From positions 800,001 through 864,000 of the forward strand of contig CAVRCJ010000010.1 of NCBI GenBank assembly GCA_963719515.1: a stretch of 64,000 bases of DNA, written 5' to 3'. This document shows, one piece after another, positions 1-64,000 of the stretch; positions within the stretch are counted from its first letter, which is position 1, and each line of letters starts with the position of its first letter. The translations under genes and the position numbers were made by a program. The notes under the pieces are model-generated. The model was not told where the DNA came from. It searched no databases and worked only from the letters and a program-made list of their open reading frames with translations. The stretch is from an uncultured cyanobacterium. Lineage in GTDB: Bacteria > Cyanobacteriota > Cyanobacteriia > CAKZMO01.

Positions 1-748
1 GCTAGAGCTAAAGGTGAAAGAGCGGACGGCGCGGCTGCAGCAGGCCAACCAAAAGCTGCAAGAGCTGAGCGAGACGCGATCGCGCTTTGTCTCCATGGTG
101 TGTCACGAGTTTCGCAATCCGCTCAACACGATTGCCCTATCGACCTCTTCCCTGAACCGCTACGACGCCCAGCTCAGCCCCCAGGACAAAGCCGATTACT
201 TACTCAAGATCAGCGCCAGCGTCGAGCGCATGACCCAGATGATCGACGACATTTTGACCATCGGCAAAATTGAGGCCAACCGCCTGGCGGTCAGCCCGCA
301 GCCCACAGAGCTAGTTGCATTTTGTCAAACTCTGCTGATGGAGCGAGAATGCCGCCGGCCCGAAAACCCCGTTCAGTTTTCCTGCCGCAGCCGCCAGCTC
401 GTGGCTTGTGTGGACGAGCGCCTGCTGTGGTCCGTGTTGACCAACCTGATTTCCAACGCCATCCGCTACACGCCGCCCGAAAAGGCGATCGCCCTCAAGC
501 TAGCCAGGCGGCAGCAGCGGCTGATTATCCAGGTAAAAGACGAGGGCATTGGCATTCCCCTAGGCGATCGCCGCCACCTGTTCGAGCCCTTCCACCGGGG
601 CCGTAACGTCAGCAATGTTCCCGGAACGGGGTTGGGGCTGAGCATTGTGAAGCAGTTTGTGGATCTGATGCAGGGCACGGTGGAGGTGACGAGCAGGGTA
701 GGACACAGCACGACGTTTACGGTGCGCTTGCCTGCATTAGGGCGCTAA
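1..748 (+). CDS. Sensor histidine kinase, C-terminal part (HisKA + HATPase_c); 5' end lies outside the window
   Basis: H-box VCHEFRNPL, N-box NLISNAIRY, G boxes DEGIGI and GTGLGL; the frame is open from the window edge. Confidence 0.9.
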   Translation, partial: LELKVKERTARLQQANQKLQELSETRSRFVSMVCHEFRNPLNTIALSTSSLNRYDAQLSPQDKADYLLKISASVERMTQMIDDILTIGKIEANRLAVSPQPTELVAFCQTLLMERECRRPENPVQFSCRSRQLVACVDERLLWSVLTNLISNAIRYTPPEKAIALKLARRQQRLIIQVKDEGIGIPLGDRRHLFEPFHRGRNVSNVPGTGLGLSIVKQFVDLMQGTVEVTSRVGHSTTFTVRLPALGR

Positions 749-752
749 CGCC

Positions 753-962
753 CTAGCCTTCAGAGGCCCGGGGCGCAGACTCAAACCCTAGCTCGTTGTG
801 CATGCCGGTGCAGAAGGGCTGCTTGGTTGAGGCCCCGCAGCGGCAAAGGGCAATGGTCGCCTGATCTGACGGAAAGCTGTTGCCTTCAGCATCAACCAAA
901 TCGACGTCACCCTTGATGAGGAAGGGGCCATTGTCGCGGACGGTAACGGTTACATCAGCCAT
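753..962 (-). CDS. CDGSH iron-sulfur domain protein
   Basis: NGP motif and LCRCGASTKQPFCTGMH (CDGSH-type 3Cys-1His). Confidence 0.85.
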   Translation of the reverse strand: MADVTVTVRDNGPFLIKGDVDLVDAEGNSFPSDQATIALCRCGASTKQPFCTGMHNELGFESAPRASEG

Positions 963-1147
963 CTTGATTCATCTCCTGCTGGAATGTAGTCTGTGGGCTA
1001 TAGCGAACTCATCAATCTTGTATCATCAGCACCTGCTCTGTCTATCAGCAATTTGCCCTTTGATGGACTTGCCCAGAGGTCTGGAAGTCCAGAATCTAGA
1101 GTTCAGCGCCCTGCCAAACACAGGCCATCTTCGAGGTGAGTTAATCC

Positions 1148-1417
1148 ATGAGTTTATTTAAGCAGCGGCCCGCCGCCAGCCCCGAAAAGCTTCGACAGCT
1201 CAAGACTTGGGTCTATGAGGCGTTGGACCTACCCACCGACGTGCCTGTTTCCATCAGCCAGCTGCAGTGCCACGAGCCGGGCTGTCCCCCCATTGAGACC
1301 GTCATCGCCGTAATGAGCCAGCTTCCTCAAACCTACAAAATTCACGCGGCTGTGGAGGCGATCGCCAAATCCGATGTAGAACAGGCGGTGAAGGCGAAGC
1401 CAACCGAAGCGAGCTAA
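1148..1417 (+). CDS. Small conserved hypothetical protein with CxxPGCPP motif (possible metal binding)
   Basis: QLQCHEPGCPPIETVI motif; GAGG SD-like sequence upstream. Confidence 0.7.
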   Translation: MSLFKQRPAASPEKLRQLKTWVYEALDLPTDVPVSISQLQCHEPGCPPIETVIAVMSQLPQTYKIHAAVEAIAKSDVEQAVKAKPTEAS

Positions 1418-1925
1418 ATAGAGCGATCGCAGCAGGATCGGCGTATTCTCCCCAGCTACCTGCGACGCAATATCGGGCCCAAGCTTTGGAAAAGTCTCTA
1501 ACACCTGCCCAATAGGCCGCATTGATGGCGCTTGGAGCAGTGGTTTGATGGCGCTTCTGCGTCGCTTCTAGAGACCAAAGGTCCAGGGATCTTTTGCACC
1601 AAGGGCATCCTCTAATCTGGCGGGCGAGCCTAACCGCTGTGTCTCCAGGGCGTCCACAGGATTTTTGATGGCCGCAGCGATCGCCCTACCTTTGGGAGAT
1701 GAAACCCTCACTTAAAGTGCTCAGGTTCCCGAGAGCGGCTGCTCGCCCTACTGTAGTATCCCAGCGGGAAGCAGCTGGCGCCGTCTGTGATGTAGAGCGC
1801 GCCGTCTATCTAGGCCCTACGCGGCGAATGTGCCTCGCAGAATACAGACATTGTGCTCAATGTCCTAGAAATTGATATACGATTATTGACACCTGTCGAC
1901 AGTCACCTCTACAGGTAAGCTGCCT

Positions 1926-4900
1926 ATGAAAATTCTCCACGGCACCTGGATCCCCCAGGCAACTGAAGACTTTGTTCAATCAGGGGCCTTCTACCTATGG
2001 ATTGAGACGGAAGCTAAAAGCCGTCGACGGCGGTCGAGCCGTTACCACCCTCGTCACCTATTTGCGCCCGACCTTGCCTCTGCCCTGACCGAAGAGCTGG
2101 GCTTTAAGCTGCCCTTCAGCCGCAAACCCGCAGATGTCAGCTTCCCCAAGCACTTTTTGCTGCCCACCCACGACGGCCAGCCGCTGCCGTCGCTAGAGAT
2201 GTCGCGCTACCTAGAAGCCGAAAGCCCGGATGCGTTTACCTGGCAGTTCTGGGAGATAGACTGCTACCCTTTGCCAGACATCACCGAAATTGTCAGCGTC
2301 CTCAACGACCTTCACTTCATTACCCTCTACAACCTCGCCGACCTGCAGCTCGGCGCTGACCTGCTGTTTTGGTATCACTACACCCAAGCCGTCAAGCAGG
2401 TCATTTTGCGAGACCAGTACATCCCGTCGTTGAAGTACCGCAGCTTGTCAAAAGCTGCGGAAAGCAAGACGGGCAGCCAGCGCAAATCCACCCGGTCGAA
2501 GATCGCCAAGCGCACCAGCACGCGGGCCCAGTCCACCGCCCGCAGGTCCGGTTCGTTCGAGATCTATCCGGCATGGGATATCGTGGGCGATCGCTACGAA
2601 GCTGATCTCGAAACCTACGCCGACTGTATGCCCCTACTCTGCGCCGCCGCATTCGGCGAACCGCCAGAGACGCCTGGCTTCTACGATCGCCCCACCCTGC
2701 TGCGCCACTTTTCAGAATGCTGGGTCAGCGAGCTGGTGCGCTCTACGCCCCTCCCTCAGACGTACCTCAAAACTCTCGATCACTCTTTAGTGGAAGACTG
2801 CCTCACCCACTCCCCCGAATATTCCCTAGGCGGCTCCAGCAGCGCCCTAGAGCGCTACCAGCAGTGGAGCAGCTGGCGCTCTAGCATCAGTCGCTCTGAA
2901 ACCGCCGCGCCGTTCCACCTCTATTTCCGGCTGGTGGAGCCGGGAGAGCCCGAAGATCCCTGGCTGATTCAGTTCCAGGTGGCCCCCAAACACGACCCCT
3001 CCCTAAGAATTTCCCTGCTGGATTTTTGGCGGCTGGGTCAGGAGCACTCGCAGGCGCTTCGCAAGCAGTTTGGCGATGACTTTGAGCAGCATTTGCTCAT
3101 CAGTCTGGGCTATGCGGCCCGCATTTACCCCAAGTTTTGGGTAGGTCTGGAGACGGACCAGCCCGTGGGCATCTTTGTAGACTTGGATACGGCGTTTGAC
3201 TTCCTTAAGGAGTCGGCCTGGGTTTTAGAAGACGCCGGCTACAAAGTTATCGTGCCCGCCTGGTGGACGCCCAAGGGCAGGCAGCGGGCCAAGGTGCGTC
3301 TCAACGCCAAAGGAACATCCTCAGGCAGCAATAAGGCTAAGAGCTACTTCTCCCTGGAAACCCTGGTGGAATACCAGTACAACCTCTCCATTGGCGACCA
3401 GGCCGTGAGCGAGCAGGAGTGGCAGCAGCTCGTAGGCACCAAATCATCGCTGGTGAAGTTTCGCGGCCAGTGGATGGAGCTGGACCGCGACAAAATGAAG
3501 CAGATGCTGGAGTTTTGGAAGCAGCAGCAGGCGGAGAACCCCCAGATGAGCCTGCTGGAATTTATGAAGCTGACGGCGGACGAGGGCGACGAGCTGGAGG
3601 TAGACTTCGAGCGGGACGGCACCCTGGCGGCCATGATGTCCCAGCTTAACGACAAAAGCCGCCTAGAGCCCACGGACGACCCTGACCAGCTCCAGGGCAC
3701 CCTGCGGGATTATCAAAAGCGGGGCCTGTCCTGGCTCCATTACCTAGAGCGGCTGGGGCTCAACGGCTGCCTGGCGGACGACATGGGCCTGGGCAAGACC
3801 GTGCAGGTGATCGCCCGTCTCATTCAAGAGCGAGAAATGGCCGCCGAGCTAGATCAGCGGGTAGCCCCCACTCTGCTCATTGCCCCCACCTCCGTCGTTG
3901 GCAACTGGTATCACGAGCTGGCCAAGTTCGCGCCGCACCTGAGCGTGGGGGTGCACCACGGGGGCGATCGCATCAAGGAGACAAAGGACTTCAAGGCGAT
4001 GTGCCGCACCCATGACGTGGTGATTACCTCCTTCACCCTGGCCCGTAAAGACGCCACGCTGCTGGAGAAGGTGACCTGGCACCGGGTGGTGCTGGACGAG
4101 GCGCAAAACATCAAAAACCCGAAGACGGCCCAAACCAAGGCCATTCTCAAGCTCAACGCCAACCACCGCCTGGCCCTGACGGGAACCCCGGTAGAAAACC
4201 GTCTGCTGGACCTCTGGTCTATCTTCAACTTTTTGAACCCCGGCTATCTGGGCACCCAAACCCAGTTTCGTAAGCAGTTCGAGGTGCCGATTCAAAAAGA
4301 CAATAACCCCACCCGCTCCGCCACCCTTAAAAAGCTAGTAGAGCCTTTCATTCTGCGGCGGGTGAAGACAGACGAATCGATTATCAAAGACCTGCCGGAC
4401 AAGATGGAGCAAAAGCTGTTTTGCAACCTCACTAAAGAGCAGGCCTCTCTCTACGAAGCGGTGCTCAAGGACGTCACCGAACAGCTCAACAAGGCCGACG
4501 GCATCCAGCGTAAGGGCATCATCTTGGCCACCCTGATGAAGCTCAAGCAAATCTGCAACCACCCCCGCCAGTTTCTCCAGGACGAGAGCGAGTTTACGGG
4601 CGATCGCTCCCACAAGCTCAGCCGCCTGTTGGAGATGCTGGACGAGGTGATTCAGGAGGGGGAAAGTGCCCTGGTATTCAGCCAGTTTCGAGAAATTGGC
4701 GACGCTCTAGAAAGCCACCTGCGCCACAACCACTACAACACCTACTACATTCACGGGGGCACTACCCGCAAAAAACGGGAGCAGATGATTGGCGAATTCC
4801 AAGACCCGGATACCGCCCCCTCTATCTTCGTGCTCTCCCTGAAAGCGGCAGGCGTGGGCATCACCCTCACTAAAGCCAACCACGTGTTCCACTTCGACCG

Positions 4901-5150
4901 CTGGTGGAACCCCGCCGTGGAAGATCAGGCCACCGACCGGGCCTTCCGCATTGGCCAGAAGAAGAACGTTTTTGTCCATAAGTTTGTGGCCATGGGGACG
5001 CTGGAAGAGCGTATTGACCAGATGATCGAGGATAAGAAAAAGCTGGCGGGGGCAATTGTGGGAGCGGATGAGTCCTGGCTGACAGAGCTGGATAATGACT
5101 CTTTTAAGAAACTGATCGCGCTCAACAAAAGCGCTATTTTGGACGAGTAA
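1926..5150 (+). CDS. SNF2-family (DEAD/DEAH) helicase with DUF3670-like middle region
   Basis: LADDMGLGKT, DEAQNIKN, TGTPVEN, DRWWNPAVEDQATDRAFRIGQ. Confidence 0.95.
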   Translation: MKILHGTWIPQATEDFVQSGAFYLWIETEAKSRRRRSSRYHPRHLFAPDLASALTEELGFKLPFSRKPADVSFPKHFLLPTHDGQPLPSLEMSRYLEAESPDAFTWQFWEIDCYPLPDITEIVSVLNDLHFITLYNLADLQLGADLLFWYHYTQAVKQVILRDQYIPSLKYRSLSKAAESKTGSQRKSTRSKIAKRTSTRAQSTARRSGSFEIYPAWDIVGDRYEADLETYADCMPLLCAAAFGEPPETPGFYDRPTLLRHFSECWVSELVRSTPLPQTYLKTLDHSLVEDCLTHSPEYSLGGSSSALERYQQWSSWRSSISRSETAAPFHLYFRLVEPGEPEDPWLIQFQVAPKHDPSLRISLLDFWRLGQEHSQALRKQFGDDFEQHLLISLGYAARIYPKFWVGLETDQPVGIFVDLDTAFDFLKESAWVLEDAGYKVIVPAWWTPKGRQRAKVRLNAKGTSSGSNKAKSYFSLETLVEYQYNLSIGDQAVSEQEWQQLVGTKSSLVKFRGQWMELDRDKMKQMLEFWKQQQAENPQMSLLEFMKLTADEGDELEVDFERDGTLAAMMSQLNDKSRLEPTDDPDQLQGTLRDYQKRGLSWLHYLERLGLNGCLADDMGLGKTVQVIARLIQEREMAAELDQRVAPTLLIAPTSVVGNWYHELAKFAPHLSVGVHHGGDRIKETKDFKAMCRTHDVVITSFTLARKDATLLEKVTWHRVVLDEAQNIKNPKTAQTKAILKLNANHRLALTGTPVENRLLDLWSIFNFLNPGYLGTQTQFRKQFEVPIQKDNNPTRSATLKKLVEPFILRRVKTDESIIKDLPDKMEQKLFCNLTKEQASLYEAVLKDVTEQLNKADGIQRKGIILATLMKLKQICNHPRQFLQDESEFTGDRSHKLSRLLEMLDEVIQEGESALVFSQFREIGDALESHLRHNHYNTYYIHGGTTRKKREQMIGEFQDPDTAPSIFVLSLKAAGVGITLTKANHVFHFDRWWNPAVEDQATDRAFRIGQKKNVFVHKFVAMGTLEERIDQMIEDKKKLAGAIVGADESWLTELDNDSFKKLIALNKSAILDE

Positions 5151-5152
5151 TT

Positions 5153-5983
5153 ATGGCTCAAAAAACGCGCACCTGGTGGGGACAAGAATTTATGTCGGCC
5201 ATCGAACAGCTCGCCGACTCCGGGCGGCTGAGCCGGGGCCGATCCTATTCAAGCCCCCACCGCATCAAGCACATCGAGATCGATGGCAACTTCATCAACG
5301 CCCATATCAGGGGCAACGCCAACGCATACTTCGGGGTGTACGAAGAGCCGACCTACATCACCACAATAGAGTTTGAGCCCATCAGCCGCGCTAAATGGAC
5401 GGCGGCGATCGCCCTTATGGCCTCTAAAGCGGGCACCATCTCTCGCCTGCTGCTGGGAGAAATTCCCGACAACATCGAGGCGAGCTTCACCACCCTAGAC
5501 CTACACCTGTTGCCTGCCAGCCGCCGGGACTTTAGGACCAGCTGCTCCTGTCCCGACTTCAGCAACCCCTGTAAGCATGTCGCCGGAGTTTTCTACTACA
5601 TCGCCGCTCAGCTGGATCGCGACCCCTTTTTGCTCTTTGAGCTGCGGGGACTGCCTCGGGAAGACCTGAAGACGGAGCTGGCTAAAACGCCGCTGGGACA
5701 GGCGCTGTCCACTAGTGCGCCCGCAGAAGCGCCGCCTGTCCCCAGTGAGCATTACTACACGGCCCCCACAGCCGCACCGCTAGAAGTCAGCCTTAAGTCA
5801 TTCTGGCAGGGAGAAAAGCCGCTACCCCAAACGATTGAGGCCGTGTCGCCGTCGGCAGTGTCGGCTATTTTGGTCAAAAAGCAGGGAGATTTTCCGGCCT
5901 TTTGGCACCGCGACAATTCGTTTGTTGAGGCGATGGAAAGGCTGTACGAATACGTGAAGAGCAAAAATCAGAAGAAGCTTTAG
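5153..5983 (+). CDS. SWIM zinc-finger protein, partner of the SNF2 helicase
   Basis: TWWG, RLSRGRSY, CSCPDFSNPCKH, DPFLLFELRG; starts 2 nt after the helicase stop. Confidence 0.92.
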   Translation: MAQKTRTWWGQEFMSAIEQLADSGRLSRGRSYSSPHRIKHIEIDGNFINAHIRGNANAYFGVYEEPTYITTIEFEPISRAKWTAAIALMASKAGTISRLLLGEIPDNIEASFTTLDLHLLPASRRDFRTSCSCPDFSNPCKHVAGVFYYIAAQLDRDPFLLFELRGLPREDLKTELAKTPLGQALSTSAPAEAPPVPSEHYYTAPTAAPLEVSLKSFWQGEKPLPQTIEAVSPSAVSAILVKKQGDFPAFWHRDNSFVEAMERLYEYVKSKNQKKL

Positions 5984-6240
5984 GCATTTCGCGCGCCCAA
6001 AGCATCCTCCATCACCGCCGGCAGCATAAACTCGGTTGTCAGATCACTAGAGACCCGAGGCGTGCAGACGCCGTTGATGCAAACAAACTCGCTGAGTGCG
6101 GCGACTTGAGACGGCAGCTCTCTCACCTTGAAGATATACTCGCCGTAGTCCGCCATGTCGTCCAGGCCCATCGACGTCAGGGTGACTTCAAAGAAGAGCC
6201 ATATTGCTGTTTTTAAGAATACAGATGGCATAGCTAACAT
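5980..6240 (-). CDS. Small hypothetical protein
   Basis: ATG start, hydrophobic N-terminus, GLDDMADYGEYIF motif. Confidence 0.55.
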   Translation of the reverse strand: MLAMPSVFLKTAIWLFFEVTLTSMGLDDMADYGEYIFKVRELPSQVAALSEFVCINGVCTPRVSSDLTTEFMLPAVMEDALGARNA

Positions 6241-6554
6241 AGGAGAAACACCCTCGGCACCTCTGTATCTACATCAGCAGCGCGAGAATTTGATGCCCGG
6301 TGCCCGTAGATCAAAGAAATCTAAACAATACTTAATATATATAACTATACAACATAGCCACCATAACGTGTATTTATATGAACCTACCTCGGGTGGCAAT
6401 AACCGCCCTTACCGCCCCTCGTAGGCTTAGCGGCGATGGCGGCTCCTCCCGCTAAGCGCCGCAGGTCTCGCAGCCTGGCGTAGCCCTCCCTTTGACAACA
6501 AGCTTTTTTAGGCCGTTGAGCCTACAGTTAGTAGTTAGTCCACAAAAGCCGCCG

Positions 6555-6986
6555 ATGAATGAATCCGCATCCTCTGCCGCCAGTCCCCAAGACGCCAAAG
6601 CCCCCGCCTGGAACGGGCGATCGCTAGCAGAATGGGTGACCCTGAGCGTAGCGACCCTAGTGCTGTTCGGCCTCATCGGCCTTGTGCTCTACGACTGGCA
6701 GGTGAACCAAAAGCGCCCCCCGGCCTTTCGCGTTGAAGTGACCGAATCGGCCCGCGTCACTGACGGCCACTACTACGTGCCGTTTTCAATTGTCAATACG
6801 GGGGGACGCATTGCCCGCACGGTGCAGGTGACGGCAGAGCTGCAGCTTGACGAGGCCACGGAGACGGGTGAGCAGCAAATTGACTTCTTATCGGGCAGCG
6901 AGCGCAAGCGCGGTAGCTTTGTCTTCAACCACAACCCCCAAGACGGGGCGCTCATGATTCGGGTTGCGAGCTACCGACTGCCGTGA
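6555..6986 (+). CDS. TIGR02588-family membrane-anchored protein
   Basis: RSLAEW, one TM segment, NTGGRIARTVQV, QIDFLSG; ATG at 6555 preferred. Confidence 0.75.
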   Translation: MNESASSAASPQDAKAPAWNGRSLAEWVTLSVATLVLFGLIGLVLYDWQVNQKRPPAFRVEVTESARVTDGHYYVPFSIVNTGGRIARTVQVTAELQLDEATETGEQQIDFLSGSERKRGSFVFNHNPQDGALMIRVASYRLP

Positions 6987-7963
6987 CCCTCAAAGTCATC
7001 CTCGACACTGACCCCGGCGGCGACGACAGCGTAGCGATTCTGTGGCTTCAAAGCCTGGCGCAGCAGGGGCTGCTGGAGCTGGTGGCGGTGACTGCCGCCG
7101 ACGGTAATGTGGCGGCCAAACAGACCTTTGCCAATGCCTGCAGGCTGCTGCATCTGGTGGGAGCAGTGGTGCCGGTGGGAATGGGCGTTGCCGTGGCGAG
7201 CGCCCAGGATGCCTCCCACATCCACGGCTCTGACGGCATGGGCAACCTCTCTACCACCCTCCCGCCACCGAACCCTCCCGTAGACCCAGCGATCGCCCCC
7301 ACCTCCGGCGATTTGCTTATCGAGCTGCTGACCGCGCAGCCTCACGAGCTTTCTATCGTGGCCATCGGCCCCTTGACTAACCTGGCCGCTGCTGAGGAAA
7401 AGCGTCCCGGCGTTCTGTCGCTGGCCAAAGAAGTCGTCATCATGGGCGGCGCGATCGCCTACCCCGGCAACGCGACGCCCCACGCTGAATTCAATATCTG
7501 GTTTAACCCCACGGCGGCGGCGACGGTGCTGGCCAGCCGCGCTGACCTGGTGCTCATCCCTCTAGGGGTCACCAGTCAGCTGCAGTTCACGCAAGCCATG
7601 GCCCAAGAAGTCTATCAGAGCAGTCTTCCTACCCAAGGCAAACCGCTGGCGATCGCTCAGTTTCTCCTGGCCCTATGCGAGTTTATGGCCACCACCGCCC
7701 GAGGCTACCGCGAGACTGACGGCAGCGCGTTTTTGGTCCATGACGCGGCCACGCTGGCCTATTTGGTCTACCCGCAGCTGTTGACGTTTCGGCGGGCTCA
7801 CGTCACCGTTGAGACCCAGGGCAGGCTTACCCAAGGGCAGACCCTACTAGACGCCCGGCCCGGCCCCAAGCGGCCCGCCAATGCCTGGGTGGCAACCGAA
7901 GTGCAGGTTTCAGAGTTCTTCGCCTGCTTGCTCCACGATCTTAAGTCTCTGGTGCAGGCCTAA
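6983..7963 (+). CDS. Inosine/uridine-preferring nucleoside hydrolase
   Basis: DTDPGGDD, HGSDGMG, IGPLTNLA, AEFNIW, VHDA. Confidence 0.92.
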   Translation: MTLKVILDTDPGGDDSVAILWLQSLAQQGLLELVAVTAADGNVAAKQTFANACRLLHLVGAVVPVGMGVAVASAQDASHIHGSDGMGNLSTTLPPPNPPVDPAIAPTSGDLLIELLTAQPHELSIVAIGPLTNLAAAEEKRPGVLSLAKEVVIMGGAIAYPGNATPHAEFNIWFNPTAAATVLASRADLVLIPLGVTSQLQFTQAMAQEVYQSSLPTQGKPLAIAQFLLALCEFMATTARGYRETDGSAFLVHDAATLAYLVYPQLLTFRRAHVTVETQGRLTQGQTLLDARPGPKRPANAWVATEVQVSEFFACLLHDLKSLVQA

Positions 7964-7972
7964 CTCTGGGCG

Positions 7973-9292
7973 CTATAGAACCAGCTGATCGACATACTCG
8001 TCGCGGCGAGCCTCTAGGTCAACCGCCAGACAGTACGTTCCGTCTTCCTGCTTAATCAAAACGCCAATGTCAACATATCGGCTCAGCGCCTGCTTCAGCT
8101 GAGCATTGGTGAGGTCGAGCCGTCCGTCTTTTTTGGCCTGCCGCACGTAGCTAAAAATCGTGAGAAATCGACCGTAGTTTCGCCCCGGCTCAACCTCCTG
8201 AAAAGACTTGTAGACCTGCTCTAGAACGATAAGCCACTTGTCGCGGTCAAACTCTCCGGGGCTATCGCCGCTAAATTCCGACTCTACCTCCGGATCCTCG
8301 TCGGGTAAAAACAGCTCCTTAAATTCCCGTAGAGTTTGTACGGTCACCTGGCCATCGGCTTCAGCCTTGGCGATAAAGGCGCTGAAATTGTCGAAGCTCA
8401 TGCTCTCGTGGCGAATAGACTGAAACCCACTGTAGGCGAACTCAGGATTTGCCCGCATGAGTAGGTCAATGGAGCCAAAACGAGTGCTTTTTCCTTGACT
8501 GCGGGCCTCGTCTATGGACTGAGTTAAGCAGGCGATCGCATTTGGGTAGCTGATGTCTTGGCCGACGCTCGCGCTCAGCTTATCTTTAGCCGCGACGTAA
8601 CGACTGTCCGCCGACAGATTCTCTAAATCGATAAACTCATCGGCGCTCAAGAGCAGCTGTTCGCTGGCGGTTTCGGTACGGCCAATTAGGGTAACGCGCT
8701 TGCGCAGCGTCCTTAGGGCGTTGACCAACGGCACAAAGTCGCGGTCGGCGGTGACGATAATAAATTGCTCAATGTTGGGGTAGTGATGGGCCGTGTTGAG
8801 GCAGTCTACCGTCAGCTTAATGTCGACGCTGTTTTCCTTACCCGTCGAGACATGGATGGGCTCAAATCCAAGACTGTACAGGGCCTGTACCAAGGGCTCT
8901 CGCTCCCGTCGCCAGTTAGCGTACACCATCTTAAAGCGGGTATGCCCTTTGTTTTCTGAGTAGTTCACCAGCGACTCGGCCAGGGGTGCTTTCACCCCGC
9001 GAGCCGCCACCTTGACGTTTTCGTAATCCCAAAACACGGCAATTTCGTCAGAGGCTTCGGGCGCAGGGAGAGCCGTTGGGATGGGGAGAGCCGTTGGGGG
9101 GAGGCTGGCCGACTCGGCTTGACTCTGGGTCTGAGCGACCAGTCCGCCGGCGTAGGCTGCAGACATGGCCACCGTTCCAGTGAACAGCGATCGCCTTACA
9201 TCCCGCTCGGCGAGCCAGCTAATTCCTGCTACTAGCCCAAACGCGATCGCTCCAAAACCAACCAAAACTCCAGCTTTTGTCATGCCAAACAC
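7973..9292 (-). CDS. NYN-domain (PIN-fold) protein with N-terminal membrane anchor
   Basis: FWDYEN, GKENSVDIKL, TADRDF, LLLSADEFID; two hydrophobic N-terminal segments. Confidence 0.85.
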   Translation of the reverse strand: MFGMTKAGVLVGFGAIAFGLVAGISWLAERDVRRSLFTGTVAMSAAYAGGLVAQTQSQAESASLPPTALPIPTALPAPEASDEIAVFWDYENVKVAARGVKAPLAESLVNYSENKGHTRFKMVYANWRREREPLVQALYSLGFEPIHVSTGKENSVDIKLTVDCLNTAHHYPNIEQFIIVTADRDFVPLVNALRTLRKRVTLIGRTETASEQLLLSADEFIDLENLSADSRYVAAKDKLSASVGQDISYPNAIACLTQSIDEARSQGKSTRFGSIDLLMRANPEFAYSGFQSIRHESMSFDNFSAFIAKAEADGQVTVQTLREFKELFLPDEDPEVESEFSGDSPGEFDRDKWLIVLEQVYKSFQEVEPGRNYGRFLTIFSYVRQAKKDGRLDLTNAQLKQALSRYVDIGVLIKQEDGTYCLAVDLEARRDEYVDQLVL

Positions 9293-9495
9293 CAGCCGTA
9301 AGGATGTCTTGTGTCCAGTCTACGCTCGCGCTCATCGGTTCTCCACTTTTTTATTCTTTAATCAGCCAATCGTCCGTCTGTTGAGATAACCCCGGTCAGA
9401 GGCGCTGCTGGAGAAACGATATCAACACAGCCCCTACGTCATATGGCGCTTGCGAAATAACAGAGACTTCGATACAAGTAGAAGCAGCGTCATAA

Positions 9496-9513
9496 TATGT
9501 AAACTTTTATAAC
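9496..9513 (-). promoter_or_regulatory. HLR1-like (RpaB) direct repeat upstream of glgA
   Basis: Minus strand GTTATAAA-AG-TTTACATA versus consensus (G/T)TTACA(T/A)(T/A)-N2-repeat; one mismatch. Confidence 0.6.
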
Positions 9514-9527
9514 GTAGCGATCGTTAC
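9514..9527. promoter_or_regulatory. NtcA-like box upstream of glgA
   Basis: GTA-GCGATCGT-TAC fits GTA-N8-TAC, 15 nt before the ATG. Confidence 0.5.
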
Positions 9528-9542
9528 AGCAAAGGAGAAGCG

Positions 9543-11021
9543 ATGTACATCATTCAGATTGCCTCTGAATGCGCCCCTGTGATTAAGGCAGGCGGCCTTG
9601 GCGATGTGGTTTACGGGCTGAGCCGCGAATTGACGACGCGGGGACATTCCGTCGAGCTAATTTTGCCCAAGTATGACTGCATGCGCTACGACCATCTGTG
9701 GGGCATGCACGAGGCCTACGAAGGGTTAGAAGTACCCTGGTACGACAGCACGATTCCCTGCACGGTTTACTGCGGCTGGGTGCATGGGCGGCAGTGCTTC
9801 TTCATTGAGCCTCATTCAAGCGATCGCTTCTTTGACCGGGGCTGCTACTACGGCTGCGACGACGACCCCATGCGCTTTGCCTTCTTCAGTAAAGCGGCGC
9901 TGCAGTTTATGCAGCAGAGCAACAAAAAACCCGACGTTATTCACTGCCACGACTGGCAGACGGGCCTGCTGCCTGTGATGCTGTTCGAGATGTATCAGTA
10001 TCACGGCATGGCCTACCAGCGAGTCTGCTACACCATCCACAACTTCAAGCATCAGGGCATTGCGGGCGATGAAGTGCTCTGGGCTACCGGGCTCAACCGA
10101 CCCGACTACTACTTTAATCAAGACCGCCTGCAGGATCACTCAAACCCCTTCGCCATTAACTGTATGAAGGGGGGGATTGTCTATTCCAACGCCGTCACCA
10201 CCGTCTCCCCACAGCACGGCTGGGAAGCCCGCCACACCGACATCGGTTCTGGTCTAGGCCATACCCTATATCTTCATCAAGACAAGTTTCAGGGCGTGCT
10301 CAATGGCGTCGACTACAATATCTGGAACCCAGAAGTCGACGCCTACATCCCCCAGCATTACAGCGCTGAGACGTTTGAGCTGAAGCAGGTCAACAAGAAG
10401 GCGCTACAAAAACGGCTGCTGCTCCAAGAAGCGGATAAGCCTTTGGTGGCCTTCATCGGTCGTCTAGACCAGCAAAAGGGGGTCCATCTGGTTCACCATG
10501 CGATGTACTACGCTCTCGGGCAAGGCGCGCAGTTTGTGCTGCTGGGATCGGCGACAGGCGCTGAGATCAACGACAAGTTCCAGCACGAGAAGGCGTTCCT
10601 CAACGACAACCCGGATGCACACCTAGAGCTAGCCTTCGATGAGGAGCTCTCCCACCTTATCTACGCCGGAGCGGACCTGATGGTGGTGCCCAGCAACTTT
10701 GAACCCTGCGGCCTTACCCAGCTGATCAGCCTCAAATACGGCACGGTGCCGGTGGTTCGCGCTGTGGGCGGTCTAGTGGATACGGTGTTTGACTACGACT
10801 ACAACGACGGGGTACCCCCTGAGAAGCGCAACGGCTTTGTGTTCCACCAGCAGGACAACTACGCCCTGGAGTCGGCGTTAGATCGGGCGCTACAGCTGGG
10901 GTACAACAACCCTGATAAGTTTCGGGATTTAGCGGTGCAGGGGATGGACTACGACTTTTCGTGGAATCTGCCGGGCGGAGAGTACGAGAAGATTTACGAG
11001 AAGATTCGCCAACCCTGGTAG
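9543..11021 (+). CDS. glgA: Glycogen synthase
   Basis: KAGGLGDV, HCHDWQ, TIHN, PSNFEPCGLTQL; SD AAGGAG. Confidence 0.96.
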   Translation: MYIIQIASECAPVIKAGGLGDVVYGLSRELTTRGHSVELILPKYDCMRYDHLWGMHEAYEGLEVPWYDSTIPCTVYCGWVHGRQCFFIEPHSSDRFFDRGCYYGCDDDPMRFAFFSKAALQFMQQSNKKPDVIHCHDWQTGLLPVMLFEMYQYHGMAYQRVCYTIHNFKHQGIAGDEVLWATGLNRPDYYFNQDRLQDHSNPFAINCMKGGIVYSNAVTTVSPQHGWEARHTDIGSGLGHTLYLHQDKFQGVLNGVDYNIWNPEVDAYIPQHYSAETFELKQVNKKALQKRLLLQEADKPLVAFIGRLDQQKGVHLVHHAMYYALGQGAQFVLLGSATGAEINDKFQHEKAFLNDNPDAHLELAFDEELSHLIYAGADLMVVPSNFEPCGLTQLISLKYGTVPVVRAVGGLVDTVFDYDYNDGVPPEKRNGFVFHQQDNYALESALDRALQLGYNNPDKFRDLAVQGMDYDFSWNLPGGEYEKIYEKIRQPW

Positions 11022-11100
11022 GCGAACGTTGTCCAGTAGCCCGCAGGTCGCCTGCGAGCAATGCTGAAGCACCGCCGACAAAAATAATAGTCTCATCCAC

Positions 11101-13158
11101 TTAAAATGATGAAAGAGGAATGATTGCCGTCTCACTCATCTCACTTGCCCCTAAAGAAGGCGATCGCTCCAGCAGCCTATTGTGCCTCACTCCCAGCTGC
11201 GCCACCGGAATCGTAATCACTATCCGCGTCCCGCGCCCCGGCTCCGAAAAGCACTCAATTACGCCACCGTGGCGCTTAACAATAATTTCCTGACTAATAG
11301 ATAGCCCCAGCCCCACCCCCCGGCCAGCAGGCTTAGTGGTAAAGAATGGGTCAAACAGTCGCTGGCGCACCTGCGGCTCAATGCCAGGGCCGCTATCAGT
11401 CACCGTCACAGCGACCCGTTCCCCACGCTGTTCAGTAGTGACAATAATTACGCTGGGGGAGACTTTCACCGTTCGGCTTTGCTCATTCAGCGCATCTAAA
11501 GCGTTGGCCACGATATTGATAAATACCTGATTGAGCAGCCTAGGGTAGCATTCCACCAGCGGTAGATGTCCGTATCGCTTCACAACTTGGACCGTCTCCC
11601 CCGACTGCAGCCACAGGCGATGCTGCAGCATCAGCAGCGTACTGTCCAGGCAGTCGTGGATGTCGACGTGCTTGAGATCGGCCTCGTCTAGACGGGAAAA
11701 CTTTTGCAGCGATCGCATGATGTGGTGGATACGTTCCGCCCCAGTTTGAATCGACTGCAGCACCTTGGGCAAATCGCTTTCCAAAAAGTTTAGCTCAGCG
11801 GCGTTGAGAGCCTCTTGCAGCTCAGAGCTGGGAGAAGGGACTTCAGCTTGATAGGCCCACAGCAAATCAAACAGCGTCTGCGTGTAGTCCTTGACGTAGC
11901 TAATGTTGCCGTAGATAAAGCCAACAGGGTTGTTAATTTCGTGGGCCACCCCCGCCACCAGCTGCCCCAGACTGGACATCGTTTCAGACTGCACCAGCTT
12001 CATCTGTGCCCGGTTCAGCGCCTCAATCGTATCCGTCAACTCCTGGGTTCGTTGGGAGACCCGGCGCTCTAGGCCGTCGCGGGACTCTGTGAGCTGATCG
12101 GTGTATTGATTGACCCAGGCCACAAGCTGTTCTACAGACCGAGCCAAGGATCCCACCTCGTCTTCGCCATAGAGAGGACTGCTGTAGTAGTGACCTGAGC
12201 CAAAGCCGTTGGCGTCAAAGCTGCCCGAGCGAAAATCTCCAGATTCGACAATTCCTTTGGTCGCTTGGGTAAGGTGCTCAATGGGTTGAGCAATATTGCG
12301 GCTGATGCGATGGATCAACCCGGCAGCCACCAAGGCAGAGAGCAGCATGCTGCCCAAAATAATCGCCAGCTGCAGCCGTTGAGCGGCTACCAGATCGGCC
12401 TGGGCGAGCTTCTTTTCCTCTCCGGCTGCATCTAGCAAAAGCTTTGAGCGTTCTGACAGCCGCTCGAACTCGATGAGTATTTGCCGGGCTTCGCCGCTGG
12501 TCATTGCGGTCAGCAATCCCTGGCGAGCTTCGAAAGGGGTCTGCTCCCCCAAGCGCATCCGGTATATTTCATCCCAGGCGACCTGTACGGACTGAGCGTA
12601 GGCCCGAGTAACGGTGGTGTAGCTGTGCCCCAAACTAACGTAGTCTGTCCCGCTGCTGGGAGCGGCTGTCAACGGCTCAAACTGAGTTAGCTCATCGGCC
12701 AACGCCAAAACTCGCGCTACAGACGCCTCAAACCCAGATTCGTCCGTCGGCCAGCCCGCTTCGTCAAGGGACAATAGCAGCCGCTGGGGATGGGAGCGCA
12801 TGTCTAAAAGCTCTCGGTCAAGCTGGTAGAGCGTCGTCAGATGACGCTCGGCAAGCCCAAACTGACGACTCGCCGCCTGCCCTTGCCAATGGGCCACCCC
12901 CAAGCCTAAGCAGGTGCCCGAGATGGCTACCCCAAGGCTCAAGGCGTAGCCGTAGCTAATCTTCTTTGAAATCTTTAGGTTCCGGACCCGGTGGCGTAGC
13001 CACAGCCTGCTGCGCTGAAGGCTCTTGCACGGCACCGTGAACGCGCCGGACTTACTGTCCGATGTAAGTGCTTTTTTGAGCACTTTGAGCAGGGTGGCTT
13101 TGATCAACTGCTTGAGAGGCCTTAGCGTACTGGGAGAATCGTCATCCGCTACGAGCAC
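11101..13158 (-). CDS. Membrane sensor histidine kinase (2 TM, HAMP, HisKA, HATPase_c); start uncertain
   Basis: LGQLVAGVAHEINNP, NQVFINIVANA, FDPFFTTK, GVGLGL. Confidence 0.92.
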   Translation of the reverse strand: MLVADDDSPSTLRPLKQLIKATLLKVLKKALTSDSKSGAFTVPCKSLQRSRLWLRHRVRNLKISKKISYGYALSLGVAISGTCLGLGVAHWQGQAASRQFGLAERHLTTLYQLDRELLDMRSHPQRLLLSLDEAGWPTDESGFEASVARVLALADELTQFEPLTAAPSSGTDYVSLGHSYTTVTRAYAQSVQVAWDEIYRMRLGEQTPFEARQGLLTAMTSGEARQILIEFERLSERSKLLLDAAGEEKKLAQADLVAAQRLQLAIILGSMLLSALVAAGLIHRISRNIAQPIEHLTQATKGIVESGDFRSGSFDANGFGSGHYYSSPLYGEDEVGSLARSVEQLVAWVNQYTDQLTESRDGLERRVSQRTQELTDTIEALNRAQMKLVQSETMSSLGQLVAGVAHEINNPVGFIYGNISYVKDYTQTLFDLLWAYQAEVPSPSSELQEALNAAELNFLESDLPKVLQSIQTGAERIHHIMRSLQKFSRLDEADLKHVDIHDCLDSTLLMLQHRLWLQSGETVQVVKRYGHLPLVECYPRLLNQVFINIVANALDALNEQSRTVKVSPSVIIVTTEQRGERVAVTVTDSGPGIEPQVRQRLFDPFFTTKPAGRGVGLGLSISQEIIVKRHGGVIECFSEPGRGTRIVITIPVAQLGVRHNRLLERSPSLGASEMSETAIIPLSSF

Positions 13159-13507
13159 AAGACTAGGGCAAGCTTTCAGCGCCGGGCGCTAGGACAGCGT
13201 TGGCCAGGGCAAATTTGCCTTTTGTGAGCGTTTCACTTGTGAGCGTTTGGATAGAATGCTTCGATCTGGGCCAGACACACCCCTATTGATCGTTACTATA
13301 TCACTGAGTCCTCTGCTATCTAGCGGCGTATTGCGAGTCACTCCCGTTCAGGGCAGTTTGACCCGGTTTAAACCTGCCTCAGGATAACTTTTGCTGGAAT
13401 GAAAGACCCGAAACCCTATCACGGAGCTTAAACTTTTTAGGAGAATCTCAGCCCTCACTTATGTTGGAGAGGTATTACCGAGACAGCTCTCTATAGGCTT
13501 CTTCTCT

Positions 13508-15220
13508 ATGCACGCCATACTGCGCCAGATTCAAACTGCGTTAAGGCGACTGGCTCTCATTGGAGCGACGGCCACCGCCATTGGCGTGACGCTAGCCCCA
13601 ATCGCCGAGGCCGCCCGCGACATCCGCGTTCGCTACGGTCCCATTGAGCTCACGGTGACGATCGCCTCCATCGAGGCCTACATTGAAGACGGCACCGTCC
13701 GCCCCGACTTGGCAGCCTACATCAACCGCCTCACGCCGGAACAGCGTGCAAACGTCAAACAGCTGCTGCAGTCTGCAGTTGACACTGAACAGGTGGCGAT
13801 CGCCAACTTTTTGTATACCCGCCAGGGAGAAGCCGTCCTGAGGCGGGTCGGCGACGTAGTGCGGACCCAGTCCAATCCGGGGTTTTACGCCCTGCGGGCC
13901 GGCCTAATTTTGGCGGCAGGAGAGCCGGGGGGACTGACGCCCCTCGGCTTTTTGAAGCGGTTCCCCACCGACAGTTTGGTGGTCGACATAGAGCGGGGGC
14001 TAGCTGTATTTCGAGGGTTTCAGCAGCTAGTGGGGGCTACCGCAACTGCTGTAGAGCGGGTAGCGGTGCTGTCGGAGCGGGCGGCAGGCGGCAGTGCGGC
14101 GATCGCCAACCCCAACGAGCCCCGGCGGCGGGGAACCTTCGAATGGCAACAGAGCACTTTTGAGGTGTTCGCTCGGCAGCGGCAGCAGCAGCGGCGCTTT
14201 TTAGTCGACCTCTACCTCCCCAATCGCGCCAATGCTCCGGTGGTTGTCATCTCCCACGGCCTGGGCTCCAACCGCGACAGTTTCCGCTACTTAGCCGAGC
14301 ACTTGGCCTCTCGGGGCTACGCCGTTGCAGCCCCAGACCACCCCGGCAGCGATGCCAGCTACATCGAGGCTTTGCTGGAGGGAACCGCCAGCCAAGTCAC
14401 CGAACCCGAGGAGTTTGCCGATCGCCCGCTAGATGTCTCAGCGCTGCTCAATTCCTTGGAGCAACAGGTCGAGGCGGGCGACATTCCCCCCATTGCCCTC
14501 GACCAAGTGGGCATCGTCGGTCAGTCGTTCGGCGGCTACACGGCCTTGGCCCTAGCGGGAGCGACGATCAATTTCTCAGAACTTGAAACCGACTGCGGCG
14601 AGGACAGCGTCCGAGATACCCTCAACCTATCGCTGCTGCTGCAGTGCCGCGCCCTAGAGCTGCGAGACGACGAAGCTCAGATGGAGCGATCGCTGCGAGA
14701 CGACCGAGTGAAGGCCGCGATCGCCATCAACCCCATTGGCAGCAGCGTGTTTGGTCAGCGCGGCGTACAGGAAATCGATGTTCCCACCATGGTGGTGTCC
14801 GGCAGCAATGATTTTGTTGCCCCAACCTTATTTGAGCAGCTGATTCCCTTTACCTGGCTAGAGACCGAGAGCAAATACCTGGTGCTGCTAGAAAACGGAA
14901 CCCACTTTTCCGTGATTGGCGACAGCTCTGAGGGCACCGGCCTTATCGCCCTACCCGCTGAGATTCTTGGCCCTGAGCCCGCTGTAGCCCAGGACTACAC
15001 GAAAACCCTAAGCCTCGCTTTCTTTGAGGCCCACCTGCGCAACGAACCCGCCTATCTTCCCTATCTCTCCGCCGCCTATGCGGAAGAGTTGGGCCGCGCC
15101 CCTATCCCGCTGCGCCTGGTAAAATCTCTAGACGATGAGCAGATGGTCCAACTCGACGGCCCCGCTGACAGGGCGACAGCTGAGGCAGCGCCATTCCTAT
15201 CGGCATCACCCTCCCACTAG
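13508..15220 (+). CDS. Secreted alpha/beta hydrolase with N-terminal DUF1400-like domain
   Basis: Signal peptide, SHGLGS, GQSFGG nucleophile elbow, GTHFS. Confidence 0.88.
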   Translation: MHAILRQIQTALRRLALIGATATAIGVTLAPIAEAARDIRVRYGPIELTVTIASIEAYIEDGTVRPDLAAYINRLTPEQRANVKQLLQSAVDTEQVAIANFLYTRQGEAVLRRVGDVVRTQSNPGFYALRAGLILAAGEPGGLTPLGFLKRFPTDSLVVDIERGLAVFRGFQQLVGATATAVERVAVLSERAAGGSAAIANPNEPRRRGTFEWQQSTFEVFARQRQQQRRFLVDLYLPNRANAPVVVISHGLGSNRDSFRYLAEHLASRGYAVAAPDHPGSDASYIEALLEGTASQVTEPEEFADRPLDVSALLNSLEQQVEAGDIPPIALDQVGIVGQSFGGYTALALAGATINFSELETDCGEDSVRDTLNLSLLLQCRALELRDDEAQMERSLRDDRVKAAIAINPIGSSVFGQRGVQEIDVPTMVVSGSNDFVAPTLFEQLIPFTWLETESKYLVLLENGTHFSVIGDSSEGTGLIALPAEILGPEPAVAQDYTKTLSLAFFEAHLRNEPAYLPYLSAAYAEELGRAPIPLRLVKSLDDEQMVQLDGPADRATAEAAPFLSASPSH

Positions 15221-15238
15221 CGATATACTGGCACCCCT

Positions 15239-16144
15239 TTGAACGGATTTCTCAACCTCAATAAACCAGCGGGCCTTACCTCCCACGACTGCGTTGCCCG
15301 CGTGCGGCGACGTTTGGGGCTAAAACGGGTGGGTCACGGCGGCACCCTTGATCCAGCGGCGACGGGGGTATTGCCCATCGCGGTAGGCCGGGCAACGCGG
15401 CTGCTGCAGTTTTTGCCTGAGGCCAAAGCCTACCGGGCTACGGTGCGCTTTGGGATGCGGACCGACACCGATGATTTAGAGGGGGAGGTGCTGATGGCGG
15501 TAGCGGCCCCCCAGCTGACCCTAGAGGCCGTCGCTGCCCATCTGGTCGCCTTCCAGGGCACCCTCCAGCAAATTCCCCCCAAGTACAGCGCCATCCAGGT
15601 CGGCGGTCAGCGACTGTATGATTTGGCGCGGGCGGGAAAGCCTGTGGAGGTGCCGGTGCGTACCGTAGAGGTATACAGCAGCAAAATTTTGGGCTGGACC
15701 CCCGGCGACTTTCCAGAGCTGGGGGTAGAGATCGCCTGCGGTAGCGGCACCTACATCCGGGCGATCGCGCGGGACTTAGGGGAAGTGCTGGGGGTGGGGG
15801 GCACCCTAGCGGCGCTGGAGCGCACCGAAAGCGGTGGATTCAGCATCGCCGACAGTATTACTCTAGAGGCGGTCACGCCTGACGCCCTAGTCTCTCCTGC
15901 GATCGCCCTAGCCCAGCTGCCTAAAGTTGAACTCGATCCCGCTCAGGCCACAGACTGGCTCCACGGGCGACCCGTCGTGATTCAAGGGCGGACTCAACCG
16001 GGCTATGCCCAGGTCAGCCTGGAAGGCCAGTTTCTGGGCGTCGCGCAGCTTAGCGCCCAAGAAGGCGGCTCAGGCGACGCAGGCGACGAGCGGCGGCTAC
16101 GGCCCAAGGTCGTCTGGCCCCTCGAGGCCACGAGTGAACAATGA
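15239..16144 (+). CDS. truB: tRNA pseudouridine(55) synthase
   Basis: GHGGTLDPAATGVL, QQIPPKYSAI, CGSGTYIRAIARD. Confidence 0.96.
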   Translation: MNGFLNLNKPAGLTSHDCVARVRRRLGLKRVGHGGTLDPAATGVLPIAVGRATRLLQFLPEAKAYRATVRFGMRTDTDDLEGEVLMAVAAPQLTLEAVAAHLVAFQGTLQQIPPKYSAIQVGGQRLYDLARAGKPVEVPVRTVEVYSSKILGWTPGDFPELGVEIACGSGTYIRAIARDLGEVLGVGGTLAALERTESGGFSIADSITLEAVTPDALVSPAIALAQLPKVELDPAQATDWLHGRPVVIQGRTQPGYAQVSLEGQFLGVAQLSAQEGGSGDAGDERRLRPKVVWPLEATSEQ

Positions 16145-16244
16145 ATACACCTTGGGTCAACTTCGCAAAAGCTTTTGTAAAATAGGCGTCTAAGCCAACA
16201 GCACAAAGCTACCTGCCCTCTCACATAGACCTAATAAAGCGCAC

Positions 16245-17648
16245 ATGAGTCAAAGAACGCTGTTCGACAAAGTTTGGGACTTGCATACTGTCAGCACCTT
16301 GCCTTCAGGCCAAACTCAGCTCTTCATCGGCCTCCATCTCATCCATGAGGTCACCAGCCCCCAAGCCTTTGCCATGCTGCGCGAGCGGGATCTGCCCGTC
16401 ATGTTTCCCCAGCGCACCGTCGCCACCGTCGACCACATCGTCCCCACGGAAAATCAGGCGCGCCCCTTTGTAGATGGGCTCGCTGAGCAGATGATCCAGC
16501 AGCTAGAGACGAACTGCAGGGACAACGACATCCGCTTCTACAATATTGGCTCCGGCAATCAGGGCATCGTCCATGTGATCGCACCCGAGCAGGGGCTAAC
16601 CCAGCCGGGGATGACCATCGCCTGCGGCGACAGCCACACCTCTACCCACGGCGCTTTTGGGGCGATCGCCTTTGGCATCGGCACCAGCCAGGTGCGCGAC
16701 GTGCTGGCCTCTCAAACTCTGGCCTTAGCAAAGCTAAAAGTGCGCCGCATCGAAGTAAACGGCGACCTGCTTCCCGGTGTCTACGCCAAAGACGTCATCC
16801 TCCACATCATCCGCACCCTGGGGGTCAAAGGCGGCGTCGGCTACGCCTACGAATTTGCCGGCACCACCTTCGACGCCATGACCATGGAAGAGCGGATGAC
16901 CGTGTGCAATATGTCCATTGAGGGGGGCGCTCGCTGCGGCTACGTCAACCCCGACGACACGACGTTTGACTACCTCAAGGGCCGTGACTTCGTCCCCTCC
17001 GGCGACGACTGGGGAGAAGCCGTCACCTGGTGGCTCAGCCTCGCCAGCGATGCCGACGCCGAGTACGACGATGTGGTGGTCTTCGACGCCAAAGACATCG
17101 AGCCCACCGTGACCTGGGGCATCACCCCGGGCCAGGGCATCCAGGTGAGCGAGGCCATCCCCGTCGCCGAGTCCCTGCCCGAAGGCGATCGCTTCATCGC
17201 TGAGGAAGCCTACAGCTATATGGACCTCGCCCCCGGTATGCCCATCAAAGGCACTAAGGTAGACGTCTGCTTCATCGGCAGCTGCACCAACGGTCGCATC
17301 AGCGACCTGCGGGAGGCGGCAAGAGTTGCCCAGGGCCGAAAAGTGGTCGACGGCGTTAAAGCATTCGTGGTGCCGGGTTCTGAACGGGTGAAGCAGCAGG
17401 CCGAAGCCGAAGGACTAGACCAGGTCTTCGAGGCGGCGGGCTTCGAGTGGCGGCAGGCGGGCTGCTCCATGTGCTTGGCCATGAACCCCGACAAGCTTCA
17501 GGGCCGACAAATCAGCGCCTCCTCATCAAACCGCAACTTCAAGGGCCGCCAAGGGTCGTCGTCAGGCCGTACCCTGCTGATGAGCCCGGCGATGGTGGCA
17601 GCAGCGGCGGTGACGGGCAGCGTAACCGACGTGAGGGAGCTGTTGTAA
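16245..17648 (+). CDS. leuC: 3-isopropylmalate dehydratase large subunit
   Basis: [32 protein letters not shown]. Confidence 0.97.
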
Positions 17649-17660
17649 TTTCGACGGCTG

Positions 17661-17974
17661 CTTGGGGCTTGGCCCCCAACCCCCCTTTGCTGGAGGACGA
17701 GATGCCTCCCCCAGCGGCCCCCTGCATAAAGTAGTGCCTGTGAGTAGCTTTCAGCTCAGCTGCGGTGGCGGTACGCTTCTACTTGAGCCGTACCGCTACC
17801 GCAACAGGCCGACCAGGGCGGCACTACCGTTGGACATGGCGCTATGTCCACACCCCACCAGATACCCAAAACCAACACACAACACACAAATCCGGAACCC
17901 CGTTGTGCAGGGGTGGTCTGGGGGGAGCGCACCCGCTCCCCCCAGCGGGGGTTTGGGGGCAAGCCGCCCCCAAG
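17661..17974. repeat. Inverted pair of about 70-bp GC-rich palindromic repeats flanking two further hairpins
   Basis: 17661-17726 resembles the reverse complement of 17906-17974; hairpins at 17762-17802 and 17831-17850. Confidence 0.7.
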
Positions 17975-18124
17975 GCAACCGGTTCGCGCCACCATCAAAA
18001 CCTCGCGCAATCGCCTGAACAAAAAATCACCACGCGATAAAGGCTTCGCACTCGCTGCGCGAGCGCTCCACAACCCAATTGACAGGGCAAACACCATATA
18101 CCCCACATCCAAAACCCCAAACTA

Positions 18125-18715
18125 ATGACAAAAATCCAAACCATCACCGGCCCCGCCCTCCCCCTCCGCGGCAACGACATCGACACCGATCGCATCATCC
18201 CCGCCCGCTTCCTCAAGTCCATCACCTTCGACGGCCTCGGTAGCCACGCCTTCGAAGACGACCGTCAGCAGCTCCAAGGCGATCACCCCCTCGACCTCCC
18301 CCAATACCAATCCGCCCGCATCCTCGTCGTCAACCGCAACTTCGGCTGCGGCTCCTCCCGCGAGCATGCGCCCCAAGCACTCGCCCGCTGGGGTATCCAA
18401 GCCCTTGTTGGCGAGAGCTTCGCCGAGATCTTCTTCGGCAACTGCGTTGCCATGGGCGTTCCCTGTGTTGTCGCTGAGGGCGACGCAGTGAAGCAGCTGC
18501 AGGATTCAGTCGAAGCCAATCCCGTTCTAAAAGTTGAGGTTGACCTCAACGCCATGGAAGTGCGCTACGGCAAAAACGCTATGGCCATCACCATGGGCGA
18601 CGGTCCCCGACAGATGTTTCTCGCGGGCACCTGGGATGCCTGCGGGCAGCTAGTGGCCCAGGCGCAAGGCATTCAGGCTACAGCAGCGCGACTGCCCTAC
18701 GTCGCCTGGGGCTAA
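18125..18715 (+). CDS. leuD: 3-isopropylmalate dehydratase small subunit
   Basis: [30 protein letters not shown]. Confidence 0.97.
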
Positions 18716-18740
18716 ACTTAAAGGCCTAGCAAAAGCAGCT

Positions 18741-19337
18741 TTAGGACCGCTGCCGTCGCCACTGGTAGCGGTTCCAGTCGTAAATACCTTGAATCTGATA
18801 CTCCATACCGTTCTGAAACCGAACGATAGCGCTGGAGATACAGTCGCCCTCCGAAAGGCTAACCACGCGGCAGGGTACCCACTCCCGCTGGCACGGCCCT
18901 TCCTCCTGCACCCACTCCCAAAGGCCGTTGGAAACCTCAATGCGATCGCCCACCTGCAGCGGCAGCTGACTGTCATCCAAATAGGGGGCTAGGTGCTGCG
19001 GCTCTACTCGGTCTAGCCACTGCAGCCCGTAGCGATCGCGGATAAACTGTACGCTACCCGAATCGCGACCGCCCAGCCAGTCGTTGAGAAGCAAAACTTT
19101 CCACGACGTTGACTGAACCTGAGCAGCTTGAATGTAGCGCATCAGCTGCTCGCGCTCCTCAGGCGTCAACTCGCCTAGAGGGTTGGCACCATCATCGGAC
19201 CTGTCGCCGGCTCCAATCAAGCGCTGAGGGACAACCTGACGGAGGATTTGCTGCTGAGCTTCGCTCAGGGCATAGCCAAGGCTACGACACTGCTCGAACG
19301 CAGCTTGGAGGGCGTTATCAATCTCAGACTGACTCAT
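18741..19337 (-). CDS. Conserved cyanobacterial hypothetical protein with C-terminal SH3-like beta region
   Basis: ATG ORF, LLNDWL, LQVGDRIEVSNGLWEWVQ. Confidence 0.75.
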   Translation of the reverse strand: MSQSEIDNALQAAFEQCRSLGYALSEAQQQILRQVVPQRLIGAGDRSDDGANPLGELTPEEREQLMRYIQAAQVQSTSWKVLLLNDWLGGRDSGSVQFIRDRYGLQWLDRVEPQHLAPYLDDSQLPLQVGDRIEVSNGLWEWVQEEGPCQREWVPCRVVSLSEGDCISSAIVRFQNGMEYQIQGIYDWNRYQWRRQRS

Positions 19338-19564
19338 ACACAGTACTGAAGCGCCTCAAGGGAAATTTTGCATATTGTATTGTACCAAACCCGCTTTTGC
19401 CCAAGCCCCCTTTGCAGCATAGGCCCGCAGACTGCAGAGGGCTTTCCCTCAAATTTGGCGATCGCCGCTAGCGCTGTCAGGATAGACTCCCTTAATATGG
19501 TGACAGTCGGCGATCGCACTAGACGTCGTACGTCACCCCAAGCTGTCTACGAGCAATAACGTCC

Positions 19565-20041
19565 ATGGCTGAAGAAGACAAAAAGACCAATGACAAAGCG
19601 GCTGAGAAATCGGACAGCCCACCTGCCGACAAAAAGCCCGCTGCCAAAGCCGCTGCCAAGAAAAAGAAAGAGAAAGTTGAAGACAAACCCTTCAACGAAT
19701 TCATGACGCAGCACTTTGTGCCCAATCTAGAGGAGACGCTGAAGAACCAAAACATCAGCGACCTCGACCTGACCTTTGAGCAGTCCCCCATCCCCATTGA
19801 AGGGTTCGGCAGCGAGACCTACTGGCAGGTCGCGGGCCGCTGGGGTGACGGACGTCAGTTCCGGCTAATCTTTCAAAAGGAAGACATCACCGGCCCTAAG
19901 TTCTACACAGCCGCTAACGTCGGGTCAAGTCCAACGACGCTAGAATCCTTCATGATTGACGAGCGCCGCGTGACGCTAGACCTGATGGTGTTTTACGTGG
20001 TGCAGCGCCTCAACGGGCAAAAATGGCTGAGCGGCAACTAG
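19565..20041 (+). CDS. DUF2996 / NdhV-like protein
   Basis: Lys/Ala-rich N-terminus, VEDKPF, ESFMIDERR, QRLNGQKWL. Confidence 0.8.
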   Translation: MAEEDKKTNDKAAEKSDSPPADKKPAAKAAAKKKKEKVEDKPFNEFMTQHFVPNLEETLKNQNISDLDLTFEQSPIPIEGFGSETYWQVAGRWGDGRQFRLIFQKEDITGPKFYTAANVGSSPTTLESFMIDERRVTLDLMVFYVVQRLNGQKWLSGN

Positions 20042-20137
20042 GCTAAACGGTAACCCACCGGGCGAGCGCCGCGTCACCTAACCCTGACACTCCCACAGGG
20101 ACAGGCAACACGGCACAGACAACATGGAGCCGGTGCC

Positions 20138-21367
20138 TTATTCAGCGCTGATGAGAGCGAGAGCCGTACCCTGGTAGTAATGGCCCAGGATGCTGTCATA
20201 GCTGTAGCCCTGATCCGCTAGGCCCCGCGCGCCCCACTGGCTGAGGCCGACCCCGTGACCAAAGCCACGGCCGCTAAAGGTAAACGACGTTGGAGCGGAC
20301 GCAAAACCGCCCGCGCTCGCCACGCGGCCCATCTGGGGCTGTACCGCGAACAGCGTGCTGCGCAGACCCAGCAGCGATCGCAGCTGACTGCCTTTCATCG
20401 TTCTCTCGCCTGCGTCTCCTACAATTTGCACCGACGCCACCCGGCCCTGCGGGGTTACGCGCTCTGGGGCGATGGACAAGATGTTGCCTACCCCGGTCAG
20501 CTTAGCCTTGAGGTCAGCGGCTGAAACTCGCTCACTCCATTGAAAAACCGGCGCATTTTGATCAAAATCGGCCACACCGCGCAGGTAGGGGATGGCGCTA
20601 GACCAAATATCCTCAACGTTTTCCGTATGGCCGCCGGAGGAAGAGTGGAATACGGCCTCAATAATTTGGCCGTTGTGGGTGAGCACCTGACCCTCGGTGG
20701 CGGTCACGGCGGCAACGGTTGAGGGTTCTTCCTGCGATAGGCCTTTGTAGACCTGCCAGGCTGCCGTATCGCCCACGTCGAAGACGGGATTGCCCCGGTT
20801 CTCCCGCTGGTAGAGCGCGTAGGAGCGGGCCGCCACCGACTGGGCTTCAAGAGCGGCTGCAGGCCAGCTCGTGGGCATTTCGCTGGCCACAACGCTGTAG
20901 AGATACTCTTCTAAATCAACGTGGTTGATGGCGGTCAGGCCCTCTGCGGTGGCCACCACCTGGGTGCGGCCCCGGTACCAGCTGTCGCCGATGTAAACCA
21001 GGCCCTCTTCAGCTTCAGGCTCAATCCAAAACGAGTCATCTTCCCAAGAGTGAATGGCAATTTCGTCGCCTTCAGCTTTGGCAATAACTGCGCCACCGGC
21101 GGGGATACGGGCGATCGCCTCCCCCTCGCCGTCCAAGAGCAGCGCCCGGGTCGAGCTTCCGACCATCACCGAGGGGACCTGCTCTTCAATCGCAACGCGG
21201 ATCTCGACGTCAGCCTGGGCGGGGTCGGCCTTTGCCGCCGCACCGGTAACCATGGCAAGGGCAACTAGCACAAAAGACCACTTGGACCGCAGCCGGAGGC
21301 TAGAGGGCGAGGGCAGAGCTTGCCAAAGGCGTTGGAGCGGCTGAGTGGTGGGGTGGGGTGCAGTCAT
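20138..21367 (-). CDS. SpoIID/LytB-domain peptidoglycan lytic transglycosylase
   Basis: EEYLYSVVASEM, EAQSVAARSYA, GFGHGVGLSQWGA; SD GAGG-type sequence upstream. Confidence 0.92.
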   Translation of the reverse strand: MTAPHPTTQPLQRLWQALPSPSSLRLRSKWSFVLVALAMVTGAAAKADPAQADVEIRVAIEEQVPSVMVGSSTRALLLDGEGEAIARIPAGGAVIAKAEGDEIAIHSWEDDSFWIEPEAEEGLVYIGDSWYRGRTQVVATAEGLTAINHVDLEEYLYSVVASEMPTSWPAAALEAQSVAARSYALYQRENRGNPVFDVGDTAAWQVYKGLSQEEPSTVAAVTATEGQVLTHNGQIIEAVFHSSSGGHTENVEDIWSSAIPYLRGVADFDQNAPVFQWSERVSAADLKAKLTGVGNILSIAPERVTPQGRVASVQIVGDAGERTMKGSQLRSLLGLRSTLFAVQPQMGRVASAGGFASAPTSFTFSGRGFGHGVGLSQWGARGLADQGYSYDSILGHYYQGTALALISAE

Positions 21368-21798
21368 AGGAGGAACTCCTCAGGTTGGATGAACGGTAGA
21401 CGGGTTAATGCTTGGAGGGATTAAAGTTGTGGAGCCGTACCAAAAACTGCGGTCCTTCAACTGTTCGCAATTCTATCGACTAGCCTAGGTAACGTCACGC
21501 CAGCACCGTTCAGCTAATAAAATCGGTACAGCGCTTTAAAGCTACGCCAAACTTACCCAGAGTGAGCAGAGGAGCGATCACCTCCATAGGCAGTAGGCCA
21601 TTGAGCGATCGCCACCCAGTAAACTCTAGCCCTACGCTTCTCCATCTTTGGGGTTCTTCACTTGTGACGATTCTTCATCAGGACGAACTTGATATCCTAG
21701 TAAGGAGCATGGTCAAAGTTGAAGCGGGTGGACGGCATCGCTTGCTTATGGCTATCGCCCGAGTCCGTATGGCTTTTGCCGTGGAGTGAATTAAGATC

Positions 21799-22752
21799 TT
21801 GCAAATTACGTTTCTTGGCACCAGCTCTGGGGTTCCGACGCGATCGCGCAACGTCTCAAGCATTGCTCTCCGGCTGCCGCAGCGCTCTGAGGTGTGGCTG
21901 TTTGACTGCGGAGAAGGCACCCAGCACCAGCTGCTGCGAAGCGACGTACGCCTCAGCCAAATCCGGCGCATTTTTGTCACCCACATGCACGGCGATCATA
22001 TCTACGGCCTTATGGGGCTGTTGGCCAGCTGCGGTCTGGCGGGCAACCCCAGCCGCATTGATATCTACGGTCCTCCCCGGCTAGAGGAGTTCCTCAAGGC
22101 CGCAAATCGCTGCTCAGAGGTGCGCTACTCCTACCCCGTCAGCGTCCACACCGTCAGCGAAGGTCTTGTGGTCAACGAAGACGGCTACACCGTCCACTGC
22201 CGCCCCCTGACCCACCGCCTGCCCGCCTTTGGCTACCGCGTGGCCGAGAGCGATCGCACCGGCACCTTTGACGTAGAGCGGGCCAAAGCCCTAGGCATCC
22301 CTTCCGGCCCGCTCTACGGCCAGCTCAAAAAAGGCAAGGTGGTCACCCTCGATGACGGTCGCCGCGTCAGCGGCGCGGACCTGTGCGGCCCCACGGAAAT
22401 TGGCCGTAAGTTCGTTTACTGCACCGACACGATCTACTGCGACAATGCTGTGGCGCTGGCCCGTGACGCCGATGTGCTGGTCCATGAGGCGACCTTCGCC
22501 CACCAGGATGCGGAGATGGCCTACCAGCGGCTGCATTCCACTTCCACCATGGCGGCCCAAGTCGCGTTGACGGCCCAGGCAAAGCAGCTGATCATGACCC
22601 ACTTCAGCCCCCGCTATGCCCCCGGCAATGCTATTCAGCTCGACGATTTGCTGCAGGAGGCGCGGGCGATTTTCCCGAGTACCAAGATGGCGCGCGACTT
22701 TATGACCTACGACATCCCTCGACGACGGGACAAAGCGCTGGTGTCGTTGTAA
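21799..22752 (+). CDS. rnz: Ribonuclease Z
   Basis: [37 protein letters not shown]. Confidence 0.96.
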
Positions 22753-22779
22753 TGTTCTCCGCAACTTAGACCGAAATTT

Positions 22780-22857
22780 GTCGGACTGCGGTTGATGTTA
22801 GGAAATCCAACGAATCCATTGCTAGCGTTGGGTTACGCTGACGCTAACCCAACCTAC
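22780..22857. repeat. GTAG-family REP-like inverted doublet downstream of rnz
   Basis: GTTGGGTTA-N9-TAACCCAAC-CTAC at 22827-22857 plus a degenerate opposite copy at 22780-22812; related to 50550-50669. Confidence 0.65.
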
Positions 22858-22963
22858 GACAACCCTAATCTTGACGCTTGACGCAGTAATAGAACCTACA
22901 TTTGCCAGATTCAGAGGGCCGTGATCCCCTAGAATCAAGCCTGTGTATCCTTTCATCTAATTT

Positions 22964-23926
22964 ATGCGCCCGCTGTCTCCCCCTCAGACGCCACCTCCCG
23001 TCAAAAAACTATCGCCTGCGATCTGGTCTCGATCGCTATGGCGCTTCTCCCGACCCCACACCATTTTTGGTACGACTCTCAGCGTCTTCAGCCTGGTTGT
23101 TCTCGCGATCGCTACGCAAGCTGATACAGTGCCCCCGGCGGCCTACGCCATAGGCCTAGCGCTGGGAGCATTGCTTACCTGTCTGTGCGGCAACGTCTAT
23201 ATCGTCGGCCTCAACCAAATCGAAGACGTCGAGATTGACCGCATCAATAAGCCTCACCTGCCCATCGCAGCGGGTCTGTTTTCCCGGCGGCAGGGCTGGT
23301 GGATCGTGGGGCTGTGCGGGGTCACAGCGCTGGTGAGTTCCCTGCTGCAGGGGCGTTTTTTGGCGGCGACGGTGTGGTCGAGTCTGCTCATCGGGACGCT
23401 CTACTCCCTGCCTCCTGTGAGGCTGAAGCGCTTTCCCTTTTGGGCCTCGGTGTGCATCTTCACGGTGCGGGGAGTGATCGTTAACCTGGGGCTGTTTCTG
23501 CACTTCACCGATCGCCTCGGACAGGCGACCGTTACTCCCGCAGTGTGGGTGCTGACGGCGTTTGTACTGGTGTTCACCTTCGCCATCGCTATTCTCAAAG
23601 ACATCCCCGACATTGAGGGCGATCGCTGCTACCACATCCGCACGTTTACGGTGCAGCTAGGGGCGCGCCCCGTATTCCACCTTGCCCTCTGGACCCTGAC
23701 ACTGTGCTACGGCGGCATGATAGCGGCGGCGCTGCTGCTCCCTTCAATTCAGGCGGGCCTCATTGTGGTCACTCATCTACTAGCGCTGGGGGCCATTTGG
23801 GCCTACGGCCAGCGGGTCACCCTAACTGAGAAACGCTCCATCGCTCGATTCTACCAATTTGTGTGGCGGCTGTTTTTCCTGGAATACGTTCTATTCCCGG
23901 TAGCCTGTCTGCTGGCGCTGCCATGA
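22964..23926 (+). CDS. Homogentisate phytyltransferase (UbiA family, tocopherol synthesis)
   Basis: FSRPHT, NQIEDVEIDRINKP, KDIPDIEGD, WRLFFLEY. Confidence 0.93.
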   Translation: MRPLSPPQTPPPVKKLSPAIWSRSLWRFSRPHTIFGTTLSVFSLVVLAIATQADTVPPAAYAIGLALGALLTCLCGNVYIVGLNQIEDVEIDRINKPHLPIAAGLFSRRQGWWIVGLCGVTALVSSLLQGRFLAATVWSSLLIGTLYSLPPVRLKRFPFWASVCIFTVRGVIVNLGLFLHFTDRLGQATVTPAVWVLTAFVLVFTFAIAILKDIPDIEGDRCYHIRTFTVQLGARPVFHLALWTLTLCYGGMIAAALLLPSIQAGLIVVTHLLALGAIWAYGQRVTLTEKRSIARFYQFVWRLFFLEYVLFPVACLLALP

Positions 23927-25458
23927 GCAGTCCATCCGAGCCCGCTGGCACCATTTACCTCCTGGGGGCAGGCCCCGGCGGTCTGCAGTACCTCACCCTG
24001 CAGGCCCACGGCATTCTTCAACAGGCGGATGCTCTCGTATATGATGCCCTGGTAGACGAGGCGCTGCTGAGCGTCATTCCCGCCGACTGCGATCGCCACT
24101 GCGTCGGCAAGCGCGGCGGACAGCCCAGCGCCCGCCAGCCGGAAATCAACCAGCTTTTGGTGACCCTGGCGCGACAGCACAGGTGCATCGTGCGCCTCAA
24201 AAGCGGTGACCCCTTTATATTTGGCCGCAGCGCTGCCGAAATCGAGGCGCTACAGCAGGCCCGCTGTCCCTTCCAGGTGGTGCCTGGCCTTTCCTCAGCC
24301 TTAGCCGCGCCCCTACTCGCTCACATCCCCCTCACTGACCCGGTGCTCAGCTCGGGGTTCACCGTGATTACCGGCCACCAGCCCGACCAGCTCAACTGGG
24401 AGGCCCTCAGCGCCCTAGAGACCCTAGTGATTCTCATGGGCACCCGTCAGCTCGCCGCCATTGTCGAACAGCTGCAAACCCACGGGCGATCGCCCCACAC
24501 CCCAGTAGCCATCGTCCGCTGGGCAGGCCAGCCCCAGCAGCACACCTGGACTGGAACGCTGGAGACTATTCTGCGGCACACCTCTAGGCAGCAGCTCTCC
24601 CCGGCCATTATCATCATTGGGGAGGTGGTGAAGCTGCGGGACTATCTACAATCGTCGCCCACCCTATATTCCATGTCTCCGCTCCAGGGAAAAACCGTTT
24701 TAGTGACGCGCTCAGCGGGCCAGTCCGCCAAGTTCCGCGATCGCCTAGAGGCTAAGGGGGCCCGCGTGATGGAGATGCCCGCCCTCGAAATTATCGCCCC
24801 CGACAGCTGGGCTCCCCTAGATGAGGCCATCAGCCAGCTCTCTAGCTTCCACTGGCTCGTGCTCACCTCCGCCAACGGCGTCGAGTTTATGTTTGACCGG
24901 CTGCAGCACCACGGCCTCGACGCCCGCGCTTTGGGGGGTGTGAAAATTGCGGTGGTCGGACGGAAAACAGCGCAGGCGCTGCAGGAGCGGCAGATGACCC
25001 CAGACTTTGTGCCGCCTGAGTTTGTGGCAGATTCTCTTGCCGAGCATTTTCCCGGTGGGTCTGATTTGACAGGGACCCGCGTTTTGTTTCTCCGGGTGCA
25101 GTCCGGCGGGCGAGAAGCTCTGGTCAAAGACCTATCGGCCAAAGGAGCTGAGGTGGTGGAAGTGCCCGCCTACCAGTCCCGCTGCCCCAAGGCGATCGCC
25201 CCCGAGGCTGAAGCGGCCCTGCGTCAGGGAGAGATAGACGCAATCACTTTTGCCAGCTCAAAGACAGTGCGGTGTTTTCAGCAGCTGGTCGCAGCGAGAT
25301 GCCTCGCAGAGTCCCTAGAGGGGGTTCGCATCGCCTCTATTGGTCCTCAAACCTCTGAAACCTGCCGGGAGTGCTTAGGCCGCATGGATGCCGAGGCCCA
25401 AGAATACACGCTGGAGGGGCTAATACAGGCCATCGTTTCCGACCTAAAAGACCGATGA
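23923..25458 (+). CDS. cobA: Fused uroporphyrinogen-III C-methyltransferase / uroporphyrinogen-III synthase (CobA-HemD)
   Basis: GAGPG, RLKSGDPFIFGR, then VLVTR, LTSANGV, TFASSKTV, SIGPQTS; ATGA overlap with upstream gene. Confidence 0.93.
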   Translation: MSSPSEPAGTIYLLGAGPGGLQYLTLQAHGILQQADALVYDALVDEALLSVIPADCDRHCVGKRGGQPSARQPEINQLLVTLARQHRCIVRLKSGDPFIFGRSAAEIEALQQARCPFQVVPGLSSALAAPLLAHIPLTDPVLSSGFTVITGHQPDQLNWEALSALETLVILMGTRQLAAIVEQLQTHGRSPHTPVAIVRWAGQPQQHTWTGTLETILRHTSRQQLSPAIIIIGEVVKLRDYLQSSPTLYSMSPLQGKTVLVTRSAGQSAKFRDRLEAKGARVMEMPALEIIAPDSWAPLDEAISQLSSFHWLVLTSANGVEFMFDRLQHHGLDARALGGVKIAVVGRKTAQALQERQMTPDFVPPEFVADSLAEHFPGGSDLTGTRVLFLRVQSGGREALVKDLSAKGAEVVEVPAYQSRCPKAIAPEAEAALRQGEIDAITFASSKTVRCFQQLVAARCLAESLEGVRIASIGPQTSETCRECLGRMDAEAQEYTLEGLIQAIVSDLKDR

Positions 25459-26042
25459 CTCAGCGCTCTGCCCCCCCGCGTATTATCGGCCTCACGGGGG
25501 GCATCGGTATGGGCAAGTCCACGGTATCGCGCTACCTGCAAGACGCCCACCAGATCCCTGTTCTCGACGCCGACGAGCTAGCGCGGGAGGCGGTCCAGCC
25601 GGGGTCTGAAGTCTTGGCGGCGATCGCCCAGCGCTACGGCAGCGTACTCAGCGCCGACGGGAGCCTAGACCGCCCTGCCCTTGCCCACATCATCTTTAAC
25701 AGCGCCGAGGAGCGTCGTTGGGTAGAGCAGCAAATTCATCCCTACGTCCGCGATCGCATGGCGCAGATGACCCAAGCTGTAGGGGGAACTGTGGTGTGGT
25801 CGGTGCCGCTACTCTTTGAAGCCAGCTTGACGTCCCAGGTGATAGACATTTGGGTGGTCTACTGCACACCAGAGCAGCAGCGGCAGCGACTGCTCCAGCG
25901 GGGGCTCTCTCTCGAGCAAACTCAGGCCCGTATTGCAGCGCAGTGGCCCATTGAACAAAAGCTTGTCTACGCAGACATACGGCTTGACAACAGTTCGACT
26001 CTAGAAGTCCTATATCGGCAGATTGACGGGGCGATCGCTTAA
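25455..26042 (+). CDS. coaE: Dephospho-CoA kinase
   Basis: IGLTGGIGMGKST, LDAD, IHPYV, VPLLFE; ATGA overlap. Confidence 0.95.
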   Translation: MTQRSAPPRIIGLTGGIGMGKSTVSRYLQDAHQIPVLDADELAREAVQPGSEVLAAIAQRYGSVLSADGSLDRPALAHIIFNSAEERRWVEQQIHPYVRDRMAQMTQAVGGTVVWSVPLLFEASLTSQVIDIWVVYCTPEQQRQRLLQRGLSLEQTQARIAAQWPIEQKLVYADIRLDNSSTLEVLYRQIDGAIA

Positions 26043-26660
26043 AAACGGTCGCTCTAGATGTCAGTAAAGATAGCCAGATTGAGACGCTTTCAGGGACTGT
26101 AAATTAGATTGTGTCACTTTGGGTGGGTATCAAATCCCACGCGACTATTGAGATTTTAACAGCCGCCAGTCACAAGCGAGGCACGAATTATAACCTTAGT
26201 TCTAAAACTAGACGCGGATAGTCATAGCTTTAAGAGTCTACAGCTGTAGTAAAGTTATAACTACTGTGAAGAATTGATCTCGCTTTCTAGACTTGAAGGA
26301 ATAAAAATGCGATTCTAGAGGTGGCAACGCGAATCGAATTTCCCAAAAGCGCTAGATAACTGACGCTTTTGTGAGCGGCTAAAAGCGATTAAGCGTAGGC
26401 TCAAGGCGTCTTAGGGTGCATGCTGGCTAGAGCAGTGTAAACGTCTAGAGAAGCCATTTTATAGATCAGATCAATATAGTAAGGTGCTATTCAAAGCTGC
26501 ACTTTACTGCCGCAATGAAGTCCCAAAATACATTTTTTATTTGAGTTAGGTTTCGGCTTGGCCCAAGCTTCCTACGCTTCAAAGGTAAAAGAAAGCTCCC
26601 GTAGAATGGTAGCCTTTCCAATTTTGGCTGCCTATTTATAAAGAGACAAGGCTAGACAGC

Positions 26661-27428
26661 ATGCTAGACAAAACTAAGCCTAGACATAGGCTGAGAAATA
26701 TGTTTAACGGCCTACTTTGCGTCATAACTTCGCTGTTGCTCTGTAGCTGGATTACGGCCGCGCCAGCGTTGGCGTCAGGGCACCATTGCAGTCGCCATGG
26801 GGCGCTGATTTCGTGGAATGACTCAGGCGATCCTCCCAAGATGAGCCTTACAGTTTCCTCCGATCCCAGCGACGGCTGGAATCTGCATATTGACGCCTCT
26901 GGGTTTCGATTTGCGGCTGACCATGTCGGCCTTGACCCTGTTCCGGGGGAAGGGCACGGCCGTCTCTATATCAATGGCCGTGAAGTTTCGCGGGTCTATA
27001 GTCGTTGGCTGCATCTCCCTGATCTGCCGTCAGGAGATAGCGAAGTTGCCGTGACCCTGCACGCCAACGACTACCGCATGTATGCGGTCGATGGCCTACC
27101 ACTCCAGGCGTCGACTCGGGTGACTACGCCATCTATGCAGGTGGTTGACCTCGACTTGCAGGCTGACGACAAGAAGCACACTCCCAAAAAGATTCAGGCC
27201 AATAGGGGGGATTGGGTGGAGCTGCGCTGGCGGAGCGATCGCCCCGTGGCCCTTCATCTCCACGGCTATGACCTGGAGGAGCGCAGCGAACCTGAGCCCG
27301 ACGGTCGCCTGCGCTTTAAGGCCGATATCGAGGGGCGCTTTGCCCTAGAAAATCACGCTACAGAAAACCATGCCACAGCCGCAAACCCAGAGGAGATTGT
27401 CAGCTATGTGGAAGTCTACCCCAGCTAG
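26661..27428 (+). CDS. Exported hypothetical protein: His-containing Ig-like domain plus C-terminal cupredoxin-like domain
   Basis: Signal peptide ending APALA; GEGHGRLYING, LHANDY; GDWVEL, LHLHGYD, GRFALENH. Confidence 0.65.
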   Translation: MLDKTKPRHRLRNMFNGLLCVITSLLLCSWITAAPALASGHHCSRHGALISWNDSGDPPKMSLTVSSDPSDGWNLHIDASGFRFAADHVGLDPVPGEGHGRLYINGREVSRVYSRWLHLPDLPSGDSEVAVTLHANDYRMYAVDGLPLQASTRVTTPSMQVVDLDLQADDKKHTPKKIQANRGDWVELRWRSDRPVALHLHGYDLEERSEPEPDGRLRFKADIEGRFALENHATENHATAANPEEIVSYVEVYPS

Positions 27429-28869
27429 AGTTGCTGCTGCGGGCATCAGTTTTGGCCTGGGTCTGCTTGGTCTCACAGCGCCAGCCTACGCTCATGCCTT
27501 CGGCCAGCGCTACGACTTGCCCCTGCCGCTCAATCTCTATTTGGCAGGGGCGGCGATCGCCATTTTGCTGACGTTTGCGGCGGTTTCCCTATTGGCTCAA
27601 GTTATGGAGGGAGAGCCCGACTTGCCCCACCTGAAATTTAGGGTGCTAGGCCGCCTGCTGGCCAGTCCCTACCTGCGCGTTCCCCTGCGTCTGGTGGCGG
27701 TAGGGCTTTTGGGGTTGACCCTCGCCAGCGGGTTTATCGGCACCCAGCGGCCCCTGCAAAACTTTGCCCCCACGTTCGTCTGGGTGATTTTTTGGGTGGG
27801 GCTGGCTTTCGTGAGCGCTCTGGTGGGCAACGTTTGGGCGGCGCTTAACCCCTGGAGCGCCCTGTTTGAGTGGGCCGACAGCCTTTACCGCCAGCTCACC
27901 GGTCAGGAAAGCCTGTCCTGGAGTCTCCCTTACCCAGAGGCGCTAGGGGTCTGGCCTGCGGCCTTGCTGTTGCTGGGGTTTAGCTGGCTAGAGCTGGTGT
28001 GGCAACAGGCACAGATGCCCTGGAATACCGCCGGGGCAGTCCTCCTCTATTCCCTACTCACCTGGCTGGGGATGCTGGTCTACGGGCGAGCCGCCTGGCT
28101 GGCCCATGGGGAGGTGTTTTCCCTGGTGTTTGGCCTATTTTCCCGCTTTTCCCCCTGCCAAGTTGAGGTCGAAGCGGATGAGCCAGTGCTGACGGTGCGG
28201 CCCTACGGGGTGGGGTTTAGCCGCTTGACGGTGCCCGACACCTCCCAGCTGGTGTTTGTTTTGATGCTGCTGGCCATTCTGTCCTTCGATGGCTTCAAAG
28301 ACACGCCTCTGTGGCAAGCCGTGGTGGAGGTTACCTTGCCCCCCCTGCTGCCGCTGTTGGGCGATCGCGCCTACGGGGTGTTAAACACCCTGGCCCTGTT
28401 GACCGTGCCGCTGATTTTCGTGGGCATCTACTTTGGGTTCGCCACCTTGATGCAGCGGGCGGCGGGAAAGCAGACCCTCACCTGCGGCCAAACGGCTCGC
28501 ACCTTTGTGTTTACCCTGGTGCCCATTGTCATTGCCTATCACCTGGCCCACTACCTGTCATACCTGCTGGTGATTGGGCAGCAAATGATTCCCCTGGCCT
28601 CAGACCCGTTTGGGTTTGGCTGGGATCTGCTGGGCACGGCCACCTATCGCATCAGCGTCGGCCTGGTGGGGGCGCGGCTTGTGTGGCGGTTTGCCGTGGT
28701 GGCGATTGTGCTCGGTCACGTGTTTTCAGTTGTTTTGGCCCATCTGACGGCGGTTAAAACCTATCCCAGCGTTGAAATGGCGCAGCGTAGTCAGTATCCC
28801 ATGCTGGTGCTGATGGTGGGCTATACCCTGCTTAGCCTGTGGCTCTTTGCCCAGCCGATTATGGGCTGA
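27406..28869 (+). CDS. Polytopic membrane protein, 'fenitrothion hydrolase'/FedB-like family, predicted mature N-terminal His
   Basis: AYA|HAFGQRYDLPLP, NPW, LVPIVIAYHLAHY, IVLGHV, SQYPML; SD AGGAG 10 nt before ATG 27406. Confidence 0.75.
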   Translation: MWKSTPARVAAAGISFGLGLLGLTAPAYAHAFGQRYDLPLPLNLYLAGAAIAILLTFAAVSLLAQVMEGEPDLPHLKFRVLGRLLASPYLRVPLRLVAVGLLGLTLASGFIGTQRPLQNFAPTFVWVIFWVGLAFVSALVGNVWAALNPWSALFEWADSLYRQLTGQESLSWSLPYPEALGVWPAALLLLGFSWLELVWQQAQMPWNTAGAVLLYSLLTWLGMLVYGRAAWLAHGEVFSLVFGLFSRFSPCQVEVEADEPVLTVRPYGVGFSRLTVPDTSQLVFVLMLLAILSFDGFKDTPLWQAVVEVTLPPLLPLLGDRAYGVLNTLALLTVPLIFVGIYFGFATLMQRAAGKQTLTCGQTARTFVFTLVPIVIAYHLAHYLSYLLVIGQQMIPLASDPFGFGWDLLGTATYRISVGLVGARLVWRFAVVAIVLGHVFSVVLAHLTAVKTYPSVEMAQRSQYPMLVLMVGYTLLSLWLFAQPIMG

Positions 28870-28909
28870 GCCGTTATAGATAACTGTTTAAATTTATTAG
28901 GAAAAATCC

Positions 28910-31900
28910 ATGGAGAAGGAACGCAAGTCTCGCCGCCGGCAAGGCGCTATTCGAGGCGGGATTTTAGGACTTATCGTTATCGCCTGCATCGGTGTGCTGA
29001 CGCTGATGTTCAGCGGCGCTACCCAGGCCGGAGGTCTGTCCAACGACCAGTCCCTGCTAGAGCGCAGCATGATGGCCGCTGTCGCCAACGGGGACCAGTC
29101 CCCAGGTCAACAGTCTGATGACCCCTACAACACCCCCGCGACTCCCCTACAAAAGCGCTTTGAGCAGCAGGTCGAAGCCGAAACCGGCTTTTCGATCAAA
29201 GGGCACCAGCAGACCGAAGGTCCGATTCTGGCACAGCTTCCAGAAGCTCCTGCGATCGCCCATGAGCCGCAGCGCTGCCCCGCCAGTGCGCCGGTGAAGC
29301 AGTACGACGTGCTGGCCATCAACGTGAAGATGGTGCTCAACCGCTGGGGCGATCGCGACCCCCGGGGCCACATGTATGTGCTGCGCGATCGCGAAAATGA
29401 GGTGCGCAATCAGGAAGTGGCCTCGGAGGAGTTGCCCAACCGGCCGTTTGATCTGAGTTTGGGCCTCGGCGACGACCCGATTCAGCCCCTCACCATTCGG
29501 GCCAACGTCGGCGACTGTGTCCGGGTGAGCTTTGAAAACAAGCTGGAGAAGCCCAAAGGGAACCGCAACGGCGCGCCCGCCAGCTTCCACGTTCACGGGG
29601 CCGACTGGATTCTTGCCAGCACGGGTGAGCCCGCTCTAGCGTCCGACTCCGACGCCTATGCGCTGCCCGGCGAAACGGTGGACTACGAGTGGTACATCGA
29701 CGATCGCTACTACACCGAGAAAACGTTTCGGGTGCAGTCCCACGGACCGAAAGGGCGCTACCAAGTGAGCCACGGCCTGTTTGGCGGACTCATTGTAGAA
29801 CCTGTGGGCTCGCAGTACTTTGACCCCCGCACCGGAGAGAATCTGTGTGAGACAAAGGGCGACGCGGTTTGGTGCCGCAACTCTTGGGACGCGATGATCG
29901 ATCCGGGTGATGGTAGCTCAGACTTCCGAGAGTTTGGCATGTTCTACCACGAGATTGGCAACGCGGGCTATCTACCCCGCACCAAAGACGGGAAGCTAAA
30001 TCCGTTCATTGATGCGATCACGGAAAGCTACCAGCCCAATGGACGCGCTATCAACTACCGCAGCGAAGCCTTTTACCGCCGCTTGGGAGAGGCTGAAGTG
30101 ATGGCGAAGCTGTTTGACATTGAGCCAGACAGCCCGCTGCAGGAAGGGCCTGATCAAGCTTACGACTACCGCGATCCGGCGGCTGAGCCCGTTTGGCGCA
30201 AGATTGAGCTGGGCATCAAGGGCGATCTAAAGGGCTTTGCCGACGAGGCTGAAGCCTATGGCACCTACTCCTTTGGCGAGCCCGCTACGCCTGTCCCTCA
30301 AACCTACATCGGCGACCCAATCAAGTTCCGAATTGTGCATGGCGGCAGTGAGACCTTCCACGTGCCTCACCTGCACGGTGGCGGCATTCAGTGGCAGCGC
30401 CAGCAGGATGTGGGCAAGTCCGTGACCAATGTCGACTACACGCCGGTTGACGAGGGACTAAAAAAAGAGTTTACCAGCCGCATGCCCAGCTCCGGCAACG
30501 ACTCCCAGAGCATTGGCCCCTCGGAGACCTACGACTTTGAGGTGTCCTGCGGTAGCGGCGGCTGTCAGCAAACGGTGGGGGATTTCCTCTTTCACTGTCA
30601 CGTGGCGTCCCACTACGTCTCGGGGATGTGGCACTTCTGGCGGGTCTACAACACCCTACAGGATCAGCCCCATAAGTCCGATGGGTTGGCGGTGCTTGCG
30701 GAACTGCCCGATCGCCAGAATCGAGTCCAGTCCGCCGTCAATTCCCTGGATTTAATCGGCAAAGAGGTTGACTTTGCCGGTGAGACGCTGACGGTCGACA
30801 ACAACGCCTTGAAAACCCTGGTCGAGATGCAGCTGCCCCCGAAGGGCGAGCCCAAAACCTGGCAAGATGCCTCGGTGTTTAACTGGGACTCTGAGGAGCA
30901 GTTTGACGGCAGGCTGCTGTACAAGAATGAGCCAGAAAGCTATCACGTTTGGCAAAATTTTCAGGCTCAAGCGCCGGGCGATCGCCCCGATATTTTATTC
31001 GATCCGCTGACCGGCAAGCTGGCCTACCCGCTGCTGCGGCCCCATTTCGCCAAGCGACCGCCGTTTGCCCCCAACCACGGGCCAGCCCCCTTCCTAGAGC
31101 CCAGGGTTGCCAGCAACGGTGAGCCCGCCGAGCCTGGGACGAACGGTAAACTGAGTCTTTGTCCGGCCAATGCCCCTCGACGGGTTTATAAGGTTCACGC
31201 CATTCAAACGCCAATTCGGGTGACGGATGAGGTGGTAGACGACAAGGGCATGCTCTTCGTGGTGAAGGAGCACGAAGACCAGGTCAGGAACGAAGATTTC
31301 GAGTCTGGCAGCGTTCCCAACAGCGAAAAATCGTTCAAGGTGCCGCTGGCGATTCGGGCCAATCAGGGGGACTGCGTCGATCTGATTTTGGTTAATGAAC
31401 TTGAGCAAACGGGCGAACTGGCCGGTTTGAGTAAAACCAACATTCACATCCACTTCGTTCAGTTTGATACCCAAGCCTCTGACGGCGTAATTACCGGGTC
31501 TTCCTATGAGCAGGCCCCGCGCCCGTTCAAGGACTCTGGCATGAGCGCTGAAATCACCGGCAGTGCTTCAGCCGGAGACACGGAGCTGCAAGTCGATGAC
31601 GTTAAGCTGTTCTCCCCAGGGACCACGGTCGCGGTGGGTGTGGATCAAGACACGGACAAGTTCGAAACGGCGGCGATCGCCAGCGTCAACGCTGAAAGCA
31701 GCATCCTGACATTCAAGAACCCGCTACAGCACGACCACAGCACAAATGAGAAGGTCACCAACGAGTTTGTTCGCTATCGCTGGTACGTGGCGCGTCAAAA
31801 CGGGGCCATCTACTTCCACGACCATGTGGACGCGCTGAAGCGCTGGGGCCACGGCCTGTTTGGGGCGCTGATCGCCGAACCTCGGGGTTCCCAATGGCGG

Positions 31901-33838
31901 CATCCGAATACGGGCGAAACCTTCCCAGAGCTGCGCAGCGGCCCAATCATGGACATCCTGGTCGACCAAAATCAGGAAGTGGTGCCGGGGCTAGAGGGCA
32001 GCTTCCGGGAGTACGCCCTCTTCTTCACCGATCGCACTACGACGGCAAACGTTACGCCCAATCTATCGGAACCGCTAACCGACCTAGAGGACTGTACAAA
32101 CATTGCGCAGTGCGGTCAGCGGCGCAGCAGCAGCGGCACCATCAACCTGCGGGCAGAACCGCTAGATGCGTCTACTCTTCGCGGGTCGGGTGAGAAACAT
32201 CTCATGCTCAGCAGTATGCCGTACGGCGATCCGCGGACGCCGGTACTGCGGTCGTACAAGGGCGATCCGCTCATGTTCCGACTGCTGACCACAGCGACGG
32301 AAGAAGTTCACCCCTTCCATATCACGGGCCACCACTTCCGCTGGGAGCGCTTCCAGGAAGATTCGCCACCCCTGTCGACCTTTGGGGTCGGTATCTCAGA
32401 GCGCTTTAACGCCTTTATTGAGGCAGCTGGCGGCGCGGCGAGCAAGGCGGGCGACTACCTCTACCAGAACGGCACCCACCGCCACTTTATGGATGGCAAC
32501 TGGGGCATTCTGCGGGTGCTTGACCAGGAGCAGTCCGATCTGATGCCGCTGCCCGGACATCCGGTTGCGTCGGCGGGGTCGGCTGGGTCGGCGTCAGTCA
32601 TGAACCGTCTCGGTTTGAATAGCGCTGGCAATCCTGGCCCTGCTGGCGGTGTTTGCCCCGCTAACGCCAAGCTGCGGCAGTTCCAGGTCTCGGCGATCGC
32701 CAAACCGTTCCTGTTCAACGATCAGCGCGCCACTTCATCTACAAATACTGACTTGGCCGGCTTTACCTATGTTCTAGATAAAGACCTGGTTCTAGATGCA
32801 GCGGGGACTGTGACCGAAATTCTAGATCGAGAGGAGAACGCTGTCGCAATCGAACAGAGAGCGACGCTCGATCCGCTCGTCCTGCGGGCGAACGCTGGCG
32901 ACTGCATCGAGGTGACGTTGACCAACCGCTTGAACAGCAGTCAGGGACATGCGTCCTTCCATATCGATCTGGTATCCACCGATCCTCAAAACTCGCTGGG
33001 TATCAATGTGGGCAACAACCCCGAGCAGACCGTCGCGCCGGGGGGCAGCCGCACCTACACTTACTACGCCGAGAAAGAGCTCGGGGCGGCGCTGATTCGT
33101 GACTATGGCGACCCGATTGACCACGCCCGCAAGGGACTCTACGGGGCGCTGATTGTGGAACCCGCTGGCTCCACTTATCTCGATCCCCATACCGGAGATG
33201 CCCTCGAAAGCGGGGTTGAAGCCATTATCTCGACGCCCGATCAGCCCGACTTCCGGGAGTTTGTCGCCCTCTTCCACGACGCTGACCCCGTAATGAGCAC
33301 GTTCAGCATGCCCTATGACGGCGAAGTTCGTGAAATGAGCGTGGTCAACTATCGGGCAGAGCCCTTTAGGTCTCGCCTTGAGTCTGGCAATCTCTATCTC
33401 GATGAGACGGCCTATACCAGTGCGGAGCAGATGGAGGCGTCTCAGAGCGTCTTCTCGGGTGACCCCGAAAGGCAAGACCCGATCACGAACGTGTTTGAAG
33501 CCTATGCCGGAGATCCGGTCCGCTTCCGCGTTCTCAGCGCCTTCAGCGAACAGCCGCAAATGTTCTCGGTCGAAGGGCACCTGTGGCCGTTGACGCCGGG
33601 TATCGAAGGGTCTACTAACGTCAGCGCCCGCTACCTGCCCTCGTCCGGCATCCTCAATGCCCACCTGAAGGGCGGCGGCGATGAGGCTGGCGGCGCAGGT
33701 GGCCCTCAGGCGCGTCCCGGCGACTATTTCTGGGGGAACGATCGCATGCCGTTCTTGAAGATCGGTCAGTGGGGACTGATGCGCGTCCACGACAAGGATG
33801 CCGAAGCCGGCATTCAACCCTTACCGGATGCCGACTAG
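28910..33838 (+). CDS. Very large multicopper oxidase, six-domain MnxG/ceruloplasmin-like, N-terminal membrane anchor
   Basis: FHVHG, HVPHLHG, FHCHVASHYVSGM (T1 site), IHIHFV, FHDH, HPFHITGH; three 'IRANxGDC...GALIxEP' repeats. Confidence 0.88.
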   Translation: MEKERKSRRRQGAIRGGILGLIVIACIGVLTLMFSGATQAGGLSNDQSLLERSMMAAVANGDQSPGQQSDDPYNTPATPLQKRFEQQVEAETGFSIKGHQQTEGPILAQLPEAPAIAHEPQRCPASAPVKQYDVLAINVKMVLNRWGDRDPRGHMYVLRDRENEVRNQEVASEELPNRPFDLSLGLGDDPIQPLTIRANVGDCVRVSFENKLEKPKGNRNGAPASFHVHGADWILASTGEPALASDSDAYALPGETVDYEWYIDDRYYTEKTFRVQSHGPKGRYQVSHGLFGGLIVEPVGSQYFDPRTGENLCETKGDAVWCRNSWDAMIDPGDGSSDFREFGMFYHEIGNAGYLPRTKDGKLNPFIDAITESYQPNGRAINYRSEAFYRRLGEAEVMAKLFDIEPDSPLQEGPDQAYDYRDPAAEPVWRKIELGIKGDLKGFADEAEAYGTYSFGEPATPVPQTYIGDPIKFRIVHGGSETFHVPHLHGGGIQWQRQQDVGKSVTNVDYTPVDEGLKKEFTSRMPSSGNDSQSIGPSETYDFEVSCGSGGCQQTVGDFLFHCHVASHYVSGMWHFWRVYNTLQDQPHKSDGLAVLAELPDRQNRVQSAVNSLDLIGKEVDFAGETLTVDNNALKTLVEMQLPPKGEPKTWQDASVFNWDSEEQFDGRLLYKNEPESYHVWQNFQAQAPGDRPDILFDPLTGKLAYPLLRPHFAKRPPFAPNHGPAPFLEPRVASNGEPAEPGTNGKLSLCPANAPRRVYKVHAIQTPIRVTDEVVDDKGMLFVVKEHEDQVRNEDFESGSVPNSEKSFKVPLAIRANQGDCVDLILVNELEQTGELAGLSKTNIHIHFVQFDTQASDGVITGSSYEQAPRPFKDSGMSAEITGSASAGDTELQVDDVKLFSPGTTVAVGVDQDTDKFETAAIASVNAESSILTFKNPLQHDHSTNEKVTNEFVRYRWYVARQNGAIYFHDHVDALKRWGHGLFGALIAEPRGSQWRHPNTGETFPELRSGPIMDILVDQNQEVVPGLEGSFREYALFFTDRTTTANVTPNLSEPLTDLEDCTNIAQCGQRRSSSGTINLRAEPLDASTLRGSGEKHLMLSSMPYGDPRTPVLRSYKGDPLMFRLLTTATEEVHPFHITGHHFRWERFQEDSPPLSTFGVGISERFNAFIEAAGGAASKAGDYLYQNGTHRHFMDGNWGILRVLDQEQSDLMPLPGHPVASAGSAGSASVMNRLGLNSAGNPGPAGGVCPANAKLRQFQVSAIAKPFLFNDQRATSSTNTDLAGFTYVLDKDLVLDAAGTVTEILDREENAVAIEQRATLDPLVLRANAGDCIEVTLTNRLNSSQGHASFHIDLVSTDPQNSLGINVGNNPEQTVAPGGSRTYTYYAEKELGAALIRDYGDPIDHARKGLYGALIVEPAGSTYLDPHTGDALESGVEAIISTPDQPDFREFVALFHDADPVMSTFSMPYDGEVREMSVVNYRAEPFRSRLESGNLYLDETAYTSAEQMEASQSVFSGDPERQDPITNVFEAYAGDPVRFRVLSAFSEQPQMFSVEGHLWPLTPGIEGSTNVSARYLPSSGILNAHLKGGGDEAGGAGGPQARPGDYFWGNDRMPFLKIGQWGLMRVHDKDAEAGIQPLPDAD

Positions 33839-33858
33839 GGCTACCCAGCGATCGCCAG

Positions 33859-33972
33859 ATAGGGCGCATCCTGTTGTACGCCCTACCTGGCCTCTGTTTC
33901 CCAAAAAACAAAATTGGCGTTGCTGATGTAGGGGATGCATTTTGTAGGGACAGGGCAGTGCCCTGTCCCTAC
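33859..33972. repeat. GTAG-type REP palindromes
   Basis: Perfect GTAGGGACAGGGCA-G-TGCCCTGTCCCTAC at 33944-33972; degenerate TAGGGCG...CGCCCTAC at 33860-33886. Confidence 0.75.
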
Positions 33973-34025
33973 GCCTCGCCTGAACGACTAAACCAACCGC
34001 TTACCAACCGACATAGGAGTTGAAA

Positions 34026-36302
34026 ATGGCCGACAATATTCTCAACTTGGCAGACTTCGACAAGGTCTACCCTGACTCAGTCGACCCGGTGCTGTCTCAA
34101 GCCTTCGAGAAAGAGACCCGAATTCCCAACACCCATACCGTTGATGAAAACGGTGACGAACTCACGCCGGCTTTGCACGCGTCAAAGTTGGTTACTATTC
34201 CGCTGTCGGGAGCAACTAGTTTGCTGGGGCACCGCATTACCCACCCCATCGTCGACTCTCCCTTGGTAGACCTTGAGGAAGCCTTTACTCGCCTGCGGAT
34301 GGCGGCGCAGGCGGCGGGTGATTCTCCTTTAGCCGATACCAGCGCAGCGCAAGACGCGAAAGATATTTTACTGGGGCGTACTAAAGGCCGCTATTACGAC
34401 GGCTTCGCGCTGCTGAACTACAACGCGGCACCTGAGCTGCCCAATGGACAGCTGACCCCCGACCATACTCCCAACGAATATAAAATGAAGCCGCTGACGC
34501 GGACAGGGCGCAAGCAGGTGAGCCCAATTGACGGGGTCAATCGAGAGATTTGGCAGGTGACAATCAACATGCTCTGGTATAACCAGAACTTCGACTCCGA
34601 CTGCTTCCTCCTGAGGTATCCGGAAGATGCCCATCCCAATGATACCTTCGAGATCAAATGGCGGATTTACTCCCTCATCCAAGAGGATCTAGCCCCCACT
34701 ACAATCGTCAATGATGCCGCAGGGCGCATTTTCCACGGCTTCGACAGTACGTTTCTCTCAATGTTTCAAGGGCACCTGAACGAAATTACCGTCAGTTATC
34801 CGTCTCTGCGAAACATGCGCCGACTCTACAACTGGGGCTGGGGCGTACATCCCCCGCGCATTCAGTTTATTCAACCCGTCTTTCGCAAGGTGCGAGACGA
34901 CGACGGCAACCCTGAGGGGGTAGTGTGCGAAAACAATGGCAAGTGCATTGTGCTCGAAGATCCCGATAAAAACCCTGAAAGCCTGACCTGCGAGCTAAAC
35001 AGCGAGGGGCAACAGGTGGGCTGGGAGCCAATATCATATTCTTGGGTGAAGCGCCTGCGCGACCTAAAGCTTGAGGATATTGGTGATGCCGCGCCGGAGA
35101 AGAAGGCGTATACAGTTGCCCAAGCGGCCCTTGACGGCGCAACGGGAACCGATCTCTTGATCATGCTGCATGACCCCGGCACTGGATCTCCCGAAATCTT
35201 GCGAAGTTGGGTAAACCTGGCGCGGGATCAAAATCAGCTACCGGATGAAGCCTGGAACAGGATCAAGGATGAACCTGACGTTGATCCTATTAGCGGCGCA
35301 ATTGGCCCCTATGACGTCGTCGTTGTCTATATGAACAACGAAATGTATGGGATTACGGCAGCCGGAACCAGCGTTGGCGGACTCAAGACGATCAAAGATT
35401 TTGAGCAGGGCGACATCGTTAAGGTGAAAGTCATCAACCTAGATAACCACACCCACTACTATCGCAACGTCGATTTTGGGGCGCGGTTTGTGAAGGCGAT
35501 CGCCGAAGTCTACGGTAACGGCAAGTTCAGCTTTGAAAAGTTCGACTCCAAACCGACCTACGGCATTCCCAAAGTTGCTGAGATGCAGTGGCGGACCGGC
35601 TGGGGCTACGTGCCTCATCGAGGCGTTCTTCAGCACAGTACCCTTTTCTCCCGCAACATCGACCGCAGTCGCCTTAGTCCCTTCACCGATCAGTTCGGTC
35701 AGACTAAATACGGCTACCAGTTCGCCGCACCCACGGTCAACAGCTACTTTCGGTTTAATCCGCCCGAAAAGATTCGCGCGGGGCACGGACACCCAATGAG
35801 CAGTCAACCGGGTCCTGATCCAATTAGCGAAATCAAACATACTGACTTCGGCCCAGGAGAGCCGCTCATGGATGACGGCGCGGAGGGGGTCAAAGTCGGA
35901 CGGGATACAGAAGGTTTTGGCGTCGCCAAGATGCCACAAGAAGGACCTTTTTGTCATCCCAATCCCAAAACGAGGCAGAAGCTAAGAGAAGAAGTAGAAG
36001 AATATCCAGGCTTTCTTCAGAATGACTGCGATGCCGCAGGCGGCGACATTATTCCACCCACGCCCGACTGGGGGCCCTTCCTGGTGCTGCATCCTGAAAC
36101 CGGCTGCCTAGAAGATCCAGCGGGTGGATTTTGGGTTGACAAAACCTACTTCCACGGACGGCCAGTGCCGGCGAACTGCAGCATTGACGTCAATGTGGAA
36201 CTGCCCCGCGCCACCGCCCAGCTGTTCTACCAGTTTGATCCGCTCTTCCACGACAACGCCATCTTCTCGTTCCATCCCCAGACGGATGCCGCCCGCAGTT
36301 GA
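34026..36302 (+). CDS. Large hypothetical protein (758 aa) of unrecognised family
   Basis: Long ORF, SD AGGAG at 34015-34019; motifs YNWGWGVHPPR and YQFDPLFHDNAIFSFHP. Confidence 0.85.
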   Translation: MADNILNLADFDKVYPDSVDPVLSQAFEKETRIPNTHTVDENGDELTPALHASKLVTIPLSGATSLLGHRITHPIVDSPLVDLEEAFTRLRMAAQAAGDSPLADTSAAQDAKDILLGRTKGRYYDGFALLNYNAAPELPNGQLTPDHTPNEYKMKPLTRTGRKQVSPIDGVNREIWQVTINMLWYNQNFDSDCFLLRYPEDAHPNDTFEIKWRIYSLIQEDLAPTTIVNDAAGRIFHGFDSTFLSMFQGHLNEITVSYPSLRNMRRLYNWGWGVHPPRIQFIQPVFRKVRDDDGNPEGVVCENNGKCIVLEDPDKNPESLTCELNSEGQQVGWEPISYSWVKRLRDLKLEDIGDAAPEKKAYTVAQAALDGATGTDLLIMLHDPGTGSPEILRSWVNLARDQNQLPDEAWNRIKDEPDVDPISGAIGPYDVVVVYMNNEMYGITAAGTSVGGLKTIKDFEQGDIVKVKVINLDNHTHYYRNVDFGARFVKAIAEVYGNGKFSFEKFDSKPTYGIPKVAEMQWRTGWGYVPHRGVLQHSTLFSRNIDRSRLSPFTDQFGQTKYGYQFAAPTVNSYFRFNPPEKIRAGHGHPMSSQPGPDPISEIKHTDFGPGEPLMDDGAEGVKVGRDTEGFGVAKMPQEGPFCHPNPKTRQKLREEVEEYPGFLQNDCDAAGGDIIPPTPDWGPFLVLHPETGCLEDPAGGFWVDKTYFHGRPVPANCSIDVNVELPRATAQLFYQFDPLFHDNAIFSFHPQTDAARS

Positions 36303-36535
36303 CCGCATCGCTAACTGCTGCAGTCTTATCCAGCAGCCTTTGGAGTCTATTCGGCGATCAGCTGGTCCTTATGAGAGATGAACGACAGCTGATCTCAACC
36401 TATATTAAGAACTGTATAGCTTTGCATTGACGCGCTGTGGGCAAGCGTCGACAGCACCGTTTTTGCTGGCTAGCGGCTGTCGCTCAGCCGCCACCGCCAT
36501 CCCGAAGGGCGGCGGCCCCTTCTCTTAATCTGAAT

Positions 36536-37300
36536 ATGACTTCTACCCCCTCTCTCTTGCCAGCGCCGTCTCTCCTTCCTCATCGAACCTTGGTCTCCCT
36601 ACTAGGCGTCTCTCTCTCTTTAGGAATTTTGGCCGCCTGGTTCGCTAGCGCTACCGCCCTCTTTTCCCTCGACTACGCCGCCCACAGCTGGCGTTGGATA
36701 GCCGCCGCCATTGTAGGCCACGGGTTCCTTTACACCGGGCTATTCATCGTCACCCACGACGCTATGCATGGTTCGGTTTGCCCTAGCTCGCCCCGCCTCA
36801 ACCACGCTATTGGCGCGATCGCCTCTTACGCCTACGCCCTGTTCCCCTACCACGTCCTCCGGGAAAAGCACCATATTCACCACCAGCATCCCACCGAACC
36901 CCAAGACCCGGACTTCCACGAAGGGCGCTTCGGCATTGTGTCGTGGTACTTCAGCTTTATCCAGCAATATTGGGGTTGGGGACAGTTCTGGGGCATTTCG
37001 CTCATCGTCTATCCTCTGATGTGGTTTTGCCACGTTTCTCCTGTTAACCTCCTACTATTTTGGATTTGCCCTTTCGTAATCAGCTCACTACAGCTGTTTT
37101 TCTTTGGCACTTACTTACCCCACCGTCGGGGGCAGGGCTACCCCAGCCGCTACTGTGCCAGAAGCCTGCCCTTGCCCTGGCTGCTTTCCCTCGGGGCCTG
37201 CTACCACTTTGGCTATCACGAAGAGCATCACCGGTATCCTCAAGCGCCCTGGTGGTGGCTGCCCACGGTTTATACGAAGCTCAAGCATCAGACTAGGTAG
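36536..37300 (+). CDS. crtW: Beta-carotene ketolase (fatty acid desaturase superfamily)
   Basis: GLFIVTHDAMHG, KHHIHH, DPDFH, FGTYLPHR, CYHFGYHEEHH. Confidence 0.9.
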   Translation: MTSTPSLLPAPSLLPHRTLVSLLGVSLSLGILAAWFASATALFSLDYAAHSWRWIAAAIVGHGFLYTGLFIVTHDAMHGSVCPSSPRLNHAIGAIASYAYALFPYHVLREKHHIHHQHPTEPQDPDFHEGRFGIVSWYFSFIQQYWGWGQFWGISLIVYPLMWFCHVSPVNLLLFWICPFVISSLQLFFFGTYLPHRRGQGYPSRYCARSLPLPWLLSLGACYHFGYHEEHHRYPQAPWWWLPTVYTKLKHQTR

Positions 37301-37359
37301 GGACTGGGCACAGAATTTCCCAATTTGTGCAGGTGAGTCGCTATAGTTGGAGTAGGAAG

Positions 37360-37386
37360 TTAGCACTCACCTGATTAGAGTGCTAG
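37360..37386 (+). promoter_or_regulatory. CIRCE element (HrcA operator)
   Basis: TTAGCACTC-ACCTGATTA-GAGTGCTAG, one mismatch to consensus, 33 nt before groEL. Confidence 0.95.
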
Positions 37387-39096
<1,710 letters not shown>

Positions 39097-39143
39097 CCCT
39101 GGGCACTCGTTGCTAAAGCGTCAATGCTTGGCGTTAATTTGTG

Positions 39144-39175
39144 AGCGGTCTTCAATAAACGAAGGCCGCTTTTTT
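39144..39175 (+). terminator. Rho-independent terminator after groEL
   Basis: AGCGGTCTTC / GAAGGCCGCT stem followed by a T tract. Confidence 0.8.
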
Positions 39176-39231
39176 GCTGTATTGGGCTTGCTGTATTGAA
39201 TTCGCTGTATTGGGCTTGCTGTATTAGGTCT
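39176..39231. repeat. Four tandem 14-bp units, consensus GCTGTATTGGGCTT
   Basis: Units start at 39176, 39190, 39204 and 39218. Confidence 0.85.
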
Positions 39232-39437
39232 TTTATACCGGGCTTACGGTATTGAGTAAAATCCAAAACGATTCGTTTGCAGCTGCTTTGGGGCACCCAT
39301 TCCTACAGCGATCGCCCGTGACCTCGCTCAACCGTATGTAAGACACCCCAGCTTGATAAGGGCCGAGCGACAACACTGCGGTGTAAACGTTAGAATTCTA
39401 CATAGTTGCCATATTCATTTTGTAAGGAGAGAGTCTC

Positions 39438-39941
39438 ATGTTCGAGAACTTACTTCCTCCGTTAAATAGCCACAACCTGCCCTACCCGGATACTATTCAT
39501 CCCATTGTGGTTCACTTTGTCATTGCGATGGTTTTGTTTGCCATCCTTTGCGACGGAATTGGATACTTCACCAAGAATACCCGTCTGCACGAAGTGGGCT
39601 GGTGGAATATGGTGTTTGCGACGGTTTCTATCTTTATCGCCATATTGTTTGGCCAAGTCGAGGCGGGGCTAGCTACGCCCTATGCCGCAGCTGCCGGCGC
39701 CCTCAATTTGCACACTCTCATTGGCTGGTCGCTGTCCGCCATTTTGGCGCTGATTACCGGCTGGCGCTACATTATCCGCCTCAAGACGCCCGGCTCCTTG
39801 CCTACGGCATATATGGGCGTGAATGCGGCTTTACTCGCGCTGGTGCTCTTTCAGACCTACCTTGGCGACAAGCTGGTATGGGTCTACGGCCTGCATACCG
39901 AGGCCGTTGTTGAAGCAGCGCGAGGGGGGCTATTGCGGTAA
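39438..39941 (+). CDS. DUF2231 membrane protein
   Basis: HPIVVHF, HTLIGW, GDKLVWVYGLH; SD AAGGAG. Confidence 0.85.
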   Translation: MFENLLPPLNSHNLPYPDTIHPIVVHFVIAMVLFAILCDGIGYFTKNTRLHEVGWWNMVFATVSIFIAILFGQVEAGLATPYAAAAGALNLHTLIGWSLSAILALITGWRYIIRLKTPGSLPTAYMGVNAALLALVLFQTYLGDKLVWVYGLHTEAVVEAARGGLLR

Positions 39942-40621
39942 TGGCAGGATTTCCTTTAGGGTCTAGCGCTTTTTTGATCCTCGGCGCAGAAGGCAATGGG
40001 CTGCCCTACGTTGTGCCTATTCACCCCAACCTAGTGCATCTGACGCTAGGGCTATTTATTGTGGCGATCGCCTTCGACATTGTCGCCGCCCTCTACCCGC
40101 TAGAAAAGCCGATCTTCAAGTTCTTGGCCATTCCCGCCACCGTCTCCGGGCTGTACGACGTGGGATGGTTCAACATGGTTGCCGCCTCAATCATCACCTT
40201 TTTCACGGTCGCGGCTGGGTTCTATGAAATTCTGCTGGCGGAACCCTCTAGCGACGTGGTCAGCCCCTGGGGTCTCAACGCCACCAACACCATGGTTTGG
40301 CACGGCCTCGGCGGCGTCCTGCTGCTAGGCCTGATTGTCGGAATGACGGTCTGGCGAGGGTTTCAGCGTTATCTGTGGCGAGAGGACCGGGCGCGGCAGG
40401 TGCAGTGGAGCTATCTGGTGGCCGGGCTTGCCATCTTCGGCCTCATGTTTGCCCAAGGAACGCTGGGCGCTCACCTGGGCGCTGATTTTGGGGTTCACGT
40501 AACGGCAGATCGGCTAATTCGGGCGGGAATTAACCCAAATGAGCAGATCAACGCGCCGCTGAGTGACGCCTTGAATGAGCCGCCTGTGGTGGGAAATAGG
40601 GAATTTGGCCCTGAGGATTAA
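39941..40621 (+). CDS. DUF2231 membrane protein (second paralogue)
   Basis: HPNLVHL, WHGLGG, GAHLGADFGVH. Confidence 0.85.
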   Translation: MAGFPLGSSAFLILGAEGNGLPYVVPIHPNLVHLTLGLFIVAIAFDIVAALYPLEKPIFKFLAIPATVSGLYDVGWFNMVAASIITFFTVAAGFYEILLAEPSSDVVSPWGLNATNTMVWHGLGGVLLLGLIVGMTVWRGFQRYLWREDRARQVQWSYLVAGLAIFGLMFAQGTLGAHLGADFGVHVTADRLIRAGINPNEQINAPLSDALNEPPVVGNREFGPED

Positions 40622-40691
40622 TTTTGAGAATTGTACGGAAAGCCCTCACCCCCATCCTCTCTCCCAGCATGTATTTGTTTAGCGCAGCCTT

Positions 40692-41009
40692 GGCCCTCTC
40701 CCCCGGACCCTTTCCCAAGGATTGGTAGAGGGGAGTCTGGTCCCCTTCCCTCAGAATTGATACCGCTGGCGAAATATTTCGTAACGGTGTTTAGCATCCT
40801 GGAGGCCCCCTCCGCCCTCAATCCTGGGGGAACCAGAAAAATGCCAGACCTCTTGCTATTAAATGCTTTCAAGAATTCTGACTTCGAATCTTGCTCCCCC
40901 AAACTTGGGGGCTGGGGGGCCTCTTTAAGGGGTGAAACAGCACGAATGTTACAAGGTATGAAATTCGCCAGCGGTATCAGAATTAGGGGAAGGGCTAGGG
41001 ATGGGGGCC
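40692..41009. mobile_element. Nested miniature elements: 220-bp MITE (40759-40978) inside a palindromic repeat, itself containing a 122-bp repeat
   Basis: Perfect 15-bp TIR GATACCGCTGGCGAA, flanking AGAATT duplication, inner IR GAGGCCCCC / GGGGGCCTC (40802-40923). Confidence 0.8.
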
Positions 41010-41117
41010 TTCCAAAACGCTAGACATGCACCCTAGTACTGCCATATTTCTACAAAGTGCAGACCCCGGATCAACAACGCCACACATTCAGCCCAAACAC
41101 TCCACATCAAGAGGCAA

Positions 41118-42095
41118 GTGAACACTGATAACGATAGAACTAGGGATCTAGGCCGGGTACTGGATCGACGCAGGATTATTCGCTTATCGATACTGGCGAT
41201 CGCCAACCTGCTTATCAGTCTCTGGATGGGACAGCAGGCCTACAGCTGGATGCCGCTGCAGGCCTCCGCCGAGGCCGTGCTGGTAGACAAGCTATTTAGC
41301 TTTATGACCGCCGTAGGCTGCTTTATCTTCCTTGGGGTAATCGGCACACTGCTGTATTCCATGCTGTTTCAGCGCGCAGCCAAATACGATGCCAGCGATG
41401 GTCCTCCCATTGAAGGCAACGTCAAGCTAGAGATCATCTGGACCGTCGTTCCCATCATCCTGGTGATCTGGATAGGTACGGTGAGCTACCGGACCTACGA
41501 CCAGATGAGCCTTCTCGAGCCGTTCGCCCCCAAAGAGGTGAGCTCTGTGGGCACCGTGCCCCTCGACTCCACCAAAAAAGTGGATACGGGCGTTGAAGCG
41601 ACTCTCGATTCACCCCCGATTGAAGTGTTGTCCCGGCAGTGGTCTTGGGAGTTTCGCTACCCCCAGCAGGACGTTAGCAGTACGGAGCTGCACCTGCCGG
41701 TGAATCAGCGCGCCCAGCTAAAGCTGACGTCGGAGGACGTGCTGCACGGCTTCTATGTCCCGGCGTTTCGAGTGAAGCAAGACATCATTCCGGGCCAGGA
41801 GATCGACTTCTCGTTTACGCCAATTTTAGAAGGGCGCTACCGCCTGCGGGATTCAGCGTACAGCGGCACCTATTTTGCCGCCAATCAGACCAACGTCGTG
41901 GTGGAATCGGAAGCGGCCTACCAGCAGTGGCTGGCCACCGCCGCCGCAACCTCACCCACACCGGCTGAAAACGTTGCCTACCAAGAGTTTAGCCGCTCCG
42001 CTGGCGGACCCATTAGCTTAGGCTGGGCCACCGTCAGGCCCGCCCCCGCCCCTATAGTCAACCACACTAGCTCAGAACAGGACTCCTATGAGTAA
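41118..42095 (+). CDS. ctaC: Heme-copper oxidase subunit II, ARTO-like, lacking CuA cysteines
   Basis: LEIIWT, QWSWEFRY, DVLHGF; DSAYSGTYFAAN replaces CxExCxxxHxxM. Confidence 0.88.
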   Translation: MNTDNDRTRDLGRVLDRRRIIRLSILAIANLLISLWMGQQAYSWMPLQASAEAVLVDKLFSFMTAVGCFIFLGVIGTLLYSMLFQRAAKYDASDGPPIEGNVKLEIIWTVVPIILVIWIGTVSYRTYDQMSLLEPFAPKEVSSVGTVPLDSTKKVDTGVEATLDSPPIEVLSRQWSWEFRYPQQDVSSTELHLPVNQRAQLKLTSEDVLHGFYVPAFRVKQDIIPGQEIDFSFTPILEGRYRLRDSAYSGTYFAANQTNVVVESEAAYQQWLATAAATSPTPAENVAYQEFSRSAGGPISLGWATVRPAPAPIVNHTSSEQDSYE

Positions 42096-43779
42096 CGCCA
42101 CTGTAGAGGTACGTCCCGCTAGCCCGCCGCTTCAGCCTGAGCCGGGTGCGCCAGACAACTGGCGACGGTTCTTTACCTTTAGCACCGACCACAAAGTCAT
42201 CGGCATCCAGTACATCGTCACGGCCTTTGCCTTCTTTTTGTTTGGCGGCCTGCTGGCAATGGTGATGCGCGGTGAGCTAATTACCCCTGAGTCAGATTTA
42301 GTCGATCGCACGGTCTACAACGGGCTATTCACCATGCACGGCACCATCATGCTGTTCATGTGGACCTTCCCCATGCTCAACGGCCTGGCCAACTACCTGG
42401 TGCCGCTGATGATTGGGGCGCGGGACATGGCCTTCCCGAAGCTAAATGCGATCGCCTTTTGGATGGTGCCCGTGTTTGGAGTCATCCTCACCGCCAGCTT
42501 CTTCATCCCTGGCGGCCCGTCGCAGTCGGGCTGGTGGGCCTATCCGCCGGTGAGCCTGCAAAACCCCACCGGCAACCTGATCAATGGTCAGGCGCTGTGG
42601 CTGGTGGCGGTGGCGCTCTCGGGCATTTCCTCAATTCTGGGGGCCGTCAACATCGTCACCACGATATTTAGAATGCGGGCCCCCGGCATGGGCTGGTTCA
42701 GGATGCCCGCCTTCTGCTGGACGGTGCTCTCAGCCCAGATGATTCAGCTCATTGGGCTACCCGCGCTCACCGCCGGGGCCGTTATGCTGCTGCTGGACCT
42801 CACCGTGGGCACCGCCTTCTTCGACCCCACCCGCGGCGGCGACCCCGTCCTGTACCAGCACTTCTTCTGGTTTTACTCCCACCCGGCGGTGTATGTAATC
42901 ATTCTGCCGATCTTTGGGGTATTTTCAGAGGTGTTTCCGGTCTACGCCCGCAAGCCGCTGTTTGGCTACAGAGTCGTCGCTATCTCTTCACTGCTGATCA
43001 CGGTGCTTAGCGGCGTGGTCTGGGTTCACCACATGTATGCTAGCGGCACGCCGAGCTGGATGCGGATGCTGTTCATGCTCACCACCATGGCCATCTCCAT
43101 CCCCACGGGCATCAAGGTGTTTGCCTGGGTGGCCACGGTGTGGGGCGGCAAGCTGCGCCTGACTACGGCCATGCTGTTCGCCCTAGGCGGGCTGTTTATG
43201 TTCCTGTTTTCAGGCATCACCGGCATCATGCTGGCCGCAGTCCCCTTCGACATCCACGTCAACAATACCTACTTTGTAGTGGGCCACTTCCACTACGTCA
43301 TCAACGGAGCGGTGGTGATGGGCTTTTACGCCGCCATCTACCACTGGTTCCCCAAAATGACGGGGCGGATGTATTACGAAGGCTTGGGTAAGCTGCACTT
43401 TATTCTCACCTTTGTGGGGGCTAATCTAATCTTTTTGCCCATGCACCCCCTAGGTCTGCTGGGTATGCCGCGCCGGGTCGCATCCTACGACCCAGAGTTT
43501 GCCTTCTGGAACGTGCTGGCCAGCCTGGGCGGATTTTTGCTGGGGGTTTCCACCCTGCCCTTTATCTTAAATATGCTCAGCTCTTGGACCCAGGGCAAGG
43601 AAGCGGGCGACAACCCCTGGCGGGCCATCGGGCTGGAGTGGCTGGTGTCCTCTCCGCCCCCCCACGAGAACTTTGAAGAGCTTCCCGTGGTAGTGTCGCC
43701 GCCCTACGGCTACGGCAGTGATGAACCGCTGGTGTCCAACAATCCCGCTGGTAATCCTGTAGAGGAGGCGATCGCATGA
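42088..43779 (+). CDS. ctaD: Heme-copper oxidase subunit I (A2 type)
   Basis: TDHKVIG, TMHGTIM, WFYSHPAVY, VWVHHM, GHFHYV, MPRR. Confidence 0.96.
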   Translation: MSNATVEVRPASPPLQPEPGAPDNWRRFFTFSTDHKVIGIQYIVTAFAFFLFGGLLAMVMRGELITPESDLVDRTVYNGLFTMHGTIMLFMWTFPMLNGLANYLVPLMIGARDMAFPKLNAIAFWMVPVFGVILTASFFIPGGPSQSGWWAYPPVSLQNPTGNLINGQALWLVAVALSGISSILGAVNIVTTIFRMRAPGMGWFRMPAFCWTVLSAQMIQLIGLPALTAGAVMLLLDLTVGTAFFDPTRGGDPVLYQHFFWFYSHPAVYVIILPIFGVFSEVFPVYARKPLFGYRVVAISSLLITVLSGVVWVHHMYASGTPSWMRMLFMLTTMAISIPTGIKVFAWVATVWGGKLRLTTAMLFALGGLFMFLFSGITGIMLAAVPFDIHVNNTYFVVGHFHYVINGAVVMGFYAAIYHWFPKMTGRMYYEGLGKLHFILTFVGANLIFLPMHPLGLLGMPRRVASYDPEFAFWNVLASLGGFLLGVSTLPFILNMLSSWTQGKEAGDNPWRAIGLEWLVSSPPPHENFEELPVVVSPPYGYGSDEPLVSNNPAGNPVEEAIA

Positions 43780-44387
43780 GCAGCATTAACCTCGATACTG
43801 TCGATCCGGCGCTAGAGAGTCAGGCCTCTCATCACGCCGCCCACGAAGAAGACCACCGCATGTTTGGCTTTGTGGTCTTCCTGCTCTCGGAGAGCGTGAT
43901 TTTCTTCAGCTTTTTTGTGGGCTACATCGTTTTCAAGACCGGCACCGCCAACTGGCTGCCCGCTGGGTTTGAGGGGCTGGAGGTCCGGGAGCCTTTAATC
44001 AACACGATTGTCCTGGTGTCCAGCAGCTTCGTCATCTATTTCGCCGAGCGCTTCTTACGCCGCAACAATCTCTGGGGCTTTCGCGTCTTCTGGCTTTTGA
44101 CCATGGCCATGGGCAGCTTTTTCCTGTACGGCCAGGCGGTAGAGTGGATGGGTCTGCCCTTTGGGTTTACCTCCGGGGTATTTGGCGGCGTTTTCTACCT
44201 GCTGACGGGCTTTCACGGCCTGCACGTGCTCACCGGGGTCCTGATGCAGGGCGTGATGCTGGGGCGCTCCTTCATCCCCAACAACTACGCGGACGGCGAG
44301 TACGGGGTCGAGGCGACATCGCTGTTTTGGCACTTTGTCGACGTCATCTGGATTCTGCTTTTCATTCTGATCTATCTGTGGCAGTAG
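43776..44387 (+). CDS. ctaE: Heme-copper oxidase subunit III
   Basis: FLLSES, TGFHGLHV, FWHFVDVIW. Confidence 0.95.
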   Translation: MSSINLDTVDPALESQASHHAAHEEDHRMFGFVVFLLSESVIFFSFFVGYIVFKTGTANWLPAGFEGLEVREPLINTIVLVSSSFVIYFAERFLRRNNLWGFRVFWLLTMAMGSFFLYGQAVEWMGLPFGFTSGVFGGVFYLLTGFHGLHVLTGVLMQGVMLGRSFIPNNYADGEYGVEATSLFWHFVDVIWILLFILIYLWQ

Positions 44388-44390
44388 CTC

Positions 44391-45917
44391 ATGATTATTG
44401 ATGACCAACATTACGATGTCATCATCGTCGGCTCGGGGGCCGGAGGCGGGACGCTGGCGCAAAAGCTGGCCCCTTCAGGGAAAAAGATCTTGGTCTTGGA
44501 GCGCGGGTCGCAGATGGCCCTAGAAGAGCAAAACCGGGCCGACGTGGATGTGTTTAAAAAAGAGCGCTACCACGCGCCGGAGCAGTGGTACGACGAAGCG
44601 GGAGAGCCCTTTTCGCCGCAAACCAACTACGCCGTAGGGGGAAACACAAAAATCTACAACGCGTCGCTGATGCGGATGCGGGAGCGCGACTTTGAAGCGG
44701 TGACCTATCAAGACGGCGTCACCCCCGAGTGGCCGCTGAAATACGCCGACTGGGAGCCCTACTACACCGCCGCCGAGCAGCTCTATCAGGTGCACGGCGA
44801 CGCTAAGGCTGACCCCACCGAGCCGGCCCACAGCAGCAGCTACCCTCACCACGCCGTAAGTCATCCGCCTATCATGCAGCCGGTTGTCACGGCCATCAAA
44901 GAGGAGGGACTGCACCCCGCCCCGCTGCCCACGAGCTTGACCCAGCAGGCAGACGACCCCACCGGGGACGCAGAGGTTTTTGGGATCAATTTAGCGATCG
45001 CCCATAATAACGTGACCCTTAAAACCAACGCCAAGGTGGTTGAGCTCCACACCAACCCGGCGGGCACAGCGATTAAGGGCGTTCAGGCGGAGGTTAACGC
45101 GCAGCCCATGCTGTTTACCGGCGACATTGTGGTGCTGGCCTGCGGGGCAGTGAATTCAGCCGCGCTGATGCTCGCCTCTGCCAACGACCAGCATTCCGAG
45201 GGCTTAGCCAACCGCTCAGGGCAGCTGGGCCGCAACCTGATGAAGCACCTGATGACGGTGATTGTGGAGCGCGGGGCGGCGGAGAACGACGGGACGTTTG
45301 CCCCCAGCATCGCCATCAACGACTTTTATTGGGGCGACCCAGACTATCACTATCCCATGGGCCATATTGAAAACAGCGGCGGCTTGCTGCAGGACATCGT
45401 CTTTGCAGAGTCGCCGCCCCTGCTCTCCGTTCTGGCCCGGCTGGCCCCTGGCGCAGGGCTAAAGCGGCTGGCGACGCGCTCCATCGGCTGGTGGGCTCAG
45501 ACAGGGGTCTTGCCGAACCCCGACAACCGCGTTTACCTGCAGGAAAGCCGAAAGAGAATTAAGCTGCGCTACGAATTCACCCCCAATAACCTCGAGGCCC
45601 ACGATCGCCTCGTGTACCGCTGGATGGGGGTGCTCAAAGAGCTAGAAAAGCCGGGGGTTGGGCTGCGGCAGGGCAGCGTCTACCCCAGAGGAGAATCGCC
45701 CATTCAGGTGGTGGGCTACCAGTGCGGCACCTGCCGCATGGGCAGCGACCCAGCGACCGCTGTTTTAGACCTCAACTGCCGCACCCATGAGATTGACAAC
45801 CTTTACGTCGTAGACAGCAGCTTCTTCCCGTCCTGCGCCAGCGTCAGTCCGGCATTGACGGTGATGGCCAATGCCCTACGCGTCGGAGAGCACTTGGTAG
45901 AGCGGCTGACGGCGTAA
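44391..45917 (+). CDS. GMC-family FAD oxidoreductase
   Basis: GSGAGGG, VGGNTK, GRNLMKH, GTCRMG, NLYVVDSSFFP. Confidence 0.92.
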   Translation: MIIDDQHYDVIIVGSGAGGGTLAQKLAPSGKKILVLERGSQMALEEQNRADVDVFKKERYHAPEQWYDEAGEPFSPQTNYAVGGNTKIYNASLMRMRERDFEAVTYQDGVTPEWPLKYADWEPYYTAAEQLYQVHGDAKADPTEPAHSSSYPHHAVSHPPIMQPVVTAIKEEGLHPAPLPTSLTQQADDPTGDAEVFGINLAIAHNNVTLKTNAKVVELHTNPAGTAIKGVQAEVNAQPMLFTGDIVVLACGAVNSAALMLASANDQHSEGLANRSGQLGRNLMKHLMTVIVERGAAENDGTFAPSIAINDFYWGDPDYHYPMGHIENSGGLLQDIVFAESPPLLSVLARLAPGAGLKRLATRSIGWWAQTGVLPNPDNRVYLQESRKRIKLRYEFTPNNLEAHDRLVYRWMGVLKELEKPGVGLRQGSVYPRGESPIQVVGYQCGTCRMGSDPATAVLDLNCRTHEIDNLYVVDSSFFPSCASVSPALTVMANALRVGEHLVERLTA

Positions 45918-45920
45918 TGT

Positions 45921-45981
45921 CCGGTAGCGCTCTAGGCCTGACAGCGCTCTAGGCCCGGCAGCGCCTAGGCCCGGCAGCGCT
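45921..45981. repeat. About 3.6 tandem 17-bp units, consensus CCGGCAGCGCTCTAGGC, between convergent genes
   Basis: Units start at 45921, 45938, 45955 and 45971. Confidence 0.8.
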
Positions 45982-46872
45982 TTAATTGGAGAGCTGCCCT
46001 CCGGTAACGTCGACCAGCGCCCCCGTTATAAAGCTGCTGTCCTCAGCGGCAAGAAAAACGTAGGTCGGAGCAAGCTCTTCGGGCTGAGCCGCACGCTTTA
46101 GGGCGTTGGCGTCGTCAAACCCATCCACCTGGTCGGGGGTCATGGTTGCCGGAATGTTGGGGGTCCATACGGCTCCTGGAACGACGGCGTTGACGCGAAT
46201 TTTCTTCTCGGCCAGGTTGAGCGCTAGGGATTTGGTAAAGGTGTGCACCGCCCCTTTGCTGGAGGCATAGTCCACCAAAAACTTCTTGCCAATCTTGCCG
46301 ACAATAGAGCCGGTGTTAATGATGACGTCGCCTTCCTGTAGGTGGGGCTGGACGGCTTTGAACATGTGAAAGTAGCCGAAGATATTGGTTTCAAACGTCT
46401 CGTGAAACTGCTTGATCGTCAGCTCGGCCAAGTCTTTTCTCACCATCTGAAAGGCAGCGTTGTTGACCAGAATGTCAACATGGCCAAACTTTTTCATGGT
46501 CTGAGCTACTGCGTCTTCGCAGGCTTCCGGCTTGCGGACGTCCATCTTGATGGGCAAGCACTGGCCCCCCCGCTCTTCCACCAGGCTTTTGGTCTTGTTG
46601 GCGTCTTCGTCGTTGACGTTGTATAAAATGGCGACGTTAGCCCCTTCCATGGCGTAGGCGATCGCCACCGCGCGGCCAATGCCCGAATCGCCCCCGGTAA
46701 TAATTGCCACTTTCCCCGTGAGCTTACCCGCCGCTTTGTAGTTGGACAGGTCGCTATCTGGCGTCAGCTCCATATCCTCTTGGCTGGCCGGATAGGGGAG
46801 CTGCTGCGCGTCGATGTCTTCGGGTTTGGGGCGCGGTTCGGATCCCGTATTGCCTATGCTTTTGCTCGCCAT
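45982..46872 (-). CDS. SDR oxidoreductase (YdaD/YhdF general-stress type)
   Basis: TGGDSGIG, NNAAFQ, YASSKG. Confidence 0.93.
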   Translation of the reverse strand: MASKSIGNTGSEPRPKPEDIDAQQLPYPASQEDMELTPDSDLSNYKAAGKLTGKVAIITGGDSGIGRAVAIAYAMEGANVAILYNVNDEDANKTKSLVEERGGQCLPIKMDVRKPEACEDAVAQTMKKFGHVDILVNNAAFQMVRKDLAELTIKQFHETFETNIFGYFHMFKAVQPHLQEGDVIINTGSIVGKIGKKFLVDYASSKGAVHTFTKSLALNLAEKKIRVNAVVPGAVWTPNIPATMTPDQVDGFDDANALKRAAQPEELAPTYVFLAAEDSSFITGALVDVTGGQLSN

Positions 46873-47046
46873 AAAAGTTCTTCCATCTTGTAAGGAATTA
46901 GATCGTACGTGAGTTCTCTTTCGGTGAGTCTCTATCTAAGGGAGAGAAGATTTGACCCGTTTGAAGGGAAGAGCGATTGCCTAAGTTTCTCTTTTCCTGA
47001 GCCATAATTGAAGCGTTGCCGAACCGCTTTCCGAATCGCACTGCCC

Positions 47047-48126
47047 ATGAGCGCCTCTCTGCAAACCATCCTCTTCCTCGCCGCTAACCCCAAAGACACC
47101 GCCCGCCGCCGTCTGGACCAAGAGCTTCGCGACATCGACGAGGGCCTACAGCGCTCCAGGAACCGCGACCAGTTCACCCTAGAGAAAAAGCTGGCGGTGC
47201 GCCCTCGTGATATTCAGCGGGCCATGCTGGATGTGGGGCCGCAGATTGTTCACTTCTCGGGCCACAGCGACGGGGAAATGGGGCTGCAGTTTGAAGACGA
47301 GGTGGGCAACGCCAAGCTGGTGGACGGGGCGGCGCTGGCGAGGCTGTTTGCGCTGTTTGCCGATCAGGTGAGCTGCGTGGTGCTCAACGGCTGCTATTCC
47401 CAGGCGCAGGCCGAGGCGATCGCCCAGCATGTGCCCTACGTCATCGGTATGAGTAAGGACATCGACGAGGATGCGGCGATCGCCTTTGCGGTGGGCTTTT
47501 ATGACGCGTTGGGGGCGGGGCGGGATGTGGAGTTTGCCTATAAGCTGGGCTGCACCGCCATCAGTTTGGAGGGGGTGGAGGGATATCTGACGCCTATCCT
47601 GCTAAAGCACGCTCAGGAGGAAGTGACCGCTACGCCTATCCCCGCCGCTTCTAGTCCTGTGAACCATGAGGCGGACGGCTCCATTGAGGTTTTCATTTCC
47701 TATTCCCACAAAGATGATGCCTTACAAGAGGAGCTGATCGCCCATTTGTCTAGCCTGCGGCGGCGCGGAAATATCACCGCCTGGTATGACCGTGCTGTGG
47801 AGGCAGGAGCGGAGTGGGAAGCGCAGATTAAAGACAAGCTGGAAACGGCTCAGGTTATTCTGATGCTCATCAGTCCGGCTTTCATGGCGTCTGATTACTG
47901 CTACGACATCGAGATGCAGCGAGCGCTGGAACGCCACGAGGAGGGTACGGCGCGCGTAATTCCGGTTATTCTACGCCCCTGTGACTGGAGAGAGGCCCCG
48001 TTTAGCAAGCTAAAGGCGATGCCAGAAGACGGTAAACCCGTGACGCAGTGGGGCGATCGCGATACGGCGTTTTTGAATGTGGTGCAGGGCATTAAACGGG
48101 CACTGGAGTCGCTGACAAAAAAGTAG
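47047..48126 (+). CDS. CHAT (caspase-like) + TIR domain protein; ends in a slippery A_AAA_AAG plus stop
   Basis: ILFLAANP, HFSGH, LNGCYS; TIR motifs VFISYSHKD, SDYCYDIEM, VIPVILRPCDW. Confidence 0.92.
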   Translation: MSASLQTILFLAANPKDTARRRLDQELRDIDEGLQRSRNRDQFTLEKKLAVRPRDIQRAMLDVGPQIVHFSGHSDGEMGLQFEDEVGNAKLVDGAALARLFALFADQVSCVVLNGCYSQAQAEAIAQHVPYVIGMSKDIDEDAAIAFAVGFYDALGAGRDVEFAYKLGCTAISLEGVEGYLTPILLKHAQEEVTATPIPAASSPVNHEADGSIEVFISYSHKDDALQEELIAHLSSLRRRGNITAWYDRAVEAGAEWEAQIKDKLETAQVILMLISPAFMASDYCYDIEMQRALERHEEGTARVIPVILRPCDWREAPFSKLKAMPEDGKPVTQWGDRDTAFLNVVQGIKRALESLTKK

Positions 48127-48179
48127 ACCGTTCTTTGCGTGCTGGTGCGGGAGCAAAGGACGACGGGCTAACGTACCGG
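48105..48179 (+). promoter_or_regulatory. Putative programmed -1 ribosomal frameshift signal
   Basis: GGAG 48105-48108, AAAAAAG 48117-48123, TAG; stem 1 48129-48138/48153-48162; stem 2 48142-48149/48172-48179. Confidence 0.8.
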
Positions 48180-49019
48180 GGGGATGATTCGCCTTTTATT
48201 ACGGGGACGCCGATTTCTCATCCGCGCTATTTCTTTGGCCGACGCCGGGTCGTGAAACGGCTGTTTAACTTGCTGAAGACCCATCCGCTGCAGAATGCGG
48301 CCATTATTGGCCAGCGGCGCTCGGGAAAGACGTCGCTGCTGAACTATTTGCGCACCGTTACCACGACGCCTGCCGCAGCGCTGCGACCGGGGCAAAAGGC
48401 GGACTGGCTACCGCAGCCGGAGGCCTACCGCTGGATCTTCGTAGATTTCCAGGATGCGCGGCTGGCGCGGCGGGAGGGGCTGCTGCGGCATTTGCTAGAG
48501 GCGATGGAGTTAGCGGTGCCGGAGCCTTGTGACCTGGAGCGGTTTATGGAGCAGGTGAGCGGCTGCGTGACGCGGCCTACGGTGGTGTTGATGGATGAGA
48601 TTGGGGAGGCGCTGGGCACCTACTCGGAGCTGGATGATGAGTTTTGGAATAGCCTGCGATCGCTGGCGACAACGCAGACGGACGGAAATTTGGCCTTTGT
48701 GCTGGCGACGCCGGAGAGCCCGGTTGGCCTAGCGCGGCAGACGGGGCACAGCTCGCCGTTTTTCAATATCTTTGGCTACACGGCGACGCTGGGGCCGTTG
48801 AAAGAAGAGGAGGCGCGGGCGCTGATGGGGCGATCGCCCATTCCTTTTATGGAGGCGGATACGGTCTGGATGCTGGAGCAGAGCGGGGGCTGGCCGATTT
48901 TGCTGCAGATTTTGTGCCGGGAGCGGCTGTTTGCCCTGGAGGAGGGGGACGATAGCGAGGACTGGCGGCAGGAGGGGCTGGCGCAGATGCAGCCGTTTAC
49001 GCATTTGCTAAATGGCTAG
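48123..49019 (+). CDS. STAND-like P-loop ATPase domain in the -1 frame relative to CHAT-TIR
   Basis: SPFITGTPI, FFGR, Walker A GQRRSGKTS, Walker B VVLMDE, SGGWP; only a weak TTG start at 48135. Confidence 0.85.
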   Translation, partial: VDRSLRAGAGAKDDGLTYRGDDSPFITGTPISHPRYFFGRRRVVKRLFNLLKTHPLQNAAIIGQRRSGKTSLLNYLRTVTTTPAAALRPGQKADWLPQPEAYRWIFVDFQDARLARREGLLRHLLEAMELAVPEPCDLERFMEQVSGCVTRPTVVLMDEIGEALGTYSELDDEFWNSLRSLATTQTDGNLAFVLATPESPVGLARQTGHSSPFFNIFGYTATLGPLKEEEARALMGRSPIPFMEADTVWMLEQSGGWPILLQILCRERLFALEEGDDSEDWRQEGLAQMQPFTHLLNG

Positions 49020-49117
49020 AGTTTTCTATACGGTTGCGCGGGCACGCATATTCCGCTAAAGTGCCTAGCCATGGACGTTTTTTCGTCCGATTGCACAAAC
49101 CTGACACCCAAATGTTT

Positions 49118-49276
49118 AGCGCCCCCTGGAAGTGACGCAACACAACCAGGAGGCTGACCTCCCGCTGACATACCCAGCGAGCGGCTACAGGGATTGTATC
49201 CCGTAGCCACCCTCGCCTTGTGCCGCGTGGAGTGGCTAGATGCTTGGGTTGTCTTTCCTCTCAAAGGAGACAACCC
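49118..49276 (+). ncRNA. Candidate structured 5' leader with an SD-sequestering hairpin
   Basis: Consecutive hairpins; GGGTTGTCT (49246-49254) pairs with AGACAACCC (49268-49276) over the AAGGAG SD. Confidence 0.45.
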
Positions 49277-49277
49277 C

Positions 49278-49544
49278 ATGACCTATGATTCTTTTAATCC
49301 TCGCGATCGCGAGGGCGGTTCGTCCTGCCCGATTATTCTGCCGGGCGACGGCGACGATGTGCTGCGGCTCATCGCCATTGGCCCGCCCTATGCGGTAGAG
49401 AACTGCCGACTGGCACTGCATCGCTACGGGTTTGCGGAGGCGAATGATTGGTCGCAGCCGCTGCCGGGGGCGAGCCCGGAGACGATTCGGGTGGTGGACC
49501 CGCGCCACGTGATGCGGATTTTGACGAAGCGGGTGCGGCGATAA
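49278..49544 (+). CDS. Small cyanobacterial hypothetical protein
   Basis: Strong SD AAAGGAG before the ATG; LHRYGFAEANDWSQPLP...VMRILTKR. Confidence 0.75.
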   Translation: MTYDSFNPRDREGGSSCPIILPGDGDDVLRLIAIGPPYAVENCRLALHRYGFAEANDWSQPLPGASPETIRVVDPRHVMRILTKRVRR

Positions 49545-49751
49545 AATGGAGCTTCGCAAGCGAACGTAGATAGGACTGGCTCGCGGGATTTTTGAAAATC
49601 CCACGAGTCGATCAAGGTATATTTGGTATTGTGGAGTCTCCAGATTATTTTGTGAGGTCCAAAAAATCGTGATGTCGGCCTACAATGATCTTGTGAGGTC
49701 TACGAATTACATAGGCTGACACAACCATTGGTATCTCTGAGGAATAGCGTC

Positions 49752-50126
49752 ATGACAGCTCACCTGTTGCCGAAACTTGATGCGTTGCCAAATAGCTTGC
49801 CCTTAGAAGGAGCAGTTCGAATTGAATTGGTGGAGGGCGTTCCAGTTTTTCGGGCATCTAGCCAAGTTCAGATTCGTATTGAAGCGCTCTTAGATAAGCA
49901 AAAGATTACGACTTTAGATTCAAATGAAGAGCAGGAATTAAGTTCTTACGAAGAGCTTGATGACTATTTGAGCCTAGTCAATCGGATCATCCGACAAGAA
50001 TTGCAATTAAAGCCATCAGTAACGGCTGCAGTTTCGCAAGATTTTCCATTGGCGGGCAGTATTTTATACTACGATGATCCATTCGGTCCTGCAGTTGACC
50101 CCGACGATTGGGGCGCTTTGCAATGA
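49752..50126 (+). CDS. Putative antitoxin upstream of VapC
   Basis: ATGA overlap with the PIN gene; acidic tail YDDPFGPAVDPDDW. Confidence 0.65.
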   Translation: MTAHLLPKLDALPNSLPLEGAVRIELVEGVPVFRASSQVQIRIEALLDKQKITTLDSNEEQELSSYEELDDYLSLVNRIIRQELQLKPSVTAAVSQDFPLAGSILYYDDPFGPAVDPDDWGALQ

Positions 50127-50515
50127 TTGTTATCGATACCCACATTTGGCTTTGGTGGGTAGACAATAGTCCGAGATTGACTCAGCACCAGCGAAAATTG
50201 CTAGAAGACCACAGGGATCAGGGCTTGGGTGTAAGTATAATCTCATGCTGGGAAGTTGCAAAGTTAGTTGAGAAGCAGAAGATTGGCTTGGGGCGATCGC
50301 TAGAGGAGTGGATGGAGGTGGCATTGAGCTATCCCGGCATTCAGCTATTAGAGCTTACGATCCCCATTGCAGTTGAATCGACGAGACTCGTGGGATTTCA
50401 CCGCGACCCGGCAGACCAATTAATTGTAGCGACGGCTAAGGTTCATGATGTTCCGCTACTAACGGCTGATGCAAAGATTTTAAGCTACGAAGGTATCAAG
50501 CTTCTGGGAGTATAA
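50123..50515 (+). CDS. vapC: Type II toxin, VapC/PIN-domain ribonuclease
   Basis: IDTHIWLW, SCWEV, HRDPADQLIVATA, LLTAD. Confidence 0.92.
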   Translation: MIVIDTHIWLWWVDNSPRLTQHQRKLLEDHRDQGLGVSIISCWEVAKLVEKQKIGLGRSLEEWMEVALSYPGIQLLELTIPIAVESTRLVGFHRDPADQLIVATAKVHDVPLLTADAKILSYEGIKLLGV

Positions 50516-50549
50516 ATCTTTGATGTCTAATATTTTGAGTAGTGTAATT

Positions 50550-50669
50550 GTAGGTAGCGACAGCGTAACTCAACAAAAGCGATCGCCTTCAAATTCGCTT
50601 CAGATTTAGAGAAGCGATCGCTCTTCAAAGGACCGACCGCGTTGGGTTCCTACGCTCAACTCAACCTAC
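50550..50669. repeat. GTAG REP-like inverted doublet enclosing two HIP1 sites
   Basis: GTAGG...GCGTAACTCAAC and GTTGGGTT...AACTCAACCTAC; related to 22780-22857. Confidence 0.6.
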
Positions 50670-50700
50670 GTTTGGCGCTAAGGAAAAGGTGTCAGGCTTC

Positions 50701-53075
50701 ATGACCCCACTCCAGCCTCCAAACAATGCCTACACTCACTCACCTGAGCAGCATCCTAATCTGATTCTAGGAAGCTTTCAGCTGCTTTTTTGGCTGGTTT
50801 TCTACCCTCGGCTTGGGAGAATCATATCCAGCGCCTCGACTCTTCCCTCAATAAGAACTTTCTCGCTACTGCGGCTATTTCGCCAGCAGCGATGGCATCG
50901 CGGGCAAATCTGGAAGTTTTTGATTCAAGGATTTGTTCTTTTACCCGTCTTTTTAAGTCTGTTGACAGGCGTCGTTTCCTTCAGCTTAGGGACGTCTTCT
51001 TGAAGAGTGGCGACGGCGGGCGTGGCGTGGCGTATGGCGTGACGTTGGCGTGGCGGTAGGCGTGGCGTTGGCGTGGCGGTAGGCGTGGCATATGGCGTGG
51101 CGTTCGGCGTGGCGGTTGGCGTGGCGTTGGCGTGTGCGTAGGCGTGATGGTAGGCGTGGCGTTAGGTGTGATGGGAGACGTGGCGTTGGCGTGGCGTTGG
51201 CGTGGCGGTAGGCGTGGCGTTCGGCGTGGCGTTGGCGTGGCGGAAGGCGTGGCGTAGGCGTGGCATTCGGCGTAGTGGTAGGCGTGGATGGGAGGCGTGG
51301 CGTGGCGGTGGTGGTGGATCGTGGCGGTAGGCGTAGCGGGAGGCGTAGCGGATGCACGGGGCTATGGGTGAACTGGTGGCGACCAGTTCTTATGTTCGCT
51401 GGACTCACTCCATGGCACATTCTTCTGTATCGCATCGATGAACTTCCGTGCTGGAAAATTTCCAAGCCTCCTTCCACCAGACACATCGCCTTCTGGGATG
51501 AATGGCAATATCTCCCCATCCCCGATCTCGACAAGCACCTCCTCCTAGTCCTCGAGCGCAGCCCCACAGAAGGCCAAGCCGCCCTCAACTACCTCAGCAG
51601 CACCCGCCAGCGCTGGGCCGCCGATTGCCGCCCAAATCGAACTCGACACCCGCCAGCTAGAGCGCTGCGACACCCCTCAAGAATATCGCCCAAATCCACA
51701 AAGCCCTCACCCTCAGCGATCTCAGCGGCCCCGCCAACCCCCTCTTCCGCAGCTTCAACCGCCTCAGCGAAGACACCGCCGCCGCCCTCAACCAAGCCAG
51801 CCCCTACAACCAGCGCCTTGCCCTCACCGCAGTCGCCGAAAAGCCTCGACGCCCTCATCCGCGAGCTCACCCGCAGCAGCGACAAATACGCCGTCCGCTT
51901 CCGCCCCATCGCCCAGCGCTGGAGCCGCATCATCGCCCTTCACATCCAAGACCTCACCCAAGCCGCCGAGCAGCGCCAAGAAATCGACTCCCCCTACATC
52001 ATCGGCGTCCCCCTCACCGAGCGTCAGGAAATCTTCGTCGGTCGCATCGATATCAGCGCCCGCATCGAGCAGCTCCTCCTCGATCGCCGCCGCCCGCCCC
52101 TATTGCTCTACGGCCAGCGCCGCACCGGCAAAACCTCCCTGCTCCACAACCTAGGCCGCCTGCTGCCCAACAGCGTCGTGCCTCTATTCGTCGACCTCCA
52201 AGGCCCCGCCTCCAGCGCCAGCGACCACGCCGGTTTTTTGTACAACCTAGCCCGTGGCATGGCCACCTCCGCCCAGCGCCAGCGCAGCCTCTCCCTCCCC
52301 CCTTTGAGCCGAGAGACCCTCACCGCCGACCCCTTCACCAGCTTCGACGAATGGCTCGACGCCGTAGAAGCCACACTACAGGGCAGCACCGCTCTGCTCA
52401 CCTTCGACGAATTCGAAGTACTCGACCAAGCCCTCACCACGGGCCGCTTCAGCGAGACCCTTGTACTCGGCATGCTCCGCAACCTCATCCAGCACCGCCC
52501 CCGCTTCAAAGTGCTTTTCGCAGGTTCTCACACCCTCGAAGAATTCCAGCGCTGGAGCAGCTACCTCATCAACGCCCAGACCCTGCACCTGGGCTACCTC
52601 AAAGATGACGAAACCCGCCAGCTAATCGAGCGGCCCTCCGCCGACCTCGCTCTCCGCTATCGGCCCGAGGCCTGCGATCGCGTCCTCGCCCTCACGAAGG
52701 GGCACCCCTTCCTGGTGCAGCTGCTCTGCGCCGAAATCGTGGTGCTCAAAAACGAGCAGGACCCCAGCGTCCGCCGGCTGGCCACCCTTAAAGACGTCAA
52801 CGCCGCCGTCCCCGAAGCCCTGAGCAGCGGCAGCATGTTTTTTAGCGACATTGAAGGGAACCAGCTCAGTGAGACTGCGACCAAACTGCTGCACTACATG
52901 GCCGCTCAAGGTGAAGGGGCGATCGCTAATCCTTCAGCGCTGGCTCAGCACTGCGACAACGCAGACTTCGCAGCAGCGATCGCCCTTTTACAGCAGCGAG
53001 AGCTAATCGACGCCGCCGAGGAGCGGGTATCAAATTCGAGTGGAGCTAATCCGGCGGTGGTTTGAGCCGCGCTAG
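50701..53075 (+). pseudogene. Multiply frameshifted membrane-anchored P-loop ATPase gene with GVA(x)-repeat region (pseudogene or local assembly errors)
   Basis: Protein-like text switches frame near 50815, 50870, 51010-51350, 51620-51840 and 53020; SPYIIGVPL, GQRRTGKTS, LLTFDEFE, TKGHPFLVQ; final YQIRVELIRRWF is in another frame. Confidence 0.8.
51010..51350 (+). repeat. Low-complexity GGCGT / GGCGTGGCGTT tandem array encoding Gly-Val-Ala-rich repeats
   Basis: Dozens of GGCGT(G/T/A) units. Confidence 0.9.
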
Positions 53076-53150
53076 CGAGTCTGCGAGCTACTAGCGCACT
53101 ACATCAGCTCACAGACCTAGAATTAAAGGGAATTGCGCACCTCCCCACAC

Positions 53151-55451
53151 ATGAAATCCTCCCCTATAACGCAAGATCTAGTTTTGATTGGCGGCGGCCA
53201 TAGCCACGCGATCGTCCTCAAGCAGTTTGCAATGAACCCGGTACCGGGAGTGCGCCTCACCCTGATTACCAATGTCTCCCACACCCCCTACTCCGGGATG
53301 CTGCCGGGGTATGTGGCGGGCCTGTATACCTTTGACGAATGCCACATTGACCTATGGCCCCTATGCCACTCAGCGGGGGCAAGGCTAATTTTAGACCGGG
53401 CCTCCGGCTTAGATTTGAGCCACCAGCGGGTGCACTGCGCTCAGCATCCCCCCATCGCCTTTGACCTCCTCTCTATCGACATCGGCAGCACCCCCGCTAC
53501 CACGGGCATTGACGGCGCAGAGCACTTAATTCCGGTAAAGCCCATCTCGAAGTTTCTCACCCGCTGGGATGCCCTAGTGGAAAGTCTAATAGGGCAGCCG
53601 CGATCGCCTTTGGCCCTGGCCGTCGTGGGCGGCGGTGCGGGGGGCGTTGAGCTGGCGTTGGCGATAGAGGCCCGCTTCCGGCGGCTCAGTCAGCAGACTC
53701 AAAAAGCGAGGAATCTCGACATTCATCTGTTTCAGCGTGGGGACAAAATTCTGCCCAACCGTTCCCAAATGATGCGTCGCCAAGTCAAGCGACAGCTCCA
53801 GCAGCGCCGCATGATGCTGCACACCGGGCAGAAGGTGACCGCCATAAAGTCTTTTAAAGATTCTGGGTCTAGGCCAGAGGGCCACCCGCTCAGCGTCGTG
53901 ACCCAGCAAGATAAGCTCCCCTGTGACGCGGTGTTTTGGGTGACGGGGGCTTCGGCAGCGCCTTGGATCGCCACCTCGGGCCTTGAAACCGACGGGCAGG
54001 GCTTTATTGCCGTCAATTCCGCGCTCCAGTCCTCCCACCCCAGGGTGTTTGCCGCCGGAGATATCGCCACCCTGCTGGAGCACCCTCGCCCCAAGGCCGG
54101 CGTTTTCGCGGTGCGTCAGGGCCAGCCCCTCTACGACAACCTGCGGCGATCGCTTTTAGGCCAGCCGCTAAAGCCCTTCATCCCCCAAAAGCAGTTTTTA
54201 ATCTTGGTGGGAACGGGGGACGAGCGGGCGATCGCCTCGCGGGGACCGTTTGCTTTGGGGCCTTCCTCGCTGCTGTGGCGCTGGAAAGACCGCATCGACC
54301 GCAGGTTTATGGCGCAGTTTGCCCCCCAGGAGGCCAATGCTGCCGCCGATGCTGCGATGGCGTCACCCTCTAAGGGACAGGCCCCCATCATGTCCTGCGG
54401 CGGCTGCGGCGCAAAAGTAGGCAGTGCGGCCCTCAGCGCGGCGTTGACCCGAGTTCGTGTGGAATGCTCCGGCGTCATCCCCGCCGACGTGGTGCTAGGT
54501 CTAGAGGCCGCTGACGATGCAGCGGTGATACGCCCCCCGGCTGACCAGCTCTGGGTTCAAACCGTGGACTACTTCCCGGCGCTGATTGACGATCCTTTTG
54601 TGCTGGGACAAATTACGGCCCACCACTGCCTCAACGACCTGTGGGCCATGGGGGCCTCCCCCCACAGCGTACTGGCGATCGCCACGTTGCCCTACGCCAC
54701 CGCCGCCAAGCATGAAGAGCTGCTGTACCACCTGCTTTCCGGGCTAGTTAAGGTGCTGCATCAGGAGGGCGCGGCGCTGCTGGGGGGCCATACGATAGAA
54801 GGCGAAACGCTGGCCCTTGGCCTCACCTGCAACGGCACCGTCCCGCCCGAACGGCTGCTGCGGAAGTCCGGCCTTCAGGCGGGGCAGTCTCTGATTCTCA
54901 CGAAGGCTCTGGGCACCGGCACCCTATTTGCGGCGGCGCAGCAGCAGCGGGCCAAAGGGCGCTGGATTGAAGGGGCGATCGCCGCCATGCTGCGCAGCAA
55001 CGCCGCCGCTGCGGCCTGCCTGCAGAAATACGGAGCTGCGGCCTGCACCGATGTCACCGGATTTGGCCTACTGGGGCACCTGTTGGAAATGGTGTCGGCG
55101 ACCGCAGACGCAGACGCCCAGCCGGTGGGAGTTACCCTAATGTTGAATGCTCTACCGCTGCTAGAGGGCACAGCCGACACCCTCGCCCAGGGCATCTTTA
55201 GCTCCCTCCACCCTCAAAACCAGCAGGCCGAGATTCGCCTCCACAACCCTCAGCAGGCCCAGCTGCCGCACTATGCCGCGCTCTTCGACCCGCAGACCTC
55301 TGGCGGGCTGCTGGCGGCGGTCCCGCAGGAGAAGGCTGAGCCCTGCCTAGCGGCGCTGCAGGCTTTGGGCTATGACCACAGCGCCATCATTGGCACCATA
55401 GACTCGCTGGGAGATCTTACCCCGGACAAACCCGTTAGGATTGAGGGGTAA
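53151..55451 (+). CDS. selD: Selenide, water dikinase fused to an N-terminal pyridine nucleotide-disulfide oxidoreductase domain
   Basis: GGGHSH, YSGMLPG, RPKAGVFAVRQG; SCGGCGAKV, DDAAV, TDVTGFGL, DPQTSGGLL. Confidence 0.94.
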   Translation: MKSSPITQDLVLIGGGHSHAIVLKQFAMNPVPGVRLTLITNVSHTPYSGMLPGYVAGLYTFDECHIDLWPLCHSAGARLILDRASGLDLSHQRVHCAQHPPIAFDLLSIDIGSTPATTGIDGAEHLIPVKPISKFLTRWDALVESLIGQPRSPLALAVVGGGAGGVELALAIEARFRRLSQQTQKARNLDIHLFQRGDKILPNRSQMMRRQVKRQLQQRRMMLHTGQKVTAIKSFKDSGSRPEGHPLSVVTQQDKLPCDAVFWVTGASAAPWIATSGLETDGQGFIAVNSALQSSHPRVFAAGDIATLLEHPRPKAGVFAVRQGQPLYDNLRRSLLGQPLKPFIPQKQFLILVGTGDERAIASRGPFALGPSSLLWRWKDRIDRRFMAQFAPQEANAAADAAMASPSKGQAPIMSCGGCGAKVGSAALSAALTRVRVECSGVIPADVVLGLEAADDAAVIRPPADQLWVQTVDYFPALIDDPFVLGQITAHHCLNDLWAMGASPHSVLAIATLPYATAAKHEELLYHLLSGLVKVLHQEGAALLGGHTIEGETLALGLTCNGTVPPERLLRKSGLQAGQSLILTKALGTGTLFAAAQQQRAKGRWIEGAIAAMLRSNAAAAACLQKYGAAACTDVTGFGLLGHLLEMVSATADADAQPVGVTLMLNALPLLEGTADTLAQGIFSSLHPQNQQAEIRLHNPQQAQLPHYAALFDPQTSGGLLAAVPQEKAEPCLAALQALGYDHSAIIGTIDSLGDLTPDKPVRIEG

Positions 55452-55453
55452 CG

Positions 55454-56557
55454 TTGCCCCAATTTGTAGCCTCTTTCATGCTCACCGTTGAAGAGTTTTT
55501 GCAGCGCCCTGGCCCCATCCTCGACGTGCGTAGCCCAGCCGAGTTTGCCCAAGGCCACCTCCCTGAATCGCGATCGCTTCCCCTATTCGACGATGACGAG
55601 CGGGCCCAAGTGGGCACCTGCTATAAGCAGCAGGGGCGGGATGCGGCAGTGGAGCTGGGGCTAGAGCTGGTGGGGCCAAAGCTGGTAACCTTCGCGCGTC
55701 AGGCTAAGGCTTGGGCCAGTGAGGAGGCCAATCAGGGGGCCAATCAGGGGGCCAGCCAGGAGGGCGGCCAAGTGCGGGTCCACTGCTGGCGGGGCGGCAT
55801 GCGCAGCAGCAGCATGGCCTGGCTGCTGGAGACGTCCGGCCTGTCGGCAACGGTGCTCAAAGGGGGGTATAAAGCCTTTCGCCACTGGGTGCGCCAAACC
55901 CTCAGCATTTCAAAGCCTATTTTTAGCCTGGGCGGCATGACCGGCACCGGCAAAACCTTAGTGCTGACGGCGCTAGCGGCGCAGGGAGAGCAGGTGCTGG
56001 ATTTGGAAGGGCTGGCCCACCATCGCGGCAGCAGCTACGGCAATCTCTGCCTCCCCCCCCAGCCCACCAACGAGCAGTTTGAGAACCGAGTAGCGGCAGC
56101 CTGGCAAGGGTTCGATCCCCAGCGACCGGTGTGGATTGAGGCAGAAAGCCGCCGCATTGGCGCCTGCCGCGTGCCGGATGAGCTGTTCGCTCAGATGATG
56201 CAGGCTCCGGTGGTGCAGATTGGGCGATCGCCCGCCGAACGGATCGCGCTTTTGGCCGATGAGTATGGCGACGCCGATTCCTCAGAGCTGGTGGCCGCAA
56301 CGGAGCGTATTCGCAAGCGACTGGGGGGGCTGCGCACCCAGCAGGCGATCGACGCCATTCACGAGGGGGATTTGCAGCAGGCGATCGCCCTCGTGCTCTC
56401 CTACTATGACAAGACCTATCGCTACGATCTAGAGCAGCGATGCGCCCCTATTCAAGTTGTAGAGGTCACTGGACTGAGCGCCGAGCAGGCCGCTACCCGG
56501 CTGCGGCAGATTGTCCATCCAGACGCAGCAAGCCGTTTATGCAGCGCCAATTTCTGA
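55454..56557 (+). CDS. selU: tRNA 2-selenouridine synthase
   Basis: Rhodanese DVRSPAEF...CWRGGMRS, P-loop GMTGTGKT, HRGS, EAESRRIG. Confidence 0.94.
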   Translation: MPQFVASFMLTVEEFLQRPGPILDVRSPAEFAQGHLPESRSLPLFDDDERAQVGTCYKQQGRDAAVELGLELVGPKLVTFARQAKAWASEEANQGANQGASQEGGQVRVHCWRGGMRSSSMAWLLETSGLSATVLKGGYKAFRHWVRQTLSISKPIFSLGGMTGTGKTLVLTALAAQGEQVLDLEGLAHHRGSSYGNLCLPPQPTNEQFENRVAAAWQGFDPQRPVWIEAESRRIGACRVPDELFAQMMQAPVVQIGRSPAERIALLADEYGDADSSELVAATERIRKRLGGLRTQQAIDAIHEGDLQQAIALVLSYYDKTYRYDLEQRCAPIQVVEVTGLSAEQAATRLRQIVHPDAASRLCSANF

Positions 56558-56651
56558 TAGGGTAAGCACAGGATAATACTCTTGGGCTGCACTAGTTTGT
56601 TTATGCTGGGGAGCCCAGAACCCGTGTTTTTGGGAGGAGCCATACTAACCA

Positions 56652-56843
56652 ATGCTGACGATCTTGTTTCAACTCGCGCTGACCGCACTTATTGTGCTGT
56701 CCTTTGCCATGGTGATTGGCGTTCCGGTGGGCTATGCAACGCCCCAAAATTGGGACCAGTCAAAGCGATTGATCCTGTTGGGATCAATCGTCTGGGTGGC
56801 GCTAGTGCTCGTGGTGGGCAGCCTCAACTATCTAGTGGTGTAG
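56652..56843 (+). CDS. psbZ: Photosystem II reaction centre protein Z
   Basis: [23 protein letters not shown], two TM helices, SD GGAGG. Confidence 0.96.
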
Positions 56844-56853
56844 TCCAATTTAG

Positions 56854-57303
56854 CTAGTTCGTGAAAGCCCCCGCGCTGTATGCGCAGCATCAGCGTCGGG
56901 ATGTAAGCGAGCGAGTCGAGGTGCGCCCTTGACTGGATGCCGAAGGTGGCAATTAAGGGCAGCGCCGAGGCGAGCAAAGGGTACAATTGAACCAAGCTCA
57001 AACTATTTCATGGCGGCGGCCTGCTATCCTGACACAAACGTACAGCCCTTGGCTGGTGAACAGTGCAGACGGTAGAAAACGTAGCTGGAAATTGAATACT
57101 CGTCACTGTCTGGGGTTGGTCATTGCCTGGACATTAAACAAATCGCCTGTCGATGGGATCTAATCGGGGTTGCACGGCTTGCTGCGTAACTAGACAGGAC
57201 CAGATGAAGCAGGAAACCTTCTTGCGCGGCATCCATTAAATTGTGGTGCGTGAGCCAAGAAGCCCGCGCTCTATCTAAAAGATGAGCGTCGGGAGTATGT
57301 CGC
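56854..57303 (+). mobile_element. Non-autonomous IS200/IS605-family element A (450 bp, no transposase)
   Basis: Left hairpin CCCGCGCTG...CAGCGTCGGG 56870-56900; right GAAG-CCCGCGCTC...GAGCGTCGGG-AGTATGTCGC; TTAG immediately 5'. Confidence 0.8.
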
Positions 57304-57407
57304 GGGTACAACCGGATAAAAGTAGCGTGGCACTTGAGTCGATACAGGCTTGCTGAATGTAGCAAGCCTGCACTATCGTGAATGAGCAACACTGACAATC
57401 TGGGACT

Positions 57408-57983
57408 ATGGCTGTATTTGAAGGAACGTTCTCGCAAACCGGCTCGATGCGGTTTGCGATTGTTATCGGTCGGTTCAACGATTTGATTACAGATAAGCTA
57501 TTAGCGGCCTGTCAAGATTGTCTCAAGCGCCACGGCGTTGACCCCACACCAGAGGGCACCCAGGTAGACTACGCCTGGGTACCGGGCAGCTTCGAAATCC
57601 CAATGCTGGCCCGGCAGCTGGCTCTCACCTACCGTTACGATGCCATCATCTGCCTGGGCGCAGTGATTCGTGGCCAAACTCCCCATTTTGACTACGTCGC
57701 CGCCGAGGTCTCGAAGGGCATTGCGTCGGCCAGCGCTCAGACGGGGGTGCCGGTAGTTTTCGGCATCTTGACCACCGACACGATGCAGCAGGCCTTGGAG
57801 CGAGCGGGCATTAAAGGAAATCTAGGCTGGAGCTACGCCATGTCCGCCATGGAGATGGCGAGCCTCATGCGACAGGTCAACGGGGTAGCCCCCCAGTCAA
57901 ACGGTCGGGACCTACCGGCCGCTGCGCCTTCTGCGCCTCCTGCGCTGCGAACGGCCTCCCCAGAATCGGCACAGGATAGCTAG
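57408..57983 (+). CDS. ribH: 6,7-dimethyl-8-ribityllumazine synthase
   Basis: [34 protein letters not shown]. Confidence 0.97.
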
Positions 57984-58166
57984 CCTCGGACAGCCTGTTC
58001 AGACCGGTGCCGAACTGTTTTTGCCTGACGGCAGAGCCTGACGGTCGCGCTTTGGCAAGCGGGTTGCCCTGCTAAAATGTGTTAATGTATACAAACTAAA
58101 TGATGCCTCTGTTTTGCAGCGGCTGCCCTTAGTGGATCACAGCCAAAGCAAAGTTTATCCTCTGAG

Positions 58167-58832
58167 GTGTCCTTCATCGAACATTACCAGGTCAAGTTCG
58201 AGACGCTCTGCATTGGCGGCGTAACCTACAAAATTCGCAGCCTGCTAGACCTTCAGCAGTTTTCAGATCCAGACGGACAGGCGCTCCAGCTCGGAATATC
58301 ATCAGCCATGTGGCCGCTGTTTGGGCAGGTGTGGCCCATGAGCAAGATTCTGGCTCAGGTGATGCTTCGGGAGACGCTTGAAGAGCGGCGCGTGCTTGAA
58401 ATCGGCTGTGGCATTGGCCTTCCTAGCCTAGTCGTCAAGCAGCTTGGTGGAAATATCACCGCAAGCGACCACCATCCTCTAGCAAAAGACTTTCTGCTAA
58501 AAAATACAATTCTCAATGCCCTAACCCCCATCCAGTTCAGCGCCGGGGATTGGAACGTTGAAGACCCTACGCTGGGAAAATTTGACTTAATTATTGGCAG
58601 CGATATTCTATATGAGCGCCAGCACGCCGATTTGACGTCTCTCTTTATCGACTCCCACTGCGATCGCCACGGAAAGGTGATTGTCATTGACCCAGGTCGC
58701 GGCTCTCACCGGGCGTTCGCCAGAGCGATGGAACGGTTGGGATACAGCCATTCATGGACCGACCTGAGAGACTATCCCAGCGAAGGCGTTAAGCCCAAAG
58801 GGTTTATTCTCAAATTTTCTCACCAGGGTTAG
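58167..58832 (+). CDS. Class I SAM-dependent methyltransferase (protein lysine methyltransferase-like)
   Basis: WPLFGQVWP, VLEIGCGIG, IIGSDILYE, DPGRG. Confidence 0.85.
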   Translation: MSFIEHYQVKFETLCIGGVTYKIRSLLDLQQFSDPDGQALQLGISSAMWPLFGQVWPMSKILAQVMLRETLEERRVLEIGCGIGLPSLVVKQLGGNITASDHHPLAKDFLLKNTILNALTPIQFSAGDWNVEDPTLGKFDLIIGSDILYERQHADLTSLFIDSHCDRHGKVIVIDPGRGSHRAFARAMERLGYSHSWTDLRDYPSEGVKPKGFILKFSHQG

Positions 58833-58886
58833 GCTGACCTTTAGTGCCCCACAGTTCAAAAGCGGCGGGCGGGCTGCAAGCGTAGC

Positions 58887-59278
58887 GTGACATCCTCCCG
58901 ACGCTGACAGCAAGCTGTACAGCGCGGGCTTCCTCAGTGACTCCCAGCTATTGCCGAGACATATCCTGAGATAGGTTTATACTCCGCCTGATGCCCCACG
59001 GCAGAGTTTTGAATTTTCATCTCCGCGAGGGAGGATACGCACTATGTGTCGCAGATACATTTGCAAACTGAGGAACGGGTGACTTGCAGCTTTCGCCTAC
59101 GGGCCCGTCACACTCTTTGCGGGGTGTATCACCTTGCTATCTCTATCATACCAACTGCTAGCCTCAGCGCTGAGCGCACTATCGGCTGTGCATCATTTTG
59201 CGGGCGCACTTCGGCTAGCGCGACTCTCATCCCGACGCTCACCCTGACGGGTAGAGCGCGGGGCTTCCTGTCTAGTAG
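58887..59278 (-). mobile_element. Non-autonomous IS200/IS605-family element B (392 bp, no transposase)
   Basis: Minus strand TTAG|CTACTAGACAGG-AAGC-CCCGCGCTC...GAGCGTCGGG; right end GAAG-CCCGCGCTG...CAGCGTCGGG-AGGATGTCAC. Confidence 0.82.
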
Positions 59279-59361
59279 CTAAAATGAGAATTGCAGCTCT
59301 ATCACAAGTCATCACCGCTAGATTCTATAGGATCTACTCGGACGCGCTTTCTCCGAGGCTT

Positions 59362-60600
59362 CTATCGCTGTCGCCGGTCAAGCCGCTCCATGGCCAGCGT
59401 AGCGGTGTTGCCGTGGATGAATAGCGACAGGACGACGGTCAGCGTCACGATATTCCACAGCACATCAATGTTCTCAAAGCTGCCGTTGTTTTGAGCATAG
59501 GCTAAGTAATAGAACGAGCCAAACCCTCGAATTCCCAGAAAGGCGATCGCCCCTCGCTCTAGCTTCGATAGCTTTATCCCCACCAGAGAGAGCAGCGCCG
59601 ACAGCGGCCTTACCAGCAGCATAAACAGCGCCGCAAACAGAACGTTACGCCAGGTCAGCAGGTTTACGTCGGCGGTGGCCACCAGTCCCCCCAGAGCAAT
59701 TAACAGCAGTCCAGCAAAAATCCGCTCTAGCTGCGTAGCAAATTGGTAGGGCTTAGAGTAATAGTCGTGAAACTTCTCGATATTCTGCCGGCTAGAGGCC
59801 GCCGCCGCAAACACCGCTAAGAAGCCGTAGCCGTGCAGCGCTTCCGCCAGCCCGTAGGACAAGAAAATAGCCGAAACAACGAACAGACCCTCGCGGGTGT
59901 CCTCGCGCACCGTCTCATCGGAAACGCGAAAGGCGTAGTGGGCCAGCAGCCAGCCGACGCCAATGCCGACGCCGACGCCCATCACCACCCGGTATACCGC
60001 GTCGTAGGCCAGCCAGTTCAATAGCCAGTCCCCAAACTTACCCTCGTGCTTTGCCACCCCCAGCGCCAGATAGATAAACGGAAACGCTAGGCCATCGTTG
60101 AGTCCGGCCTCGGCGGTTAAGCCAAAGCGCACGGGGCCTTCCCCTCCTTTGTTGGGCGGCCCCACCTGAACGCTGTGGGCCATCACAGGATCCGTTGGCG
60201 CGAGGCAAGCTCCCAGTAAAATTGCATCCGCCAGCGGTAAGCCAAAGATCCAGTTTCCCAGCAATACGGCGGCGATGATGCAGAGCGGCATCGAAATGCA
60301 CAAAAGCCGCAGCGCCGACTGCCAGGTGCGGAGACGAAAGCTGCGGTCGATGGCAAGTCCTGCCCCGGCCAGTGACAAAATTACGATCAGCTCTGTCGCA
60401 TATTCCGCGACGACGCTGTGGGTCTCATTGCGAATGGGGTCAATGAGCGGCAGCTCTACCGACTGGCTAAACAGGAGCGCTGCGAGCAGGAAGTAGAGTA
60501 GCGGCACGTTGATGAAGCGAGCACCCCGCAAGCTGGGCAACCAGGTCAGCCCTAACAGCGCTAGACCAAAGGCAATATATAACGTTATTTTGGGGTCCAT
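59362..60600 (-). CDS. Cation:proton antiporter (CPA1/NhaP-like)
   Basis: LAPTDPV, EAGLNDG, GIRGFGS, many TM segments. Confidence 0.92.
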   Translation of the reverse strand: MDPKITLYIAFGLALLGLTWLPSLRGARFINVPLLYFLLAALLFSQSVELPLIDPIRNETHSVVAEYATELIVILSLAGAGLAIDRSFRLRTWQSALRLLCISMPLCIIAAVLLGNWIFGLPLADAILLGACLAPTDPVMAHSVQVGPPNKGGEGPVRFGLTAEAGLNDGLAFPFIYLALGVAKHEGKFGDWLLNWLAYDAVYRVVMGVGVGIGVGWLLAHYAFRVSDETVREDTREGLFVVSAIFLSYGLAEALHGYGFLAVFAAAASSRQNIEKFHDYYSKPYQFATQLERIFAGLLLIALGGLVATADVNLLTWRNVLFAALFMLLVRPLSALLSLVGIKLSKLERGAIAFLGIRGFGSFYYLAYAQNNGSFENIDVLWNIVTLTVVLSLFIHGNTATLAMERLDRRQR

Positions 60601-60757
60601 AGCGCCAAGAATTGTAGGACAAGCAAGGCCGCATCTTCAACCTGGCCCCTTAAGAGGTTAGAACGTTAGACTCAAGCTTGCTCTATATCATCAGGCTAAG
60701 GTCGCCTGTAAGCACGGTTCTAAAGACGGAGTTACGACAGGTAGAAAGGCTGAACCG

Positions 60758-61492
60758 CTAGAGCGCCCGGCCCAGAAAGGAGATCGCCTCTCCCCAAGCG
60801 ATGTCGGTAGCCACGGAATCATAGCGATAGCCGTCGTCCCGCATGAAGGTGTGGTTGGTCTCATACAGCAGCGTCTCGTGCCGGGTGCCCGCCTTGTCCA
60901 GGGCCTTGAGAATGGCCTCTCGTCCCTCAGAGGGAACATGGGGGTCTAAGGTGCCAAAAATTGTGAGCACCTCTCCTTTGATTTCGCCGACCCGCTCTAG
61001 GGTATCGGCTACCCCACGCCCCAGCTTGCCGCTGTGAATTCCGGTCGGGTAGATGCACACGGCAGCCTTGACCCAACTTTGCAGCGCCGCTCGAAAAGCC
61101 AAATGCCCACCGATGCAAAAGCCAAAGGTGCCTAGCCTATCGACCATCACCCGCTCGTCGCTCGCCAGCCACCCCAACACCGCCCCGGTGTCGGCGTCAT
61201 ACTCGGCGATCGCGGTCCGTCGAGCATCGTCGTTGCCCCGCAGCTTTCCAATGTCAGTCGGCTCAATCACTGCGCCAACGGGCTCTAACCGGTGGAAGAT
61301 TTCCGGGGCCGCCACCACGTAACCGTAGCCTGCAAGACGATTGGCGAGCCGGGTGATGGGGCCCCCTAGCTGATAAATATCTGAATAGAACAAAATTCCG
61401 GGATAGTGCCCTACAGGTTCTGGGGCGGCGACATAAACCCGCATGAGGCTATCGTCTACGGTCAAGCCGACGTTGCTTGTTGTAATCTGCAT
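60758..61492 (-). CDS. Dienelactone hydrolase family protein
   Basis: YSDIYQ, GFCIGGH, HTFMRD. Confidence 0.9.
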   Translation of the reverse strand: MQITTSNVGLTVDDSLMRVYVAAPEPVGHYPGILFYSDIYQLGGPITRLANRLAGYGYVVAAPEIFHRLEPVGAVIEPTDIGKLRGNDDARRTAIAEYDADTGAVLGWLASDERVMVDRLGTFGFCIGGHLAFRAALQSWVKAAVCIYPTGIHSGKLGRGVADTLERVGEIKGEVLTIFGTLDPHVPSEGREAILKALDKAGTRHETLLYETNHTFMRDDGYRYDSVATDIAWGEAISFLGRAL

Positions 61493-61518
61493 AATGTCCC
61501 CTTAATTCCTTGACCCTC

Positions 61519-61878
61519 ATGACGCTTCATGTCTACGGTATTCCTAACTGCGGCACCTGCAAAAAGGCTATGGCCTGGCTTGAGAGCAGCGACATCCCCT
61601 ATGAGTTTATCAACACTAAAGAACAGCCTCCTGAGCAGGAGGAAATTCGGCAGTGGGTGGCGGACATCGGCTCAAAACCCCTGCGCAATACCTCTGGCCA
61701 AAGCTACCGCGCTTTAGGGGAGACCCGCAGCACCTGGAGCGACGAGCAGTGGGTGGAGGCGTTTTCTCAAGACGTCATGCTGCTAAAGCGCCCGCTGTGG
61801 GTGAGAGACGGAAAGGCGCTGATGGCAGGGTTCCGGGGCAGTGAGGAGAAGACTCGCGAGACGCTGGGGCTAGACTAG
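61519..61878 (+). CDS. ArsC/Spx/MgsR family protein
   Basis: YGIPNCGTCKKA, NTSGQSYR, LLKRP. Confidence 0.9.
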   Translation: MTLHVYGIPNCGTCKKAMAWLESSDIPYEFINTKEQPPEQEEIRQWVADIGSKPLRNTSGQSYRALGETRSTWSDEQWVEAFSQDVMLLKRPLWVRDGKALMAGFRGSEEKTRETLGLD

Positions 61879-61961
61879 CTCGTTTGCCAATAGGCTGGCT
61901 GTGCTTTCAGCGACTAAGCTCATTTAAGTTGAGGTCTTGCCCCAACGTCCCGACCCTCAGT

Positions 61962-62026
61962 CGCAGTATTTAATCGCAATGCTCAATGGCAATATTCAGT
62001 CGTAATGTTCAATCGTAATGTTCAAT
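61962..62026 (+). repeat. Five tandem 13-bp units (CGTAATGTTCAAT) overlapping a start codon
   Basis: Units start at 61962, 61975, 61988, 62001 and 62014. Confidence 0.8.
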
Positions 62027-62695
62027 CGCGCCGTATTTCGGACCGGACTGCTCAGCGTAGGCGTCTGGTGTAGCCTACAGCCTTTGGCGATCGCCAGCTC
62101 ACAATCCCTAGTGGATGAAGTGGTGGACCACCTGACGGGCGTTCTAGATACCACGGAGCAGGCCCGCCGGCACCCCGAGCAGCCTGCAGTACAGATGACG
62201 ACCTGCCGTATTGACGTCGCCGTTGACGACTCTATGACCGGCAGCGCGACGTTCCTTTACCAAGAGCAGGCCCTTGCCGCATCTCTGGCTCAGCCATACC
62301 GGCAGCGCCTGCTGCAGATTGCCCCCCTGCCGGGCCTGATCTCTGGCGGCTTCGTGGAATCAATAAGCTACCGCCCTCTTGAGACAGAGGCCTTAGTCGG
62401 GCTGTGCGATCGCCCCCTCGCCGAGCGATCGCTATCTTTTAGTCAAATCGGTGAAGTCACCTGCCGCGTTTTCCTCACCCCCGTCCCAGAGGGCTTTCGC
62501 GGGGTAACGGCTTCGGAGGGCTGCCCAACTGACGTGCGGGGAGCCGTTCGCGTCACTAACGAAATCCTGCTGCACAACCGGGGGATGGACACTTGGGACC
62601 GAGGATTTGACGCGGCAGGGCAGCAGGTATGGGGGGCCACCACCGACCCCTACCAATTTCGCCGGCAAAATTCTGATAGTGATGAGGAGCTATAG
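62018..62695 (+). CDS. CpcT/CpeT-family chromophore lyase-like protein
   Basis: YQEQA, PYRQR, WDRGFDAAGQQVWG, PYQFRR. Confidence 0.85.
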   Translation: MFNRAVFRTGLLSVGVWCSLQPLAIASSQSLVDEVVDHLTGVLDTTEQARRHPEQPAVQMTTCRIDVAVDDSMTGSATFLYQEQALAASLAQPYRQRLLQIAPLPGLISGGFVESISYRPLETEALVGLCDRPLAERSLSFSQIGEVTCRVFLTPVPEGFRGVTASEGCPTDVRGAVRVTNEILLHNRGMDTWDRGFDAAGQQVWGATTDPYQFRRQNSDSDEEL

Positions 62696-63373
62696 ATGCT
62701 AGTCAACGTCTCGGACACCAAGACCCAGGGCCTCAGGCTGTTCTTAGACACCGCCGACGCCGAGCAGTGGGCGACTTGGCTTTCCACTGGCCTCTTTTAT
62801 GGCGTGACAACAAATCCGCTGCTGCTGCAGCGGGCAAATTTGGACTGCTCTATTGAGCAGCTCGGACTGCTCGTCGACAAAGCGCTGTCCTATGGGGTAC
62901 GCGAAATTCACCTGCAAACCTGGGGCAGCGCCATGGCGGAAACGGGTCTGGCGCTGGCAAGGCTAAACGATCGCGTCGTGGTAAAGGTGCCGCTGACCCA
63001 AACCGGCGTGGAGGCTGCCGCTAAGCTCTCTAAAGACAGCCCCATTACGCTGACTGCGGCCTACTATGCCCATCAGGCTCTCGTAGGAGCAGCCCTAGGC
63101 GCTGCCTACGTTGCCCCCTATCTAGGTCGCCTCACCGACGCAGGCCAAGATGGACGCGAGATAGTCGCAGCAATGCAGCGATCGCTCACGGCGCTCAACA
63201 GCGATACCCGGCTGCTCGTCGCCAGCATTCGGCAGGTGGCAGATCTGACGGTACTCTCGCAGCAGGGGCTCAATACGTTCACAATTTCTCCAGCGATCGC
63301 TCAAGCGCTGTTTTCAGTGCCCCTGACCGAGAAGGCCGCCGCCGATTTTGAGGCCGCTGCTGACGCCAGCTAG
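62696..63373 (+). CDS. Transaldolase / fructose-6-phosphate aldolase family protein
   Basis: LFLDTAD, GVTTNP, VVKVP, YVAPYLGR, ASIR. Confidence 0.88.
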   Translation: MLVNVSDTKTQGLRLFLDTADAEQWATWLSTGLFYGVTTNPLLLQRANLDCSIEQLGLLVDKALSYGVREIHLQTWGSAMAETGLALARLNDRVVVKVPLTQTGVEAAAKLSKDSPITLTAAYYAHQALVGAALGAAYVAPYLGRLTDAGQDGREIVAAMQRSLTALNSDTRLLVASIRQVADLTVLSQQGLNTFTISPAIAQALFSVPLTEKAAADFEAAADAS

Positions 63374-63382
63374 AGTTTGTTT

Positions 63383-63619
63383 CTAGACTTTGTTTAGGTT
63401 GATGCCGGCTTCGCGGGCCATAGCCTCGATGCCGCGATTCTTGAGGGTTTTAATGGCTTTGGTCGATAGGCGCAGCTTCACCCAGCGATTGCCTTGAGGC
63501 CACCAAACGCGCTTGCTCTGCAGGTTGACGCCCTGCAGCTTTTTTGTGCGACGGTGGGAGTGGGATACAGCAAAGGCATTGTTTGCCTTTTTCCCCGTGA
63601 GTGTACATCTACGAGCCAT
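63383..63619 (-). CDS. rpmB: 50S ribosomal protein L28
   Basis: [14 protein letters not shown]...[11 protein letters not shown]. Confidence 0.97.
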
Positions 63620-64000
63620 GGCGGTCTCCGGTTCAACAAAACAGCACGGTCTAAAATTATAGACGATTCTTGTAGCAGATTGGTGTTAGAAATGCGCTGC
63701 CCTAACCGACTCTCGACTTGAGAGGCTAGCTGGTATTGGACGGTGGGTCTAGCTCCAAGCCTTCAATTGTGAGAGTAAGCAGACAGTTTTAACTATCGAA
63801 TTGCACGTAGTAAGTTGAGAGCCCGTAAACCATTGAAAAGCGCTTACGGGTAGCAAGCGCTCTCAGTATATCTATGGGAGCTTCTAGGAAAGGCTATGTC
63901 CTAGCGACCGAACAGCAAACTCGAAAACCAATAGTGGGATCCCGGAGGTCGGCCCCGCGCTTGCCACGGCACGCAGAGCGGCAAGGCCTAGGAATGAGAT

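Follow-up and report, generated by a model that had tools for sequence, protein, structure and literature searches.

A putative programmed -1 ribosomal frameshift linking a CHAT-TIR effector to an AAA+ ATPase in a two-ATPase cassette of cyanobacteria

Genes of the locus

This study focused on a gene junction in a 64,000-nt stretch of DNA from an uncultured cyanobacterium (assembly GCA_963719515.1, contig CAVRCJ010000010.1, positions 800,001 to 864,000), referred to here as the window, and all coordinates are those of the window. The genes and domains of the locus, apart from ATPase1, which is described with the junction, are as follows.

47047..48126, + strand, CHAT-TIR open reading frame (0 frame), short product of 359 aa, stop codon TAG included
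47119..47529, + strand, CHAT (caspase-like protease) domain, residues 25-161, from Pfam PF12770, PADLOC and a fold match
47689..48003, + strand, core of the TIR domain (PF13676), residues 215-319; the match to a ThsB-like profile extends to residue 357
49728..50515, + strand, VapB-like ORF and PIN-domain ORF (PIN, E 1.6e-14), between the two ATPase genes
51260..53065, + strand, ATPase2, conserved downstream partner, from homology in relatives

The exact 359-aa CHAT-TIR protein is listed as a called gene in a public protein collection. Its CHAT region scored 27.7 bits against PF12770 (cut-off 24) over part of the profile (positions 108-255 of 289), matched the PADLOC 'chat' profile (E 2e-22), and gave a structural model (pLDDT 74.8) whose best PDB match was the SAVED-CHAT filament 8tl0 (E 2.4e-11). 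The TIR region matched TIR_2 (PF13676; E 2.3e-18, 67.3 bits, cut-off 28) and the PADLOC profile ThsB1, of the Thoeris protein ThsB, with an E value of 1.8e-60. A preliminary description of the locus, made from the sequence alone, had judged the catalytic residues of both domains to be intact, and relatives bear this out: the HFSGH histidine and the LNGC cysteine were both retained in 9/9 CHAT-bearing relatives, and the Glu of C-Y-D-I-E (YDIEM in the window), presumably the NADase glutamate of TIR domains, was invariant in 13/13 aligned relatives. While the CHAT fold is like that of 8tl0, the window protein is without a SAVED domain, and it differs from both SAVED-CHAT and ThsB in carrying CHAT and TIR in a single polypeptide.

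ATPase1 was modelled with high confidence (pLDDT 97) as one AAA+ base with a helical lid, and the protein ends about 275 residues past the linker that precedes this module. The best PDB matches were the archaeal Walker ATPases 2qen and 2fna, followed by ZAR1 and ORC. AAA_16 scored 34.7 bits (Pfam cut-off 32.6), whereas nSTAND1 reached 22 bits, under its cut-off of 27.1, and C-terminal sensor repeats (TPR, WD40 or LRR) were absent. ATPase1 is a short Arch_ATPase/ORC-like AAA+ module, and the earlier label 'STAND-like' was not sustained. No PADLOC Avs profile matched the ATPase at E ≤ 0.01; weak PADLOC matches were to PDC-S27 for ATPase1 (E 0.0034 over 41 residues) and to PDC-S01 for ATPase2 (E 0.0014 over 27 residues). 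No NCBIfam family was found for either ATPase, a 116-aa ORF, the VapB-like ORF or the PIN ORF. At least 47 residues precede the ATPase module in 138 of the 150 best representatives, and the module appears rarely to be free-standing; the N-terminal domains found by Pfam in the 40 representatives scanned included CHAT, TIR, kinase, Mrr, BTAD and others.

The wider cassette is conserved. Of the 68 loci whose flank extends for 3 kb or more, 64 encode an ATPase2 homologue further downstream in the same orientation, and 18 have a PIN gene downstream of ATPase1. The system in the window genome may be partly degenerate, because the window's own ATPase2 has three frame disturbances, all 1-nt insertions in its N-terminal part. 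Housekeeping genes surround the locus.

Slippery site and reading frames

The CHAT-TIR frame and the ATPase1 frame meet at the sequence ACA AAA AAG TAG, which forms the 3' end of the CHAT-TIR ORF. The elements considered at this junction are listed below.

48105..48108, + strand, GGAG, candidate SD-like stimulator 8 nt upstream of the heptamer, not conserved
48117..48123, + strand, slippery heptamer A_AAA_AAG in the phase of the 0-frame ORF, kept in other loci
48124..48126, + strand, 0-frame stop codon TAG, immediately 3' of the heptamer
48123..49019, + strand, -1 frame after the predicted slip: 24-residue variable linker and ATPase1 module, 298 codons and a stop
48129..48162, + strand, putative stimulatory hairpin (10-bp stem, spaced 5 nt from the heptamer), supported by comparative data
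48142..48179, + strand, putative second stem of a pseudoknot (loop 48142-48149 with 48172-48179), from complementarity

The ATPase frame is -1 relative to CHAT-TIR and is open from 48096 to 49019, the previous stop being the TAA at 48093-48095, and the sole start codon before the conserved ATPase domain is a TTG at 48135, within the 5' arm of the stem. The predicted transframe product has 359 + 298 = 657 aa. On rechecking, the coordinates given in the preliminary description for the ORF end, heptamer, -1 frame, TTG, GGAG and pairings were all correct, as were the product lengths of 359 and 657 aa.

The genome has 45 tRNAs, among which a single-copy tRNA-Lys(UUU) is the sole tRNA-Lys, and this is the condition that makes A_AAA_AAG highly shift-prone in E. 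coli (according to the available part of PMC5009743). On both strands of the 5.28-Mb genome, only 8 sites have an X_XXY_YYZ heptamer together with a 0-frame ORF that spans 150 codons or more and terminates no further than 6 codons on, and with a -1 frame that stays open for 200 codons or more; two of the 8 resemble IS transposases. With so few such sites, the arrangement of heptamer and -1 ORF exceeds chance. An assembly error in the A-run had been named as a possible flaw, but Logan contigs from three sequencing runs of one study, one of which may be the source sample, cross the run without an indel, and the run is not an error.

Conservation of the heptamer and of the reading phase

In 19 other cyanobacterial loci (7 of 80 retained genome loci, 12 of 47 metagenome loci) the TIR ORF likewise carries such a heptamer at its 3' end and the ATPase occupies the -1 frame, which makes 20/20 with the window, a count that overstates independence because the loci are relatives. 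Identity among them falls to 49% for the TIR part and to about 55-62% for the ATPase. The heptamer was A_AAA_AAG in 19 loci and A_AAA_AAA in one, and in locus L004 the run comprises seven A's. The codon before it was GCA in ten loci, TCA in four, ACA in three, CCA in two and GGA in one, so that five amino acids are specified and the third position is A in all 20. Within the window gene pair, 6% of the Thr, Ser, Ala, Pro and Gly codons end in A; the pooled share of NNA codons in the frameshift-locus genes was 0.20 (window 0.06) and the AAA share of Lys codons 0.53; the chance expectation of the heptamer, given x-K-K, is about 0.11 per locus. Three observations, the A that closes every one of the five preceding codons, AAA AAG in 19/20 loci and the absence of the run from the in-frame fusions for which DNA sequence was available, show on comparison of these sequences a nucleotide-level conservation of the heptamer that exceeds the demands of the protein. 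The preliminary description had named Lys-Lys followed directly by a stop among the features whose conservation should be checked. The Lys-Lys heptamer was kept in 20/20 loci, and the stop adjoins it in 17 (13 TAG, 4 TAA), being one codon later in L105 and L123 and five codons later in L093. The linker varied from 69 to 90 nt, with stops in its -1 frame in 0/20 loci and in its +1 frame in 12/20.

Among the 23 other loci with a homologous TIR gene upstream of the ATPase, 19 had the heptamer and -1 phase, three were in-frame fusions and one (L013) had an in-frame TAG; a +1-frame or spacer-separated arrangement was found in none of the 23. Had homologues always been in-frame fusions or separately initiated genes, this would, as named beforehand, have counted against recoding; they are not. 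The in-frame fusions are informative as natural equivalents of the predicted long product. Three CHAT-TIR-ATPase proteins (P0158, 668 aa; P0163, 652 aa; P0168, 670 aa) compare with the predicted 657 aa, their CHAT-TIR parts sharing 58-65% identity with that of the window; the ATPase parts of P0158 and P0163 share 69-70% identity with the window's, and that of P0168 was judged from sequence only. Three further loci (L010, L067 and L110) are in-frame TIR-ATPase fusions. All of these have matching domains in the same order and need no recoding; their junctions carry AKN, GKE or RKR where the window has Lys-Lys-stop, and those of L010 and L067 read GCT AAA AAG and GCT AAG AAG, neither of which is slippery. 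In a quick IQ-TREE reconstruction, L010 and L067 fell amid frameshift loci in a clade with 96% support.

A covariance model of the heptamer and hairpin matched in 9 of 151 genomes of the class, once per genome, and gave four further loci, three of them intact. In two of these three, the -1 ORF specifies a divergent ATPase and the stem has a sequence of its own. L147 has kept the heptamer and hairpin and lost the ATPase. Two groups of candidates were set aside. Four Nostoc loci (L028, L052, L069 and L075), in which the ATPase frame opens without a start codon, were considered as frameshift or readthrough loci and rejected; three of them reflect N-terminal decay rather than recoding, because the HTH part has several in-frame stops. 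L009 and L092, in which a CHAT ORF overlaps the ATPase frame by about 160 nt, were not counted, because the terminal 30 codons, those scanned, have no slippery heptamer and because an ATG is present as a possible start.

RNA structure downstream of the heptamer

The arms of the stem are CGUUCUUUGC (48129-48138) and GCAAAGGACG (48153-48162). Taken alone, the window hairpin is not significantly more stable than shuffled sequences (z = -1.43 for a 62-nt fold), and its support comes from the comparison with other loci. A hairpin follows the heptamer in 20/20 loci, at a spacing of 2-8 nt (most commonly 5), with 17 distinct arm pairs among the 20. In an alignment of 18 sequences, 88% of stem cells pair and 7 of the 10 pairs show changes on both sides, while the whole structure was 80% paired, against 36-50% for slid controls; RNAalifold independently predicted the identical stem. 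The homologue comparison proposed in the preliminary description, stem covariation included, therefore came out in its favour: heptamer, -1 frame and covarying hairpin all recur in 19 other loci.

The other two elements put forward at the outset fared less well. An H-type pseudoknot had been proposed from the complementarity of the loop CUGGUGCG (48142-48149) to CGUACCGG (48172-48179), which includes two G-U pairs. Loop-to-downstream duplex energies were compared with 300 dinucleotide shuffles per locus, and the window duplex (-14.1 kcal/mol) was no better than its shuffles (-11.7 +/- 2.1 kcal/mol), 13% of which equalled it (p 0.127). The pairing reached p ≤ 0.05 in just 3 of the 20 loci, and the mean energy of a loop with its own downstream sequence (-10.06) was about that of mismatched pairs (-9.88). 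In the alignment the second stem was 67% paired with little covariation, and the window register lay one column off; GCAC(C)/(G)GUGC was kept in 12-14 of the 18 sequences, with few compensatory changes. RNAfold on the window alone favours the second pairing over the first stem. A pseudoknot is possible. The upstream GGAG was rejected as a conserved SD-like stimulator, as it occurs in just 8/20 loci (GGA in 16/20), and coding can explain it, since the base after GGA differs between loci in the manner of a Glu/Asp wobble position.

Interpretation and alternative explanations

The most probable explanation of this junction, to which we assign a probability of roughly 0.85, is a programmed -1 ribosomal frameshift at A_AAA_AAG of the dnaX/IS3 type. 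The core claim of the preliminary description, that such a frameshift yields both CHAT-TIR (359 aa) and CHAT-TIR-ATPase (657 aa), draws strong support from the comparison of loci: the anatomy of the site, its conservation beyond coding need, the covariation of the stem, the constancy of the frame and the existence of in-frame equivalents. The occurrence of slipping, its efficiency and the roles of the two products are what we infer from this pattern. Ribosomes translating the CHAT-TIR ORF would meet the heptamer with a stop codon next to it and a stable hairpin 5 nt downstream. The majority would terminate and release the free 359-aa protein, while a fraction would slip one base back on the two Lys codons, read by the sole tRNA-Lys (anticodon UUU), and traverse the variable linker into ATPase1, so producing the 657-aa protein.

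The same two ORFs could instead be separately translated genes, the ATPase having its own start or being coupled to termination of the upstream gene by reinitiation, with Lys-Lys just a conserved C-terminus. Initiation would then occur at TTG 48135 or at a GTG in relatives, and the hairpin would mask an SD-like sequence until a terminating ribosome melts the stem. A TTG does lie 9 nt past the stop in the window, L001, L002, L003 and L105, a GTG is found at linker codon +20 in 12/20 loci, preceded at 13-14 nt by an SD-like GAGG or AAGG located in the hairpin's 3' arm, and the CHAT-TIR ORF is carried in public data as its own called gene; separate initiation unmasked by melting of the hairpin is possible in the 12 loci with this GTG. 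However, no start codon is common to all 20 loci, the window and L001 have just the TTG (codon +6), buried in the stem and with no SD before it, the 13-14 nt gap from SD to GTG is long for initiation, and the ATPase module is almost never free-standing. Coupling also leaves unexplained the third-position A in five different preceding codons, AAA AAG in 19/20 loci, the -1 phase in 20/20 loci despite indels in the linker, and the lack of a slippery run in in-frame fusions. Separate translation is, then, quite improbable.

Products identical to those of a frameshift would also arise if RNA polymerase added an A within the run, so that some mRNAs encoded the fusion. A-runs support such slippage, L004 having seven A's and a second site in the genome ten, but the six A's of the window are fewer than in runs known to slip (more than 7, according to the part of PMC3711429 available), and the final G of the heptamer is retained in 19/20 loci. 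The phase of the heptamer, a structure spaced 5 nt away and a single tRNA-Lys(UUU) are ribosomal hallmarks, needless for a slipping polymerase, which makes this explanation very improbable. It is scarcely credible, finally, that the window carries a broken gene or an artefact, that is, an in-frame CHAT-TIR-ATPase gene which has lost one A through a recent mutation, homopolymer phase variation in the DNA or faulty assembly, leaving only the short protein. Such a loss would be in keeping with the existence of in-frame fusions and with the decay seen in L147 and L013, and the three insertions in ATPase2 indicate that this assembly does contain indels, whether mutations or errors. Against it, the A6G run and -1 phase recur in 19 other independently assembled loci and in the three intact loci from the covariance model, and no in-frame A7 allele was seen among these; the contigs of three runs cross the site without an indel; and the ATPase is strongly conserved (77% mean column identity across 8 frameshift loci), with a hairpin that covaries.

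Taking programmed frameshifting as the working explanation, the wider family offers a hint of function. ATPase1 lies nearly always C-terminal to an exchangeable N-terminal output domain and is followed by the larger, paralogous ATPase2, and for this reason it is probably a regulatory or oligomerising module of a conflict system. The long form would be a regulated, assembly-competent effector, and the short form would supply extra free TIR/protease subunits, or act as a competitor, at a ratio set by frameshift efficiency; a few ATPase subunits might thus nucleate many free TIR/protease subunits, as the preliminary description proposed. A bolder and unlikely proposal is that the frameshift is itself the regulatory or sensing step of an immune-type system, a design perhaps used repeatedly in the lineage. 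The share of ribosomes slipping at the Lys codons would set the balance of ATPase-tethered to free effector, and infection-induced changes in translation, such as damage to tRNA-Lys, ribosome stalling or altered termination at the neighbouring stop codon, would shift this ratio and so license or trigger the TIR/protease.

Relationship to known systems

In IS3-family elements (OrfA/OrfAB, e.g. IS911) a short 0-frame product is made together with a transframe fusion that adds a catalytic C-terminal domain. The window locus shares with them A_AAA_AAG, a short 0-frame product, a predicted long fusion and downstream structure, but it has no transposase or inverted repeats, is not mobile, and belongs to a cassette that is conserved on cyanobacterial chromosomes. 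In the G/GT tail assembly chaperones of phages, ribosomes likewise shift to -1 shortly before a short ORF finishes, giving a minor long and a major short form that work together at a set ratio, as is proposed here; the proteins are unrelated, however, and no phage genes lie beside the window locus. Another close parallel is E. coli dnaX (tau/gamma), which has the identical A_AAA_AAG, a hairpin a few nt downstream and a single tRNA-Lys(UUU) that decodes AAG, as in the window genome (available parts of PMC5009743 and PMC3711429), and which yields two products of an AAA+-type protein with a common N-terminus. A ribosome that shifts on dnaX terminates almost immediately and the frameshift product is the short one, whereas at the window locus the shifted product would be long and it is the 0 frame that stops; dnaX also has an SD-like stimulator about 10 nt before its heptamer, while the window family has GGAG in just 8/20 loci. 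The available part of PMC5009743 names the IS3 family among frameshift users. Leaving phages and mobile elements aside, few chromosomal genes of bacteria are known to have a conserved programmed frameshift; dnaX, copA and csoS2 are those named in PMC5009743.

In gene content the window family resembles Avs and the effector-NTPase conflict systems that multicellular bacteria carry (Kaur et al. 2020, PMC7159879, in the part available), with an interchangeable effector at the N-terminus (TIR, CHAT, caspase, REase, kinase or trypsin) joined to an AAA+/STAND P-loop NTPase, and both the effector-NTPase systems and the window family are enriched in filamentous cyanobacteria. It differs in that ATPase1 is only about 275 residues long, has no sensor repeats, and is followed by a larger second ATPase gene. 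The word 'frameshift' has 0 occurrences in the available part of PMC7159879, and no frameshift of this kind is mentioned in the portions available of that paper, PMC5009743, PMC3711429 (with part of its supplement) and bioRxiv 10.1101/2025.10.02.679949. Nor did the literature searched, a limited paper collection, describe a frameshift for any TIR, CHAT or STAND-type gene, in agreement with the earlier impression that this is not a described system. The mechanism is canonical, and what is new is its setting in a two-ATPase conflict cassette.

If the frameshift is real, gene callers will split or mis-annotate the CHAT-TIR-ATPase family, and surveys of domain architecture in conflict systems will overlook a fusion that exists at the protein level only. 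A TIR/caspase-like effector would be produced both on its own and joined to its ATPase, providing a handle on how effectors are kept inactive and then assembled. The in-frame relatives and the relative with an in-frame stop offer a naturally occurring test of why both products are retained, and the short canonical site, with its natural series of stem variants, could become a tool for use in cyanobacteria.

Elsewhere in the window genome, an unrelated gene pair with a matching layout comprises an 874-aa acidic protein followed by an Hsp70-like ATPase in the -1 frame. The junction of this pair consists of an A-run, a G, a stop codon and a hairpin, and it recurs in five related genomes.

Sequence and Decoding Context of the Junction

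The junction between the CHAT-TIR ORF and the AAA+-type module that follows it in the -1 frame (ATPase1) was found to read in the window just as the preliminary description had given it, with the following features.

47047..48126, CHAT-TIR ORF; last codons ACA AAA AAG TAG
48096..49019, ATPase ORF, open in the -1 frame; preceding stop TAA at 48093-48095
48105..48108, GGAG
48117..48123, slippery heptamer A_AAA_AAG
48129..48138 and 48153..48162, arms of stem 1, which starts 5 nt 3' of the heptamer
48135, TTG, sole start codon ahead of the conserved ATPase domain, within the 5' arm of the stem
48142..48149, complementary to 48172..48179

Pfam domains CHAT (27.7 bits, cut-off 24) and TIR_2 (E 2.3e-18) were identified in the first ORF and AAA_16 in the second (34.7 bits, cut-off 32.6; nSTAND1, AAA_22 and TniB were weaker), while PADLOC profiles matched the TIR as ThsB (E 1.8e-60) and the N-terminus as 'chat'. 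A slip at the heptamer is predicted to give the junction ...SLTKK-VDRSLR... in a protein of 359+298 = 657 aa. Logan contigs from three sequencing runs of a single study cross the A-run on which this depends, none with an indel; one of the runs may be the source sample.

Both strands of the 5.28-Mb genome were scanned for places where an X_XXY_YYZ heptamer is followed within 6 codons by the end of a 0-frame ORF of 150 codons or more, and where the -1 frame stays open for 200 codons or longer. All three features coincided at just 8 sites, the CHAT-TIR/ATPase junction among them. Marker genes put genome completeness at 100%, and Aragorn predicted 45 tRNAs, with one tRNA-Lys (anticodon UUU). According to PMC5009743, A_AAA_AAG is so shift-prone in E. 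coli dnaX because the only tRNA-Lys pairs more favourably with AAA than with AAG.

Conservation of the Heptamer and the -1 Phase

Relatives of the -1 ORF numbered 271 in species-representative genomes, the best 80 of which were kept, and a metagenome scan added 47; the named hosts were cyanobacteria, with the single exception of one locus labelled as an Actinomycetota MAG (L017). A homologous TIR ORF with a terminal heptamer and the ATPase in the -1 frame was present at 7 genome and 12 metagenome loci, giving 20 loci with the window. The upstream ORF encoded either CHAT-TIR (about 360-460 aa) or TIR alone (about 155-170 aa). The heptamer was A_AAA_AAG throughout, except in L004 (A_AAA_AAA). 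One of the loci carrying the site, L005, belongs to a cultured Sphaerothrix gracilis strain. The 0-frame stop adjoined it in 17 of the 20 loci and lay one codon later in two and five codons later in one, so that the heptamer has been kept even where the stop has moved. Conservation extended to the preceding codon (GCA in 10 loci, TCA in 4, ACA in 3, CCA in 2, GGA in 1), which specifies five different amino acids and ends in A every time; the A-ending share of such codons in the same genes was 20% (6% in the window), and AAA made up 53% of lysine codons.

The linker from the heptamer to the first conserved ATPase residues (69-90 nt) was poorly conserved and carried indels. Stops were absent from its -1 frame in all 20 loci, as against 12/20 with stops in the +1 frame and 20/20 in the 0 frame. 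No start codon for the ATPase was conserved across the 20 loci, and in the window and one relative (L001) the TTG at codon +6, within the stem, was the only candidate. By tblastn, a TIR preceded the ATPase in 23 loci, of which 19 were of the frameshift type, three were in-frame fusions (L010, L067, L110) and one had an in-frame TAG; a +1 or spacer-separated arrangement occurred in none of them. At the TAG locus (L013, about 700-790), TIR ORF and ATPase share a frame with one TAG between them, and no start codon was found between this TAG and the ATPase domain. It may represent readthrough, as another route to two products, or a nonsense mutation.

RNA Structure Around the Heptamer

A hairpin was present 3' of the heptamer in 20/20 loci, starting after 2-8 nt (most commonly 5 nt), with energies of -8 to -22 kcal/mol and 17 distinct arm pairs. 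Because their stem sequences differ and do not align, L105 and L123 were excluded, leaving an alignment of 18 sequences in which 88% of stem cells were paired and 7 of 10 stem pairs had varied on both sides. Over the entire structure tested, pairing reached 80%, compared with 36-50% when the 3' partners were slid by 1-3 columns, and RNAalifold, unaided, returned the same stem, in which compensation was seen at 6 of 9 pairs. Taken by itself, the 62-nt fold of the window was not significant (z = -1.43).

The further elements proposed in the preliminary description fared less well. A pseudoknot between the hairpin loop and downstream sequence was not established: the duplex in the window (-14.1 kcal/mol) was matched by 13% of shuffles (-11.7 +/- 2.1 kcal/mol), p <= 0.05 against shuffles was reached in just 3 of 20 loci, and matched and mismatched combinations of loop and downstream sequence scored alike. 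RNAfold favoured this second pairing over stem 1 in the 62 nt of the window, which fits either a pseudoknot or plain competition between pairings. In many relatives GCAC(C) is retained in the hairpin loop and (G)GUGC at 6-9 nt beyond the stem, with little covariation. The upstream GGAG seen in the window was found in only 8/20 loci.

A covariance model of heptamer and hairpin, searched over 151 genomes sampled from the class, matched 9 genomes once each, including the window and four loci already known. One match (L149) was a new TIR-ATPase1 locus. Two others (L150 in G066, L151 in G101) were CHAT-TIR ORFs ending GCA AAA AAG TAG before a hairpin with its own stem sequence, and their -1 ORF encodes a divergent ATPase, 24% identical to ATPase1. 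At L147 the heptamer and hairpin were kept, with the -1 frame broken off shortly past the linker. It therefore seems that the recoding cassette stays with the 3' end of the TIR gene as partner modules change; it can also decay.

In-Frame Fusions

In-frame CHAT-TIR-ATPase proteins were recovered by searching for longer relatives of the CHAT-TIR protein. The ATPase parts of P0158 (668 aa) and P0163 (652 aa) were 70% and 69% identical to that of the window, and P0168 (670 aa) had the same domain order, judged by sequence. Their junctions read AKN, GKE and RKR in place of KK-stop. Those of L010 (GCT AAA AAG) and L067 (GCT AAG AAG) are not slippery. By sequence, then, the CHAT-TIR-ATPase fusion is a natural protein. 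A quick maximum-likelihood tree placed 17 frameshift rows in one clade with 96% support, together with L013 and the three in-frame TIR fusions, two of which (L010 and L067) lay among the frameshift rows; L105 fell outside the clade without a resolved position. Rooting was by midpoint only, so no order of events is claimed between fusions and frameshift loci.

Probable Origin and Proposed Role of the Two Products

The best explanation of the locus is a canonical -1 ribosomal frameshift yielding a short and a long product, to which we assign a probability of about 0.85. Separate initiation of the ATPase, or termination-reinitiation, is unlikely: a GTG in frame at linker codon +20 in 12/20 loci, formed by the GUG of (G)GUGC, could possibly serve as a start, yet this would leave unexplained the nucleotide-level conservation of the heptamer, the constant phase and the disappearance of the run from in-frame fusions. 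Transcriptional slippage at the A-run is less probable again, since the run has only six A's, and a broken gene, phase variation or an artefact has the least to commend it, being contradicted by 19 other loci in the same state. Under ribosomal frameshifting, the long form would be an ATPase-regulated effector, and the short form would be either a source of additional TIR/protease subunits or a competitor; the efficiency of the shift would fix the ratio.

Full-text literature searches, within the texts they covered, turned up no account of frameshifting in a gene of the TIR, CHAT or STAND type, and none appeared in two supplementary files of PMC3711429; in the conflict-system survey PMC7159879 the word 'frameshift' occurs 0 times. 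The mechanism is textbook; what is new is the gene family and its biological setting, and the probable frameshift should interest both the recoding field and those working on bacterial immunity.

The ATPase Family and the Two-ATPase Cassette

The ATPase1 model (pLDDT 97) matched best, in the PDB, the archaeal Walker ATPases 2qen and 2fna, then ZAR1 (a plant NLR), ORC/Cdc6 and MuB; as modelled, ATPase1 is short, an AAA+ module that has a helical lid and lacks sensor repeats. The CHAT-TIR model (pLDDT 74.8) was most similar to the activated SAVED-CHAT filament 8tl0 (E 2.4e-11), with its second domain matching a plant TIR. The TIR glutamate was invariant in 13/13 sequences, and the CHAT histidine and cysteine were kept in 9/9.

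An exhaustive profile search gave 2216 relatives of the ATPase module, and 138 of the best 150 carried at least 47 residues ahead of it; free-standing ATPase calls such as P0002 also occurred. The module nearly always reached the C-terminus, although an additional C-terminal GerE domain was seen in proteins such as P0010 and P0015. Among 40 proteins, the N-terminal Pfam domains were CHAT (9), BTAD (7), protein kinase (5) and TIR (2), besides TCAD9, ParA, HTH, Mrr nuclease, trypsin, caspase and HD-CE. At most loci from Nostocales and Microcoleus the module was preceded in frame by some 70 N-terminal residues resembling a helix-turn-helix. In three Nostoc loci (L028, L052, L069) several in-frame stops interrupted this part, with ATPase1 still intact; decay of the N-terminal domain is under way in some lineages.

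Of the 68 loci with 3 kb or more of flanking sequence, 64 had a homologue of a larger paralogue, ATPase2 (51260-53065 in the window), downstream in the same orientation. The whole is therefore a cassette of two ATPases, with an exchangeable output domain on the first gene; neither PADLOC nor NCBIfam has a name for it. A PIN gene separated the two ATPase genes in 18 of the same 68 loci. In the window a VapB-like ORF overlapping a PIN-domain ORF occupies this position (49728-50515), and the pair may be a system component or a lodged toxin-antitoxin pair. The flanks of the cassette are housekeeping genes.

Compared with L005, L006 and L008, ATPase2 of the window has three single-base insertions (about 51625, 51682 and 51839), so that the conserved protein runs through frames 0, +1, +2 and 0. 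Frame 0 stays open across this region (51600-51860), where it encodes some 75 non-homologous, proline-rich residues. Decay, compensated mutation or assembly error could account for this, and the cassette in the window genome may not be fully functional; the case for frameshifting consequently rests on the other loci and not on the window assembly.

The presumed 5' end of ATPase2 bears a tandem repeat (51007-51350) of about 24 copies with a 12-nt period, which in relatives reads (G-V-A-x)n before a conserved WVNWWRP segment, and a hydrophobic ORF in another frame (50569-51003) lies immediately upstream. Downstream, and unrelated to the frameshift, are a 772-aa ORF (53133-55451) with pyridine-nucleotide disulphide oxidoreductase and AIR-synthase-type (SelD-like) domains and, after it, a rhodanese-domain ORF.

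Other Candidate Recoding Sites

The 8 scan sites included a second candidate on the minus strand of contig C14 of the window genome (about 68012-72273; L130/L131), an 874-aa acidic low-complexity ORF ending ...EKKK at ten A's, G and TAG, followed by a short hairpin. Its -1 frame runs on for 539 aa, in which a match to Hsp70 is weak (E 0.0024). A junction of the same make-up, with A-run, G, stop and hairpin, recurred in four genomes of the same genus and one of the same family (L132-L135, L137), and more distant homologues had open frames of 650-2600 aa. Because of the ten A's, transcriptional slippage is as plausible here as ribosomal shifting. Also among the 8 were two copies of a transposase-like gene pair with A7 in a -1 arrangement (contig C6, about 30-1348; contig C16, about 68257), probably an insertion sequence with its own frameshift.

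Follow-up and report, generated by a model that had tools for sequence, protein, structure and literature searches.

Two short elements in the analysed window, a 64,000-nucleotide stretch of DNA from an uncultured cyanobacterium, belong as non-autonomous members to a single IS200/IS605 superfamily with a wide distribution among cyanobacteria, and they arose when nearly the whole of tnpB (and also tnpA) was lost. The preferred reading, to which we assign a probability of roughly 60% from sequence comparison, is that these elements, A and B, are mobilisable and TTAG-specific, and that each would express a guide RNA from an internal promoter for loading by TnpB in trans, which is likelier for B than for A. 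Gene-less elements of the PATE type are real but a kind already described, to which A and B add a member. The names A, A', B, IS_A1, IS_A2, IS_B, scaffold variant 1/2 and type C/D were coined in this analysis.

Identity and genomic distribution

Full-length copies were collected by BLAST across the whole genome, which holds 18 copies of A (98-100% identity) and 53 of B (96-100% identity), in unrelated flanks in both cases. The two elements align with each other over their initial ~150 nt and their final ~45 nt and not in the middle; this likeness is far beyond chance. The earlier note had described A and B as transposase-less IS200/IS605 elements and proposed to look for further copies; both are indeed multi-copy and TTAG-specific, and re-reading of the sequence showed its coordinates, strands and ends to be correct to the base. 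It had also called the interiors unrelated and devoid of convincing open reading frames, which agrees with the unaligned middle and with the five small ORFs of A and B, none of which matches Pfam at E up to 0.1. An Rfam scan of window positions 56000-60000 gave zero matches at E up to 1. Beyond this genome, a copy of B with 93% identity occupies a different site in one genome of the same genus, and A-type cargo is also present in other cyanobacterial genera, again as tnpB-less elements. For annotation, this amounts to about 77 copies of ~0.4 kb in a 5.3-Mb genome, adjoining genes such as psbZ and ribH. In the window, A points towards ribH, and B faces the 3' end of a methyltransferase-like ORF, reading into it in antisense.

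Table 1. Positions of elements A and B and of their parts within the window.
Feature	Position	Strand	Details
Element A	56854..57303	+	450-nt non-autonomous IS200/IS605 element, PATE-type MITE; 18 genomic copies, flanks unrelated
Target motif TTTAG directly 5' of A	56849..56853	+	TnpA target; for a TnpB it would serve as TAM; element starts CTAG at 56854
A left end	56865..56900	+	Foot AAGC 56865-56868, extra C 56869, LE hairpin 56870-56900
Block common to A and B	56908..56987	+ (A)	Ends in -10-like box TACAAT, 56982-56987
A cargo, non-coding omegaRNA-like scaffold	56988..57262	+	Homologous to tnpB 3' ends; covariation
A scaffold core CCUGUCGA...GAAGCAGGAA	57146-57215	+	G-to-C change at invariant position 57151
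A right end	57259..57303	+	Foot GAAG 57259-57262, RE hairpin 57263-57293, end AGTATGTCGC, cleavage motif TCGC 57300-57303
Flank that would be the guide if A RNA leaves the right end	57304..57323	+	Inferred from the known TnpB omegaRNA layout
Element B	58887..59278	-	392-nt non-autonomous IS200/IS605 element, PATE-type MITE; 53 genomic copies
Target motif TTTAG directly 5' of B	59279..59283	-	Sequence; element starts CTAC at 59278
B left end	59231..59278	-	Start CTACTAGAC, foot AAGC, LE hairpin 59262-59231
Extended -10-like box TGGTATGAT of B	59145..59153	-	Sequence and A/B alignment
B cargo, 5' half, non-coding	59012..59144	-	Matches confined to other B-type elements
B 3' scaffold, ~125 nt	58887..59011	-	Three helices common to tnpB-linked IS_B and relatives; 87-88% identity to right ends of IS_B
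RE hairpin within the B 3' scaffold	58897-58928	-	Foot GAAG, end AGGATGTCAC; sequence
Flank that would be the guide for B RNA	58867..58886	-	Predicted as for A

Ends, target motif and insertion sites

Both elements begin with CTA directly after TTTAG and carry hairpins of the form CCCGCGCT...AGCGTCGGG at both ends, as first read from the letters alone (Table 1). The hairpins at the left (LE) and right (RE) ends are direct repeats of each other and not inverted termini; the elements thus show imperfect palindromes near both ends and, as far as the classical hallmarks of MITEs are concerned, neither A nor B has terminal inverted repeats or flanking direct repeats. NTTAG precedes 52/52 scored B copies (TTTAG 46, CTTAG 3, GTTAG 3) and 17/17 scored A copies (TTTAG 12, GTTAG 3, ATTAG 1, CTTAG 1), and the flank is not repeated at the other end; insertion is 3' of a fixed short motif and leaves no target-site duplication. 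The right ends had been read as TCAC or TCGC: TCAC proved general, closing all scored B copies and 16 of the 17 scored A copies, and TCGC is private to the A copy of the window (1/17). The extra C at the left hairpin foot of A, likewise recorded earlier, is present in the window copy and in just 2 of 18 A copies altogether (2/17 in a second scoring). A comparison of element orientation with local GC skew (19/18 versus 30/30, Fisher p = 1) is uninformative on strand bias, since the skew of this genome is very weak.

According to the rule established in IS608 work, a guide at the hairpin foot chooses the cleavage site, and the earlier note had applied this pairing to A and B. Natural variation bears it out, with foot AAGC accompanying TTAG and foot AAGT accompanying TTAA both in the host genome and in others. 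All six A' elements and all four IS_A1 copies sit after TTTAA and carry AAGT instead of AAGC; a single degenerate copy, L088, does not fit.

Uninterrupted sites were sought by joining the flanks of 97 elements and comparing them with their own genome, which returned two true sites and four partial overlaps. The two true paralogous sites belong to tnpB-bearing relatives, IS_B after TTTAG and IS_A1 after TTTAA, and both represent duplication-free insertions. The earlier note had also suggested comparison with empty sites for the A and B insertions of the window, and here the outcome was negative: exact empty sites were not found in relatives, in metagenome contigs or in the genome itself. The psbZ-ribH spacers of three genomes of the same genus (G002, G003 and G004) are without any such element, and at 78-84% gene identity these loci are too diverged to show the A junction. 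For B, the two flanking genes lie on different contigs in the relatives. A 26-nt left-flank pattern had no match in the metagenome contigs searched.

Resident tnpA- and tnpB-bearing relatives

A search for tnpA and tnpB between the same ends, also suggested earlier, led to three 1.8-kb copies of IS_B. These carry a Y1 TnpA (PF01797, 139.5 bits) between the same hairpins as A and B, together with a TnpB that has all three Pfam domains; at least 15 further relatives of 1.48 kb carry only tnpB, and the IS_B TnpB retains all three domains in at least 15 elements. The nine other tnpA loci examined include none inside a hairpin-bounded element, and at three of them hairpins of neighbouring elements occur within 2.5 kb. 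Over 73 nt, the left end of B shares 95-96% identity with those of IS_B, and the final 85 nt of B match IS_B right ends at 85-88.5% identity. A cognate TnpB for B is present in the genome, namely the apparently intact IS_B protein with its three Pfam domains. The scaffold variant of A matches no tnpB-linked copy in the genome, where only TnpBs of the other variant occur: the variant of A and A' is found at 26 places, all tnpB-less, and 19/19 scaffolds of the tnpB lineage are of the other variant. The two TnpB lineages behind the A and B cargos are 37% identical to each other.

Non-coding cargos derived from tnpB 3' ends

Judged by homology, the non-coding interiors of A and B are remnants of tnpB 3' ends, each from a different lineage, and run to the right end of the transposon as an omegaRNA scaffold does. 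The earlier claim of two different non-coding cargos can thus be given a source, and the cargos show structural covariation. A-type cargo aligns to tnpB 3' ends, and genome G111 has a tnpB 3' end that shares 88% identity with its own A-type element over 60 nt. In the alignment of 13 A-type sequences, pairing is seen in 92.6% of cells, compared with 83.0% for shuffles, 12 pairs are changed on both sides, a count matched by 1 of 500 shuffles, and slid controls pair at 34-50%; the structure scored was drawn from the same alignment, so that the test favours it. Fifteen tnpB-linked 3' ends taken alone yield the same helices, with double changes in 17/34 pairs, and A-type cargo keeps these helices through compensatory changes. 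For B, double changes occur in 8/32 pairs among nine sequences, with the structure again, as for A, derived from the alignment on which it was scored. The 5' half of the B cargo was aligned with same-genus copies and with G260, and an nhmmer profile of it matched, among the loci examined, only those with B-type elements and nothing linked to tnpB.

These remnants could also be incidental. On this alternative, which we regard as unlikely although it is the strongest of those considered, A and B would be plain internal-deletion derivatives riding on TnpA, the tnpB 3' remnant would survive simply because the deletion stopped at that point, and the conservation across genera would reflect recent horizontal spread instead of function. 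It draws on the likeness of the copies (~99%), which points to a recent burst and leaves little time for selection within the genome, and on the state of the A scaffold: every A copy reads C where 15/15 tnpB-linked sequences have an invariant G, which A' also retains, the nearly invariant A of GAAGCAGGAA has three alleles among 17 A copies, and no resident tnpB shares the scaffold variant. The A-type elements of other genera speak against it, as they differ by 22-30% and yet keep the helices through double changes, and so do the promoter-like sequences described below.

Whether the helices serve an RNA or a single-stranded DNA intermediate is a matter that covariation cannot separate, because the helix-bearing strand is also the transposed strand. 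Elements of the IS200/IS605 type transpose in single-stranded form, with DNA hairpins serving for their recognition (Meers et al., 2023; PMC10055086), and the RE hairpin itself covaries, so that a role in transposition or TnpA recognition deserves mention. It is nevertheless improbable as the reason for the internal structure, in which many pairs are G-U (127/214, 128/213, 147/171) and would be weak as G-T in DNA. Moreover, the same internal helices lie within the tnpB reading frames of full elements, in the known omegaRNA region, and 52-bp PATEs that consist of the termini alone are apparently mobilised (Dyall-Smith et al., 2011; PMC3119063), which implies that interior structure is not needed for movement.

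A shared promoter-like block

The subterminal blocks followed by -10-like boxes to which the earlier note had drawn attention are visible in the A/B alignment. The box of A, GGTACAAT at 56980-56987, falls within the aligned portion and is without the TG of an extended -10. The shared block is absent from the tnpB-bearing relatives, and since it is not part of any tnpB-bearing parent it must have been gained and is not left over; it also turns up at two loci whose ends are different. B-type elements from three other genomes keep the B box in position, as TATACT, TATAAT and TACAAT, and -10-like boxes (TGnTAnnnT or TAnnnT) occupy the same place in other genomes' elements despite differing surroundings. 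A simple sigma-70 scan returned no site at either proposed box of A or B, and the only site that it placed inside B is antisense. Both the persistence of the box amid otherwise diverged sequence and the gain of the block argue against inert cargo. A promoter facing outwards might instead drive or silence neighbouring genes, given that 104 nt separate the right end of A from the start of ribH, which lies downstream and is oriented alike, and that B ends 54 nt past a convergent ORF, but the flanks of 71 copies are unrelated, which makes a common regulatory role unlikely, and such effects would be a by-product and not the reason for the structure; as the main function this is the least credible of the alternatives.

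Proposed mechanism and implications

Under the preferred reading of A and B as mobilisable guide-RNA elements, the TnpA encoded in the three IS_B copies of 1.8 kb would mobilise them as single strands, with foot AAGC selecting TTAG as the target; that TnpA excises and transposes A and B is inferred from near-identical copies at unrelated sites. A putative internal extended -10 promoter would give rise to an RNA of ~240-310 nt, and if this RNA runs out of the right end, the flank is proposed to become its guide. The RNA of B could be loaded in trans by the resident IS_B TnpB, which would cut the emptied, TTTAG-flanked donor site, and repair from the sister copy would restore the element. The same route may be open to A, with lower likelihood in the host genome.

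A further-reaching idea, which we hold only tentatively, is that such elements are guide-only hyperparasites, whose promoter module has been swapped among at least three families (A, B and type D) and which exploit both TnpA-driven movement and TnpB homing-based retention. Such a way of life would account for the excess of B (53 copies) over its tnpB-bearing parents (at least 15). The families in question differ in their ends and in their omegaRNA scaffolds.

Should the RNAs be made and loaded, A and B would form a compact natural case of OMEGA modularity, in which dozens of guide cassettes with two scaffolds and a shared promoter module compete for few nuclease genes. They would then be useful for gauging the tolerance of TnpB for foreign scaffolds, and a source of short omegaRNA cassettes that bring their own promoter and a TTTAG TAM. 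If the RNAs are not made, A and B are ordinary deletion derivatives.

Comparison with known systems

IS608 and ISDra2, which target TTAC and TTGAT, respectively, resemble A and B in having subterminal hairpins, in inserting without duplication on the 3' side of a motif of four or five nucleotides and in choosing cleavage sites through a DNA guide at the hairpin foot. The switch between AAGC/TTAG and AAGT/TTAA among the relatives of A and B fits the rule of these two systems. The hairpin and target sequences of A and B are, however, unrelated to theirs.

Stand-alone omegaRNA loci are reportedly among the results of Altae-Tran et al. from 2021. In the TnpB omegaRNA or reRNA, as described by Karvelis et al. 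(2021; PMC8612924) and Nety et al. (2023; PMC10278001), the scaffold extends from the 3' end of tnpB to the right end and the flank acts as the guide. The putative scaffolds of A and B likewise derive from a tnpB 3' end and run to the right end. The omegaRNA of full elements is, in the same accounts, processed from tnpB mRNA; A and B have no tnpB upstream and, unlike full elements, would need a separate promoter.

Among gene-less elements, the Nezha MITE of Anabaena/Nostoc was first taken for an IS200/IS605-type relative and was rejected, since it is described with terminal inverted repeats and direct repeats. Closer to A and B are the PATEs (palindrome-associated transposable elements) described in Haloquadratum walsbyi by Dyall-Smith et al. 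(2011; PMC3119063): they lack terminal inverted repeats and target duplication, carry palindromes close to both ends and are too short for a transposase, and 'homogeneous' families of >90% identity also exist. These elements are archaeal, unlike A and B, and in 2011 an RNA role was not yet under consideration. Many of them are terminal-only elements of 52 bp, whereas A and B keep a structured interior of 240-310 nt and a promoter-like box.

The nearest counterparts are the PATE-like elements of Geobacillus stearothermophilus (Meers et al., 2023; PMC10055086), for which that preprint states that PATEs often encode omegaRNAs on which TnpB must act in trans; the idea of gene-less elements with a trans-acting omegaRNA is therefore already in print. 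Like A and B, they are without protein-coding genes and have LE and RE in common with both tnpB- and tnpA-bearing relatives of their own genome. A and B differ in phylum, in hairpins and in target (here TTAG/TTTAG). Compared with the text description of the Geobacillus elements, the cyanobacterial genome presents two cargos from two TnpB lineages joined to one added promoter-like block, at copy numbers (53 and 18) that exceed those of the tnpB-bearing parents.

Anatomy and genomic distribution

The window belongs to contig C10 of a cyanobacterial genome of 5.28 Mb in 21 contigs. Both A and B are immediately preceded by TTTAG, start with CTAG (A) or CTAC (B), carry the hairpins CCCGCGCT...AGCGTCGGG close to either end and share a block after the left hairpin that terminates in GGTACAAT or TGGTATGAT; their interiors do not align to each other in a pairwise alignment. 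This is the anatomy that an earlier note had read from the sequence alone, and all of it was recovered. Its statement that convincing ORFs are lacking likewise agrees with the Pfam search, in which none of five small ORFs gave a match. A sits 10 nt past the psbZ-like stop and 104 nt 5' of the ribH-like start, in the same orientation; any read-out transcript would enter ribH.

Positions of the features discussed (window coordinates, or contig:position in the studied genome unless another genome is named)
Feature	Position	Strand	Remark
psbZ-like ORF	stop at 56843		63 aa; name from translation as read, no database match behind it
Element A	56854-57303	+	450 nt
ribH-like ORF	57408-57983		name from translation as read, no database match behind it
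Methyltransferase-like ORF	58167-58832		name from translation as read, no database match behind it
Element B	58887-59278	-	392 nt
Sigma-70-scan site inside B	58956-58983	+	GAGACA, 16-nt spacer, TATACT; 9/12 matches
A copy left out of scoring	C13:70120		3' of TCTAG
B copies adjoining tnpA	C16:8494-8891; C6:428062-428458
IS_A2 copies with interrupted hairpin	C10:892638-894041; C3:360.8-362.2k; C15:88.3-89.7k; C7:5.7-7.2k
L086	C4:101945-102377
L087	C1:7100-7530
L090	C7:179640-180110		block at C7:179.7k
L091	C4:97930-98351		block at C4:98.0k
L024	about 1210-1320, locus L024 (G260:C3)

As the note had proposed, other copies were sought by BLAST against the genome, which returned 18 full-length copies of A (98.3-100% identity) and 53 of B (96-100% identity), all with unrelated flanks. 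A regular-expression scan for the hairpins gave 243 genomic matches, 114 left-end-like and 104 right-end-like, which pair up as 99 elements, including a third tnpB-less form, A'. Scoring of targets and ends covers the 97 elements with definable ends, one element at a contig end and one A copy being left out. The right-end motif is TCAC in every scored element but one, the window's copy of A, which has TCGC; of the two right ends named in the note, the first is general and the second private to this copy. An extra C at the left foot is found in the same copy and in one other. Since both changes affect positions important for TnpA cleavage, the window's copy of A may be immobile. Two B copies adjoin, within ~200-600 bp, IS200-type tnpA genes of other families that themselves lack a CCCGCGCT hairpin, which suggests insertion beside or into other insertion sequences.

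Families among the 99 paired elements and the 5 nt upstream of scored copies
Family	Paired	Scored	5 nt upstream
B-size	52	52	TTTAG 46, CTTAG 3, GTTAG 3
A-size	18	17	TTTAG 12, GTTAG 3, ATTAG 1, CTTAG 1
A' (~422 nt)	6	6	TTTAA 6
1483-bp	15
~1.40-kb (IS_A1)	4	4	TTTAA 4
~1.6-kb	1
1.8-kb	3

The left-hairpin foot is AAGC in families inserting at TTAG and AAGT in those inserting at TTAA, a pairing also seen in elements of other genomes, with one degenerate copy (L088) as the exception. This natural switch is what the DNA-guide rule of IS608-type elements, by which the hairpin foot selects the target, predicts, and it bears out the AAGC-to-TTAG pairing proposed in the note. Comparison with two uninterrupted paralogous sites of this genome reveals exact insertion without duplication, after TTTAG for a 1483-bp element and after TTTAA for a 1.40-kb element; these two elements have ends that match B and A'. 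For A and B, boundaries were placed where likeness between copies stops. Their exact junctions were not found at empty sites in relatives: the psbZ-ribH spacer of three same-genus genomes (60-170 nt) lacks the element and is too diverged to reveal the junction, and no orthologous site for B exists in relatives because its flanking genes lie on separate contigs there.

Relatives carrying tnpA and tnpB

In the genome, the Y1 transposase family is matched 14 times and the TnpB zinc-ribbon domain 81 times. Partners with the same ends, another search suggested by the note, were found: CCCGCGCT hairpins enclose just three of the tnpA genes, those of the 1.8-kb elements, and each of these elements also encodes a 398-aa TnpB with HTH, RuvC-type and zinc-ribbon Pfam domains. 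IS_B (1483 bp) has the TnpB of the 1.8-kb elements alone, and IS_A1 (1.40 kb) and IS_A2 (1.42-1.47 kb) encode a TnpB of another lineage that is 37% identical to that of IS_B. B resembles IS_B at both ends, with 95-96% identity to the left ends over its first 73 nt and 85-88.5% to the right ends over its last 85 nt; over its first ~70 nt, A shares 91-96% identity with the left ends of IS_A2. Four IS_A2 copies carry ~24 nt inserted in the right-end hairpin, which should disrupt this TnpA recognition hairpin; open tnpB frames of 449-456 aa persist in two of them.

Origin and structure of the cargo

In the full elements the tnpB stop lies 46 nt (IS_B) or 17 nt (IS_A1) from the right end. As the frame runs nearly to that end, any 3' remnant is at once former coding sequence and the region that encodes the TnpB guide RNA (omegaRNA). 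The last ~200 nt of A have the ordered motifs AAAnnGCCUGUGGA, CGGGG, CUAG and GAAGCAGGAA in common with the 3' ends of IS_A1 and IS_A2. Of 301 searched genomes of the class, 21 contain the A cargo, and a protein search with the IS_A1 TnpB matched 90. In several genera (G111, G260, G189) the cargo sits in tnpB-less elements 410-510 nt long that have left and right hairpins of their own. A tnpB 3' end of G111 shows 88% identity over 60 nt to the A-type element of the same genome.

For 15 tnpB-linked 3' ends alone (13 orthologues from the TnpB search plus the resident IS_A1 and IS_A2), RNAalifold predicts a long-range helix, CCUGU/GCAGG, around two inner helices and, 3' of these, the right-end hairpin, with double changes in 17 of the 34 predicted pairs. 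The same helices emerge from an alignment of 11 tnpB-less elements and 2 resident tnpB 3' ends. In these 13 sequences, with the right-end hairpin excluded, 92.6% of cells pair (shuffles, 83.0 +/- 1.1%; slid controls, 34-50%) and 12 pairs are changed on both sides, a value matched by 1 of 500 shuffles, in a test that favours the structure because it was taken from the very alignment scored and in which kin sequences can exceed shuffles even without structure. More weight attaches to the match between the A-type helices and those of the independent tnpB-linked set.

For the B cargo, three helices in the last ~120 nt are common to nine sequences (three tnpB-less and six IS_B-like right ends, three of the six with a tnpB frame seen upstream), with double changes in 8 of 32 pairs. 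Among the loci searched, the 5' half of B matches only elements of the B type, found in G260 and in a genome of the same genus. In L024, which comes from another genus and is of the B type, the left hairpin is split by short tandem duplications of its arm, and the -10-like box and cargo are retained despite this break.

The tnpB-linked scaffolds come in two compensating variants of the inner helices. The variant of A and A' occupies 26 places in the genome (18 A, 6 A' and 2 other ~430-nt tnpB-less elements), none of them tnpB-linked; the other is found at 19 places in tnpB-lineage elements, 18 of which adjoin a zinc-ribbon match. In addition, all A copies read CCUGUCGA at window 57151, where G is present in 15/15 tnpB-linked sequences and in the other tnpB-less relatives, and an almost invariant A in GAAGCAGGAA (alignment column 362, near window 57214) shows three alleles among 17 A copies (8 A, 6 C, 3 T), which are otherwise ~99% identical. 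The variant mismatch with resident tnpB and the altered bases count against A as a guide cassette. Of the omegaRNA-type cargo proposed in the note, homology to tnpB 3' ends with covarying helices holds for A and B, but the scaffold variant of A has no resident tnpB. Two diverged ~430-nt tnpB-less elements, L086 and L087, combine the same hairpins and an A-type scaffold core with a different stem ahead of the right hairpin, representing another type of cargo; L087 has a flank at odds with the TTAA/TTAG rule.

A promoter-like block

The block common to A and B is absent from all tnpB-bearing relatives. It also occurs at two loci with different ends, L090 and L091, where an A-like scaffold (GCCCUGUGAAGG...GAAACAGGAA) follows. 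These loci, outside the window, are non-coding, ~430 nt long and about 80% alike, without the CCCGCGCT hairpin, and their right-end 49 nt resemble sequence adjoining three other tnpB genes. At the same relative place, -10-like boxes are present in B-type elements of other genomes (TATACT, TATAAT, TACAAT) and in A-type elements (TGGTATGCT, TGCTAGAAT, TGGTAGAAT, TGTAAGAT, TATAAT). Because the boxes persist where the surrounding sequence diverges, they suggest a promoter of the extended -10 kind. A sigma-70 scan, which demands a -35 box, gave no site at the proposed A and B boxes, and the one site that it reported within B lies on the strand antisense to the proposed transcript.

Proposed mechanism and comparison with known systems

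It is hypothesized that the TnpA of the 1.8-kb elements moves all families, the hairpin foot picking TTAG or TTAA, and that the cassettes would rely on a promoter of their own for transcription, since the tnpB mRNA, the normal source of omegaRNA by processing (Nety et al. 2023; PMC10278001), is gone. A resident TnpB could then use the cassette RNAs to cut emptied donor sites. For B this mechanism is plausible; for A it is doubtful in this genome. The finding is real and was well observed, and the first reading of it is largely right, but the kind of element is already known. Only two points are less expected: that A and B share a promoter-like block which they seem to have acquired, and that the A scaffold does not match the resident TnpBs. 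A full-text literature search returned no title or abstract on such elements in cyanobacteria, which does not in itself prove that such papers are lacking. Among known systems, the palindrome-associated transposable elements (PATEs) of Haloquadratum can be highlighted, as A and B display every tested feature that defines them in their description (PMC3119063). In Meers et al. (2023; PMC10055086), PATEs are stated to often encode omegaRNAs, on which TnpB must act in trans, and the PATE-like elements of Geobacillus share their ends with tnpB and tnpA elements, as A and B do with their own relatives.
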